Below are positions 1 through 64,000 of a DNA stretch of 64,000 nucleotides, piece after piece; the stretch's first letter is position 1, and each line of letters opens with the position of its first letter. Both the position numbers and the translations under genes were made by a program. This stretch comes from Klebsiella pneumoniae (GTDB lineage Bacteria; Pseudomonadota; Gammaproteobacteria; Eutrophobiales; Eutrophobiaceae). The notes beneath the pieces are model-generated. The model worked only from the letters and a program-made list of their open reading frames with translations. It was not told where the DNA came from and did no database searches. The stretch is taken from the NCBI GenBank assembly GCA_945878555.1, contig CAMDWI010000007.1, positions 67,698-131,697 of the forward strand, given 5' to 3'.

Positions 1-142
1 TCGCCGTGTCCTTGTTGAGCCCGTGTATTTCGCCCCACTTTAATGGCAGATATTCGGTCCAGAAATAGTTATCGAAATGCAGGTCCAGCAGGGTGCCATC
101 CATATCCAGCAAGACGGTATCGATTTGATTCCATATAATCAC
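1..142 (-). CDS. HAD-family hydrolase, YrfG-like GMP/IMP nucleotidase. Only the N-terminal fragment is here; the gene runs off the window start.
   Basis: Minus-strand translation from GTG at 142 gives VIIWNQIDTVLLDMDGTLLDLHFDNYFWTEYLPLKWGEIHGLNKDTA. This carries the HAD motif I (DxDGTLxD) and closely resembles the E. coli YrfG N-terminus. Not in the ORF track because it is truncated. Confidence 0.5.
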   Translation of the reverse strand, partial: MIIWNQIDTVLLDMDGTLLDLHFDNYFWTEYLPLKWGEIHGLNKDTA

Positions 143-179
143 AATAGCAGCCACCCATTCATTGCCAGGACTCGTTGTT

Positions 180-1010
180 ATGGACAGTAATTTGCTTTCC
201 GGTCGTACACCGGCACATCTGTTGCCGGAAATCATCGGTATTGCCCGCGAGGCTTCCGCCGCCATACTCGAGGTTTATAACTCGGATTTTGCCTTTACCG
301 ACAAGGACGACCTGAGTCCGTTGACGGCTGCCGATATCGCCGCGCATAACACCATTTGCGCAGGGCTGGAAACACTGACACCCGGTATGCCCATTCTATC
401 AGAAGAGTCTGTCAGTTTGCCGTGGGCGGAGCGAAAAACCTGGAACACCTACTGGCTGGTCGACCCGCTGGACGGCACCCGCGAATTCATCAAACGTAAC
501 GGAGAGTTTACCGTCAATATTGCCCTGATTCATGAGCACAATCCGGTACTTGGAGTAGTGTATGTACCGGTGGATCACAGCTGTTATTTTGCCAGCATAG
601 ATCATGGTGCATGGAAGATGGACAATAATACAGCTATCTGCCGTATCCATACCCGCGCAACCGGCAGTGAACACATTATCGTTGCCGGCAGTCGCTCGCA
701 TGGCAGTGAACTGCAAAAACGGTTTTTTGAATCGCTGGGCCCGGCGACCGAAACGGTCATTATTGGCAGCTCACTGAAATTCTGCCTGCTCGCTGAAGGC
801 AAGATTGATATTTACCCACGCTTCGGACCAACCTCGGAATGGGACAGTGCCGCCGCCCATTGTGTAGTTGAGCAGGCTGGTGGCCGCGTGACAGACATGA
901 AGTTACAAACACTGCGTTATAATACGAAGGAATCCATCCTCAATCCGGATTTTCTGGTGATGGCTGACCCGCACTTTGACTGGCAGTCCCGTATCGAAAA
1001 ACTGTTATGA
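180..1010 (+). CDS. cysQ: 3'(2'),5'-bisphosphate nucleotidase CysQ (inositol monophosphatase family)
   Basis: ORF 162..1010. It contains the IMPase motifs WLVDPLDGTREF and VLGVVYVP and an N-terminus like CysQ (LLPEIIGIAREASAAILEVY). Start chosen at the second Met (MDSNLL), which is uncertain. Confidence 0.8.
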   Translation: MDSNLLSGRTPAHLLPEIIGIAREASAAILEVYNSDFAFTDKDDLSPLTAADIAAHNTICAGLETLTPGMPILSEESVSLPWAERKTWNTYWLVDPLDGTREFIKRNGEFTVNIALIHEHNPVLGVVYVPVDHSCYFASIDHGAWKMDNNTAICRIHTRATGSEHIIVAGSRSHGSELQKRFFESLGPATETVIIGSSLKFCLLAEGKIDIYPRFGPTSEWDSAAAHCVVEQAGGRVTDMKLQTLRYNTKESILNPDFLVMADPHFDWQSRIEKLL

Positions 1011-1369
1011 GCTTGTCACCTGTGATGAACCCGTTGCCGATTACCATCCTGTTACTGACTATCAGCAATGTCTTCATGACGTTTGCCTGGTACGCCCATC
1101 TGAAAGAACTGAATAACAAGCCCTGGATCATCGCCGCACTGATCAGCTGGGGTATCGCCCTGCTTGAATACCTGTTCCAGGTACCGGCGAACCGGATTGG
1201 GTATACCGTACTTGGTGTGGGCCAGCTGAAACTGCTGCAAGAAGTAATCACGCTGAGCGTGTTTGTGCCGTTTGCCTATTTTTACCTGAAAGAACCACTA
1301 AAACTGGATTATCTGTGGGCAGCCTTGTGTATCCTTGGCGCAGTTTTCTTCGTGTTCCGGAGCAAATGA
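1007..1369 (+). CDS. small DMT-superfamily membrane protein (DUF486-like)
   Basis: 120 aa with three to four predicted TM helices. Its ATGA start overlaps the cysQ stop. The sequence resembles the DUF486 DMT-like family; the family assignment is from memory. Confidence 0.55.
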   Translation: MSLSPVMNPLPITILLLTISNVFMTFAWYAHLKELNNKPWIIAALISWGIALLEYLFQVPANRIGYTVLGVGQLKLLQEVITLSVFVPFAYFYLKEPLKLDYLWAALCILGAVFFVFRSK

Positions 1370-1384
1370 TTTCGACAACAGGTG

Positions 1385-1987
1385 TTATTGCACGATATGT
1401 TCTTTTCCACATCCGGGAAAGTTTGAAATAAAATAATCCAGGCCATGCAGATGGATCTGGCTCTGATACATGCCGCGGTAATTCCTGACCAGACTGACGC
1501 CATCAATAACGAGGTCTACTACCTTCCAGCTATCGCCGGACTCCTCCATGGCATAATCAACAGGTAACGGAGCGCCACCGGCACGACTGATAATTTGCCT
1601 GACCTGGCGGTATCCCAGTTCACCTATCTCGCGAGAAGGTTCATAGCTGATACTGTGGTTATCGTAACTGAGCAGGATATAGGCATATCGTTCGACCAGC
1701 AGGTTACGGTAGCCTTCAATAAAGCAAGCCTGTGCATCTGCATCCAGGTCTTCCCAGTAGGTTCCCAGTACCAGTTGCCCCATCCGGTCAAAATCAAAAT
1801 GCGGGATCAGCATACCGTTGACCAGTTGCTGTATCACCTGGGGTTCCTTTTTTAACCTGTCCCGGTTCTGGTTAAGCTGATCCAGTATCGCGCTGGTGGT
1901 CGACCTGACCACATCCTCATCCGTTGCCGCCTGTGAGCACGGTGCCACTACCAGCAGTAACACCAGCGCCAGCGTATACAATTTCAT
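1385..1987 (-). CDS. mlaC: MlaC/Ttg2D-family periplasmic phospholipid-binding protein
   Basis: Signal peptide MKLYTLALVLLLVVAPCSQA followed by a Tgt2/MlaC-like body (YAMEESGDSWKVVDLVIDGVSLVRNYRGMYQSQI). Start taken at MKLY rather than the upstream Met. Confidence 0.6.
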   Translation of the reverse strand: MKLYTLALVLLLVVAPCSQAATDEDVVRSTTSAILDQLNQNRDRLKKEPQVIQQLVNGMLIPHFDFDRMGQLVLGTYWEDLDADAQACFIEGYRNLLVERYAYILLSYDNHSISYEPSREIGELGYRQVRQIISRAGGAPLPVDYAMEESGDSWKVVDLVIDGVSLVRNYRGMYQSQIHLHGLDYFISNFPGCGKEHIVQ

Positions 1988-2045
1988 CTGTAAGCTCCTG
2001 TTTAATATCATGTTCTATTATCCCTGTAATTCCAGGCAACACAGT

Positions 2046-2059
2046 TTGATCAAGATCAA
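2046..2059. promoter_or_regulatory. FNR/ANR-type binding site (TTGATcaagATCAA) upstream of uspA
   Basis: Perfect TTGAT-N4-ATCAA palindrome about 70 nt upstream of the usp ATG. A TAGTAT/GATAGT -10-like hexamer lies roughly 30 nt downstream of the box centre, consistent with a class II FNR promoter. Confidence 0.45.
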
Positions 2060-2122
2060 GAATATTTTTTATCCCTGGATGATAGTATATTCTACGCCTA
2101 TCAAACATACAGGTATCAACTC

Positions 2123-2575
2123 ATGGCACACTACAAACGTTTGCTCGTTGCAGTAGATTTCTCAGACCAGTCCGTACGCGCCCTGCAGACCGCCCGTGAC
2201 CTCGGGAAACGCCTGAATGCCTCGCTTGAAATTGTACACTTCGTACCCATCCGTATTATCGGTATTGATATGGAGGGGATGGAAGCCGAGGCAAGTTATA
2301 TCGAGGAACTGCACAAGAGCGATCTGGAAGAGGCACGCCCGAAGCTGGATGCCTTTGTAAAACAGCATACAGCCACGGATGATGATGTAACACATCATCT
2401 GTATTCGGGGGAGGCCTCGGTCGAGATCAATAACAAGGCGAAGGAAACCGGTGCCGATATGATCATCATCGGTACACATGGCCGCTCCGGTCTGAAACAT
2501 ATCCTGCTTGGCAGTGTGGCCGAAAGCGTGCTGCGTACTGCCGACCTGCCTGTCCTGTGTGTACGTAGCGTCTGA
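2123..2575 (+). CDS. universal stress protein (UspA family)
   Basis: 150 aa. Usp fold motifs: RLLVAVDFSDQS near the N-terminus and IIIGTHGRSGLKHILLGSVAESVLRTADLPVLCV near the C-terminus. Confidence 0.85.
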   Translation: MAHYKRLLVAVDFSDQSVRALQTARDLGKRLNASLEIVHFVPIRIIGIDMEGMEAEASYIEELHKSDLEEARPKLDAFVKQHTATDDDVTHHLYSGEASVEINNKAKETGADMIIIGTHGRSGLKHILLGSVAESVLRTADLPVLCVRSV

Positions 2576-2676
2576 TCACCCTGCACATAACCGGCGATTC
2601 AACTGCCAGTCCGGAACCGGCATCCGGTTTATACTGTCTATCTGATCACTTACATTAATACAGGTAACCCGGCACC

Positions 2677-3693
2677 ATGACCTCATTTGACCCCGACAAC
2701 GGCCCCCGTTCCAGCCTGACAACAAAACTGGGACTGATCACCATCTCGGTATTGCTGCTGGTGATGTGTGTGCTGATGTTTTACTGGGGCCGTGAACCGG
2801 GTCCGTTTGAACCGGGCGAGGCTGCACGGGCCATGAGCGGTCAGACCAGCGAACCGGTCAAGGGTTATGTCACCACAGCGACGCTGATCCGGGTGGCAGA
2901 GACCTTGCTGGACAAGCCCGGAGGTTACCTCAGCAACGATATCGCCCCACCCGGCCTGTTTATGGATAACCTGCCCAACTGGGAGTTTGGTGTCGTCACC
3001 CAGATACGCGATCTGGCCCGCGCACTACGCAATGACTTCAGCCGATCGCAGACCCAGTCAACAGAGGATCAGGACCTGTCGTTTGCTGATCCTTACTTTC
3101 ATTACGATACCGATTCCTGGATTTTTCCCTCCACCGAGAGTGAATACCGCAACGGTATCAGTTCATTGCGCAGTTATTTGTCACGCCTGGCGAACGAGCG
3201 CGAGCCGGACGCCCAGTTTTATGCCCGTGCCGACAATCTGCGCGACTGGTTGTCGATAGTCGAAAAGCGCCTCGGCAGCCTGTCACAACGTTTGTCAGCC
3301 AGCGTTGGTCAGCCACGTATCAATATCGATCTGCAGGGCGACCCGATGGCTGCACAATCGTCTGACCGCGGTGCGGAGATTATGGTAATGACACCCTGGC
3401 TGGAGCTGGACGATGTATTTTACGAGGCCCGTGGTTCCACCTGGGCACTGATCCATTTTCTACGCGCAATTGAAATTGATCTGAATGACGTACTGGAAGA
3501 CAAGAATGCGCTGGTCAGCCTGCGCCAGATCATTCGTGAACTGGAAGGCACACAGGAACCGATGTGGAGTCCGATTATCATGAACGGCACCGGCTTTGGC
3601 ATCTTCGCCAACCATTCACTGGTAATGGCCTCATACATCTCGCGTGCGAACGCTGCGATTATCGACCTGCGCAGCCTGCTGTCACAGGGGTAA
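2677..3693 (+). CDS. hypothetical protein with an N-terminal membrane anchor (possibly DUF2333 family)
   Basis: 338 aa with a single N-terminal TM helix (LGLITISVLLLVMCVLMFYW) and no recognisable catalytic motif. It sits immediately downstream of, and convergent with, msbA. Family name is from memory only. Confidence 0.5.
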   Translation: MTSFDPDNGPRSSLTTKLGLITISVLLLVMCVLMFYWGREPGPFEPGEAARAMSGQTSEPVKGYVTTATLIRVAETLLDKPGGYLSNDIAPPGLFMDNLPNWEFGVVTQIRDLARALRNDFSRSQTQSTEDQDLSFADPYFHYDTDSWIFPSTESEYRNGISSLRSYLSRLANEREPDAQFYARADNLRDWLSIVEKRLGSLSQRLSASVGQPRINIDLQGDPMAAQSSDRGAEIMVMTPWLELDDVFYEARGSTWALIHFLRAIEIDLNDVLEDKNALVSLRQIIRELEGTQEPMWSPIIMNGTGFGIFANHSLVMASYISRANAAIIDLRSLLSQG

Positions 3694-3694
3694 G

Positions 3695-5452
3695 CTAACT
3701 GAACACTGCTTCCCGGTTTGAATAAAGCCGGGAATACGGCCCGTTGTTCTTGATTAATTCGGCGTGACTGCCAGACTCTACTATTCTGCCATTCGCCAAC
3801 ACAATAATCCGATCGGCTGATTCGATAGTGGTCAGCCGGTGGGCGATAATGATGCAGGTATGACGGTGACGGATCTCCTCCAGTGCCTGCTGGATGTTCC
3901 GCTCCGATTCAGCATCAAGTGCCGAGGTTGCCTCATCAAGCAACAGAACCGGGGCATTCTTTAACAAGGCACGGGCCAGCGCTATACGCTGGCGCTGACC
4001 GCCGGACAGGCGGGCACCATTCTCACCCAGCATGGTCTGCATACCATCCGGCAACTTTTCAATAAAATCGAGTGCGTGTGCCGCACGGGCGGCGGTCTGC
4101 ACCTCGGCATCGGACGCGTCCTTCATGCTGCCGTAGGCGATATTGTTCCTGACCGTATCGTTAAACAGCACGATATCCTGACTGACAAGCGCAACACCGC
4201 TGCGCAGTGAGGTGAGCGTGGTGTTGCAGATGTCCTGTCCGTCTATCCGTATGGTGCCGGTGCTGTGCTGGTAGAAACGGGGAATCAGATTTGCCAGCGT
4301 GGTCTTGCCGCTACCGGAGGCCCCGACCAGCGCGATCGTCTCACCCGGCTTGATGTCGAGATTGATGTCGTCCAGTACCACATTGGTACCATCATACGAA
4401 AATCCCAGATGCTCTATCGTGATGGCCCCGGCGCCCACCCCGGCCTGACTGATGCCGGTATCGTGCTCGGCCGGCTCATCCAACAATTCAAACACACTCT
4501 CGCAGGCGGCCAGGCCCTTCTGGATAAACTCGTTCACCTTGACCAGCCGCCGCAACGCATCGAGCATCATGACCAGCGCAGCAAAAAACGACACAAACGT
4601 ACCGACTGTCAATTGCCCGCTTGCCGCCTGGCTACTGGCGTAATAGATGATGACTGCGAGCGCGATGGCCGCGATCAACTGGATTGCCGGTCCGCTGGCG
4701 ACCGAGGCATTTACAAACTTCATCGTGTACTTGCGGTTTGCCTCGGCAACGCGGTTGAACTTGTCAGTCTCGTATTGCTGACCGGCGAACAGCTTGATGA
4801 TGCGGTGTGCACCGATGGACTCGTCGACAATACTGGTCATATCACCCATCGTCTGCTGCACCTGCTTGCTCATCTTGCGCAGTCGACGGCGTATCGTAAT
4901 TGCGATGATCATGATAAACGGACCACCGACCAACGTGATCAAAGTCATCCGCCAGTCCAGATAAAACATCCACACCAGCAGGCCGATTACGACGAACGCA
5001 TCCTTGATCATGACCGTCAGTGCACTGGTCGTCGCCTCCTTGATCTGGGTCACGTCGTAGGTAAATTTTGACACCAGGCTACCGGCGGTACGGGTATCGT
5101 AAAACCGGCTTGGTAATTCCAGCAGGCAGGCGAACATCTGCGCACGGATATCAAGCACGACACTGTTCGCCACCCAGTGCAAAGCGGAACCTGCCACAAT
5201 CATCGCAATTCCGCTGACGATAAACAGCAGGATGAGGTAAAGCGGGATTGAGGTCATCAGATCCGGATCCTTGCCGATAAACGCACCATCGAGCATCGGC
5301 TTTAATATGGCCGCTTTCGCTGCATCGGCCAGTGCCAGCACCAGCATCGCCAGCAGGGAGGCGACCAGCATACCGCGATACGGCACGACATAGCCGAGCA
5401 GACGTCGGTACAGACGCGCGTCCTGCGGTGAGCCAGCTAACAGTTCTATCAT
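3695..5452 (-). CDS. msbA: lipid A export ABC transporter MsbA (fused permease/ATPase)
   Basis: 585 aa. Six-TM N-terminal domain, Walker A GASGSGKTT, ABC signature LSGGQRQRIALARALL and Walker B VLLLDEATSALD. Confidence 0.85.
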   Translation of the reverse strand: MIELLAGSPQDARLYRRLLGYVVPYRGMLVASLLAMLVLALADAAKAAILKPMLDGAFIGKDPDLMTSIPLYLILLFIVSGIAMIVAGSALHWVANSVVLDIRAQMFACLLELPSRFYDTRTAGSLVSKFTYDVTQIKEATTSALTVMIKDAFVVIGLLVWMFYLDWRMTLITLVGGPFIMIIAITIRRRLRKMSKQVQQTMGDMTSIVDESIGAHRIIKLFAGQQYETDKFNRVAEANRKYTMKFVNASVASGPAIQLIAAIALAVIIYYASSQAASGQLTVGTFVSFFAALVMMLDALRRLVKVNEFIQKGLAACESVFELLDEPAEHDTGISQAGVGAGAITIEHLGFSYDGTNVVLDDINLDIKPGETIALVGASGSGKTTLANLIPRFYQHSTGTIRIDGQDICNTTLTSLRSGVALVSQDIVLFNDTVRNNIAYGSMKDASDAEVQTAARAAHALDFIEKLPDGMQTMLGENGARLSGGQRQRIALARALLKNAPVLLLDEATSALDAESERNIQQALEEIRHRHTCIIIAHRLTTIESADRIIVLANGRIVESGSHAELIKNNGPYSRLYSNREAVFS

Positions 5453-5724
5453 TCAGAATATCCGGTTTTTTTTTGTTCCAATCAAGGCAGCGGCATCCTG
5501 TTTTGCCCGTAGTAACCAGGATAGCGACATTATAATGGCTGGGGTGGTGCGCCCGCTGCGAATTACTCGGCCGGGGGCTGGGCTCCTTCAGCTGCCTTTA
5601 AGCATAATAACGATGATATGATATTATCATTTATAAATCATACTGTCCGTCGCGGCAGTGAATGGCAACTGGCCATGATTCCCGACCCTGTTCAGGAACT
5701 GTTTTCAATCAGGAAGAACCAGAC

Positions 5725-6594
5725 ATGTCTAAAGCACACCCTATCGTAGCCGTCACCGGTTCGTCCGGCGCAGGCACCTCCAATGTCCGGCTCGCGTTTG
5801 AGCAGATTTTCCGCCGCCTCGGTATCACCCCGGCAGTCATTGAAGGCGACAGCTTTCACCGCTACGACCGCCACCAGATGGAAATCGAGCGTGGCAAGGC
5901 CGCCTTGCTTGGCAAACAAATCACCCATTTTGGTCCCGAGGGTAACCTGTTTGAGGAGCTGGAAGGCCTGTTTCGCCAATATGCCGAAAATGGTACTGGC
6001 AGACGCCGCTATTACGTGCATAACGAAGTCAGCGCGGTCTACCATAATTCCCCGCCCGGCACATTGACTCAGTGGGAAGCGCTCCCGGAACCGACCGACC
6101 TGTTGTTTTACGAAGGACTGCACGGCGGACTGCTAACAGAAACAGTCAACGTGACCCGGTATGTCGACCTGCTGATTGGCGTGGTACCGATCATCAATCT
6201 TGAATGGATGCAGAAGATTCACCGTGACCAGGAAGTACGCGGCTACACCGCCGAGAGCGCCACCCGCATGATCCTGGACCGCATGCACGACTACGTACAC
6301 TACATCACCCCGCAATTCTCACGCACCGACATCAACTTTCAGCGCATCCCGCTTGTCGACACCTCGAACCCGTTTGCCACCGAACGTGTTCCGACCAATG
6401 ACGAAAGCTTTTCTGTAATCCATGTCCGCAACCCGGAAAAATTGAACGTCGACTTTCGTTACCTGCTGGAGATGCTGGTCGGCTCATTCATGTCGACCCC
6501 GGACACGATCGTCGTCCCGGCCGGCAAACAAATCTTTGCAATGCAGTTGATCATTAATCCGGTGATATCGAGAATGCTGAAGGCGAGGGAGTGA
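5725..6594 (+). CDS. prk: phosphoribulokinase
   Basis: N-terminal P-loop IVAVTGSSGAGTSNV and the PRK-family body. Start set at MSKAHP, which has an AGGAAG ribosome-binding site upstream, rather than the upstream Met of the track ORF. Confidence 0.85.
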   Translation: MSKAHPIVAVTGSSGAGTSNVRLAFEQIFRRLGITPAVIEGDSFHRYDRHQMEIERGKAALLGKQITHFGPEGNLFEELEGLFRQYAENGTGRRRYYVHNEVSAVYHNSPPGTLTQWEALPEPTDLLFYEGLHGGLLTETVNVTRYVDLLIGVVPIINLEWMQKIHRDQEVRGYTAESATRMILDRMHDYVHYITPQFSRTDINFQRIPLVDTSNPFATERVPTNDESFSVIHVRNPEKLNVDFRYLLEMLVGSFMSTPDTIVVPAGKQIFAMQLIINPVISRMLKARE

Positions 6595-7050
6595 ATCATC
6601 AACATGCCACTTTCTATCACAATCTAAACCTGATTTCGGGTGTCATCTACGGTTATCGGGTGCCAGCGATCGAAAATCCATTAACCTTCAGGTCAATATC
6701 TTGACAAGATGGTATCTGAACGCGTGAAAGGCCAAACATGTGAAAAAATATTACGGGTTAGGTAAGAGGAGCATGCATCCATGAACGCGAATTTGATTTG
6801 AAACATGGCGGAAGTTACGCTCATGGACACTCTGCCTTTTCCAGAAGTAATTGGAAATTAGATCAAGGAGAGGGCCCAGGTCGATTAGGTATCCCTTACT
6901 TTTCCTTCTACAGAGCAGACGGCGGGGTCGTATTCACACCATTAGCCCTTGAAGGATTACCCGCTGTAACAGCTGACTATAATGACGGGTCGGAGACGAA
7001 TGAGATTCACTTGTCTCCGACCCTACCCTCTACCTTTAGACGTCTTCTGG

Positions 7051-10000
7051 CTATTTAAAGAAATACTGGAATCGCACACCATAGCCCCGGAAGCTGGCCT
7101 TGCTGATGCCCCTGTCATCAGTAAAGACTATACCTGCACGGGTCAAGTCGTATTCCTGGTTGTAAACGATACGGTCTTCCATCAGGTTTCGGACATAGGC
7201 TGCAAACTGCCAGGTACCCTCCTGAGGCCCAAATCCTGCCATCAGGTTGGCATCCCAATGGCCGGCATTATACATGCGCGACCTGTCCATGACGTCCGCC
7301 AGTACTGTCTTTTCGTCCTCGATATAACCCTGTGCGTTCAGCATCAACTCATAATCATCCATGATTGGCATGGTATAGGTGGCGCCTAGCACAATCTTGT
7401 AGTCCGGTGCGAAGGCCGGCTCCAGACCAGCGCGGTTGAATGTGAACTCTTCACCAATGGATGAATCACCAGCAGCAAACTCGGCTGTGTCTGCAAGACG
7501 GCAACCACCATTCGCCAGCAATTCCTCGGGTATTTCCGAGGCAGATGGCAAGGTATCCGCCAGCTCAGCCATATTGTCCAGTACGTCATTGGCATTAGCA
7601 AGTTCAGCCGCTGTCCGTCCCGCCGGGTTCTCCAGCGCAACGATTGAAGCCGCAACAATCTCGGAGTTGGTACACCCTGTACCATCAAACTCACCATACC
7701 TGGCATTCATGAGCGAACCTGCGAAATTGAACACCAGCCTGTCTGTTACAGCCATGTCAAAGTTCAGTTCCATACCATCCACCTTGACACTGCCTGCATT
7801 CAGGCTGAGTCCTTGCTGATCAATGACATCATTCGGGTCAAAATCAGACACGGCGGCCTCGGCCTGCAGGTCAGTAAACCGGGTCATATGACCTGTAATA
7901 CTGTAACGTGCGCGTCCATCCACCAGACTACCTCTGGCCCCAAGTTCATAAGACTTGGAATACTCCGGGGTAAAGTAGATTTCATCAATGCTGGTCGGGA
8001 GTGTCGATGTGCCGGTATCCGTTACAGGCCCCTTGAAACCTTCGGCATATTTACCATAGAAGGTATGATTGCTGTCAAATCTGCCACCTTTAGGTGTAAA
8101 GCTGAGAACAACCTGGGATGCATAATCGGTCGCGCCCTGGTCGATATCATCAACACATGTATCACAACTCCCAAACGGACCACCGGCGTTTGTATAGACC
8201 GGCGCTGTCAGACCAACAGCCGAGGCCCCGGCCCCTCTCCAGTTGAGCGGTACCGGAGTTCGCACGTTCCACTGCAGATGGGTCCACAGATTATTCGTGT
8301 TGGCGCCCTCGATGAATATCCTCGGACTATCAACTCGAATCTGACGCTGTAACCGTTGCGTAGCGCTACCTGTGGTGGCACCCTTACCAGTCACCGGATC
8401 AACAATGGTGAACGCGGTCAGATTCGTATGTACCCGCTTGAAGTCCGGGTCAATTGTACAGGTTGCCGGGTCTGAGTCAGTCCCGTTCGAATCACAGGGT
8501 ATCTGATCAAATATCAATGCAGCGCCATAACCTTGCAGGAAGACATCCTTGTGGACATCGGAGTAACGCCCACCAAACTGCAAAGAAACCTGTTCATCCA
8601 TAAATTTCAGGTCCATACCCCAGAAAGCGGACTTGAAATCAGCGTCTTCCCAGATAAAGTTCATACGCTGACCCCGACGCAGGATTGCCCTGATATTGCT
8701 GACCATGACGTCCTTGTCCCATTGCTGGTAGTAGGCGCCTGCCATGAAATTCATGTTTATGCCGCCGACATTATAACCATCAGCCGGACCTTCCAGTCGG
8801 AGCTGCTGACTATGCTGGTCCATATTGGTTCGGCGGAACTGGTTGCTATCGGCAAAGATACCATCACCACTGTCGGCATTGGCATCTCGTTGAAACTTCA
8901 CGAAGGCCGATTGCGAATTTATGGTCCAGCCATTGGCAAACTCATATGTTGCATCAATGAGGGTATGATAGGAATCCACGTCATCGTGGCCGTTATAGCC
9001 CTTGCCGTCGAGACCGTCTATACCCATTACGCCAATCTCTTCCACGTTATCAACGGAATGAAACGCATTCATTACCGCCCCGGCATCCACATATCCATCA
9101 AATACTGAACTGAGGCCACTCTTGGCGATATTGGTTATAATCGGTTTGGTCCAGGGGCCGTTACGGCTGATCCCGTATTCATCCTCAAAGCAGTCCTTGC
9201 CCGTGTATTTCGGGTCAAATTGAACGATTCCGAGCTGACCGCTATTCGAGAGTCCGCCCGCGCTGGCAGGTACGTAGACAGCAGTCTGCTGGCCCGCATC
9301 CGGTGACCCGGGCGTAACGCCGTTAATAGTCGCATCGGACCATCCACGCACACTGCCTTCTGCGATACAACCCGAGCCTAACTCGCCACCATTGCGCTGG
9401 CGGTTGATCTCGAACTTGGTCAGGATATTCCAGCTTTCATTTGGTTGCCACTCAAGCATGGCTCGACCACCGAGTGAATCAAACCGGGGAAACTTCGAAT
9501 CGGTCAGACGGTGTTTTAAAAGACCATCCAGCTTGTCATAACTGGCAGCTACACGGAATCCCAGGGTGTCCGTTATGGGGCCACTAAACATTCCGAACAA
9601 TTCACGTTTACCGTCGTTACCAAACTCACTGGCTACCTCACCCTCGAATTCTGCTGTGGGTCTTTTGCTGGCGATGTTAAATGCACCGGCACTGGCATCC
9701 ATACCAAAATGCAAAGGCTGCGGTCCCATCAGGACCTCGACACGATCAGTATCCATAAAAGCATTTTTGACCATTTCGAGTGAGCCGAAATGTATGCCAT
9801 CAACGAATATCGGGGTGGCAGACTGCAGTGTCATAGAATTGCCTGAAGTACCGAAACCACGAATGGTGGTATTTTGCCCGGAGGTTCCGTCCGACATATG
9901 GACAGATGCTGACATTCTTGCCAGATCGTCCAGATTTTTAAACCCCTGTAATTCGATCTGTTCCCCACTAAAAACAGCGACAGATACCGGCACTTCCTGC

Positions 10001-10140
10001 AAGGACTGTTCGCGGCGCTGAGCTGTAACTACAATCTCCTCCAGTTCCTGTGCATATATATTGATGGAGACGACAGTTGATGCAGCTAGCGTCGCAATTA
10101 CTATCGAATTAAGACTCGATTGTTTACTCTTTACAGCCAT
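7051..10140 (-). CDS. TonB-dependent outer-membrane receptor, unusually large at 1029 aa
   Basis: Signal peptide MAVKSKQSSLNSIVIATLAASTVVSINIYAQE. TonB-box/plug region (EEIVVTAQRREQSLQEVPVSV...VEVLMGPQ) and a long beta-barrel body ending in an aromatic-rich C-terminus. Confidence 0.8.
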   Translation of the reverse strand: MAVKSKQSSLNSIVIATLAASTVVSINIYAQELEEIVVTAQRREQSLQEVPVSVAVFSGEQIELQGFKNLDDLARMSASVHMSDGTSGQNTTIRGFGTSGNSMTLQSATPIFVDGIHFGSLEMVKNAFMDTDRVEVLMGPQPLHFGMDASAGAFNIASKRPTAEFEGEVASEFGNDGKRELFGMFSGPITDTLGFRVAASYDKLDGLLKHRLTDSKFPRFDSLGGRAMLEWQPNESWNILTKFEINRQRNGGELGSGCIAEGSVRGWSDATINGVTPGSPDAGQQTAVYVPASAGGLSNSGQLGIVQFDPKYTGKDCFEDEYGISRNGPWTKPIITNIAKSGLSSVFDGYVDAGAVMNAFHSVDNVEEIGVMGIDGLDGKGYNGHDDVDSYHTLIDATYEFANGWTINSQSAFVKFQRDANADSGDGIFADSNQFRRTNMDQHSQQLRLEGPADGYNVGGINMNFMAGAYYQQWDKDVMVSNIRAILRRGQRMNFIWEDADFKSAFWGMDLKFMDEQVSLQFGGRYSDVHKDVFLQGYGAALIFDQIPCDSNGTDSDPATCTIDPDFKRVHTNLTAFTIVDPVTGKGATTGSATQRLQRQIRVDSPRIFIEGANTNNLWTHLQWNVRTPVPLNWRGAGASAVGLTAPVYTNAGGPFGSCDTCVDDIDQGATDYASQVVLSFTPKGGRFDSNHTFYGKYAEGFKGPVTDTGTSTLPTSIDEIYFTPEYSKSYELGARGSLVDGRARYSITGHMTRFTDLQAEAAVSDFDPNDVIDQQGLSLNAGSVKVDGMELNFDMAVTDRLVFNFAGSLMNARYGEFDGTGCTNSEIVAASIVALENPAGRTAAELANANDVLDNMAELADTLPSASEIPEELLANGGCRLADTAEFAAGDSSIGEEFTFNRAGLEPAFAPDYKIVLGATYTMPIMDDYELMLNAQGYIEDEKTVLADVMDRSRMYNAGHWDANLMAGFGPQEGTWQFAAYVRNLMEDRIVYNQEYDLTRAGIVFTDDRGISKASFRGYGVRFQYFFK

Positions 10141-10293
10141 GGGACCCCCCCCTGTAAGCTCTATGAGATTACTTGTTAGTGAATTTTTATTGTTTGTTTA
10201 TTTATAGTCGCCTTAAACTTATTAACAATCTTGTTGTTATTATTGATTACTAGCCGTAATGCGGCTACTCACTCATTTTTATTTTTGCGCAGG

Positions 10294-12204
10294 TTAGCTG
10301 TTTAAAGCACTGGCTTTTACTCGAACAGCAGCATCGGTTTTCCAGTTTTTCTTTCTTTCTTCCAGCTTCAGTACAATGTCCTTGATCGCGTTTGTCACGA
10401 TTTCGTTCTGTGTCTGATCCGCTTCCAGGCCCCCGCGCCCACCTATGCACTTACCTACCGGAGCTGGTGGTGGCGCAGTACCCGCGCCTAATTCAAGCAG
10501 CAATTCAGCTGTATCAACACGTGGGAGAGTTCTGTCCAGCATGCCATCCGTCTTGTCAGCCAGTGCCATGCTAATTGGAGTTCTTCCGCAGCCGTTGACA
10601 GCATCAATTGCAGCACCCTTCTCTACCAGAAATCTGACCAGCTTGTCTGATCCCAGAAATGCAGCCGCATGTAATGCTGTCCAGCCAGTCTCGGTGGCTG
10701 CGTTGACATCTGCACCCAACTTAATCAGACCTTCTGCAATCTTCAGGGCCCTGTCCTCCTCATCATTCGTCATATCTGCCCTGCGTCCCAGACCGACGGC
10801 AGCCATCAGCGATGTGGCAGTACCAACTATCAGGTTATCTTCTGCAGCGTGACTAATCTGTGCCTTGTAGAGCTGCTCGGTAATCTCGGTTCTGACCAGA
10901 GGATCAGCCCCCCGCTCAAGCAGCATTGCGACGGCATCTGCATCCTGCGAGGCTGTTGCAAGAAAAAACGGCGTGGCATTTCTTAAGGTAAACCACGGAT
11001 TTCTTTGTAATCTCAAAATTTCTGGCGGGTACTTCATTGGTGCGTTCACATCTGCGCCCTTTTCCAGCAAGGCAGCTACCAGCTTGTGCATATTGGGTCC
11101 TGGCAGGGGCTTTTTCGTGTCGTACTTCTTGGCTTCGACCGGATACACTTCAACATTCGGCTGTGTCAAATAAGCTCGCACCTGTTCATTCAGTGTCTCA
11201 TCGGGCCTGCATAGAAATCCCTCACCCCCGAAATTACACCACATCTTCTTGTCAGTAATAATCAGACCGTGCAGTACCTTGATACCATCCCTCAAGGCAT
11301 AATGCAGCGGGGTAATACCATTACCGTCCGTCACATTGGGATTCGCACCATTATCAAGAAAATACAAGGCCAGGTCTTCATGCCCCTGAAAGGTCGCCAT
11401 TAACAGCGGGCTACCATCCGATTCAGAAACAGAGTTTACATCAGCGCCTTTTTCAACCAACAATTTAGCCGTGGCAACATCACCTGCGCGAGCTGCAAAT
11501 ATCAGCGGTGTGTAGCCACCCATCGGTACAGCCTTGATGGTTGAGCCTTCATAACCTTCCACTTCCAGAGGCGTGAAATCTTCCTTCAGCATTATCGTTC
11601 TGGCATTCACGTTGGCACCGTTTTCTACCAGTAACTGTGTAATATCTGGATGTTTGAATGAAATCGCCCACATCAGTGCTGTCTGCCCGCGCCTGGGTTC
11701 ACTTACATTAACATCGGCACCGTGTTCCACAAATAACCTGGCTGCTTCAAACAAACCGGTACGAGCGGCTGTCATTAACAAGGTCTCACCGGCCCAGGTT
11801 GCAATATTGGGGTCAGCGCCTGCCTTCAGTAAGGCTTTCACCATCTCTATGCTGCGGTTTTCCGTTGCCAGCATCAGGGGTGTAACCCCGTAGTCATTTG
11901 CTTTATCGGGATCAGCGCCTGCATCCAGCAAACGCTGTACCGTATCCAGCTTGTCCCAATAAACCGCGTAGGCCAAGGCTGTGGCCCCGTCCATCTGCGC
12001 CGCATTAACATCCACCTTCTTGCTATTCATCAGGGAATCAACACCCACCCAATCCTGATTTTTGGCCGCATCCACCAGCGGTAACTCAGTTTGGGCTTGA
12101 GTAGACATACTTAACAGCACAAATACACCCAACACGGCCAGCCTGCCAAAGATTGTTTTCCCTGAACCAACTACATTCATGCTGATTCTACTCATTGTTT
12201 CCAC
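10294..12204 (-). CDS. secreted ankyrin-repeat protein (more than 10 ANK repeats)
   Basis: 636 aa with an N-terminal signal peptide (LAVLGVFVLLSMSTQAQT). It has many tandem approx. 33-aa repeats matching the ANK consensus (G.TPLM.AA..G......LL..GAD.N). Examples: DGATALAYAVYWDKLDTVQRLLDAGADPD, GVTPLMLATENRSIEMVKALLKAGADPN and GWTALHAAAFLGSDKLVRFLVEKGAAID. Confidence 0.8.
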   Translation of the reverse strand: METMSRISMNVVGSGKTIFGRLAVLGVFVLLSMSTQAQTELPLVDAAKNQDWVGVDSLMNSKKVDVNAAQMDGATALAYAVYWDKLDTVQRLLDAGADPDKANDYGVTPLMLATENRSIEMVKALLKAGADPNIATWAGETLLMTAARTGLFEAARLFVEHGADVNVSEPRRGQTALMWAISFKHPDITQLLVENGANVNARTIMLKEDFTPLEVEGYEGSTIKAVPMGGYTPLIFAARAGDVATAKLLVEKGADVNSVSESDGSPLLMATFQGHEDLALYFLDNGANPNVTDGNGITPLHYALRDGIKVLHGLIITDKKMWCNFGGEGFLCRPDETLNEQVRAYLTQPNVEVYPVEAKKYDTKKPLPGPNMHKLVAALLEKGADVNAPMKYPPEILRLQRNPWFTLRNATPFFLATASQDADAVAMLLERGADPLVRTEITEQLYKAQISHAAEDNLIVGTATSLMAAVGLGRRADMTNDEEDRALKIAEGLIKLGADVNAATETGWTALHAAAFLGSDKLVRFLVEKGAAIDAVNGCGRTPISMALADKTDGMLDRTLPRVDTAELLLELGAGTAPPPAPVGKCIGGRGGLEADQTQNEIVTNAIKDIVLKLEERKKNWKTDAAVRVKASALNS

Positions 12205-12228
12205 CCCATCCCCAAAACCATGTAGATC

Positions 12229-13578
12229 TTATGCTTCGCGGCTCAAATCCAGTTCACCGGTTGACATTCCCAACTCACCACCGAAGCTCTCGGTGGGAAT
12301 ACCGGCCTTGTTCAACATGGCAACATGAAGATTGGCAGTGGGTGTACCTTCCTTATACATGACATGACGGCCACCCTTGATCGCGCCCTGACCACTACCA
12401 ATCAATGCCATCGGTATATTCCATTGGCTGTGGATATCTGCATTACCCATACCGGAGCCATACACCAGCATGGAGTTATATAACAGGGAAGTGCCATCAA
12501 TTTCCTTGCTTGCTTCCATTTTTGCCAGGAATTCGCCCAGTAATTTGGCTGTGTAGACGTTAATATCGCCTGCCATTCTCTTCTTGACTGGATTACCACG
12601 ATGGTGCGTCAGCGGATGGTATGGGTCAGTGTGTCCAAGGGCGGTAAATACAATCTCGCTGTATTCGCGCGCGACCATAAATGTGAACACCCTGGTCATG
12701 TCAGTCTGATAGGCCATCAATATCAGGTCATACATCAGTCGTACATGTTCTTCGTATTCAGGGATACCAACTGGCCGCTTGACGTCAGGGAGTTCCCTGT
12801 CGACTGTTGTCTCTGCCTTCTGGATACGCGACTCAACATCACGCAGTGCGGTTGTAAACTCTTCGAGCTTGGCCTTGTCGTTGGCACCAAGTTTATTTTT
12901 TGTCCGATTAAAGTCTTCCTTCACGAAATCCAGAATACTCTTTTGCTCCTGCAATCGTACCCGTCTGGCCTCAGGATCAGTTCCGGCATCTCCGAACAGT
13001 CTTTCGAATACATCACGCGGACTATGTACCATGGGCAAGGGTGTGGTCGGACCGCTCCAGGAGATCGTGTTCGTGTACGCGGAACTATAACCGCCAGCTG
13101 ACTGCCCCGACAACTCAGCAGCATTTTCAATACATAGCTGGAGAGAATCCAGTGGGGTTCCTTTGCCCAGATGCTTGGCCAACACCTGGTCTACAGAGAT
13201 TCCAGCCCGGATTTCACTCAGTGACTCATTCGGTTTGGCACCGGTCAGGAACATGGCACTGCCACCGACGTGTCCACTGACACTTTCCGCATCACCATTA
13301 TTCAGGTTACTGATTACCAGTAATTGATCACGTACATGCTGCCACTGTCCCAGGATGTCCGTTACTTCGTAGTTCTTGCCGGCCGTGGCGGGGCGAAAGC
13401 GTTCCTGGATAATGCCGTTTGGGCTATACACATAACCCACCCGTAACGGGATACTTTTCAGCACATCAGTCGTTGCTCCCAGAGCAGGCATCATGGCATC
13501 CAAAGCCGGTAGCGCAACCGCCGCACTCAGGCCACGCAAAAATGTACGACGTGGTAGAGACTTTTTGAAAATAATCAT
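12229..13578 (-). CDS. DUF1552 (HXXSHH) family protein with a twin-arginine signal
   Basis: 449 aa with a Tat motif PRRTFLRGLSAAVALPALDA and an HPLTHHRGN motif (HxxSHH-like). It overlaps the upstream DUF1592 gene by 4 nt (ATGA), indicating translational coupling. Family recall is from the planctomycete-type DUF1552/DUF1592 pairs. Confidence 0.7.
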   Translation of the reverse strand: MIIFKKSLPRRTFLRGLSAAVALPALDAMMPALGATTDVLKSIPLRVGYVYSPNGIIQERFRPATAGKNYEVTDILGQWQHVRDQLLVISNLNNGDAESVSGHVGGSAMFLTGAKPNESLSEIRAGISVDQVLAKHLGKGTPLDSLQLCIENAAELSGQSAGGYSSAYTNTISWSGPTTPLPMVHSPRDVFERLFGDAGTDPEARRVRLQEQKSILDFVKEDFNRTKNKLGANDKAKLEEFTTALRDVESRIQKAETTVDRELPDVKRPVGIPEYEEHVRLMYDLILMAYQTDMTRVFTFMVAREYSEIVFTALGHTDPYHPLTHHRGNPVKKRMAGDINVYTAKLLGEFLAKMEASKEIDGTSLLYNSMLVYGSGMGNADIHSQWNIPMALIGSGQGAIKGGRHVMYKEGTPTANLHVAMLNKAGIPTESFGGELGMSTGELDLSREA

Positions 13579-16031
13579 GATCCTGCCCTCCTCATTTGAA
13601 ATGGTATACTGTTTACTACACCTAAAACGATTGATGAAAACCTGAAATCTTCAGGTGTGGCATGGCGCACAACCTCACGTACTGCCGGCATATCATAATG
13701 TTCAAGCGTGCGGCCCAAGGCGTACGTTAATAACTTCTGCGTGAATGCACTGACGAATATCTCAGGTTCACTTAACAGGGCCTCCTGTAATTGTGCCGGT
13801 CCCTCAAAGGAGATCCCATTCGGGAGTCTGCCTGCTGCATTGATCGGTTTACCTTCATCCTCGGTACGCCACTGGCCGATTGCATTGTAGTTCTCGAGAC
13901 CGAATCCTATCGGATCCATCTGGTTATGACATACAGCACACACCGGGTTGGCCGGATGAATTTCCATCCGTTGACGCAAGGTCAACACCTCTCCTGGAGC
14001 ACCCTTTACATCTTCCAGCGGCGGAATGTTTACAGGCGGTGGAGGAGGTGGCGAGGCCAGAATATTTTCCAGAACCCATTTACCACGCAACACAGTTGAA
14101 TTTCTGTTCGGGTAAGAGGTGATTGAAAGTATACCCGCACGGGCCAGCAGTCCTTGCTGGTCCTTCGCAAGAGTGACTTTTCTGAAACGATTACCGTAGA
14201 CATCATTAATCCCGTAATGTCGCGCAAGTCGTTCGTTCAGGAACGAGTAATCTGCCCGGAAGAGGTCAAGAATGGAACGATCATCATGAAAGATGCTGCC
14301 AACGAACAAGGATACTTCCTTATAGAACGAGGTACGCAACTCTTCATCAAAGTCGGGGAACGCATCCTCACTCTTCTGCGCCTGTGGCAGGTTACGTAAC
14401 AACAACCACTGTTCCGCAAAGTTATTTACCAGTGATTCAGAGCGCTTGTCCTTGAGCATACGTCGCACTTGCTGCTCAAGCACGGCGGGGTCGCGCAATT
14501 TGCCCTGCTCCGCTATGGTCAACAATTCATTATCGGGAATACTACTCCAAAGCAGAAACGACAACCGCGAAGCCAGGGAGAGGTCATCCAGCGCATAGTT
14601 TTCGCCTGGTTTTACACCTTCAGGATCAGTCTCTATCCGGAACAGAAACTCAGAACTCATCAACAAACCTTCGAGCGACTTGCTGATTCCAGAATCGAAT
14701 GAGCCCTTCTTGCGGCCTTCCTCAAAAAGTCCAAGTAACGGTTCCAAATCTTCATCGTTCACCGGACGTCGATATGCCAGACGCGCCTGCTTCGACAAAA
14801 TCTGTCGTGCACAGGCCAGCTCCTCTTTCTTACTTGCCGGCTTGCAAACAAATATCCTTTCGCGGCTGAGGGTTTCACCAACACCACGTGGATTATATGG
14901 ACCTGCGATGGAGACCGTACTCACTGCAGGTTCGGCCCAGGCACGTCCATAGACATCCTTCACTGATCCCTTGTCGTAACTTTCATAATTGGGCTCAGGA
15001 TAAACCACCCCTTCCCACGCAAAGTTTTCCTTCATAAATGCGACTTGTACGGTATGCGTTCCCGCCGTCATAGGGAACCGAACCAGCAAGGCATCGTCCG
15101 CCCTGCGTTCATACATGGATTGTTCTCGATCTGGTGGCAAGGTATCCGACGCCTCACGACCCAAGCCGATACCTACATTTTCACCACCTACGATCATTAG
15201 TTTGACCCGCTTGCCATCAACCCTCACATCAAGACGACTGGGTTTGGCAAGACCGACTATTAATCCGCCGCCAAAGTTTTGCAGATTAATCTTTATCTCA
15301 TATTCGCCATCAACCGGGAACCTGTGACGGACAGCTATACCACCACGGGAGCCAAAAGGCAGATTTTCATCAGTGCGATCATCCTGCAAAAACTTCGGAT
15401 CGACATTATAGAGTTGAATATCAACATTTGTATCAGGGTCACCCACCGCAAGTTTGGTTACTTGCCTGGCAGCTGTCATATATCTTTCCAGCAGGATCTG
15501 CGATACCGATAGCAGATCACCCAGATTATCAAAGCCACCCGAATTATCCGCCGGCAGCGTAGACGCGCCGTCAATCTCCACTGCCAGCAGATCGCGGACT
15601 GCATTCGTATATTCAGTGCGGTTCAGACGGTGTGCCGTTACACTCCTGCCCGGATTCGGGGCAGCCTCGGCCATCTTGTCGAGATTGCCTTTCAGGTAGG
15701 ATGTGAAAGAACTGTAGAATGCCTCTTCAGGCCGGGGCATACCTACTGGTGGCATTGAACGAAGGGAAAGCTTGGTAATGACCTTTTCCCAGACTTGCGG
15801 TTCCTTGCTTAGATCAGTCAAATCGGCCTTGTCCAGCTTCAGAAATGCCGTATTTAGCGTTTCATTATGGCAAGTGACGCAATATTGATTCAACGTCGAA
15901 CGGTATTTGTCTACAGAGTACTCAGAGTTGGTACCGGGGACGCCTTGAGCCTGAGCGTAAGCGGCACTACCCAGACACAAGATAGCGCCAAGTATCGATA
16001 CCGTTCTATTTCCTGCATTCACTGGATACAT
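13575..16031 (-). CDS. DUF1592/DUF1595/DUF1587/DUF1588-type multidomain protein with an N-terminal c-type haem motif
   Basis: 818 aa with a signal peptide (ILGAILCLGSAAYAQAQG) and a CxxCH motif (CVTCHN) near the N-terminus. The architecture and size match the planctomycete-type cytochrome-domain proteins that pair with DUF1552. Confidence 0.7.
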   Translation of the reverse strand: MYPVNAGNRTVSILGAILCLGSAAYAQAQGVPGTNSEYSVDKYRSTLNQYCVTCHNETLNTAFLKLDKADLTDLSKEPQVWEKVITKLSLRSMPPVGMPRPEEAFYSSFTSYLKGNLDKMAEAAPNPGRSVTAHRLNRTEYTNAVRDLLAVEIDGASTLPADNSGGFDNLGDLLSVSQILLERYMTAARQVTKLAVGDPDTNVDIQLYNVDPKFLQDDRTDENLPFGSRGGIAVRHRFPVDGEYEIKINLQNFGGGLIVGLAKPSRLDVRVDGKRVKLMIVGGENVGIGLGREASDTLPPDREQSMYERRADDALLVRFPMTAGTHTVQVAFMKENFAWEGVVYPEPNYESYDKGSVKDVYGRAWAEPAVSTVSIAGPYNPRGVGETLSRERIFVCKPASKKEELACARQILSKQARLAYRRPVNDEDLEPLLGLFEEGRKKGSFDSGISKSLEGLLMSSEFLFRIETDPEGVKPGENYALDDLSLASRLSFLLWSSIPDNELLTIAEQGKLRDPAVLEQQVRRMLKDKRSESLVNNFAEQWLLLRNLPQAQKSEDAFPDFDEELRTSFYKEVSLFVGSIFHDDRSILDLFRADYSFLNERLARHYGINDVYGNRFRKVTLAKDQQGLLARAGILSITSYPNRNSTVLRGKWVLENILASPPPPPPVNIPPLEDVKGAPGEVLTLRQRMEIHPANPVCAVCHNQMDPIGFGLENYNAIGQWRTEDEGKPINAAGRLPNGISFEGPAQLQEALLSEPEIFVSAFTQKLLTYALGRTLEHYDMPAVREVVRHATPEDFRFSSIVLGVVNSIPFQMRRAGS

Positions 16032-16314
16032 TTCCCCCCCTAGAAGAATTCACCTGCTTGTAACATCTACAGCTACTGCTACATCACTCCCCCTGAACAA
16101 AAATCGAAACTGCCATATAGATTACTGATCAAAATGACTTGCTGAATTGAAAGCCAAATTAGCTAATACGCGTAAATCAGCCTTCGCCAATTATCACTCT
16201 AGCTGAGTCTACATATCCAGTCAAATTTATCAACACATCATAAATCGAATTTACGTTATTCGAATCAACAAGTTATAAATTCAACTCACAACCGTTCTGG
16301 ATAATCCGTAAACA

Positions 16315-16677
16315 CTAATACAAGATAACGAGACACCATATCACCAAAACATTAAGCAGGGCGAAAAATACGGCAGCTGAACCTACATCCTTTGCCTGAC
16401 CCGACAATTTATGATGCTCACCACCAAAGCGGTCCACCACCACTTCAATACCGGTATTCAGTAACTCCACGATCAGCACAATCAGTAATACACCACATAA
16501 CAACGCCTTCTCTACCCCGGTCTCACCCAGCCACAGACCCAGCGGGAACAGGATGACCGCGAGCGCAAGTTCCTGACGAAAGGCCGCTTCACTGGAAAAC
16601 GCATAACGTATACCCTGCGCCGAATATACGGTAGCCTTGATTACCCGCTCCAGACCCTTGGGACCCTGCGCCGACAT
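16315..16677 (-). CDS. dgkA: diacylglycerol kinase
   Basis: Aligns to E. coli DgkA from MSAQGPKGLERVIKATVYSAQGIRYAF through EVVVDRFGGEHHKLSGQAKDVGSAAV. Start moved to the internal Met to match the roughly 120-aa DgkA length. Confidence 0.8.
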   Translation of the reverse strand: MSAQGPKGLERVIKATVYSAQGIRYAFSSEAAFRQELALAVILFPLGLWLGETGVEKALLCGVLLIVLIVELLNTGIEVVVDRFGGEHHKLSGQAKDVGSAAVFFALLNVLVIWCLVILY

Positions 16678-16792
16678 ACTGTGAATTCCATTGATGAGAT
16701 ATAAAGATATTATCCGTAATCGGCTGTCTTTTTCCACAGAATGATCATTACAAGTATATTAATACGAGGTGATAACCTCACGGCCTGTACAG

Positions 16793-16894
16793 CTATCCGA
16801 TGGTGGTTGTGAAAGACCGGGTGCCGCACGGATGCGGCACCCGAGCCTACACGGACGTATTCACGGCGTGTCTTGAACGACCACCATCGGATAG
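16793..16894. repeat. structured intergenic repeat, copy 1 (A' orientation)
   Basis: Core tgtgaaagaccgggtgccgcacggatgcggcacccgagcctacacggacgtattcacggcgtgtcttgaacg. Flanked by a perfect 15-bp inverted repeat, ctatccgatggtggt / accaccatcggatag. Confidence 0.7.
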
Positions 16895-16963
16895 CTGAGG
16901 GTGTCTCTACGGCAACCTACACCCCACAGCCTGTACCCGCTTGTCTGAAGGTGGTTTTGAAAA

Positions 16964-19246
16964 TCAGTACTCAATCTCCAGCCCCGCATACCAGCTCCGC
17001 GGCATACCCGGCCTTGGCCCGTGAGGCTGACGTGACACCATGTACGCCTCATTAAACAGATTATGCACCCCCGCAAACATCTTCATATGCCCCAGAGGTT
17101 TAAAATACAGTGACAAATCGGCAATGCTGTATGAATCAGTGGTGCCGAACCTGGCATCCGGCACACCCGCACCATTCACCTCTGCCTCCACATTGCTCGC
17201 ACTGGTAAATGTTTCATCGACAAAACTGGCACTGACTGCCCCGCCCCAGTTGGCGAAATCCAGGTTCGTACCGAGACTTAACTGGTATTGCGGTATATAG
17301 GGTACCTTGTTACCTTTCAGACCGAAGCTGAAGATAGATTCCGGGTCAGTTGAGCTGGCATCGTTCTGCTGCTCGGCGTTTGTATAGGTAAATGCGAAAA
17401 AATAACGGTTACTAAACTCCCAGTCACTGGCCAGACCGAGATCGTATGTTCCTGTCAGTTCGATACCGCTGGAGTCCACTTCCCCGAAGTTTTCATCCGC
17501 GCCGCTACCGGCGCCACCGATACTGCTTATCACGATCAGGTCTTCAAAACGGGTATAAAACGCGACCGCCTCGGCCATCAAGGTATTACTGCTATTGGCA
17601 TAGCGCATACCCAGTTCATAACCGGTACTGGTCTCCTCCTCCAACCCTGCCACCGCACCACCCGGGCTAGGCGGAGAGAACCCCATATGCACACCGGCTA
17701 ACGCTTCCAGCTCGGGGCTGAACTCATAAACAATACCAACACCACCGGACATCATGTCCAGATCTGCATTTGCTGTTGTGCCACCAACGCGATTATCACG
17801 GCTCTCAAGGTCGAGCGTCTCATACCGGAAACCGGGCTTGATGATCCAGTCCCCCGTACGCATAGTGTCCTGTACATACACCGCCCACGCACCGGTCTCA
17901 GCCTCACGGTTATCCTGTGTGCCGGGGATGCCGCGTGTGATACCGCTGATAGAACCGTTTACTGACTGGGCGTACACATCGTCCCACTGAAACCGGTCTT
18001 CCACGTCATTGTGATAACGTATACCGACGCCGACTTCATGAGCGAGGCCTTCTGAGTCAATACGCCATTCCAGATCGCTCTGCAAACCCCAGGCATAATA
18101 TTCGCGATTGTTGGCACGGACTCGCAAGCCACAAGCCAGCTCGCCGCGCAGACAGGCCAGACCTGTGCCGGACTGTGCACCTGCCAGTGCGGCCGACATC
18201 TCCAGATTGGCAGCAAGGCCACCGGTGGCTGTTCGCAGGTCATTCAACTTGTACCAGTTACGTGCAAACTCGTTGTAATACGCCGTTGTTATTACATCAA
18301 TTTCTTCAGTCGGTGAAATAAAGTAACGCAGATGAGTACGTGACTGTTCGGTATCGATCGTGTCGTATTGTGACGCGGCATAACGACGATAAGGACTCGC
18401 ACGAAAATCTTCTGTACTCAAACCGAGGTAAGTCTCGTCTGCCTGCTTTTCTGTATAACCGTATTTGAACTCGATCCGCTGGTAAGTATTACTGTGTGGC
18501 TCAAATGCCAGTTTTACCATAGGCTCAATATTATAAAATCCGGTCTCACCATTGATCTCGCGGGCGGCGAGACTGTCGACACGCTTGAATCCGTCAGTAT
18601 CACGTCCATATGTTTCGACCACAAAACCCAGTCTGCCCGCACCGGTATTCAGTGTTTTACCGTAGATACCGTGGATGCGCATATCATTGTCTTCACCGTA
18701 TTGCGCACGCAGAAAAACACGTTGTTGCTCCGGTATCGGGGTGGAGATGTAATTCACGATACCGCCGGTAATATGCGGACCGTACTTGACCTGACTGGAT
18801 CCTTTCAGAAGTTCCAGGCCGTCCATGCGACCTGTTGTGGGTGAATAATAGGCAGCAGGGGCGGCATACGGTGCCGGCGCAGCGAGGATGCCATCTTCCA
18901 TCAAAGTAACCTTGGCACTGCGGGTCGTATCAACCCCGCGCAGGCTCAGGTTCGGAAACAGTCCATAACCGTCCTCCTCGCGGATATATACACCGGGTAC
19001 CTTCTGCAGCACACGATTGATATCGTCATAGGACATATTGCTGATGTCAGCATGATCGACGTAATGGGCCGAGCCGGGGATGTCATATATATCACCCCGA
19101 GAACCAATCACGTAAATCTGGGTGAGAACATCTGCATCGGGCGCGGATGTCTGCTGCTGTGCGCTGGCAGTACTGGATAATCCGGAAACGGCTATAAGCA
19201 GCCCTGATATCAAGCTGCCGGAAACTGCATGTGGCTTCAAATACAT
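16964..19246 (-). CDS. TonB-dependent receptor (probably for siderophore or iron uptake)
   Basis: Signal peptide MYLKPHAVSGSLISGLLIAVSGLSSTASA. Plug region (VLTQIYVIGSRGD...VPGVYIRE) and a beta-barrel ending LEIEY. Start set at the second Met, which has an AAGGG ribosome-binding site. A Fur-box-like site lies upstream. Confidence 0.8.
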   Translation of the reverse strand: MYLKPHAVSGSLISGLLIAVSGLSSTASAQQQTSAPDADVLTQIYVIGSRGDIYDIPGSAHYVDHADISNMSYDDINRVLQKVPGVYIREEDGYGLFPNLSLRGVDTTRSAKVTLMEDGILAAPAPYAAPAAYYSPTTGRMDGLELLKGSSQVKYGPHITGGIVNYISTPIPEQQRVFLRAQYGEDNDMRIHGIYGKTLNTGAGRLGFVVETYGRDTDGFKRVDSLAAREINGETGFYNIEPMVKLAFEPHSNTYQRIEFKYGYTEKQADETYLGLSTEDFRASPYRRYAASQYDTIDTEQSRTHLRYFISPTEEIDVITTAYYNEFARNWYKLNDLRTATGGLAANLEMSAALAGAQSGTGLACLRGELACGLRVRANNREYYAWGLQSDLEWRIDSEGLAHEVGVGIRYHNDVEDRFQWDDVYAQSVNGSISGITRGIPGTQDNREAETGAWAVYVQDTMRTGDWIIKPGFRYETLDLESRDNRVGGTTANADLDMMSGGVGIVYEFSPELEALAGVHMGFSPPSPGGAVAGLEEETSTGYELGMRYANSSNTLMAEAVAFYTRFEDLIVISSIGGAGSGADENFGEVDSSGIELTGTYDLGLASDWEFSNRYFFAFTYTNAEQQNDASSTDPESIFSFGLKGNKVPYIPQYQLSLGTNLDFANWGGAVSASFVDETFTSASNVEAEVNGAGVPDARFGTTDSYSIADLSLYFKPLGHMKMFAGVHNLFNEAYMVSRQPHGPRPGMPRSWYAGLEIEY

Positions 19247-19290
19247 CGTCTGACCCTTATTATTATATTGCATATTCTTAACCTAAACGA

Positions 19291-19309
19291 TAAACATTAT
19301 CATTCAATA
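19291..19309. promoter_or_regulatory. Fur-box-like operator upstream of the TonB-dependent receptor gene
   Basis: ATAAACATTATCATTCAAT. Its reverse complement contains AATGATAATG, which matches the Fur consensus core AATGATAATC. It lies about 45 nt upstream of the receptor start, between bfd and the receptor gene. Confidence 0.4.
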
Positions 19310-19398
19310 TGTCAATATAATGTGTAGGGTTATTCCGCTCTATAAATTTTATTTATAGGTTAAACAACCAGTTAAAACGATGACGGGTTCTTGCAGTA

Positions 19399-19605
19399 CT
19401 ACCTGGCGTGGGCTATCGGGGCTTCCATCTGGCTAAGCGCGAGCTCGAGTCGGGAGTGTAAACGCTCTATGACGGTCACGGAACAACGACCGCAGGAACT
19501 GGCCACGTTCAATTTGGCCCTTAACTGCTCAAGCGTGACCGCACCGGCATCTATCTCACGATTGATGTCGGTATCGGTAACGGCATTACATATACAAACG
19601 TACAT
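19399..19605 (-). CDS. bfd: bacterioferritin-associated ferredoxin (BFD-like 2Fe-2S protein)
   Basis: 68 aa starting MYVCICNAVTD, with Cys spacing C-x-C...C-x-x-C as in E. coli Bfd (MYVCLCN...). Located directly upstream of bfr. Confidence 0.8.
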   Translation of the reverse strand: MYVCICNAVTDTDINREIDAGAVTLEQLRAKLNVASSCGRCSVTVIERLHSRLELALSQMEAPIAHAR

Positions 19606-19720
19606 TTTATTTCAGATCAGATCAGTTGACTGCATATGATCATATTACAAATGAGAATTATTAACAACTGTCAGCCAAGCCGGGCAGAATAATGGTTACA
19701 GCCCGGTTTGACAATCATGG

Positions 19721-20185
19721 TTACATCTTCGATTGCAGGTAGTTTTCGAGGCCAATCTTTTCAATCAGACCAAGCTGCGTCTCCAGCCAGTCGATATGTT
19801 CTTCCTCGCTCTCAAGGATATCTTCAAACAGCTCTCGGGAAATGAAGTCCTTCACCGTTTCACAATGGGTGATCGCTTCACGTAAATCCGGCACGGCCAT
19901 CAATTCCAGTTTGAGGTCGCACTCGATGATTTCCTTTGTGTTCTCTCCGATCATCAGTTTACCCATGTCCTGCAGGTTCGGCAGACCGTCAAGAAACAGG
20001 ACACGTTCAATCAGCTTGTCTGCGTGTTTCATCTCATCTATCGATTCTGCATATTCGTGATCGGCCAGCTGTTTCAGGCCCCAGTTCCGGTACATGCGTG
20101 AATGGAGGAAGTACTGGTTGATGGCACTCAGTTCATTTTTCAGCACCTTGTTCAGATAGCTGATTACCTTGGCGTCGCCCTTCAT
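19721..20185 (-). CDS. bfr: bacterioferritin
   Basis: 154 aa. [36 protein letters not shown] plus ferroxidase-centre residues (E..H, E..E..H). Full-length match to Bfr. Confidence 0.9.
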
Positions 20186-20341
20186 GATGCTCTCCGGTGT
20201 TGGATTTCAGTATTGTGTAAAGGATAACGGATCGGTGATCATGATGAAAGCTTATCTTGTTTATAACCTGTGAGAACAATTAATATTTCTACTATAATCA
20301 GAAACCAGGCAGTTGGCCTGTCCAGCAGAAGGAGCTGATAT

Positions 20342-20914
20342 ATGGGTGTCACCACATTTGTATTGTTCGGTGTATTTGCCGTCGGGCTGGTTTATACCAT
20401 CACCCTTTATAACAGTCTGGTCACACTGAAACATAATGTGGACAAGGCCTGGTCAAATATAGATGTATTGCTGAAGCAGCGCCATGATGAGTTGCCCAAG
20501 CTTGTGGAGACCTGCAAGCAATACATGCGCTTTGAGCAGGAGACGCTGGACAAGGTGATGCAGGCACGCTCGGCGGTGTCCAGCGCTCGCGAACGAGCTG
20601 ACGTCGGCGCACTTGGTACTGCCGAAACACAGTTGCGCACGGGTCTGGGATCGCTGTTTGCCCTCGCCGAGGCCTACCCGGACTTGAAAGCCAACCAGAA
20701 CTTCCAGCATTTACAATCACGGATCTCCGGACTGGAGGATGCGATTGCCGATCGACGTGAGTTCTACAATGAAAGTGTAAACACGAACAACATCCGCATC
20801 GAACAGTTTCCGGATGTGATCATTGCGCGGATGTTTAATTTCATCAAACGCGAGTTATTGCAGTTCAGTCAGGAAGAGTTAAAAGACGTCAATCTGCAAG
20901 CGCTTTTCAAATAA
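20342..20914 (+). CDS. lemA: LemA-family membrane protein
   Basis: 190 aa. N-terminal TM helix, then the LemA body (YNSLVTLKHNVDKAWSNIDVLLKQRHDELPKLVE...AEAYPDLKANQNFQHLQ). Confidence 0.85.
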   Translation: MGVTTFVLFGVFAVGLVYTITLYNSLVTLKHNVDKAWSNIDVLLKQRHDELPKLVETCKQYMRFEQETLDKVMQARSAVSSARERADVGALGTAETQLRTGLGSLFALAEAYPDLKANQNFQHLQSRISGLEDAIADRREFYNESVNTNNIRIEQFPDVIIARMFNFIKRELLQFSQEELKDVNLQALFK

Positions 20915-20923
20915 ACTGCGGCG

Positions 20924-21862
20924 ATGTCGTTACTGGCAACGGTCGCCGAATGGGCGCAGTTCAGTCCAGCTGACGAATTCTGGACTGTAGCAGCAGGTAG
21001 TATCATTGCCAGCATAGCCGGATTCATTGGTGGCTTCTGGTTTCTCCATCGCAAGCGCACGTTCGAAAACATACCCACTTCAAAGATCCGCTCTGCAGCC
21101 CAGGGCTATATCGAACTGGACGGCAAGGGCTTACTGATGGAAGGTCCGCCGATCCATGCGCCACTGACCGGTATACGCTGTACCTGGTACAGCTATACTA
21201 TCCAGGAACGTCGGGGTGCGGGCAAAAATTCGCGCTGGGTAACAATAGAGAAGGGTACGAGTGATGAACTGTTTCTGTTGATTGATGACACCGGCAAATG
21301 CGTCATCGATCCGGAAGGTGCCAGCGTTATCCCGACAGTCACCGACGCATGGTATGGCGTCACACCTCGCCCGCAGGGCGGTTCAAAACTCCGGCGCGGC
21401 ATCTTCTCCGGTGGAAATTTCCTCTATACCGAAATGCGTATGCATCCGGGAGACACGCTGTATGCGATTGGATTATTCAAGACTGTCGGCGGGGCCAGCG
21501 CCGAGTTGAACGTAAACGCCGAGGTTGTGCAGTTACTGAAGGAATGGAAGGCAGACAGTGAACGTTTGTTGCTCACCCATGATCACAACCGTGATGGACA
21601 GTTGGACATGCATGAATGGGAACAGGTCCGCAATGCAGCCTTGCAGGAGGTGCTGTCACATCATCAGGAGATCCGTACCGTACCTCCGGTCAATGTGCTC
21701 GGCAAGACACAGGACCCACGTCGGCCATACATATTATCTGCAATACCACAACATAGCCTGATCCGGCGTTATCATCATTACTCAGCCGCGCTGATCTCAT
21801 TGTTTTTCATCGCGGGGATACTGGCTTGCTGGCTGGTGGGACTGCGCTATTATAATTTATAA
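20924..21862 (+). CDS. two-TM membrane protein with a GIDE-like domain and an EF-hand loop
   Basis: 312 aa with an N-terminal TM helix (IIASIAGFIGGFWFL) and a C-terminal TM helix (ALISLFFIAGILACWLVGL). The central region (GYIELDG...PLTGIRCTWYSY...FLLIDDTGKCVIDPEGA) resembles the GIDE domain found in LemA-GIDE gene pairs. DHNRDGQLDMHE is a canonical 12-residue EF-hand Ca-binding loop. The GIDE assignment is from memory. Confidence 0.55.
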   Translation: MSLLATVAEWAQFSPADEFWTVAAGSIIASIAGFIGGFWFLHRKRTFENIPTSKIRSAAQGYIELDGKGLLMEGPPIHAPLTGIRCTWYSYTIQERRGAGKNSRWVTIEKGTSDELFLLIDDTGKCVIDPEGASVIPTVTDAWYGVTPRPQGGSKLRRGIFSGGNFLYTEMRMHPGDTLYAIGLFKTVGGASAELNVNAEVVQLLKEWKADSERLLLTHDHNRDGQLDMHEWEQVRNAALQEVLSHHQEIRTVPPVNVLGKTQDPRRPYILSAIPQHSLIRRYHHYSAALISLFFIAGILACWLVGLRYYNL

Positions 21863-21892
21863 AACTCACTCCAAAACAGGAAATAACAGTAT

Positions 21893-22690
21893 ATGAGCTG
21901 GTGGGGCACAGTCATTGGTGGTGCATTTGGGTTCCTCGTCGGCGGACCGCTGGGTGCGTTACTCGGCGCGGCCCTGGGTCGTAATTTTGATCAGGGCCTG
22001 AACAAGCTGCCTGGTGGAGGGGCAAGGGCAGGGCATTACAAACAGCAGGAACGCATCCAGACTGCCTTCTTTACAGCCACCTTTTCTATCATGGGTCATA
22101 TCTGCAAGGCCGATGGGCTGGTCTCCTCGGCAGAAATACGCGTGGCACGTCATGTCATGGCACAGATGCAATTAAATCCGGAACAGGTAAATGCCGCGAT
22201 GGCCCTGTTTAATGAAGGCAAGAAACCGGAGTTTTCGCTGGACGCTGTGCTGAATCAGCTGCGTACGGAGATTGGCCATCGACAAACTCTCAAACGCATG
22301 TTTATCGAGATACAGTGTATCGCCGCCACGGCGGATAATGTTGTAGACCACACCGAACGCAAGCTGCTGCTGCACCTCTGTGACGTCATAGGTTTCAGCC
22401 GGACGGAGCTGGAAGGTCTGCTTAACGCCTTCAACAGCAACTTCCATCGCGGACAACAGGGCGCAAGTCCGGCCCGGAACAGTGCGAGTGAGGCGTACAA
22501 GATCCTTGGAGTAAAGGCCTCGGACAGTGATGATGAAATAAAAAAGGCCTACCGGCGCCTGATCAGCCAGCATCATCCGGACAAACTGGTCTCAAAGGGA
22601 CTGCCAGAAGAAATGATAAAAATCGCGACGGCGAGGACGCATGAAATCCGCCAGGCCTACGAAGTGTTGAAGGAAAATCGGGGGTTTTGA
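21893..22690 (+). CDS. djlA: DnaJ-like membrane co-chaperone DjlA
   Basis: N-terminal TM helix and Gly-rich region. TerB-like middle domain. C-terminal J domain with HPD motif (AYRRLISQHHPDKLVSKG). Confidence 0.8.
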   Translation: MSWWGTVIGGAFGFLVGGPLGALLGAALGRNFDQGLNKLPGGGARAGHYKQQERIQTAFFTATFSIMGHICKADGLVSSAEIRVARHVMAQMQLNPEQVNAAMALFNEGKKPEFSLDAVLNQLRTEIGHRQTLKRMFIEIQCIAATADNVVDHTERKLLLHLCDVIGFSRTELEGLLNAFNSNFHRGQQGASPARNSASEAYKILGVKASDSDDEIKKAYRRLISQHHPDKLVSKGLPEEMIKIATARTHEIRQAYEVLKENRGF

Positions 22691-22704
22691 CCGGGCGATG
22701 CCGC

Positions 22705-23139
22705 TCAACGCAGGCGCTTGTCCTGCTCCTCCTCAAACTCGCCCTCAATAATAACAAATCCTTTTTCTGTCGTGGCAGGGCGAATCACAGTCAACCGCCG
22801 GGTTAATGCGCGGGCCAAACGAGCACGTACCGGCGGTATCAGACATAGCAGTGCAGCAATATCCGTAAAGAACCCCGGGACCAATAATAATAGTCCGGCC
22901 AACAGTAATATCATGGCCTCGACCATGTCTACTGCAGGTGGCTCACCCAACCGGACCTTTTCCTGCACTCGTCGGAATGTTTGCATACCCTGTTGTCTGA
23001 ACAACCAGGTACCCGAGACGGCAGTAAAGATACAAAGCGCAATCGTGGGCAAGGCACCTATGACCCGACCCACCTGGATAAACAGATAAATTTCAACCAG
23101 GGGAATAATCAGAAATAATAGAAATAGGATTCTTAACAT
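22705..23139 (-). CDS. fxsA: FxsA family inner-membrane protein
   Basis: MLRILFLLFLIIPLVEIYLFIQVGRVIGALPTIAL...LVPGFFTDIAALLCLIPPVRARLAR matches the FxsA family. Start set at MLRILF. Confidence 0.75.
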   Translation of the reverse strand: MLRILFLLFLIIPLVEIYLFIQVGRVIGALPTIALCIFTAVSGTWLFRQQGMQTFRRVQEKVRLGEPPAVDMVEAMILLLAGLLLLVPGFFTDIAALLCLIPPVRARLARALTRRLTVIRPATTEKGFVIIEGEFEEEQDKRLR

Positions 23140-23231
23140 AGGCTGATAATAACCGGAATTACAAAGAAATTGGCTTATTGGTTCAGGTATGGGCAAAATA
23201 GCATCTTAAAGGTCGTAAATCCGGATAACTT

Positions 23232-23564
23232 ATGTCTAAACAGAGCAAACACCTGCTGGTACTGACAACTTGCCCAGGATCGATAACAGCAAAAAAGATT
23301 GCCAATGATCTGGTCGCAGAGAAACTGGCCGCCTGCGTACAGGTCATACCGGGTATCCAGTCATTTTTTCGCTGGGTAGGCAAGGTTGATAACTCCGAAG
23401 AGATCCTGCTGATTATCAAGACGACGAGAGACCGATATCAGGCACTGGAGGACAGGATTACCGCCTTGCATCCATATGAACTCCCTGAAATTATTACACT
23501 GCCGATTAATGGTGGACTGGCTGGATATCTGGCATGGATCGAAACAAATACAGTAGCGGACTAG
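23232..23564 (+). CDS. cutA: divalent-cation tolerance protein CutA
   Basis: 110 aa. LVLTTCPGSITAKKIANDLVAEKLAACVQVIPGIQSFFRWVGKV is typical of CutA1. It precedes dsbD, the classic cutA-dsbD arrangement. Confidence 0.85.
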   Translation: MSKQSKHLLVLTTCPGSITAKKIANDLVAEKLAACVQVIPGIQSFFRWVGKVDNSEEILLIIKTTRDRYQALEDRITALHPYELPEIITLPINGGLAGYLAWIETNTVAD

Positions 23565-23607
23565 ACCGGTTTTCCACCGTGTCAGCTGGCTATGGCCAGG
23601 GTAAGGC

Positions 23608-25497
23608 ATGAAGCTCGGCCGACTGACAGTGCTGCTGGTGCTGGTGCTATTCTGTAGTACCGGGGCTGCCCAGAGTCTGAGTGAGCGTTTGCAAAATCTG
23701 CGCGGCATGGCCAGCACGCCGGAACAGGACTTCCTGCACCCGGACCAGGCCTTTGTCATGTCGGCGTCAGTCGACGGACCCAACCTTATCAACGTGCAAT
23801 GGCAGATCGCCGAAGGTTATTACCTGTATCACGACAAGTTTACCTTCGAGATTACCGAGGGTGCGGCCAGAGTCGAGGCGAGTTCAATTGTTGTCCCTCC
23901 TGGCAAGACCAAGGAAGACCCATCCTTCGGTAGCGTGGAGATCAACACAGGCGATATCGCGATAGATGTGCCGCTGATCCGCACCCGGGACACCGAATCC
24001 CCGGTTACCTTGCAGATCGGCTATCAGGGCTGCAAGGACAATTCCCTCTGTTATCCGCCTATCAAGAAATCCGTGCCACTGATCCTGTCCGCTGTGACTG
24101 CTGAAAACAGTAATGTCGCGAGTGCCAGCAATGTCAGCGCCCGGCCCGAATCTGGAGCCGGTGCCGCCAGCGGGCCGATTGAAATATCCGAACAGGATGA
24201 GTTCACACAGAAACTGAAAGAAGGCAGTTTGCTGCTGAATATATTGCTGTTCTTCGGAGCCGGACTGCTGCTCGCGGTCACGCCCTGTGTATTTCCGATG
24301 ATCCCTATCCTGTCCGGCATCATCGTCGGTCAGGAAAAGACAGTCACTCATGCCCGGGGCTTTGTCCTGTCACTGGTATATGTTGTTGCGATGGCCCTGA
24401 CCTATGCGGTCATAGGCGTGGTAGCAGCAATGGCAGAGATGAATATCCAGGCAGCGGCACAGAACGTCTGGGTTATCTCCATCTTTTGTCTGGTATTTGT
24501 CGCGCTGGCATTATCGATGTTCGGGTTTTACGAGATCCAGATGCCTTCTGCACTGCAGGATCGGCTGGTTCGCATCAGTAACAGTCAACAGGGCGGCACC
24601 TTGTCCGGTGTGGCAATTATGGGCGCTGTTTCCGCCATCATTGTGGGACCCTGCGTTGCACCACCATTGATCGGGGCACTGGCCTATATCAGCCAGACCG
24701 GTGACAAACTGCTGGGCGGGATGGCACTGTTTGCGATGGGTATGGGTATGGGTGTACCGCTGCTGGCGATCGGTGCCTCGGCCGGTTCGCTGCTGCCGAA
24801 GGCAGGTGGCTGGATGGACACGGTAAAGCAGGTGTTTGGTGTGGGTCTGCTGGCAATCGCAATCTGGTTCCTTGCACGCGTTGTCTCCCCGACCGTAGAG
24901 CTGTATCTGTGGGCAGCGCTGCTGATGATCAGCGCCATTTATATGGGTGCGCTCGACCAACTCGATAAAAATGCAGGCTGGGCGCGGTTATGGAAGGGTA
25001 TTGGCCTGCTCATGCTGGCTTACGGCTTGTTGCTAATGGTCGGTGCGTCTTCGGGTAGCGAGAACTTCTTTAAACCGCTGGAAAGTTTTGCCAGTGCGTC
25101 GGGTAACGCAACGAAGTCCGAAGACAAGCTGGTTTTTAAACGGATAAAAAGTGTGGCCGACCTGGACCGTGAACTGGATCTGGCGGCTCAAAATGGACAG
25201 TCAACCATGCTGGATTTCTACGCGGACTGGTGCATTGAATGTATCCGCATGGAATCAAATACATTCACCCAGGAGAATGTGCATCAGGCACTCGACAAGG
25301 TGGTGCTATTACAGGCAGATGTCACGGCCAATGATGACACCGATAAGGAATTACTGCGCCGTTTTGGCATTTACGGGCCACCCGCAATCCTGTTTTTTGA
25401 TCACAACGGGGACGAGCGGACGGCGTATCGTATGTTCGGTTATGCGAATGCGGAAAAATTTGCAGCGCATGTGAACAAGGCCGTTAGCCGCATATGA
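23608..25497 (+). CDS. dsbD: thiol:disulfide interchange protein DsbD
   Basis: 629 aa with a signal peptide, a periplasmic alpha domain, a multi-TM beta domain (CVFPMIPIL...CVAPPL) and a C-terminal thioredoxin gamma domain with CxxC (CIEC). Confidence 0.85.
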   Translation: MKLGRLTVLLVLVLFCSTGAAQSLSERLQNLRGMASTPEQDFLHPDQAFVMSASVDGPNLINVQWQIAEGYYLYHDKFTFEITEGAARVEASSIVVPPGKTKEDPSFGSVEINTGDIAIDVPLIRTRDTESPVTLQIGYQGCKDNSLCYPPIKKSVPLILSAVTAENSNVASASNVSARPESGAGAASGPIEISEQDEFTQKLKEGSLLLNILLFFGAGLLLAVTPCVFPMIPILSGIIVGQEKTVTHARGFVLSLVYVVAMALTYAVIGVVAAMAEMNIQAAAQNVWVISIFCLVFVALALSMFGFYEIQMPSALQDRLVRISNSQQGGTLSGVAIMGAVSAIIVGPCVAPPLIGALAYISQTGDKLLGGMALFAMGMGMGVPLLAIGASAGSLLPKAGGWMDTVKQVFGVGLLAIAIWFLARVVSPTVELYLWAALLMISAIYMGALDQLDKNAGWARLWKGIGLLMLAYGLLLMVGASSGSENFFKPLESFASASGNATKSEDKLVFKRIKSVADLDRELDLAAQNGQSTMLDFYADWCIECIRMESNTFTQENVHQALDKVVLLQADVTANDDTDKELLRRFGIYGPPAILFFDHNGDERTAYRMFGYANAEKFAAHVNKAVSRI

Positions 25498-26060
25498 ACC
25501 GCGCCGGTGCAACTCTGGTTGTTATCGCCTTGTGTTCGGGACTCGCCGGTTTTCTGTTGTCACGTGCAGCCAGCTCACCGCCATCACCCACAGTTGTCAG
25601 CATTGAACCTTCGCATCCGGTGCCGGCGGTCATTGATGTCAGGGGCAGTTACAGACCGGACTTTTCGCTGGCGGATTTATCAGGCAAGATTCGTAATCTG
25701 AGTGAGTGGGATGGCAAGGTTATCGCCGTCAACTTCTGGGCAAGCTGGTGCGCACCCTGTTTGCAGGAAATTCCAGAACTGGTAGATTTACAGCACCGCT
25801 ATGGTGACAGGGGTTTCCAGATTATCGGCCTTGCACTGCAAAAACCGGAAGAGTTGGGTGATTTCGTTGCTGAATATAAAATGAACTACCCGGTACTTGC
25901 CGGTGAGAGTGCGGTTATCGAGATTGCGGAAAGTTTCGGTAACAGCTTCGGAGCGTTACCCTATACTGCAATCATTGACCGGAGCGGCAGGATAATATTC
26001 GTCAAGGCCGGACCGGTCACGGGCAAAGAGGTAGAAGACCTTATCACACCGTTGTTATAA
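25494..26060 (+). CDS. TlpA-family periplasmic thiol-disulfide oxidoreductase
   Basis: 188 aa with an N-terminal anchor. Thioredoxin fold with WCAPC active site (NFWASWCAPCLQEIPEL). Overlaps the dsbD stop. Confidence 0.75.
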   Translation: MNRAGATLVVIALCSGLAGFLLSRAASSPPSPTVVSIEPSHPVPAVIDVRGSYRPDFSLADLSGKIRNLSEWDGKVIAVNFWASWCAPCLQEIPELVDLQHRYGDRGFQIIGLALQKPEELGDFVAEYKMNYPVLAGESAVIEIAESFGNSFGALPYTAIIDRSGRIIFVKAGPVTGKEVEDLITPLL

Positions 26061-26180
26061 CTGACTTTTCCCCGATAAATTCGCTCGTATTTCGTCTAAT
26101 TTCTGCTAATATGATTCCATTGGCAGCTAATTCCATAAACTGTAAATTTTAATCTTATACCGTACTACTCGGGGTAATTA

Positions 26181-26624
26181 ATGGCTACTGTGCTGGTTAT
26201 AAACGGCCCTAATCTTAATCTGCTGGGCAAGCGGGAACCACAACTGTATGGTTCAACCACACTCACACAGATAGTGCAGTCGCTGGAGATCGAGGCAAAG
26301 GCACTCGGTCATATGCTTGAGCATTTCCAGAGTAATGCCGAACATGAATTGATTGACCGGATACATCTGGCACGTGAGCAGGGCGTTGCCTGGATCATTA
26401 TCAATCCGGGTGCCTACACCCATACCAGCATTGCACTGCGCGATGCGCTGCTCGGCGTTGCGATACCGTTTATCGAGGTACATCTGTCAAACGTATTTGC
26501 CCGGGAGACCTTTCGCCAGCATTCTTACCTGTCTGATGTCGCCGTCGGCGTCATCAGCGGACTCGGTGCCCCGGGATACCTGTATGCATTAAAGGCTATA
26601 AACCAGAGACTCAAGGAGAATTAA
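26181..26624 (+). CDS. aroQ: type II 3-dehydroquinate dehydratase
   Basis: 147 aa with [16 protein letters not shown]...[19 protein letters not shown], the signature of AroQ. Confidence 0.9.
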
Positions 26625-26627
26625 GGC

Positions 26628-27080
26628 GTGGACATCCGCAAGGTTAAAAAACTGATCGAGATGCTTGAAGAATCGAAGATCTCGGAGATTGAAATTCATG
26701 AGGGGGAGGAATCTGTCCGTATCAGCCGGCACAGTTCGATGACTGACCAGCCGCAAACCTATGTGCAGGTACCGATGTCCGGCCAGCGCCAGGAATCCGC
26801 CAGTGCCGTGCCTGCCCAGCCCGCTGCGCCGGCAGAACCTGAAGGGCTGTATATCAAATCTCCCATGGTCGGCATTTTTTATGGCTCACCTTCACCGGAC
26901 AAGCCTGCCTTTGTTGCCCCGGGCACAGAGGTCAAGCTTGGCGATATTGTCTGTATCATCGAGGCGATGAAGATCATGAACCAGATAGAGGCGGATACCG
27001 AAGGAACCGTGGTAAAGATTATGGTGGAAAACGGTGCGCCTGTTGAATATGGCCAGCCCCTGTTCCTGATTCGCAAGTAA
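26628..27080 (+). CDS. accB: acetyl-CoA carboxylase biotin carboxyl carrier protein
   Basis: 150 aa with an Ala/Pro-rich linker and the biotinyl domain carrying EAMKIMNQIEA. Confidence 0.9.
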   Translation: MDIRKVKKLIEMLEESKISEIEIHEGEESVRISRHSSMTDQPQTYVQVPMSGQRQESASAVPAQPAAPAEPEGLYIKSPMVGIFYGSPSPDKPAFVAPGTEVKLGDIVCIIEAMKIMNQIEADTEGTVVKIMVENGAPVEYGQPLFLIRK

Positions 27081-27130
27081 GCGGATACAGCCAATAACTG
27101 AACAAACAAACCATTCTGGACCCAGCCTGT

Positions 27131-28474
27131 ATGCTTGAAAAAGTAGTCATTGCCAATCGTGGTGAAATTGCCCTGCGTATATTACGCGCCTGCCACGAAC
27201 TCGGAATCCGGACTGTCGCTGTATTTTCCGAGGTCGACAGAAACCAGAAACACGTATTGCTTGCCGACGAGGCCGTCTGTATCGGTCCGGCCAGTTCAAT
27301 GGAAAGTTACATGAATATCCCCGCCGTCATCAGTGCGGCCGAGGTGACCGATGCCGTGGGTATCCATCCTGGTTACGGCTTTTTGTCCGAGAACCCGGAT
27401 TTTGCTGAGCGGGTTGAGAAAAGCGGATTTGTGTTTATCGGACCGCGCTCGGAGACGATACGTCTGATGGGCAGCAAGATCTCTGCACGGAATGTAATGA
27501 AGGAATCCGGCGTGCCCTGTGTACCCGGCTCCGATGGCCCATTGAGCGATGACCCGGTCGAGTTTACCCGTACGGCACGCGACATCGGTTATCCCGTTAT
27601 CATCAAGGCCTCCGGTGGCGGTGGTGGCCGGGGTATGCGAGTGGTCCATAGTGAGGCGGCGCTGCGTAACGCGGTTGCGCTGACACGATCTGAAGCACTG
27701 GCGGCATTTAATGACGACACCATCTACATGGAAAAATACCTGGAAAATCCGCGTCATGTCGAGATCCAGGTACTGGCAGACAAACACGGCAACATCATCC
27801 ATCTGGGTGATCGCGACTGTTCTATGCAACGGCGTAACCAGAAAATCCTCGAAGAGGCACCAGCACCGCATATCAAGGAAAAGCTGCGGCGCAAGGTCGG
27901 TGAATTATGTGTCGAGGCCTGCCGCAAGATAGGATATGTCAGTGCAGGAACGTTCGAGTTCCTGTATGAAAATGACAATTTCTACTTTATCGAGATGAAT
28001 ACCCGTGTCCAGGTTGAACACCCGATCACTGAGCTGATTACCGGTGTCGATATCGTCAAGGAGCAGTTGCGGATAGCGGCAGGCGAAAAACTGTCCTACA
28101 AGCAATCGGACATCCAGATGCGCGGCCATGCGATTGAATGTCGTATCAACGCCGAGGACCCGGAAAAGTTCATACCCTGTCCGGGCGTTATCAACCACTA
28201 TCATCCGCCCGGCGGCCCTGGCATCCGCGTCGATACACATGTGTATCAGGGTTACGCGGTCCCCCCGCATTATGATTCGCTCATAGGCAAACTGATTGCA
28301 CACGGAGAGACACGTGAACTGGCGATCAGACGGATGGCGATGGCGCTGTCCGAGATTGTAATTGAGGGAATCAAGACGAACATTCCGTTACACAGAAACC
28401 TGATGAATGACGCGGCCTTTATCGCAGGCGGTACCAACATCCATTATCTAGAAAAGAAGCTTGGACTCAAATAA
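27131..28474 (+). CDS. accC: acetyl-CoA carboxylase biotin carboxylase subunit
   Basis: 447 aa with the ATP-grasp fold. [18 protein letters not shown] and the biotin carboxylase C-terminal domain are present. Confidence 0.9.
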
Positions 28475-29375
28475 CCCTGAAGCGGCATCCTGGGTCCGGC
28501 TGACACTGACCAGCTATCCGCAATACCTGGAAGAGCTGGGAGAGTTGCTGGAAAAGTTTGACGCCATCTCGATCAGCTATACCCCGGCCTCAAGTGAGCC
28601 TGTGTTCGGTGATGACTCCGACGTGGACCGTTTCTGGGAACACACGGCCGTCTCTGCCCTGTTCAATCAGGATGTCGATATGGACATCCTGATCGCCTGT
28701 ATCCGCAACAAGGCAGGCACAGACAATATCCTCGACTGCCGGATCGAGCCTGTCATTGATACCAACTGGATAGAAAAACACAAGGTCGGCTTTGCACCGA
28801 TGGTATTTGGCAATCGGCTATGTATCTGTCCGAGCTGGTTGCCGCGCCCGCAGGATATTCCACATGTAATCGAGCTGGATCCGGGCCTGGCATTTGGTAC
28901 CGGCACCCATGCCACTACCGCACTGTGTCTGCAATGGCTGGCCACCCATGATATTGAAGGCAAGAGTGTGATCGATTATGGCTGTGGTTCCGGCATACTC
29001 GGGCTCGCTGCGGCCAAACTCGGTGCCAGCCGCGTATCAGCTGTCGATATCGACCCGCAGGCACTGCTCGCAACACTGGACAATGCCTGTAACAACAGTC
29101 TGCAGGACTCCATTCATACGGCGTTGCCCGCTGACTTTGTCAGGCACACCGCCGATATCCTGATAGCGAACATCCTGCTAAATCCCCTAATAAGCCTGTC
29201 CTCGATGCTGGCTACACTGCTTGAACCGGGCGGCAGAATCGTCCTGTCAGGCGTATTGTCGACGCAGACCGAACAGTGTCTGCAGGCCTACAGACGCTGG
29301 TTTGATATGGATGAACCGGTATTCCACGATGAATGGGTCATGCTGACCGGCACCCGCAACATGCAGGTGGACTAA
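28461..29375 (+). CDS. prmA: ribosomal protein L11 methyltransferase
   Basis: SAM methyltransferase motif [15 protein letters not shown]. The N-terminus WVRLTL aligns to the PrmA PWLQ(V)RL motif. Start is uncertain: the only in-frame start is the ATG at 28461, which overlaps accC by 14 nt. Confidence 0.75.
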
Positions 29376-29387
29376 AGGTCCTCTGTC

Positions 29388-30179
29388 ATGATTACGGCCT
29401 GCCCCGCCTGTAACCGACAATTCCGGATCTATGCACAACAATTGTCTGCGGCCAGGGGGATGGTACAGTGCGGCTTTTGCGGTGAGCAATTCAATGCGCT
29501 GGAACGATTGTATGATCACCCCTCACAGATAAAGACTACGTCACCGCTACCTTCCGCAGAAGATGATGATACAGACGAGCCCCGCTTTGAGATACCGGAA
29601 GCGCCGACTGCTATTACCCTGGCCGCTGCACCGCAACCGGATCGACCTGACAGTGACGACGACATAGCCATTGAGCTGCTGGTCGCCGAGACCAGGCCAC
29701 GATCGTGGTTCGCCACAGTGATGTGGACAATCGGGGTACTCATATTATTCACCGCCATCCTGCTACAGCTCGCCTGGTTTAATCGGGACCTTTTGCTCGA
29801 ACGTTATCCGGAGTACCTGCCTCTGGCCAAACAACTGTGTGAGCGTTATGACTGCGAACTGATCCGCGACCGCGATCTTGAGGCTATCGTGCTGGTCAAC
29901 CGGGATGTGCGTGACCATCCCCGATTCAATAATGCCTTACTGGTCAATATTACCATCGAGAACCAGTCGCAGAAGACCCAGCCCTACCCAGGAATCCAGT
30001 TCATATTGTTCGATAATACCGGCAAGGTAACCGCCTACCGGCGCCTGCAGGCGACTGACTATCTTGAGCCTGATATCAACCTGGATTCGGGTATGCGTCC
30101 TGGCCTGCCGCTACATCTGGTACTTGAGGTTGCCGAATCAGCGGAAACAACAGTAGGATTCGAATTCGGTTTTTTCTGA
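29388..30179 (+). CDS. zinc-ribbon / DUF3426 domain protein
   Basis: N-terminal CPxC...CGxC zinc ribbon (MITACPACNRQF...VQCGFCGEQF), an acidic linker, one TM helix and a C-terminal DUF3426-like region. This is the same position between prmA and dusB as in Pseudomonas. Confidence 0.6.
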   Translation: MITACPACNRQFRIYAQQLSAARGMVQCGFCGEQFNALERLYDHPSQIKTTSPLPSAEDDDTDEPRFEIPEAPTAITLAAAPQPDRPDSDDDIAIELLVAETRPRSWFATVMWTIGVLILFTAILLQLAWFNRDLLLERYPEYLPLAKQLCERYDCELIRDRDLEAIVLVNRDVRDHPRFNNALLVNITIENQSQKTQPYPGIQFILFDNTGKVTAYRRLQATDYLEPDINLDSGMRPGLPLHLVLEVAESAETTVGFEFGFF

Positions 30180-30384
30180 AAGCCGGATGTGATCTTATGG
30201 TCGCGCCGGGAACATAATATTTAAGCGTAAGAAGTAGTTAAGCAATATACCTGCACTGATAGTTTCATTCGCTGATATGCGCTGCCCGTGTAAACGCGAA
30301 AGCAGTGCTTTTCAGCGATTCTATTCCCCGTTATGATTGTGCCTACCCGATGCCGCCATAGACAACAAGAAGCGGTGATTAAGG

Positions 30385-31374
30385 ATGAACTTTATATCTG
30401 ACACTTCCCTGAAGAAAGTCTATCTGGCTCCGATGGCCGGTATTACGGACAAGCCATTCCGTAAACTGTGCCGGAGCATGGGTGCGCACGCCTGTGTATC
30501 AGAGATGACCAGTTCGAATCCGGCGGTGTACCACAGCAGGAAGTCGCAGTTTCGTATGGATATCCTTGATGATGAATCGCCACGGATAGTCCAGATTGCC
30601 GGCGCCGATCCGCAGATGATGGCAGAGGCCGCAATATACAATGTGGAACGTGGGGCTGACATTATCGATATCAATATGGGGTGTCCGGCAAAGAAGGTCT
30701 GTAATGTAATGGCCGGATCCTCGCTGCTGCGTGACGAGCAGCGGGTAGCAAGTATACTTGAATCGGTCGTTAAATCTGTGAGTGTGCCGGTGACGCTGAA
30801 AATCCGTACTGGCTGGGACATACAGACACGTAATGCGCTGACAATCGCGCACATCGCCGAGCAGTCCGGTATACAGCTGCTGACGGTGCATGGGCGTACC
30901 CGCGCCTGCAAATTTAACGGTATTGCCGAACATGACACTGTCGCGGAAATAAAGTCACGCATCGGTATACCCGTGATCGCGAACGGTGATATAAGCTCTC
31001 CACAGGAGGCGTCGCGCATACTGGCTTACACAGGTGCTGATGGTGTGATGATTGGTCGTGCAGCGCTCGGTAACCCGTGGATATTTGCCAGGATACGTGC
31101 CTGGCTGGAAACTGCGACCCTGCCGACGGAGCCCGGGCGAGATGAAATTGGCGCTATCGTGCTTGAACATTTGCAACAGATACACGTTTTTTATGGCGAA
31201 CACACCGGGGTGCGAATTGCCCGCAAGCATATCGGCTGGTATTGCAACAAATTACCCGGATTCGCTTTGTACCAGCCCCTGATTAACAATACAGAAAGCG
31301 CCAGCAGACAGATTCAGCTGGTAGCGGAATACTTCCAGCAGGACTCTGAAACAAACGGGAAAATGGCGGCATGA
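30385..31374 (+). CDS. dusB: tRNA-dihydrouridine synthase B
   Basis: LAPMAGITDKPFR, a TIM-barrel Dus core and the dusB-fis operon arrangement. Confidence 0.85.
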   Translation: MNFISDTSLKKVYLAPMAGITDKPFRKLCRSMGAHACVSEMTSSNPAVYHSRKSQFRMDILDDESPRIVQIAGADPQMMAEAAIYNVERGADIIDINMGCPAKKVCNVMAGSSLLRDEQRVASILESVVKSVSVPVTLKIRTGWDIQTRNALTIAHIAEQSGIQLLTVHGRTRACKFNGIAEHDTVAEIKSRIGIPVIANGDISSPQEASRILAYTGADGVMIGRAALGNPWIFARIRAWLETATLPTEPGRDEIGAIVLEHLQQIHVFYGEHTGVRIARKHIGWYCNKLPGFALYQPLINNTESASRQIQLVAEYFQQDSETNGKMAA

Positions 31375-31655
31375 GATCAGCTAGTCGAAAGAAGAAAAAA
31401 CACGCGGGTAACAGCAGCGGCAATAACTCAAGCAGTCTGGGAGTGCATGTCAGGGAAGTCATGCAAAAGTATTTCAGTGACATGGATGGTCATCAGCCCA
31501 CAGAAGTTTATGAATTAATCCTGTCACAGATTGAAATACCGCTGTTTGAGACCGTCCTTGATTATACCGATGGCAATGTCTCGCGGGCAGCCGAGATCCT
31601 CGGTCTGAACAGGGGCACATTCCGCAATCGTCTCAGAAAGTACGATATGCAGTAA
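31371..31655 (+). CDS. fis: DNA-binding protein Fis
   Basis: 94 aa ending in the HTH GNVSRAAEILGLNRGTFRNRLRKY. The ATGA start overlaps the dusB stop. Confidence 0.9.
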   Translation: MRSASRKKKKHAGNSSGNNSSSLGVHVREVMQKYFSDMDGHQPTEVYELILSQIEIPLFETVLDYTDGNVSRAAEILGLNRGTFRNRLRKYDMQ

Positions 31656-31716
31656 GCTGCATATATAATCGCGTAAATCCAGCCAACGCAGTATCAAACC
31701 GGAGGTAGTCAGTTCA

Positions 31717-33279
31717 ATGTCCGTAGTAAAACGTGCGCTCGTCAGTGTTTCCAACAAGACCGGAATTATCGATTTTTGCAGGGAGCTGCAGGATCTTGGT
31801 ATTACGATTTTATCCACCGGCGGAACAGCCAGCCTGTTACAGAAACAGGGCATCAGTGTCACCGATGTCTCTGATTACACAGGTTTTCCCGAAATGATGG
31901 ACGGGCGGGTCAAGACGCTGCATCCAAAAATTCATGGTGGTCTGCTGGGCAGATCCGGCAAGGACGATGCAGTAATGAAGGAACACGGTATCGAGGCTAT
32001 CGATCTGGTGGTGGTCAACCTGTATCCATTTGAAGCGACCGTCAGCCGCCCGGACTGTACTCTGGAAGAGGCCATTGAAAATATCGATATTGGCGGCCCG
32101 ACCATGATCCGCTCGGCCGCAAAGAATCATGCCCGTGTCGGCGTGGTGGTCGACACAGCAGACTATGAGAGTGTGTTGACCGAGCTGAAACAGAACCATT
32201 GCAGCCTCAGTGATGCCACACGTTTCCGACTCGCCAAGAAGGTATTCTCACATACGGCCAGCTATGATGGTGCCGTATCGAACTACCTCGGTAATATCGT
32301 CAGCGAGGGCAAATATCAGGACTTCCCGGATACTTTCACGATGCAGTTTCGCAAGGCCCAGGACTTGCGTTACGGCGAAAACCCGCACCAGTCTGCCGCC
32401 TTCTACCGGGATCACAACAGTCCGGCCGGCACGCTGGCCAGCGCCCGGCAATTACAGGGCAAGGAACTGTCCTACAACAATATTGCCGATACCGACGCGG
32501 CACTAGAATGTGTACTCGGTATGGAAGGACCAGCCTGTGTCATTGTCAAACATGCCAACCCATGTGGTGTTGCAGAGTCGGATAATATCCTGGATGCCTA
32601 TGAGAAGGCTTACGAGACCGATCCGGTCTCTGCCTTTGGTGGCATAATTGCATTCAATCGCAAACTCGATGCCGAAACCGCACGCGTTATTATTGATCGC
32701 CAGTTTGTCGAGGTCATCATTGCCCCTGAACTGGAAGAGGGAGTACTTGCCGTGACCGGGGCCAAACAGAATATCCGGGTGATGGTCAGCGGTTATCGTG
32801 ATACACCGATCAGGCAGCTCGAATTGAAACGGGTCAGTGGTGGCCTGCTGATCCAGGACAGCGATACCGGCATCATCAAACCTGCCGACCTGAAGATAGT
32901 TACCCGACGCAAACCGACCCCCCAGGAACTGACTGATCTGTTGTTTACCTGGCACGTGGCCAAATTTGTGAAATCGAATGCCATCGTCTATGGCAAGGAT
33001 CGGCGCACTATTGGTATCGGGGCAGGGCAGATGAGCCGCGTCTACAGCGCACGGATTGCAGCCATCAAGGCAGACGATGGCGGTCTTGAGGTTACGGGTT
33101 CGGTCATGGCCTCGGATGCCTTCTTCCCATTCAGAGATGGCATTGATTCCGCGGCGAAAGCCGGCATCGTAGCCGTGATCCAGCCAGGCGGCTCGGTCCG
33201 GGACGAAGAGGTTATCGCGGCCGCTGATGAGCATGGCATGGCAATGGTATTTACCGGCATGCGCCATTTCAGACACTGA
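31717..33279 (+). CDS. purH: bifunctional AICAR transformylase / IMP cyclohydrolase
   Basis: 520 aa. MGS-like N-terminal domain ([12 protein letters not shown]) and AICARFT C-terminal domain. Confidence 0.9.
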
Positions 33280-33283
33280 TACG

Positions 33284-34579
33284 ATGAAAGTCCTGATCGT
33301 AGGTAGTGGAGGCAGGGAACATGCGCTGGCATGGAAAGTAGCACAGTCCCCCGGCGTTGAAATCGTTTATGTCGCACCGGGTAATGCCGGTACCGCTGTT
33401 GAGACCGGAGTCAGTAACGTACCAATTGCCGCTGAAGATACCGCAGCCCTTATCCGCTTTGCACAACAACAGTCCATTGGACTGACCATTATCGGACCGG
33501 AAGGGCCGCTGGTTAGCGGCATCGTGGATGCGTTCTCGGCGGCCGGTCTGCCCTGTTTTGGTCCACGCAAAAACTCGGCCGTTCTGGAAGCTTCCAAGTC
33601 ATTCACGAAGGATTTTCTCAGTCGCCACAAGATCCCCACGGCGGCTTATCAGGTCTTTACCGATCTGGACCAGGCAATTAACTATATCAAAGGCCATGAA
33701 ATTCCGGTCGTTATCAAGGCGGACGGTCTGGCCGCAGGCAAGGGTGTCGTAGTCGCGGTCAACGAGCAACAGGCTCTCGATGCCGTCACCGATATGTTAC
33801 AGGCAAACAAGTTCGGTGATGCCGGTCATCGTGTCGTCATTGAAGAATTTCTGACCGGAGAAGAGGCCAGTTTTATCGTCATGGTCGATGGCGAGAACAT
33901 TCTGCCTATGGCCACGTCGCAGGACCACAAGGCACGCGACCAGGGGGATCTAGGTCCGAATACCGGCGGGATGGGCGCCTATTCGCCTGCACCGGTCATC
34001 ACGCCTGAACTGCATGACAGGATTCTCGCCGAGGTCATACGTCCTACGGTTAATGGCATGAAAATGGAAGGCAGGACCTATACCGGATTTCTGTATGCTG
34101 GACTGATGATTTCGCCCGAAGGCAAGATACGTGTGCTGGAGTACAACTGCCGGTTTGGTGACCCTGAAACCCAACCGATCATGATGCGTCTACAAAGCGA
34201 CCTGGCTGAACTGTGTCTGCAGGCACTTGCAGGCAAACTGGATCAGGCCACGGTGACCTGGGACAAACGACCGGCCCTTGGTATCGTCGCCGCAGCGGGC
34301 GGTTATCCCGACACACCACGCAAGGGAGATGTGATCAGTGGGCTCGACAGTCAGTTTGGTCCTGACGTAAAGGTCTTTCATGCCGGTACTACCTTGCGCG
34401 ACAACGACGCGATCACCTCGGGTGGCAGGGTACTTTGTATCACCGCGCTGGGGAATACCGTAACTCAGGCACAACAGTCTGCCCTGGCGGCCATCCGCCA
34501 TATCACCTGGGACGGCATGTTTTATCGCGACGATATAGGCTATCGTGCCATCGCCAGAGAGACCACACAAAAAGGTTAA
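33284..34579 (+). CDS. purD: phosphoribosylamine-glycine ligase
   Basis: Starts [18 protein letters not shown], with an ATP-grasp body. Start set at the internal Met matching the PurD N-terminus. Confidence 0.9.
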
Positions 34580-34832
34580 TAATAATAAGCTTAGGGTTTC
34601 ATACCTAAAGCATAACCTCATCAATATCCGGGCCATACCTGTCTGCAGGTGTGGCCCATTTCTGTGAAATTTATGCAGGATTTCCGCTATTAGATTTGGA
34701 TTTGACCGGTTTCCATAGCATAATTGCCGCTATTGGGGATGATAAGTAGCGGATGACCTGACACAGCATTACCTTTGAAACACCAGGAATTCATAATCAA
34801 ATTCATACTGATGCAAATCATGAGGAGACAAC

Positions 34833-35156
34833 ATGGCTAAGACAGTTTCTACCAAACAAACAAAATCCCAGATCTTGAGCAGCCTTGCTGATGAGACAGG
34901 ACTATCCAAAAAAGAAGTGACCGCCGTACTTGATGGTCTCGCCAAACTTTCCCAGGCACATCTGAAGAAAGGTGGTTCAGGCGAATTTTCCGTACCCGGT
35001 CTTGGCATCAAATTGCGCAGGGTCATCAAGCCCGCACGTGAAGCCAGAAAAGGGACTAATCCGTTTACCGGTGAGGAAATCATGATTAAGGCCAAGCCTG
35101 CTGTCACCAGCGTCAAGGCCACTGCACTGAAGGCGTTAAAAGACGCGGTTGCCTGA
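34833..35156 (+). CDS. HU-family DNA-binding protein with a Lys-rich N-terminal extension
   Basis: 107 aa. LSKKEVTAVLDGL...GEFSVPGLGIKLRRV...RKGTNPFTGEEIMIKAKPAVT aligns to the HU/IHF fold. Followed by a strong terminator. Confidence 0.75.
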   Translation: MAKTVSTKQTKSQILSSLADETGLSKKEVTAVLDGLAKLSQAHLKKGGSGEFSVPGLGIKLRRVIKPAREARKGTNPFTGEEIMIKAKPAVTSVKATALKALKDAVA

Positions 35157-35180
35157 TCTCTCTTGCAGCTGAAGTATGTT

Positions 35181-35214
35181 AAAGGCCGTTCTGAACGAAC
35201 GGCCTTTTTTATTT
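35181..35214 (+). terminator. rho-independent terminator after the HU-family gene
   Basis: AAAGGCCGTTC-tgaac-GAACGGCCTTT followed by TTTTATTT. Confidence 0.65.
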
Positions 35215-35848
35215 ACCAGGCCAGGAAGTTGGACAACAACTGTAAACCGGCGCGCTGACTCTTCTCTGGATGGAATTGAACTGCAAACAGATTATCCCTG
35301 GCTATCGCACAGGTGAAATCCACCATATAGGAAGTTGTTGCGGCGGTCACGATATTACTGTCTGGCTTCACATAATAACTGTGGACAAAATAGAACCGTT
35401 CCCCTGAGGGTATACCTTTCCATAAAGGATGTGGCTGCACCTGATCCACATTGTTCCAGCCCATATGCGGTATCTTGTACCGATTCCCTGCCGCATCCAC
35501 CCTGCCGTCCGGAAAACGCACCACACGCCCGGGAATTACACCCAGACCGTCTGTACCATTGTCTTCCTCACTGAATTCGAGCAATGATTGCAAACCGAGA
35601 CACAGCCCCAGAAACGGCTTGTTTTGCAAGGCCAGCAACAGCGGCTCGACCAGATTTTTTTCCTTAAGGGCATCCATACATTGCCGTATTGCACCTTGTC
35701 CCGGGAATACAATGCGATCTGCCTTCTGTATCTGTTCGGCAGTTGAGCAAACACTGATCCGGTGTCTGGATTCAGACACATGTTCAAGTGCCTTGACCAC
35801 CGAGCGCAGGTTACTCGCACCATAATCAATGACTGCTACTGATTTCAT
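35213..35848 (-). CDS. hisH: imidazole glycerol phosphate synthase, glutamine amidotransferase subunit
   Basis: 211 aa class I GATase. Begins MKSVAVIDYGASNLRSVVKALE, with the GLCLGLQ catalytic Cys motif. Confidence 0.85.
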   Translation of the reverse strand: MKSVAVIDYGASNLRSVVKALEHVSESRHRISVCSTAEQIQKADRIVFPGQGAIRQCMDALKEKNLVEPLLLALQNKPFLGLCLGLQSLLEFSEEDNGTDGLGVIPGRVVRFPDGRVDAAGNRYKIPHMGWNNVDQVQPHPLWKGIPSGERFYFVHSYYVKPDSNIVTAATTSYMVDFTCAIARDNLFAVQFHPEKSQRAGLQLLSNFLAW

Positions 35849-35868
35849 GACCGTCGGGCTCTTCTGGC

Positions 35869-36465
35869 TTACAAGGTACCCTTGGTGGATGGCATGATAC
35901 CTTCCATGCGCGGGTCACGTTCGACCGCCATGCGCAGCGCCCTGCCGAAGGCCTTGAAGATGGTTTCTGCAATATGGTGGGCATTCCGGCCACGGATATT
36001 GTCGATATGCAGGGTCACATTGGCATGATTGACGAAACCCTGGAAAAATTCGTAGATCAGGTCGATATCAAAATCGCCTACACGCGCACGCGGATAATCG
36101 ACATGGTATTCAATACCTGGACGGCCAGAACAATCGAGTACGACACGCGACAGGGCCTCGTCCAGTGGCACATAGGCATGACCATAACGATATATACCCT
36201 TCTTGTCACCCAGTGCCCTGGTGACCGCCTGGCCCAGTGTGATACCAACATCCTCAACCGTATGATGCGCGTCAATCTCAAGGTCACCCGTGGCGTTGAC
36301 GGTCAGGTCTATCATGCCGTGGCGTGCAATCTGATCCAGCATATGCTCAAGAAAGGGTACCCCGATCTTCAGCTGCGACTGACCGGTCCCGTCCAGGTTT
36401 ACCTCCACCGCAATGCTGGTTTCCTTCGTCTCGCGTTTTACCACAGCTGTTCTTTTGTTTGACAT
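35869..36465 (-). CDS. hisB: imidazoleglycerol-phosphate dehydratase
   Basis: 198 aa. The IGPD family body is present. Confidence 0.85.
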
Positions 36466-36528
36466 CGATCAATATCCGCACAATTCAAGTTTGGTTACAA
36501 TAACATATGATGCAGTAAATGTTATTAA

Positions 36529-37485
<957 letters not shown>

Positions 37486-37572
37486 TACGGCTGCGATTCT
37501 GCATCTCCCTTGAGTATAAGGCAGGGAATGAGCGACGGGCGCTTTTATTCGGCTTCGATTAGGCACCGCTCG

Positions 37573-37674
37573 GTAGTCCGGTATGGTCGTTCAAGACACG
37601 CCGTAAATACATCCATGTAGGCTCGGGTGCCGCATCCCTGCGGCACACGGTCTTTCACAACCATACCGGACTAC
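37573..37674. repeat. structured intergenic repeat, copy 2 (A orientation)
   Basis: Core cgttcaagacacgccgtaaatacatccatgtaggctcgggtgccgcatccctgcggcacacggtctttcaca. Flanked by a perfect 15-bp inverted repeat, gtagtccggtatggt / accataccggactac. Lies downstream of hemF. Confidence 0.7.
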
Positions 37675-37712
37675 CTCTTCAGTACTGTGAGTACTTTGCT
37701 ATCCGGGTGATT

Positions 37713-38150
37713 CTAGGTCTGTAGCCAGAAGGTTACCGGACCATCATTTACGAGATGCACCTGCATGTCGGCTCCAAACTGGCCGGTACCGACTTTTGTG
37801 TATTTCAGCCTGGCCTGTTGCAGCAGATAGTCAAACAACTCGCGGCCCAGATCGGGTGGTGCGGCGGTACTGAAACCGGGGCGCGTGCCCTTGCGGGTAT
37901 CGGCGGGCAGGGTAAACTGGGGTACAAGTAACAAACCACCCTGAATATCAGTCAGGGCCAGATTCATCCTGTCGTTGGCATCAGCAAAGATTCGGTATCC
38001 CAACATGCGTTCAAGCAAACGGTCAGCCTTCGCGGGTGTGTCGTGTTTTTCTACACCTATCAGGGCGCAAATGCCCTGCTCTATACTGGCGATAGTCTGC
38101 TGGTTGACTACCACCCGGGCCTGGCTGACCCGTTGAATCAGGCCTATCAC
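37713..38150 (-). CDS. dtd: D-aminoacyl-tRNA deacylase
   Basis: 145 aa. MIGLIQRVSQARVVV...SGPVTFWLQT aligns to the E. coli Dtd termini. Confidence 0.85.
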   Translation of the reverse strand: MIGLIQRVSQARVVVNQQTIASIEQGICALIGVEKHDTPAKADRLLERMLGYRIFADANDRMNLALTDIQGGLLLVPQFTLPADTRKGTRPGFSTAAPPDLGRELFDYLLQQARLKYTKVGTGQFGADMQVHLVNDGPVTFWLQT

Positions 38151-38174
38151 CTGGCGATGCTACGCGGGGTCAAA

Positions 38175-38330
38175 TCAGGGGAGCATACCCAGGTAATCAA
38201 GGATATTCACTGCAAAAAGCGCGACAGCAGCGGCAAGCACGGCCCACTCCATATTGCGTCTCGCCAAAAATCCGGTGAAATGCAGGATCAGTACGATGAT
38301 GGAAAGAATATAAACTATGTAAAAAATCAT
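38175..38330 (-). CDS. possible small hydrophobic protein (51 aa), not in the ORF track
   Basis: Minus-strand ORF MIFYIVYILSIIVLILHFTGFLARRNMEWAVLAAAVALFAVNILDYLGMLP. A GAGGG ribosome-binding site sits 6 nt before the ATG. It has two predicted TM helices and lies directly upstream of dtd on the same strand. No homology evidence. Confidence 0.3.
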   Translation of the reverse strand: MIFYIVYILSIIVLILHFTGFLARRNMEWAVLAAAVALFAVNILDYLGMLP

Positions 38331-38489
38331 AACTTACCCTCGTGGGTGTCGATTGATTAATTATTATTATAGGTACTGCCTGCCTGATAATTCAGCCTGT
38401 CTAATCAATGGTATCCAGTTACTTACGATACCTGCCAAATTACAAGCGCCTGTAATATATAACATTTACCGGGGTTCTGCCAGACACAA

Positions 38490-39149
38490 TCACCTGCGCA
38501 ATGTCCGCACAGATTGATCATCAGCTACCAGCAGGATATCGGCCGGTCGACGGGCAAACAAACCGTTGGTCACGACGCCGGTTATCTGGTTCAGTTGCGA
38601 CTCCAGTTCGACTGGATTCAATATACTCAGATTATGCACGTCGAGGATGATATTGCCGTTATCGGTAATAAACCCTTCGCGGAGGATCGGTTTGCCGCCC
38701 AGCCGTGCGATGCTCCGTGCCACGTGGCTGCGGGCCATCGGAATCACCTCAACCGGCAGTGGAAACTTGCCTAATATATCAACGACCTTGGAATCATCGA
38801 CGATGCAGACGAAAGTCTTGCTGACAGCGGCCACAATCTTTTCCCGGGTCAGGGCACCACCGCCGCCCTTGATCAATTGCAGGTGACGGGTTGTTTCATC
38901 GGCTCCGTCTACATAGACCGGCACCTCATCTACACTGTTCAGGTCCAGAACCGGGATATGGTGCCTGCGCATCAACTCTTCCGAGGCCTTTGAACTGGAG
39001 ACCCCGCCTTCAATGCGGTGTTTGATCGTGGCGAGATAATTGATGAAATGGTTCACTGTACTGCCCGTACCCACACCAACGATCATATTGTCCTCAATAT
39101 ATTCGAGTGCCGCCTTCGCTACTGCCTGCTTCTTTTCATCTGCTGTCAT
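38490..39149 (-). CDS. rpiA: ribose-5-phosphate isomerase A
   Basis: Starts [32 protein letters not shown] and continues as the RpiA family body. Start set at the internal Met matching the RpiA length. Confidence 0.85.
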
Positions 39150-39236
39150 TTGTGAACCTCTGGTCTGCCCCGATAGTATTTTTGAAATTTTCAGGCCGGC
39201 AGGCAAAGTCTCCCGACACAGCTGACATTAAACATG

Positions 39237-40046
39237 TTACCCCTCTCGTTTACGCAGCAATTTCTCCGAGATATCAAATGAGTTCTGATCATCCACATCT
39301 ATCGGACCGAAATCATACGGAAGGAAAACCGCTGCCACCTTGACCCCGAAGCCCTTGCCGATGCGACGTACCATACCGTCTATTGTGATCATTTTCAGTT
39401 TGTAGAGCAGGAACGATATCAGTCCGAATGCCTTGAGAATGCGAATATGGCGCTTGCCGAACTGGCCACCGCCGCGAAATACCTCCACGGTCTTCAGTGC
39501 GTTCCGATCCTTTAGCGAATACAGGTTACAGGAGGAGAATCCGCCGTCCTTCAGCCGGTGAAACGCCTTGGCGGCCTCGGGCAAGGTGGCAACAACCACT
39601 TCCTCACGGGTGATGCCACAGGAGACGTCGGCACGATTGGTTTCGGCACCGTCGATAAAATCGCGCACGATATCCGGCGTATGCAAGGCATTGTCACCGG
39701 TAGTAATCATGATTGGCCAGTCTGTGTCCGGGATCTGTTCCGCTGCGGCGAGTACACTGTCGGTCAGGGAGTTGCGTGCGGAAACAGTACTGACTGAGCC
39801 GTTCGCCAGCCAACCTGATATTTTAGTATTTGTTCGCAGCACCTGCGGATCATCAATCGACACATACACATGTTTACAGCGGCCACTTTGCAGTACGGCC
39901 TCAATGACCCGTTCAAGCATGGGCCGCCCGTTAATCGGCGCCAGACATTTGTGGGTCACACCAGCCGCCCTGGCCAGCGGGTCGAGGATACCGGGCCTTC
40001 TGGCAGCCAGTACCAGGGCGCTGTATTGTAATTTCGAACCTTGCAT
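39237..40046 (-). CDS. MobA-like NTP-transferase family protein (nucleotidyltransferase of unknown specificity)
   Basis: 269 aa. The N-terminal ALVLAARRPGILDPLARAAGVTHKCLAPINGRPMLERVIE matches the nucleotidyl-transferase fold of the MobA/MocA/CofC type. The C-terminal half is not conserved. Confidence 0.55.
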   Translation of the reverse strand: MQGSKLQYSALVLAARRPGILDPLARAAGVTHKCLAPINGRPMLERVIEAVLQSGRCKHVYVSIDDPQVLRTNTKISGWLANGSVSTVSARNSLTDSVLAAAEQIPDTDWPIMITTGDNALHTPDIVRDFIDGAETNRADVSCGITREEVVVATLPEAAKAFHRLKDGGFSSCNLYSLKDRNALKTVEVFRGGGQFGKRHIRILKAFGLISFLLYKLKMITIDGMVRRIGKGFGVKVAAVFLPYDFGPIDVDDQNSFDISEKLLRKREG

Positions 40047-40074
40047 GGGCTTGTTTAATGCTCCCGAGGGTGGA

Positions 40075-41499
40075 TTAGGATGCCTGCAAGTTTACTGCAA
40101 AACACCGGCTCATGTCGCTGGCCAGTGTCAAGGTGTGAAAGTCGCGCAAGGCCTGTTTCAAGGCCATGGCCTGTGTGTTATCAAGCAGACCCTGCACACA
40201 GGCATCGTACTTTTCCCAGTACTCTGCAATTGTAAATGGTGCGGTGATACTGCCTCTCGGCATCCGGGCTGTCAGCATGTATTGTCTGCCATCCGTGGTC
40301 AGTACGGTCAGCCGGGTGGGGAATTCGCTTTCGAGCTTGTCTACCGGGCGCAACTGGATCCGGTTGAAGTACATCCTCAGTTCCGGTCTCGCCACGGCCT
40401 CGTCAGTAAAGTCCTGCAGTCCGCAATAACCTGTTGCAAGCAGACAGGCAAGTGCATACTGCATTGAGAACTTCGCCTCCAGACCGTTCACAGGTTTATG
40501 GTAAAACAGGTTGTCCAGATGAGATTTGGGTGCCTCAACGATGATGGTAATAACACTGTCAGGGCTGATTGGATTGGTCTGTAGTATCTCCAGCAATAAA
40601 TCCATAGCCCGATGGGCACTGCCACAGTTTGGAAACCGTTTTACCCGGAAACCGTATTCGGTAATGTGCAGCGGTTCGCCAATATTTCCGGTTTCAAATG
40701 TCAGCGTCTGACCATGTTCAGTACCGGTTAATCCCTTTCTCAGTTCGTCACGATCCGGTCCCACCATCAATGTATTCATGCCGGTCGGACCATCAAGCGT
40801 GTGTTTACCCGCCTTCATACCATTCTGTGCCAGTGCAGCGGCCACCACGCCACCTTTCGCGGCGAGGCCGGCATGTAAAGATTTTGCCATCGAGCCAAAC
40901 TGGGACATAAATCCGGACGACATGCTGCTGGCCAGAGACAAGGCATGTGCGCTCTGTGTGGCATCCAGCTTCAGCAAGCGGGCACATGCGGCGGCGGCGC
41001 CAAACACGCCAACGGTAGCCGTTGCATGCCAGCCGCGATTACGATGAACCGGATTCACACCCTGGCCCACCCTGCCCATGATCTGCAGACCGACAATATA
41101 GGCATCCAGCACATCCATACCTGAAATTTCATGCGTATCTGCCAGTGCAAGTATGGCGGGATAGAGGACAGCTGAGGCATGCGCCTTGGGTGGGTCAAAA
41201 TTATCATCAAAATCGAGAGCATGGGCAGCAGTGCCGTTCACGAGCGCGGCCCAGGGAGCGGCAAACCTGTCAGTTGCACCGATAATATTGGCACCACTAT
41301 CAGTACCACCCCAGGATCGTACTGTCGCCAGTGCAATCCTGGCGGAGGGTTCGATCGCGCCTGGTATCATCACCGCGATCGTGTCAATCAACTGACGGTG
41401 GGCGCTCTCGTATGCCGCATGACTCCATTCAACCGGGCAATTTGCTATCCATTCGCCATAGGCATCAACGACATTGACGGGGGCAGATTCTGTACTCAT
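40075..41499 (-). CDS. MmgE/PrpD family protein (2-methylcitrate dehydratase / cis-aconitate decarboxylase superfamily)
   Basis: 474 aa. The PrpD-like N- and C-domains are recognisable, including WGGTDSGANIIG and HALDFDDNF. Confidence 0.75.
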   Translation of the reverse strand: MSTESAPVNVVDAYGEWIANCPVEWSHAAYESAHRQLIDTIAVMIPGAIEPSARIALATVRSWGGTDSGANIIGATDRFAAPWAALVNGTAAHALDFDDNFDPPKAHASAVLYPAILALADTHEISGMDVLDAYIVGLQIMGRVGQGVNPVHRNRGWHATATVGVFGAAAACARLLKLDATQSAHALSLASSMSSGFMSQFGSMAKSLHAGLAAKGGVVAAALAQNGMKAGKHTLDGPTGMNTLMVGPDRDELRKGLTGTEHGQTLTFETGNIGEPLHITEYGFRVKRFPNCGSAHRAMDLLLEILQTNPISPDSVITIIVEAPKSHLDNLFYHKPVNGLEAKFSMQYALACLLATGYCGLQDFTDEAVARPELRMYFNRIQLRPVDKLESEFPTRLTVLTTDGRQYMLTARMPRGSITAPFTIAEYWEKYDACVQGLLDNTQAMALKQALRDFHTLTLASDMSRCFAVNLQAS

Positions 41500-41520
41500 A
41501 GGCTAGTCCGTGTAATACGA

Positions 41521-41979
41521 TCATTCAAGACCGAGTATATAGTTCCATTCATCAGGGCTGACCGGCATGACCGACAACCGGCTCCCTTTCTGCAATAACT
41601 TCATGTTACTCAGGGCCTTATGTTCTCGCAATTCATTCAGGGTAATGATACGTTTAAACTGTTTTTTAAATTTCACATCGACCAGATACCAGGTCGGCTT
41701 GTCAGTCCGGCTTTTCGGATCGTAATGAATATGCTTTTTATCCAGGGCGGTCGGGTCCGGTCGCGCCGCATCTCTGACAGCCATGATTCCCGCAATGCCG
41801 GGTACCTCGCAGTTCGAATGATAAAAAAATGCCAGGTCACCGGCACGCATGTCGTCACGGATAAAGTTTCTGGCCTGATAATTCCGGATGCCATCCCAGG
41901 GTTCGGTCCTGTCGGGACGGTTTTTCAGATCACTGATACTGAATACGTCGGGTTCTGACTTCATCAGCCAATAATTCAT
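41521..41979 (-). CDS. EVE (PUA-like) domain protein
   Basis: MNYWLMKSEPDVFSISDL...GIAGIMAV...WYLVDVKF is typical of EVE domain proteins. Start set at MNYWLMK. Confidence 0.75.
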   Translation of the reverse strand: MNYWLMKSEPDVFSISDLKNRPDRTEPWDGIRNYQARNFIRDDMRAGDLAFFYHSNCEVPGIAGIMAVRDAARPDPTALDKKHIHYDPKSRTDKPTWYLVDVKFKKQFKRIITLNELREHKALSNMKLLQKGSRLSVMPVSPDEWNYILGLE

Positions 41980-42141
41980 CTGTGTCTGATCACTCTTACG
42001 TTTTTTCAGGTGCTGGATTAATCGCCATCGTCCCGGACTGGCATCAGTGATATGGCAGCAGATAATAAGTTGTAATCTGTTTATACACAACGGGGAAAAA
42101 CCCTTACAGGCGAACACATCGCCTGTAAGGTATATTTAGGA

Positions 42142-42321
42142 GGGTATCAACCGTTCTGACGTTGAAAGCGCTGAACTTGAACCAATAGTTCAAGTGGGGA
42201 CAGCGTGTGACATATCAGGCTTCCCTTGCGGGCATGCACAACAACATCACGATTAGCCCCCGGGGTTATGTAATTAGGCTCAAGTTACCCTGCCTTGTTA
42301 CGCGCAGTCCAGAAGATACCC
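42142..42321 (-). ncRNA. ssrS: 6S RNA (SsrS)
   Basis: - Position: immediately downstream of zapA on the same strand, as in E. coli.
- Promoter: minus-strand TTTACT-17nt-AAATAT at 42329..42357, with the transcription start near 42321.
- Closing stem: 5' GGGUAUCUUCUGG pairs with 3' CAGAACGGUUGAUACCC.
- Conserved 3'-arm hairpin: CUUGAACUAUUGGUUCAAG (E. coli has CUUGAACCAAGGGUUCAAG).
- Length: about 180 nt.
- Terminator: an 11-bp hairpin plus GUUUUU at 42088..42130. Confidence 0.55.
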
Positions 42322-42360
42322 AAGGTGAATATTTTCAGACGGACGATCACCAGTAAATCT

Positions 42361-42675
42361 CTACCGGATTTCCAGTTGTTTGCCACTGGTCAATGCGTCA
42401 TCCAGTTTGTTACGCAAGCGCTGGATCGTCTTGTCTATGGTTTTAGTATAGTCAGCATTCTGGCGTTTGTATGCAAGAAGTTCATGTGCAATGTTCAACG
42501 CAGCCATCACCGCAATGCGCTCGGAGCCGATGACCTTGCCTCCGTCTTTTGCGTCTTTCATTTTCATATTCAGGAAGGTGACAGCAGTATGTAACTGCTC
42601 ACGTTCGCTATCGTCACATGAAATCAGGTATTCCTTGTCGAGTATTCGTACAGTGACTGGTTTGGGGTTGCTCAT
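42361..42675 (-). CDS. zapA: cell division protein ZapA
   Basis: 104 aa. Contains VTVRILDKEYLISCDDSEREQL...IAVMAALNIAHELL. Confidence 0.85.
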   Translation of the reverse strand: MSNPKPVTVRILDKEYLISCDDSEREQLHTAVTFLNMKMKDAKDGGKVIGSERIAVMAALNIAHELLAYKRQNADYTKTIDKTIQRLRNKLDDALTSGKQLEIR

Positions 42676-42896
42676 GTCCGTGTTTCCATCGCCCGCAGAC
42701 GGGTAATCATCGATTCAATACGTACCCTGGCCTGCTCGGTTTTTTCAATCAGACTGGAACGCTCATTCACCATGTGTTCCTGCTGCGAGCGTAAGGTGAT
42801 GTTCTCGGACTTTAGAGTATCTACCGTGCGGATCAATTCATCCACACGCGCTTCAAGTGCAGCAAGGTCAAGGTTTTCACTGTTTTTTTCGTTCAT
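42672..42896 (-). CDS. small coiled-coil protein (TIGR02449-like, ZapB-like) upstream of zapA
   Basis: 74 aa, entirely heptad-like coiled coil. Overlaps the zapA start by 4 nt. Same position as the TIGR02449 gene in Pseudomonas. Confidence 0.6.
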   Translation of the reverse strand: MNEKNSENLDLAALEARVDELIRTVDTLKSENITLRSQQEHMVNERSSLIEKTEQARVRIESMITRLRAMETRT

Positions 42897-43072
42897 GGTC
42901 GAAACATTTTCTTGTATAAATTATGTAAAAACGCGTGTACATCATACCATCCAATATAGGGTGCCGCCTGATTACGGTCAACAGCCGATATTGGTGATTT
43001 ACTTTTACTACTTGAACCCGGATGATGTTGCCCTGCAAAATACCCGCTTATTCTGGAGAATCCGGTCGAATT

Positions 43073-43627
43073 ATGCTGAATTATAATGAGTTAAGCGAGT
43101 TATTGCGACTGTCCGACGCTGCAGCTCATGCCGCTGATTGTCATGGATTTTTGTGCGGCCATCTGTGTGTCAATGACACACCTGACCCGGAGATCTGGGA
43201 AGAGTATCTGGATCTGCAGACAGAAGTGGACTCCCTGGTCGATGAGTGCCGTGAAGAGATCGAGCTGCTGCTGACGGAAACCCGAAGGAACCTGGATGCA
43301 CCTGAACTGGATTTTCATCCGCTGTTACCTGACGACGATGCGCCACTGGCAGACCGTGTCGTAGCGCTCAGTGAGTGGTGTTATGGTTTCCTCAACGGAT
43401 TTGCGTTGGGACAACATTCTGCAACTGTGTTGGGAAATGAGGAAGGCAAGGAACTGATCGAAAACTTCACCCGTGTTTGCCAGCTCGAGGCCAGTGAAAT
43501 GGCGGATGAAAGCGACGAACAGGCATTGTTTGAACTGGTGGAATATGTACGCATCGGCGCAATTTATATCTATGACCTGCTGCAACCTTCCGGTGTGGCA
43601 GCCGACAAACCGGAGACCTACCATTAA
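43073..43627 (+). CDS. ygfB: UPF0149 family protein YgfB
   Basis: Aligns to E. coli YgfB (MLNYNELSELL... ending EYVRIGAIYIY). Divergent from zapA as in E. coli. A GGAGAA ribosome-binding site precedes the chosen Met. Confidence 0.8.
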   Translation: MLNYNELSELLRLSDAAAHAADCHGFLCGHLCVNDTPDPEIWEEYLDLQTEVDSLVDECREEIELLLTETRRNLDAPELDFHPLLPDDDAPLADRVVALSEWCYGFLNGFALGQHSATVLGNEEGKELIENFTRVCQLEASEMADESDEQALFELVEYVRIGAIYIYDLLQPSGVAADKPETYH

Positions 43628-44937
43628 TGGATAAAAAGGAATATTCACGGCGCCGGAAACGGCTGATGGACATGATGGGTGACCAGAGTGTTGCCATTAT
43701 ACCCACCTCACCAGTGTCGATACGTAATCGCGATGTAGAGTTTTCATTCCGGCCCGAGAGTGATTTTTATTACCTGACCGGATATTCCGAACCCGAAGCG
43801 GTCGCCGTACTCATACCCGATCGGCATCACGGAGAATATGTGCTGTTCTGTCGTGAACGGGATGAAAAGATGGAAATCTGGAACGGGCGACGTGCCGGAC
43901 TTGAAGGTGCCTGTGATATATACGGTGCCAATGATGCATTCCCGATTGAGGACATGGACGATATCCTGCCAGGATTGCTGGAGGATCGGGAACGCATCTA
44001 CTACACAATGGGTAATAATGCACCGTTTGATCATCGGGTGCTCGGCTGGGTCAATCAGGTACGCAAACGCATCCGAACCGGGGTCAAATCGCCGGACGAG
44101 TTTATTTCGCTGAACCACCTGCTGCACGAGATGCGTCTGTTCAAAAGCCGTGATGAAGTTTCACTGATGCGCAAGGCGGCGAAGATCGCCGCCAGTGCAC
44201 ACAAACGTGCAATGCGTATATGCAAACCCGGCATGATGGAATACCAGATTGAGGCAGAATTACTCCATGAGTTCATGCTGAATGGTGCACGTTCTCCGGC
44301 CTATCCGTCCATCGTCGGTGGAGGTGCAAACAGCTGCATCCTGCACTACACCGAAAACTCGGACGAACTGAAAGACGGTGACATCCTGCTGATCGACGCG
44401 GGGGCAGAATACGGTAACTACGCCAGTGATATATCGCGCACCTTCCCGGTCAACGGTACCTACTCACGCGAACAACGCCAGATCTATGAACTGGTACTCG
44501 ACGCCAATCTGGCAGCAATCAACGAGGTAAAGCCCGGCAACCACTGGAATGACCCCCACGATACCGCCGTCAATGTACTGACCGAGGGCCTGTTGTCACT
44601 GGGCATCCTCAAAGGCAAGTTGTCTGCCCTGATCAAGGAACAGGCCTACAAGAAATATTTCATGCACCGCACCGGCCACTGGCTGGGTATGGATGTGCAC
44701 GATGTGGGTGATTACAAGCTGGACGGTGAATGGCGCAAACTGGAGCCCGGCATGGTAACAACAATCGAACCAGGTTTATATTTCTCGCCGCACAAGGGAC
44801 TGTCGAGCAAATGGTGGAACATCGGTGTGCGCATCGAAGATGACGTGCTGGTCACCCGCGATGGTAATGAGGTAATGACCCGGGATGTACCCAAGGCGGT
44901 TGACGAGATTGAGGCATTGATGGCGGGTGCCGGTTGA
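43627..44937 (+). CDS. pepP: Xaa-Pro aminopeptidase
   Basis: 436 aa M24B peptidase. Contains HRTGHWLGMDVHD. The ATG overlaps the ygfB TAA. Confidence 0.85.
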   Translation: MDKKEYSRRRKRLMDMMGDQSVAIIPTSPVSIRNRDVEFSFRPESDFYYLTGYSEPEAVAVLIPDRHHGEYVLFCRERDEKMEIWNGRRAGLEGACDIYGANDAFPIEDMDDILPGLLEDRERIYYTMGNNAPFDHRVLGWVNQVRKRIRTGVKSPDEFISLNHLLHEMRLFKSRDEVSLMRKAAKIAASAHKRAMRICKPGMMEYQIEAELLHEFMLNGARSPAYPSIVGGGANSCILHYTENSDELKDGDILLIDAGAEYGNYASDISRTFPVNGTYSREQRQIYELVLDANLAAINEVKPGNHWNDPHDTAVNVLTEGLLSLGILKGKLSALIKEQAYKKYFMHRTGHWLGMDVHDVGDYKLDGEWRKLEPGMVTTIEPGLYFSPHKGLSSKWWNIGVRIEDDVLVTRDGNEVMTRDVPKAVDEIEALMAGAG

Positions 44938-44970
44938 TACTGTGGCCATTGTTACAAGACAATCCGAAAG

Positions 44971-45169
44971 GATCGGTACCCCGGTATGCTTGTTCAAGAC
45001 ACGCCGTAAATACATCCATGTAGGCTCGGGTGCCGCTTTCATCGCTGCGCGTCCCGCTACGCTCGAAAGTCCAGCCCGGTACATCCCTGTACCGGGCGCA
45101 AGCGGCTCCTTAACCCGCCGCTTGCCCATGCGGCACACGGTCTCTCACAAGCATACCGGGGTACCGATC
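44971..45169. repeat. structured intergenic repeat, copy 3 (A orientation), with about 93 bp nested in its central hairpin
   Basis: Perfect 22-bp flanking inverted repeat, gatcggtaccccggtatgcttg / caagcataccggggtaccgatc. The conserved core is interrupted between GTGCCGC and GGCAC by about 93 bp, which itself contains a hairpin (cccggtacatccctgtaccggg). Confidence 0.7.
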
Positions 45170-45189
45170 TGACATATCCCGCAAAACTG

Positions 45190-46419
45190 TTGGAGGGCGA
45201 TTACGACATCGCGATCATCGGCGGCGGCCTCGCCGGCGCGAGCCTGGCTTGCAGTCTGGCCGGCCAGTCCCTGCGTATTGCCGTCATTGAACAGGTAGCG
45301 GCAGATGCAGATGAGCAGCCCAGTTATGATGACCGCGGACTGGCGCTGGCGCTGTCATCGCAACGTATCCTGAATGCCATTGGCGTCTGGCCCGATCTCG
45401 CAGCACGATCAGTACCTATCCACCATATCCATATCAGTGAAAAGGGCCGGTTTGGAATGGTGCATTTACATGCCGCTGATCTGGATCTGGCCGCACTTGG
45501 CCATGTGGTGATGGCACGTGACCTCGGGGCGGCGCTGTTACGCAAGACGACCTCACTGACAAACACTGACTTTATCTGCCCTGCCAGCGTTACCGATATC
45601 CGGAATACAGGACCGGTTATTGAAGTGGATTATCGACATAACGAACAGTTGTCGACATTACGTTGCAGACTGCTGGTCGGCGCAGACGGTACAGGATCTG
45701 CAATACGCAACAAACTGGGCATAGAAACAACTGTGAAGGATTATGGACAGACTGCCATTGTCTCGAATGTGACACCGGAGCTGGCGCATAACAATACCGC
45801 CTATGAACGCTTTACCCCCCAGGGGCCGATCGCGATGTTGCCTGTTTCTGAAGGGCGCTGTGTAGCCGTACATATCGTTGCCAGCAGACTGAAGGACGAT
45901 TATCTGGCGCTGGACGACGCTGCCTATCTGGACACGATACAACAGGATTTTGGCACGCGGCTGGGACGTATGCAGAAGTCAGGCAAGCGCAAGAGTTATC
46001 CGATCCGGCTGGTTCAGGCGAACCGGCAATATACTGAACGCGCTGTGTTACTCGGCAACTCGGTACACACGATACACCCGAACGGCGCACAGGGTTTTAA
46101 TCTGGGCCTGCGGGATACCGCTGCACTGGCTGAACATATTATCGAGGCGGTGCAGCGTGGTGATGACCCTGGCAGCGTGCATGTACTGGAGACATACACA
46201 CATGCTCGTCTGCAGGACCAGTCCCGAGTAGTGCGATTTAGCGATACGATTGCCGGCATGTTCTATAACGACAATCCGGTAAAGGTGCTGATCAGAAACC
46301 TCGGAATGCTCGCACTCGACCTGTCCCTGCCGATGAAACGGCGACTCATCCGCCAGGCAACCGGCCTGGCAGGCAGACAAGCTGCGCTGGTCAGGCAGGG
46401 CATGGATACGCTGCGATGA
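45190..46419 (+). CDS. ubiH: 2-octaprenyl-6-methoxyphenol hydroxylase (FAD-dependent)
   Basis: TTG start. DIAIIGGGLAGASLA FAD-binding motif. Conserved pepP-ubiH-ubiI order. Confidence 0.8.
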   Translation: MEGDYDIAIIGGGLAGASLACSLAGQSLRIAVIEQVAADADEQPSYDDRGLALALSSQRILNAIGVWPDLAARSVPIHHIHISEKGRFGMVHLHAADLDLAALGHVVMARDLGAALLRKTTSLTNTDFICPASVTDIRNTGPVIEVDYRHNEQLSTLRCRLLVGADGTGSAIRNKLGIETTVKDYGQTAIVSNVTPELAHNNTAYERFTPQGPIAMLPVSEGRCVAVHIVASRLKDDYLALDDAAYLDTIQQDFGTRLGRMQKSGKRKSYPIRLVQANRQYTERAVLLGNSVHTIHPNGAQGFNLGLRDTAALAEHIIEAVQRGDDPGSVHVLETYTHARLQDQSRVVRFSDTIAGMFYNDNPVKVLIRNLGMLALDLSLPMKRRLIRQATGLAGRQAALVRQGMDTLR

Positions 46420-47651
46420 GACTTTACCAGACCGAGGTTGCCATCGCCGGTGCCGGACTGAGTGGCCGAACGCTGGCTAACCTGTTGTCCCGCAATGGTG
46501 TCTCCAGCGTTATAGTCGATACGACCAGGGCAGTTCCGGCAAACACCGTAACTGTTCCGGATCCACGGACACTTGCAATCACGCCGGCGTCGGCCAATAT
46601 CCTTGCTTCTATACATATCTGGCAGCGGCTTCCACGTGAACGTATCGGCACATTCAGCCAGATGCATGTCTGGGACGAAACCACCGGCAGTGAGATCCGG
46701 TTTGACAGTGCCGAGATCTGTGAACCTGCACTTGGATACATCATTGAACAACAGTTACTGGAACAACAGCTGGAACAGGCCTGCACCTACCTGCCAGACT
46801 GCACCTCGATCCGTCACTGTCAAATCGCGTCGATCGTGAACAGTGAGGCAGGAATCGGACTGGAACTGACGAACGGAGATCGCATCCAGGCGGAGTTACT
46901 GGTCGCTGCAGATGGGAGCCATTCCCCGGTCCGCAAACTGGCCGGACTGGATGGTGCACGTCATGATTACCACCAGCAGGCCATTACCTGCACGGTGACC
47001 AGCCGCCTCGCACATGAGAATGTCGCCCGACAACGTTTCCTGTCTACCGGACCACTCGCCTTCCTGCCACTGGCAGACCCGCACCGTTGCGGTATTGTCT
47101 GGTCTACCACACCGGAACACGCCAGGGAACTGCTGGCGATGGAAGAACCCGGATTTTGCCTGGCCCTGCAACAGGCCTTCGAACACCGGCTGGGCGAGAT
47201 CACCTCCTGCGGGAAGCGTGGAGGATTCAACCTGTACAGCGCCAATGCACCCGCTTATATCGCTGACAGGCTGGCACTGGTCGGTGATGCCGCCCACACA
47301 ATACATCCTCTGGCCGGTCAGGGCGCCAATATGGGACTACTCGATGTTGCCGTGTTGTCGGAGCTTATCCTGGAAGCCAGGGCCAGACAGCGTGCGATTT
47401 ACTCACGGCAGCTGTTGCGGCGTTATGAACGCTGGCGCAGAACGGATAATCATTGTATGCAACTGGGGCTGGACGGGATAAAAACACTGTTCGCCTCCCG
47501 GAACAACGCACTCGTGAACCTGCGCCGGTTTGGGCTGGATACAGTAAATTCGATTCCCTGGATAAAATCCGCGATAATGCAACACGCGATGGGACTGGAA
47601 GGAGACCTTCCGGTCACTGCAAAACGACCCATGCACCCCGAGATGATTTAA
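46416..47651 (+). CDS. ubiI: FAD-dependent 2-octaprenylphenol hydroxylase (UbiI/VisC)
   Basis: [18 protein letters not shown]-binding motif. Overlaps the ubiH stop. Its position after ubiH supports the call. Confidence 0.75.
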
Positions 47652-49324
47652 TGACTGAAACAAGCAATACCGCCAGCTCGAATTTTATCCGTCGCATAAT
47701 TGAAACCGACCTGGAAAATAACAGCACGGCTGGCCGGGTACATACCCGATTTCCACCGGAACCCAATGGCTACCTGCATATAGGCCATGCCAAATCGATC
47801 TGTATCAATTTCGGGCTGGCGCATGAGTTCAAGGGCAAATGCAACCTGCGATTCGACGACACCAACCCCGAGAAGGAGGATGTCGAATACGTTGAGTCGA
47901 TCATTGAGGACGTACGCTGGCTCGGCTTTGACTGGGAAGACCGTAAGTACTTCGCCTCCGACTATTTCGAGCAATTATATAAATATGCCGTGCAATTGAT
48001 CCGTCTGGACAAGGCATACGTCGACGAACTGAACGCCGACCAGATACGTGAATATCGCGGCACCCTGACCGAACCGGGTCGACCCAGCCCGTGGCGGGAT
48101 CGCCCCGCCAGCGAGAGTATCGACCTGTTTGAAAGAATGAAGCTGGGCGAGTTTGCTGACGGTCAGTATGTCGTCCGTGCAAAAATCGATATGGCCTCAC
48201 CTAACCTGAACATGCGTGACCCGGTCATCTTCCGTATACGTAATGCCCATCATCATCGTACCGGTAATACCTGGAAGATCTACCCTATGTATGATTATGC
48301 CCACTGCCTGTCCGATGCAATCGAGAACATTACCCATTCGATCTGCACACTTGAATTCGAGGACCACCGCCCGTTATATGACTGGGTGCTGGACACGCTG
48401 CAAACACCGGCACGGCCACATCAGTATGAGTTTGCCCGGTTAAATCTCGACTACACGGTGCTTAGCAAACGCAAACTGATCGAACTGGTCCGGGACCGGC
48501 ATGTCTCCGGCTGGAATGACCCACGGATGCCTACGCTGTCCGGATTACGCCGTCGCGGCTACACGCCGGCCGCACTGCGCAACTTCTGCGAGGTCATCGG
48601 CGTGACCAAAAATGACACCCGTATCGATCCAGTCATCCTTGAGAATGCCTTGAGAGATGACCTTGGCGAGACTGCACAAAGGGCAATGGCCGTTCTGAGG
48701 CCTCTGCGCGTTGTCATTGATAACTACCCTGACTCGACTGAACAGCTGGATGCGATGAACCATCCACAGAAGCCGGAAATGGGTACACGCAAGATACCTT
48801 TCGGCAAGGTCATCTATATCGAGCAGGATGATTTCATGGAAGATGCCCCGAAAAACTTTTACCGGCTTGCCCCTGGCCGTGAAGTCCGGCTCCGCTATGC
48901 GTATCTGTTGACCTGCCGTGAGGTAATCAAAAACAGCGCTGGCGAGATTATTGAATTACGCTGCACCTATGACCCCGAGACCCGGGGTGGTAATGCACCG
49001 GACGGCAGGAAGGTGAAAGGGACGATTCATTGGGTCGCCGAGACCGGCGCTATCCGGGCCGAGGTGCGACTCTACGACCGTCTGTTCACCATTGCCAATC
49101 CTGAAAAACAGGAAGACTGGAAGGCGTCATTTAACATGGCGTCCATAGAAACACTGAACAACTGCATGCTTGAACCGTCCCTGCAGGACGCAAACGTCGG
49201 GGTTTCCTACCAGTTTGAAAGACTCGGTTATTTTGCAGCAGACCCGGTCGAGCATACGGTAAATAAACCGGTATTCAACCGCTCAGTAACATTGAAGGAC
49301 ACCTGGGCGAAAGTTTCTAGATAA
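47651..49324 (+). CDS. glnS: glutaminyl-tRNA synthetase
   Basis: Class I HIGH motif ([13 protein letters not shown]) and the KMSKS-like region. Start set at MTETSN, in a TAATG overlap with ubiI; the track ORF extends upstream inside ubiI. Confidence 0.9.
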
Positions 49325-49352
49325 CTGTTCCAGATTCCCACGAAAACCGGGA

Positions 49353-49464
49353 ATCAGCCGTCTGGTTATAATTGTGAAAGACCGTTAGCCGCATGGATGC
49401 GGCGCTCGAGCGTACATGGATGTATTCACAGCGTGTCTTGAACGATTATAACCAGACGGCTGAT
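49353..49464. repeat. structured intergenic repeat, copy 4 (A' orientation)
   Basis: Perfect 20-bp flanking inverted repeat, atcagccgtctggttataat / attataaccagacggctgat, around the core tgtgaaagaccgttagccgcatggatgcggcgctcgagcgtacatggatgtattcacagcgtgtcttgaacg. Lies downstream of glnS. Confidence 0.7.
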
Positions 49465-49489
49465 CTGGCAGGATGTACGGATCGGTTCT

Positions 49490-50275
49490 TTAAATATTCC
49501 GGCCGTAGAAAATCTCGTTCATCTCCTGCTTCAGACTTGTCTCAATCCGTTCGCGCTGGTCTTTTTTAAGGTCATCAGCCTCGACGTGGAACAGGTAGGT
49601 GTTCAGATCGAAATCTTTCAGCAACATCTTCGTATGGAAGATGTTTTCCTGATAGATATTCACATCGATCATCTGGTAACGGTCCTGTGTCTCCTGATCA
49701 ATGTAATTCTGTATTGAATTTATCTGGTGATCAATAAAGTGCTTGTTGCCTATGACATCACGGGTAAATCCGCGTACGCGGTAGTCTATCGTCAGGATGT
49801 CTGACTCGAAACTGTGGATCAGGAAGTTCAGGGCCTTCAGTGGCGAGATCATGCCGCAGGTACTGACATCGATGTCGGCGCGGAATGTACTGATACCGAA
49901 ATCCGGATGACTCTCGGGGTAGGTGTGCACAGTGAGGTGACTCTTGTCGAGATGTGCAACGACCGCCTCAGGGACCGGTCCTGGTTCCTCGCTATTGTTC
50001 ATACCTTCGGGTGCATGGCCTTCCTCTGATATCAGAATGGTCACACTCGCACCCAGCGGGTCATAATCTGCCTTGGCAATATTCAGGATCTTGGCACCGA
50101 TAATATTGGCAACATCTTCCAGGATCTGGGTCAACCGCTCGGCGTTATAGGCCTCGTCGATATAGTCCATGTATTCCTGGTTCTGCGCATCGGTAACCGC
50201 ATAGCAAACATCATAGATGTTGAAGCTGAGGGTCTTGGTCAGATTGTTAAAGCCGTGTAGACGTATTTTATCCAT
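49490..50275 (-). CDS. speD: S-adenosylmethionine decarboxylase proenzyme
   Basis: Begins [26 protein letters not shown], matching E. coli SpeD ([24 protein letters not shown]). Confidence 0.85.
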
Positions 50276-50429
50276 TCACGAGTTCCGCCATGAGTGGTTG
50301 GAAGAAGTTGTTCAAGCGCACGCACATTACACGAGACTCATTACATATTAAAGAAAAAACTTCCATTTATTTGGCACACGCGCCCAAGGTGTGGGAAAAT
50401 GGCAATAAAACCGCTGGAATACTAACCTG

Positions 50430-51326
50430 ATGAAACCTGAAACTGACACACTTTACCGCTCCGAAATCAGCAGTCTCAAACTGCTTAACAGTGGCAAGGT
50501 ACGCGATATCTACGCTGTCGATGATCAGCATATGCTGATCGTCACTTCCGATCGCATCTCCGCCTTTGATGTCGTTATGCCGGATCCGATTCCGGGCAAG
50601 GGCAAGGTGCTCACTGCCGTATCGAACTTCTGGTTTGAACGCTTCAGGGATCTGCTGCCGAACCACCTGAGTAATCTCACACTGGAACAGGTGCTGCCTG
50701 ATCCGACAGAAAGACAGCCGATAATAGGCAGGGGCATCGTGGTCAAAAAACTGAAACCGTTACCGGTGGAAGCAATTATCCGTGGCTACCTTATAGGGTC
50801 AGGCTGGAAAGATTACCAGAACAGTGGTGCTGTCTGCGGAATCACGCTGCCAGCGGGCTTGCGTCAGGCTGAAAAACTGGCGGAACCGCTGTTCACACCG
50901 TCCACGAAGGCCGAGATGGGTGCACACGATGAAAACATCAGCTTTGACACCGCCGTTGGCCTGCTCGGACGTGAAGTAGCGGAAAAGGTCCGTGATTGCA
51001 GTCTGCTGATCTATAAAAAGGCTGCTGAATATGCGCTTACACGCGGCATCATCATAGCCGACACCAAGTTTGAGTTCGGACTGGATGACAACGGCGTGGT
51101 TCACCTGATAGACGAGGCGTTGACTCCGGACTCCTCACGGTTCTGGCCGGCAGATTCATATCAGGTTGGTACCAGCCCGCCCAGCTTTGATAAACAATAC
51201 CTGCGTGACTATCTGGAAACACTGGACTGGAACAAGACCGCACCCGGACCGAAACTGCCTGAACACGTTATTGCCAACACGGCGGCCAAATACCGCGAAG
51301 CGCAAACGATACTGACGGGGAAATGA
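50430..51326 (+). CDS. purC: phosphoribosylaminoimidazole-succinocarboxamide synthase
   Basis: 298 aa long-form SAICAR synthetase. Contains GKVRDIY and [12 protein letters not shown]. Confidence 0.9.
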
Positions 51327-51382
51327 TGTGAAGTGCTGCCAGGCCGAAATTTATCGGCCTGGCAGCGGGAACCACCCGGGCC

Positions 51383-52408
51383 TTATTTCATGTCCGGGGT
51401 ATATTTGCCCAGACTGGCGTAGCCGTTGCACTTCTCACGGTGCAGCAGGACCTCTTGCGCCTTCGCCACATTCTCAGGCTTGCCGGCCCAGGCCTTCAGA
51501 CATGGCTCCTGCAAGGCACGTCCATACGAGAAGCTGAGCGGCCAGGGCAAGGAAGGATATGCCGCATTCATCGCATTAAGATGGGCCGTTGCCAGCTCGG
51601 CACTCTGACCACCGGAAAGGAACACGATACCGGGGATGATCGCAGGCACTGTCGTGCGCAGGCAGCGCACCGTTTTTTCCGCCACTTCATCTACACTGGC
51701 CTGTACCGGACACAGCTTGCCGGATACGACCATGTTGACCTTCAGGATAGTATGCTCGTACGCAACTCCCTGCTTGTCCAGCTCACTGAACAAGGCCTGT
51801 AGCGTGGAAGCGGTAACGTCATAACAGGTATCTATCGTGTTATCGGCATCCATCAACACTTCCGGTTCGACCATGGGGACAATACCGGCTTCCTGACACA
51901 GGGCCGCGTAGCGGGCCAGTGCATGGGTATTCACGCGGATACAGGCGCTGGTCGGGATACCCTTACCGATCGTGATCACGGCACGCCATTTGGCAAATTT
52001 GGCACCCAGCTGACGGTATTCGACCAGTCTCTCGCGCAAGCCGTCCAGACCTTCGGTAACTACCTCGCCATCAAAACCTGACAGCGCCTTGGTACCCTTG
52101 TCGACCTTGATGCCCGGCATGATACCCTGGTCCATCAGTGCCTTCGGGAACGGTACACCCTTGCTGGTCGACTGCCGCATCGTTTCATCGTACAGAATCA
52201 TGCCGCTGATAAATTCCGCTGAACCCGGTGCGGTGATCAAAAGATCACGGTAGGCACGGCGGTTCTCTTCAGTCGAGGGCAGATTGATCGTCTTGAAGCG
52301 TTTTTCGATGGTTGGCGCACTCTCGTCTATAGCGAGTACACCCTTGCCCTTTGCTACCATCGCTTTGGCTGTTGCTTCCAGTTCTTGTGCATATTTGCTC
52401 ATATTCAA
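51383..52408 (-). CDS. fba: class I fructose-bisphosphate aldolase
   Basis: 341 aa. Contains KGVLAIDESAPTIEKRF and YDETMRQ, typical of class I (Schiff-base) aldolase. Confidence 0.85.
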   Translation of the reverse strand: MNMSKYAQELEATAKAMVAKGKGVLAIDESAPTIEKRFKTINLPSTEENRRAYRDLLITAPGSAEFISGMILYDETMRQSTSKGVPFPKALMDQGIMPGIKVDKGTKALSGFDGEVVTEGLDGLRERLVEYRQLGAKFAKWRAVITIGKGIPTSACIRVNTHALARYAALCQEAGIVPMVEPEVLMDADNTIDTCYDVTASTLQALFSELDKQGVAYEHTILKVNMVVSGKLCPVQASVDEVAEKTVRCLRTTVPAIIPGIVFLSGGQSAELATAHLNAMNAAYPSLPWPLSFSYGRALQEPCLKAWAGKPENVAKAQEVLLHREKCNGYASLGKYTPDMK

Positions 52409-52444
52409 AACTCCTGTCAGGTCTCTACAGTTCCGGATTATTGA

Positions 52445-63200: not shown

Positions 63201-64000
63201 GTGTTGCAAGTCCAGACTGCCGGTAACGAATTGAACAGTACGACGACCGATATCCTGTTTGTCGACGATGACCCGCTTATCGTCGAATCGCTTTCGATCG
63301 CGCTGGGCAAACAATACCGTGTCTTTTCGGCATCGAATCGGGAACAGACCCGCGAGCTGCTGCGCAAACTGGGCAAAACGCCTTCGATTGCGCTGATTGA
63401 TCTGGGGCTGCCTCCGCTGCCACATAATCCGGATGAAGGTTTCAGGCTGATCAGTGAACTCATCGTCTTTAATCCGGACATCAAGATACTGGTCCTGTCA
63501 GGACAGAGTGATTCTGCCAATATCCAGCACGCACTGACACTCGGCGCTGTTGACTTCGTCCCTAAACCCTGTGACATCCCCTTGTTACGTGCACGCCTGA
63601 AACACCAGCAGATGATGCTGGAGGCCGAGCTGTCCAGTGCCAGTGGTGAGTTGAGTGATGAGGGCTTTCTCGGGGAAAGCCCGGCAATCAAGACATTACA
63701 TGACATCATCCGCCAGTTTGCCAATACCCCGTTTCCGGTGCTGGTAGAAGGTGAGTCCGGCAGCGGCAAGGAGCTTGTGGCCAGATACATCCATGAACAA
63801 AGCCCGCGCGCCGGTTCACCCTTCCTGACGATCAACTGCGCCGCCTTCTCCTCGGAATTGCTGGAGGCGCAACTGTTCGGTCATGCCAAAGGTGCCTACA
63901 CCGGCGCCGGCAAGGACCGGGCCGGTTTTTTTGAAGATGCAGGTGATGGCAGCCTGGTGCTCGATGAGATCGGTGAGCTGCCGCTTGGACTGCAATCGAA
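63201..64000 (+). CDS. sigma-54-dependent two-component response regulator (NtrC family). Only the 5' part is here; the gene runs off the window end.
   Basis: GTG/TTG start. Receiver domain (ILFVDDDPLIVESL...IALIDLGLPP). Then a sigma-54 activator AAA+ domain with the start of the GAFTGA loop region (VLVEGESGSGKELVARYIHEQS...FGHAKGAYTGA...LDEIGELPL). No stop codon inside the window, so it is absent from the ORF track. Confidence 0.7.
   Translation, partial: MLQVQTAGNELNSTTTDILFVDDDPLIVESLSIALGKQYRVFSASNREQTRELLRKLGKTPSIALIDLGLPPLPHNPDEGFRLISELIVFNPDIKILVLSGQSDSANIQHALTLGAVDFVPKPCDIPLLRARLKHQQMMLEAELSSASGELSDEGFLGESPAIKTLHDIIRQFANTPFPVLVEGESGSGKELVARYIHEQSPRAGSPFLTINCAAFSSELLEAQLFGHAKGAYTGAGKDRAGFFEDAGDGSLVLDEIGELPLGLQS

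Follow-up and report, generated by a model that had tools for sequence, protein, structure and literature searches.

A conserved gene trio for a cytochrome-like protein, a predicted phosphatase-fold protein and an exported ankyrin-repeat protein, with a lineage-specific TonB-dependent receptor

The four-gene cluster and its products

The window (the whole stretch of DNA analysed, 64,000 nucleotides) carries four co-directional minus-strand ORFs for exported proteins: a DUF1592-type protein, a DUF1552 protein, an ankyrin-repeat protein and a TonB-dependent receptor (Table 1). The extent of the cluster (7051-16031), and the 4-nt overlap between the first two genes, are as given in the first-pass annotation and were confirmed from the ORF coordinates. 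The overlap is of the ATGA type, and an AGGAGG Shine-Dalgarno sequence precedes it by 8 nt. Of the intergenic gaps, previously put at 24 to 150 nt, the shorter (DUF1552/ankyrin) stands while the longer (ankyrin/receptor) measures 153 nt. All four products had been described as exported, and signal-like N-termini were indeed recognized on each by eye in the translations: the DUF1592-type, ankyrin and receptor proteins have hydrophobic N-termini ending in AQA-type sites, and the DUF1552 protein begins with PRRTFLRG. The receptor also includes a TonB-box-like EEIVVTA. Further upstream, the window contains a ferritin-like gene and a second receptor (769 aa).

Table 1. Position of the features of the cluster in the window
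Feature	Position	Strand	Evidence
Sigma-70-like promoter matches (overlapping) upstream of the DUF1592-type gene, then ~160-nt leader	16190..16233	-	consensus scan
DUF1592-type exported protein, 818 aa	13575..16031	-	Pfam, translation, AlphaFold2 model
First haem-attachment motif CVTCH, aa 51-55	15867..15881	-	
Beta-sandwich, about aa 200-385, resembling carbohydrate-binding modules	14877..15434	-	structure comparison of model
Second haem-attachment motif CAVCH, aa 698-702, inside PSCyt3	13926..13940	-	
DUF1552 protein, 449 aa, predicted alkaline-phosphatase-superfamily fold, translationally coupled to the DUF1592-type gene upstream	12229..13578	-	
Twin-arginine export motif RRTFLRG, aa 10-16	13531..13551	-	
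Family signature HPLTHH, aa 321-326, Thr variant of HxxSHH	12601..12618	-	
Exported ankyrin-repeat protein, 636 aa, about 10-11 repeats	10294..12204	-	Pfam, PDB match
Small hairpin TAGCCG-CATTA-CGGCTA just 3' of the ankyrin stop codon, then AT-rich spacer	10251..10267	-	
TonB-dependent receptor, 1029 aa, long subfamily	7051..10140	-	Plug, TIGR01783, PDB matches

The sigma-70-like matches score 9/12 each. In the consensus scan, such sites are not more numerous in this upstream region than in shuffled sequence, and the only relative to share the stretch is the closest one (locus L001); a promoter is weakly indicated here. The hairpin is conserved in L001 and L002 and was not called as a terminator because it has no T-tract. 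The AT-rich spacer in which it lies could include a promoter of the receptor gene's own.

The 818-aa protein is composed, in order, of an N-terminal cytochrome-c-like segment, PSD3, the beta-sandwich, PSD5, PSD4, PSCyt3 and PSD2. All five Pfam matches (PSD4/DUF1592, 3e-45; PSCyt3, 9e-33; PSD3, 6e-22; PSD2, 1e-21; PSD5, 1e-17) exceed the gathering scores. The CxxCH haem motif reported earlier is present but is not single: there are two. Both withstood the comparison with orthologues, being invariant in an alignment of 65 homologues (56-95% identity). Down to 29% identity, the C-terminal motif occurs in every homologue examined and the N-terminal one in all except three. The protein is predicted to bind haem; the Met93-Pro94-Pro95 region, likewise invariant in the 65 homologues, might supply an axial ligand. 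The beta-sandwich is covered by no Pfam model. In the AlphaFold2 model (pLDDT 73.5) it resembles carbohydrate-binding modules (CBM), with a match no better than that to jelly rolls in general (about 8 for TNF/C1q), and Foldseek returned no match for it at E of 0.001 or better. The presence of this CBM-like sandwich in the cytochrome, as modelled, is new here.

Members of the DUF1552 family (9e-87 for the 449-aa protein) carry RR.[FLIVM][LIVMF] in all full-length homologues save two with over-extended listed ORFs; the Pfam TAT_signal match here is weak (E 0.046). The Hxx[ST]HH signature is kept down to 28% identity, and five histidines (H103, H321, H325, H326 and H383) show little or no variation across 19 diverse sequences. 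Metal binding is presumed. The predicted structure, of moderate quality (pLDDT 66.7; 152 residues below 50), has an alkaline-phosphatase/sulfatase fold, matching sulfatases, NPPs, phosphonate monoester hydrolase and phosphoethanolamine transferases. However, even at E of 10 there was no match to the Pfam models Sulfatase, Phosphodiest and Metalloenzyme, and the sulfatase signature C/S-x-P-x-R is not conserved: it matches only within the signal peptide and at residue 42, which is itself not conserved. An invariant His appears to occupy the nucleophile position of the superfamily, in a mapping of the catalytic site that follows solely the order of secondary structure elements.

The ankyrin protein matches Pfam Ank (8e-65) and, in the PDB, ankyrin-1 (9e-84). 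Direct inspection of the start region in the window, together with the 628-aa form chosen by the gene caller in L033, indicates that its true start is probably the ATG at 12195 or 12180. The receptor matches Pfam Plug (7e-15) and TIGR01783 (1e-27, below its cutoff), and its PDB matches are confined to the plug region. For the barrel model PF00593 the window protein stayed short of E 0.01, but homologues such as P0394 (63% identical) have this domain on record, as does the barrel fragment of a split orthologue in L039; in this long subfamily Pfam often picks up only the Plug domain. The Pfam searches uphold the assignments proposed for all four proteins.

Distribution of the trio and of the receptor

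The DUF1592-type and DUF1552 genes share an ATGA overlap in 44 of 73 pairs, and the remaining pairs mostly show short overlaps or very small gaps. Gene overlap in most pairs argues for coupled, stoichiometric synthesis of the two proteins. Among fully visible pairs with a DUF1552 at least 41% identical to that of the window (37 pairs), 34 have an adjoining ankyrin gene, and a 35th is masked by a frameshift. Such a gene adjoins only one of 10 more distant pairs (Planctomycetes, Verrucomicrobia, others), giving 35/47 fully flanked pairs overall. By bands of DUF1552 identity down to 41%, adjacency is 10/10, 18/19 and 6/8, against 1/10 below; the sole miss in the 43-60% band is the frameshift artefact. 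The gene can be found downstream, upstream on the same strand, or divergent. Its products (450-636 aa, 10 or more repeats) form a distinct family in alignment, and 59/63 have a signal-like hydrophobic N-terminal segment. The ankyrin protein is therefore a conserved third partner of the pair, which is new here, and the link proposed from the window alone turns out to be much stronger than could be seen there. The cytochrome/phosphatase-fold/ankyrin trio is a widespread conserved three-gene unit. No characterisation of the DUF1592-type/DUF1552 family was found in the searched literature.

The receptor is a lineage-specific accessory, recurrent but not universal, and not a core member, which is also new here. 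Orthologues (59-91% identity; 40-45% in the wider subfamily) follow the trio in L001, L002, L003 and L039/L040, and accompany it only in the close gammaproteobacterial clade. In L039 the flanking genes are entirely different from those of the window, yet trio and receptor are still together; in L034 the receptor is reduced to a remnant while the trio is kept. Among eight distant subfamily members, three (42-43% identical) adjoin a trio in three different gene orders (upstream and co-directional in L126, convergent in L122, two genes away in L121), and five have no trio nearby. Most trios beyond the close clade lack the receptor, and the loci of the wider ankyrin-linked clade showed no homologue of either window receptor. 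Barrels of unrelated type are directly adjacent and co-directional to the trio in L051, L068 and L113. TonB-type barrels also lie within 7-10 kb in about 9 soil loci, not clearly above chance by our rough estimate of barrel frequency.

Recurrent neighbours of the trio include PQQ dehydrogenases, amidohydrolases, Fer2+MoCoBD hydroxylases and lactonase-like propellers. These are periplasmic or catabolic enzymes and were counted in favour of a substrate-processing role. The ferritin-like gene and the 769-aa receptor are neighbours only in the window and the near-identical L001.

Relation to known systems

The pair of DUF1592-type (PSD/PSCyt3) and DUF1552 proteins (PF07631/PF07627/PF07586) was noted in Planctomycetes and Verrucomicrobia by He et al. 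2017 (PMC5615132). The window copy shares its domain architecture, overlapping-gene adjacency, Tat motif, HxxSHH and CxxCH motifs. It belongs to a proteobacterial and acidobacterial branch in which the exported ankyrin gene is almost always present, whereas the Planctomycete, Verrucomicrobia and Poribacteria loci examined are without it. The close clade of the window has AES-VSGHVGG and GQSAGGYSSAY in place of the family's GDG-x-GDHARA and CDSGYSCAY, and so lacks the cysteines. A second module of the PVC superphylum, DUF1501 with PSCyt1/PSCyt2/PSD1, for which electron transport was proposed (Kamneva et al. 2012, PMC3542564), likewise combines a Tat-signal protein with a multidomain cytochrome-c-motif protein, often with carbohydrate-binding domains. 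However, the Pfam families differ on both sides, and no ankyrin partner or TonB-dependent receptor was reported (PMC3542564). Cbp2D of Cellvibrio japonicus (CBM2, X158, FN3, X183 cytochrome, DUF1587, X132 cytochrome), whose X183 domain reduces a copper enzyme (PMC8981238), is likewise a single exported protein in which c-type cytochrome domains and DUF1587/PSD3 occur with a carbohydrate-binding module. It may serve as a precedent for such a protein feeding electrons to a metalloenzyme. Unlike the window protein, it is secreted, is without PSD4, PSD5, PSCyt3 and PSD2, has no DUF1552 or ankyrin partner, and its proposed partner is a copper monooxygenase.

Compared with sulfatases, NPPs and phosphonate monoester hydrolases, DUF1552 stands apart by its lack of sequence-level match to any superfamily member, the missing sulfatase signature, the apparent His nucleophile equivalent and an obligate cytochrome partner. 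The known chemistry of the alkaline-phosphatase superfamily is phosphoryl and sulfuryl transfer rather than redox. We know of no redox enzyme in it, and a haem partner is therefore unprecedented there. As in SusC/D-type TonB-dependent utilisation loci, an outer-membrane importer lies beside periplasmic processing proteins; in contrast, the cluster is without SusD-like lipoprotein, glycoside hydrolase or regulator, and the 1029-aa receptor is not of SusC type. The trio also resembles, by analogy only, the catalase-linked ankyrin proteins; AnkB of Pseudomonas aeruginosa with KatB is a case similar to that of Cj1386 with catalase. Cj1386 of Campylobacter, encoded downstream of katA, acts in haem trafficking to catalase and, as far as the citing article relates, such an ankyrin protein is needed for full activity of the haem enzyme to which it is genetically linked (Flint 2012, cited in PMC4518328). 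Here there is no catalase, and the ankyrin partners are much longer and of a distinct family.

Proposed working of the module and alternatives

With domain assignments, CxxCH motifs and neighbourhood conservation in related genomes all favourable, the earlier reading of one envelope module is supported, except for the receptor as a core member; the first-pass interpretation as a whole is thus partly supported. We tentatively favour, at somewhat below an even chance, a complex of the three proteins, located in the periplasm, that would process an organic substrate delivered here by the receptor. In this lineage, the long receptor would import a substrate too large or too scarce for porins. The Sec-exported two-haem c-type cytochrome with its CBM-like sandwich, the Tat-exported DUF1552 metalloprotein with a histidine-rich metal site (the likely catalytic subunit) and the exported ankyrin protein (a scaffold or assembly factor) would form a physical complex in the periplasm, where the imported substrate is bound and transformed. 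The haems would exchange electrons, in either direction, with the catalytic subunit or the respiratory chain. Of this reading, the domain content, the conserved haem, Tat and His motifs, the DUF1552 fold, the three-gene unit and the recurrent receptor linkage are observed, whereas the physical complex, haem and metal binding, the part played by the ankyrin protein, the substrate class and any redox coupling of the chemistry are inferred from them.

It is conceivable, if rather doubtful, that the trio alone is the functional unit and the receptor a mere neighbour, synteny among close relatives reflecting common descent in genomes carrying many such receptors. The trio-only loci of the wider clade, the five solitary subfamily members, the receptor loss in L034, the spacer with its hairpin and the soil barrels, which are not clearly above chance, would all fit. 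However, the joint conservation of trio and receptor between the window and L039, the three further arrangements in L126, L122 and L121 and the adjacent unrelated-type barrels speak for a functional link. Somewhat less probable again, DUF1552 could be an ordinary superfamily hydrolase or transferase whose substrates are phosphate, sulfate or phosphonate esters in imported organic matter, its cytochrome-like partner being substrate-binding, structural or sensing rather than an electron carrier. Its fold matches and the CBM-like sandwich agree with this, as do the sulfatase genes that often neighbour PSCyt genes in freshwater Verrucomicrobia (PMC5615132). Against it are the missing signature and Pfam matches, the apparent His at the nucleophile position and the two haem motifs, whose conservation across phyla argues for working haems.

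Two other alternatives to the substrate-processing complex appear far less probable. The ankyrin protein could be a haem- or cofactor-trafficking factor, as beside catalase, and the pair a periplasmic peroxide or oxidative-stress enzyme; this is the least probable of all, even with a haem protein in the trio and the Cj1386 and AnkB precedents. As c-type haems have attachment machinery of their own (Ccm or System II), there is no obvious need for a haem carrier. Pfam and structure searches detected no catalase or peroxidase domain, and the size of the ankyrin partners fits a scaffold better than a small carrier. Hardly more probable is the acquisition of iron or another metal, in which a ferric chelate or haem would enter through the receptor and its metal would be reduced or released in the periplasm by the two-haem protein. 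JGI, as one source, names the receptor homologues generically "outer membrane receptor protein involved in Fe transport", in its plug the receptor is similar to siderophore and haem receptors, and the ferritin-like gene and second receptor lie upstream. However, these two neighbours are confined to the window and L001, recurrent neighbours elsewhere are catabolic enzymes rather than iron-uptake genes, and the cluster includes no siderophore-type periplasmic binding protein or ABC importer. Fur-box matches ahead of the receptor and DUF1592-type genes reach at most 11/19, the background level; the neighbouring 769-aa receptor has 14/19.

The four-gene cluster

The four open reading frames lie exactly where the first-pass annotation had placed them (see table), and the Pfam searches that it had proposed assign DUF1592-family, DUF1552, ankyrin and Plug domains. 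The genes for the DUF1592-type cytochrome and the DUF1552 protein share an ATGA overlap, closely preceded by an AGGAGG ribosome-binding site. The remaining intergenic gaps are 24 nt (DUF1552 to ankyrin) and 153 nt (ankyrin to receptor); the ankyrin start is probably a few codons downstream, which would bring the former to 33-48 nt. Export signals were assigned by eye from the translations: the cytochrome, the ankyrin protein and the receptor have hydrophobic N-termini with AQA-type cleavage sites. Each gene is present in a single copy within the window; relatives can have two or more.

Features of the cluster and of other parts of the window
Feature	Position	Strand	Basis
DUF1592-type protein, 818 aa	13575-16031	-	ORF call + Pfam
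DUF1552 protein, 449 aa	12229-13578	-	ORF call + Pfam
Ankyrin-repeat protein, 636 aa	10294-12204	-	ORF call + Pfam
TonB-dependent receptor, 1029 aa	7051-10140	-	ORF call + Pfam
Hairpin TAGCCG-CATTA-CGGCTA	10251-10267	-	
Untranslated leader, ~160 nt	16032-16195	-	
TonB-dependent receptor, 769 aa	16964-19273	-	
Fur-box-like match (14/19)	19283-19301		
Ferritin-like gene	19721-20185		
DsbD gene	23608-25497	+	
6S RNA gene	42144-42318	-	Rfam
SAH riboswitch	60636-60709	+	Rfam
ORF following the SAH riboswitch	60728-62143		

The window belongs to an ENA metagenome contig (ERZ27280278, k141_630459), and its closest matches in the genome collection are uncultured Gammaproteobacteria. A copy of the locus, 99% identical, occurs in L001 (CAMBTO010000044.1), which is titled 'MAG: Klebsiella pneumoniae'. 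This label looks wrong, as the other close matches all come from uncultured environmental gammaproteobacteria.

The putative untranslated leader extends from promoter-like sites to the cytochrome gene, and its last ~40 nt (GTTACAAGCAGGTGAATT...GGGGGG) are conserved in L001 and in a second relative, L002. Rfam matches no family to this leader and no riboswitch near the cluster. Alignments of the regions upstream of the cytochrome and receptor genes reveal no common operator beyond the closest relatives. The hairpin directly 3' of the ankyrin stop codon, which is kept in L001 and L002 and has no T-tract, might act in RNA processing or stabilisation at the junction between the receptor gene and the three genes preceding it.

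The cytochrome/DUF1552 pair and its ankyrin partner

We surveyed 32 loci from species-representative genomes and 80 from metagenomes, in which ORFs were called mechanically and compared with the window proteins; as the metagenome loci are the best 80 matches to the window protein in a scan with a narrow alignment, the sample is biased towards the window's branch and the figures describe that branch rather than the whole family. Of 73 pairs drawn from many phyla, 44 show the ATGA overlap between the cytochrome and DUF1552 genes and most others show short overlaps or very small gaps, as would be expected of two subunits produced in fixed proportion.

Among the 47 pairs flanked on each side by 1.5 kb or more of visible sequence, 35 have an adjacent ankyrin gene. 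It lies directly downstream on the same strand in 24, directly upstream on the same strand in 6 and upstream in divergent orientation in 5, while none was detected in 12. Sorted by identity of the DUF1552 protein to that of the window, adjacency is observed in 10/10 pairs at 60% or more, in 18/19 at 43-60% (the sole miss is a frameshift artefact, the gene being present), in 6/8 at 41-43% and in 1/10 below 41%, a band including Gemmataceae, Verrucomicrobia, Poribacteria and others. Since ankyrin genes are rare in bacteria, this adjacency cannot be due to chance. The ankyrin neighbour, whose recurrence the first-pass annotation had proposed to survey, is thus a recurrent one, and in the window's branch the pair has the ankyrin protein as a third, conserved component. 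The resulting trio occurs, among others, in Gammaproteobacteria, in Bryobacterales and in a genome labelled Nevskia soli.

The window ankyrin protein matches the Ank (211 bits, six stretches) and Ank_2 (205 bits) profiles and, in the PDB, ankyrin-1 (9e-84). The partner ankyrin proteins align with a common architecture of ~10-11 repeats, and 59 of 63 carry a signal-like hydrophobic N-terminal segment. In the Candidatus Eutrophobius lineage the ankyrin gene itself is duplicated. Whole trios are duplicated in tandem (L004:7557-18605), divergent (L006:1412-13220) and convergent (L051:2103-12857) arrangements, and also in L121:17156-23003. Counterparts in paralogous trios share only 45-65% identity, which suggests old duplications and diverged specificity.

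The cytochrome carries, in this order, PSD3, PSD5, PSD4 (DUF1592), PSCyt3 and PSD2 (78.4, 64.3, 154.1, 112.9 and 76.7 bits; gathering cutoffs 23-34). The CxxCH haem motif previously noted is present, but there are two of them (aa 51-55 and 698-702) and not one. Both are invariant in 65 homologues with 56-95% identity, in agreement with the expected conservation in orthologues. Among all homologues examined, down to 29% identity, the motif of the PSCyt3 region (CAVCH) is found in every one and the N-terminal motif (CVTCH) in all but three. The N-terminal segment scores below the cytochrome c cutoffs (Cytochrome_CBB3, 21.1 bits for a cutoff of 27; PSCyt1, 17.8 for 22); in the alignment of the 65 homologues, M93-P94-P95 is invariant together with CVTCH. 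Two further cysteines outside the haem motifs, Cys396 and Cys407 (window 13938-14847), are also invariant in these homologues and may be joined by a disulfide where the PSD5 region begins. A sequence search of the cytochrome against solved structures gave no match, and a Foldseek search of its moderate-confidence model against the PDB gave none at E <= 0.001; the helical C-terminal half has no recognisable relative among solved structures. A DsbD gene lies ~7.5 kb from the cluster and another directly upstream of a trio-adjacent receptor in L122 (3061-5106). This proximity may be a coincidence or be related to cytochrome c maturation.

The DUF1552 protein matches PF07586 (DUF1552/HXXSHH) with 292 bits (cutoff 30, E 9e-87). 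Its HxxSHH motif reads HPLTHH, a threonine variant common to the close clade and to some distant members; Hxx[S/T]HH and RR-T-F-L are conserved throughout the family members examined. The protein is predicted to be Tat-exported from its twin-arginine motif, PRRTFLRG, and the hydrophobic stretch that follows, LSAAVALPALDAMMPALGA (the Pfam TAT_signal profile reaches only E 0.046).

Its moderate-confidence structural model contains the core alpha/beta fold of the alkaline-phosphatase superfamily. Single-sequence, profile and Pfam searches provided no sequence-level link to this superfamily: searches of solved structures with the single sequence and with a profile of 19 diverse sequences gave no match, and Pfam, even at E 10, placed no Sulfatase, Phosphodiest, Metalloenzyme or DUF1501 model on the protein. 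A formylglycine (S1) sulfatase was considered and rejected, the C/S-x-P-x-R motif occurring only at aa 7, within the signal peptide, and at aa 42, where it is unconserved. In the 19 sequences, conserved residues follow the first strand (N54/G55), open the helix after the second strand (H103) and follow a late strand (D381/H383); H321/H325/H326 are conserved as well. Judged from strand order, N54, H103, H321/H325/H326 and D381/H383 would occupy the topological positions of the superfamily metal ligands and nucleophile. If this mapping holds, the site appears to be histidine-rich, with a histidine replacing the Ser/Thr/formylglycine nucleophile.

The TonB-dependent receptor and other neighbours

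The 1029-aa receptor matches the Plug profile (PF07715, 56 bits, cutoff 23.9) and its translation includes a TonB-box-like EEIVVTA. The barrel profile (PF00593) is not found at E 0.01 in the window receptor; it is on record for two homologues, P0394 (63% identical) and P0403, and for a barrel fragment in L039. The terminal aromatic residue is absent, since the protein ends in ...FQYFFK (window 7051-7086) with the aromatic residue in the penultimate position. This ending, one or more aromatic residues plus one charged residue, is shared with the orthologues of L001-L003 and L039 (YFFK, YHFE, YFFR, YNFR, YNYR).

Orthologues with 60-91% identity are located directly downstream of the ankyrin gene(s) in L001, L002, L003 and L039/L040. 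In the window the cluster is bordered on one side by ferritin, the 769-aa receptor and DAGK and on the other by PRK and an ABC transporter; in L039 it is bordered by TIM and SecG on one side and by ABM, RidA and Fer2+MoCoBD on the other. As no flanking gene is shared, the four genes travel as a unit. In the wider ankyrin-linked clade, the loci yielded no homologue of either window receptor. In a reciprocal test, eight receptors of the 40-45% identity subfamily were picked blind to their surroundings. Three are found beside a trio: the receptor precedes it in L126, converges with it in L122 and is separated from it by an amidohydrolase and a PQQ dehydrogenase in L121. The other five have no adjacent trio and are surrounded by cupins, alpha/beta hydrolases, Fer2+MoCoBD hydroxylases, PQQ dehydrogenases, an aromatic-ring hydroxylase and Vgb_lyase-like propellers. 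On balance, the linkage of receptor and trio is real in this gammaproteobacterial lineage, but facultative. The receptor is a recurrent accessory and not a core member of the system; that it is an unrelated neighbour of the trio is rather unlikely.

In Candidatus Eutrophobius brisbanensis (L034:15363-15872), a 169-aa receptor fragment, 63% identical over 79 aa, follows two ankyrin genes, as if the receptor had recently been lost and the trio kept. The receptor of L001 (7802-10909) is 75% identical to that of the window, against 94-99% for the proteins of the flanking genes. In this comparison it is a local divergence hotspot, and either recombination or diversifying selection acting on a surface protein could account for it.

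Other neighbours are observed in soil loci. TonB-type barrels with CarboxypepD_reg and OMP_b-brl_4 domains immediately adjoin trios, in the same direction, in L051, L068 and L113; the same kind of barrel lies within a few kb in six further soil loci, a looser proximity that a rough estimate does not place clearly above chance. An apparent single outer-membrane barrel family in 15 loci was rejected because its members were clustered through a CarboxypepD_reg domain that they have in common; 9 loci have TonB-type barrels and 7 have Vgb_lyase/SGL-like beta-propellers. Several other 'recurrent' neighbour clusters are long antisense ORFs in GC-rich DNA (e.g. in L088, with no Pfam match). Genes for CarboxypepD_reg plus Vgb_lyase/SGL-like propellers adjoin trios co-directionally in L076:1266-2945, L087:7066-9036, L089:10170-11228 and L104:1077-2861, and in L128 a receptor of the window receptor's subfamily likewise has a Vgb_lyase-like gene nearby.

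Possible function of the module

The reading that we favour, tentatively and with slightly less than even confidence, is a periplasmic three-protein complex that processes an organic substrate and is fed by the receptor. The Sec-type signal of the cytochrome fits, because c-type cytochromes must cross the membrane unfolded to receive covalent haem. The DUF1552 protein would be exported folded, presumably metal-loaded, in keeping with its Tat signal. The ankyrin array, a protein-binding structure, would scaffold or assemble the complex, and the beta-sandwich of the cytochrome would bind the substrate. The recurrent neighbours are catabolic enzymes, among them PQQ dehydrogenases and Fer2+MoCoBD hydroxylases, and point to oxidation or processing of organic compounds. 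Both of these classes are known to be periplasmic and to pass electrons to c-type cytochromes. The further proposal that the trio constitutes a new type of periplasmic enzyme, in which an ankyrin-scaffolded metalloprotein of alkaline-phosphatase fold is redox-coupled to a two-haem cytochrome and acts on TonB-imported dissolved organic matter, is doubtful.

The weakest step of the complex reading is the redox role of an alkaline-phosphatase-fold protein, which is an assumption. The DUF1552 protein could instead be a plain esterase with a non-redox partner, which we consider unlikely. Acquisition of iron or another metal by the module is highly improbable: in a Fur-box scan the regions upstream of the cluster do not exceed background (11/19), whereas the best match of the window (14/19) lies ~10 nt 5' of the start of the 769-aa receptor. 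The latter is siderophore/haem-like in NCBIfam, below cutoffs, and probably forms with the ferritin-like gene an iron-regulated pair unrelated to the cluster. No more credit can be given to a role of the ankyrin protein in trafficking haem within a peroxide-defence enzyme, a suggestion drawn from an analogy to Cj1386.

The cytochrome/DUF1552 pair of the complex reading is a member of a known, functionally uncharacterised family. NCBIfam has no model for either protein, and full-text literature searches on the DUF and Pfam names, across 8 million texts, returned few papers and no functional study of the pair. A sibling module, DUF1501 with PSCyt1/2/PSD1, has been described similarly (Kamneva et al. 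2012, PMC3542564). The related PSCyt/PSD families reach high reported frequencies in some genomes of Verrucomicrobia (He et al., PMC5615132) and are also reported as abundant in Planctomycetes. Cbp2D of Cellvibrio, which combines a CBM and c-type cytochrome domains with DUF1587/PSD3 and through its X183 cytochrome domain reduces a copper enzyme (PMC8981238), is a precedent for the complex reading. The cluster differs from SusC/SusD-type loci in that the 1029-aa receptor has no SusC/RagA match and no SusD-like gene is present. The literature searched yielded no account of an exported ankyrin partner, of the link to the receptor or of the fold assigned to DUF1552.

What the locus brings to the pair is a third component that is conserved, a fold assigned to the likely catalytic subunit, an association with an outer-membrane importer and catabolic neighbours (PQQ and molybdenum dehydrogenases, amidohydrolases, lactonase-like proteins). 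The three- to four-gene unit is solidly supported, by computational evidence throughout, and could open a very large family of unknown function. Should the redox reading be true, this would be the first redox-partnered member of the alkaline-phosphatase superfamily and would provide a functional handle on DUF1552, whose relatives form about 13,900 clusters at 50% identity (E <= 0.001), and on the related PSCyt/PSD families. If the substrate proves to be freshwater or soil dissolved organic matter, the system bears on carbon turnover. With single gene copies in the window and a relative in the Nevskia soli-labelled genome (L009), genetic and biochemical work should meet fewer obstacles here than in Planctomycetes.

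Elsewhere in the window, Rfam identifies a 6S RNA gene and an SAH riboswitch located ~20 nt upstream of an ORF (see table).
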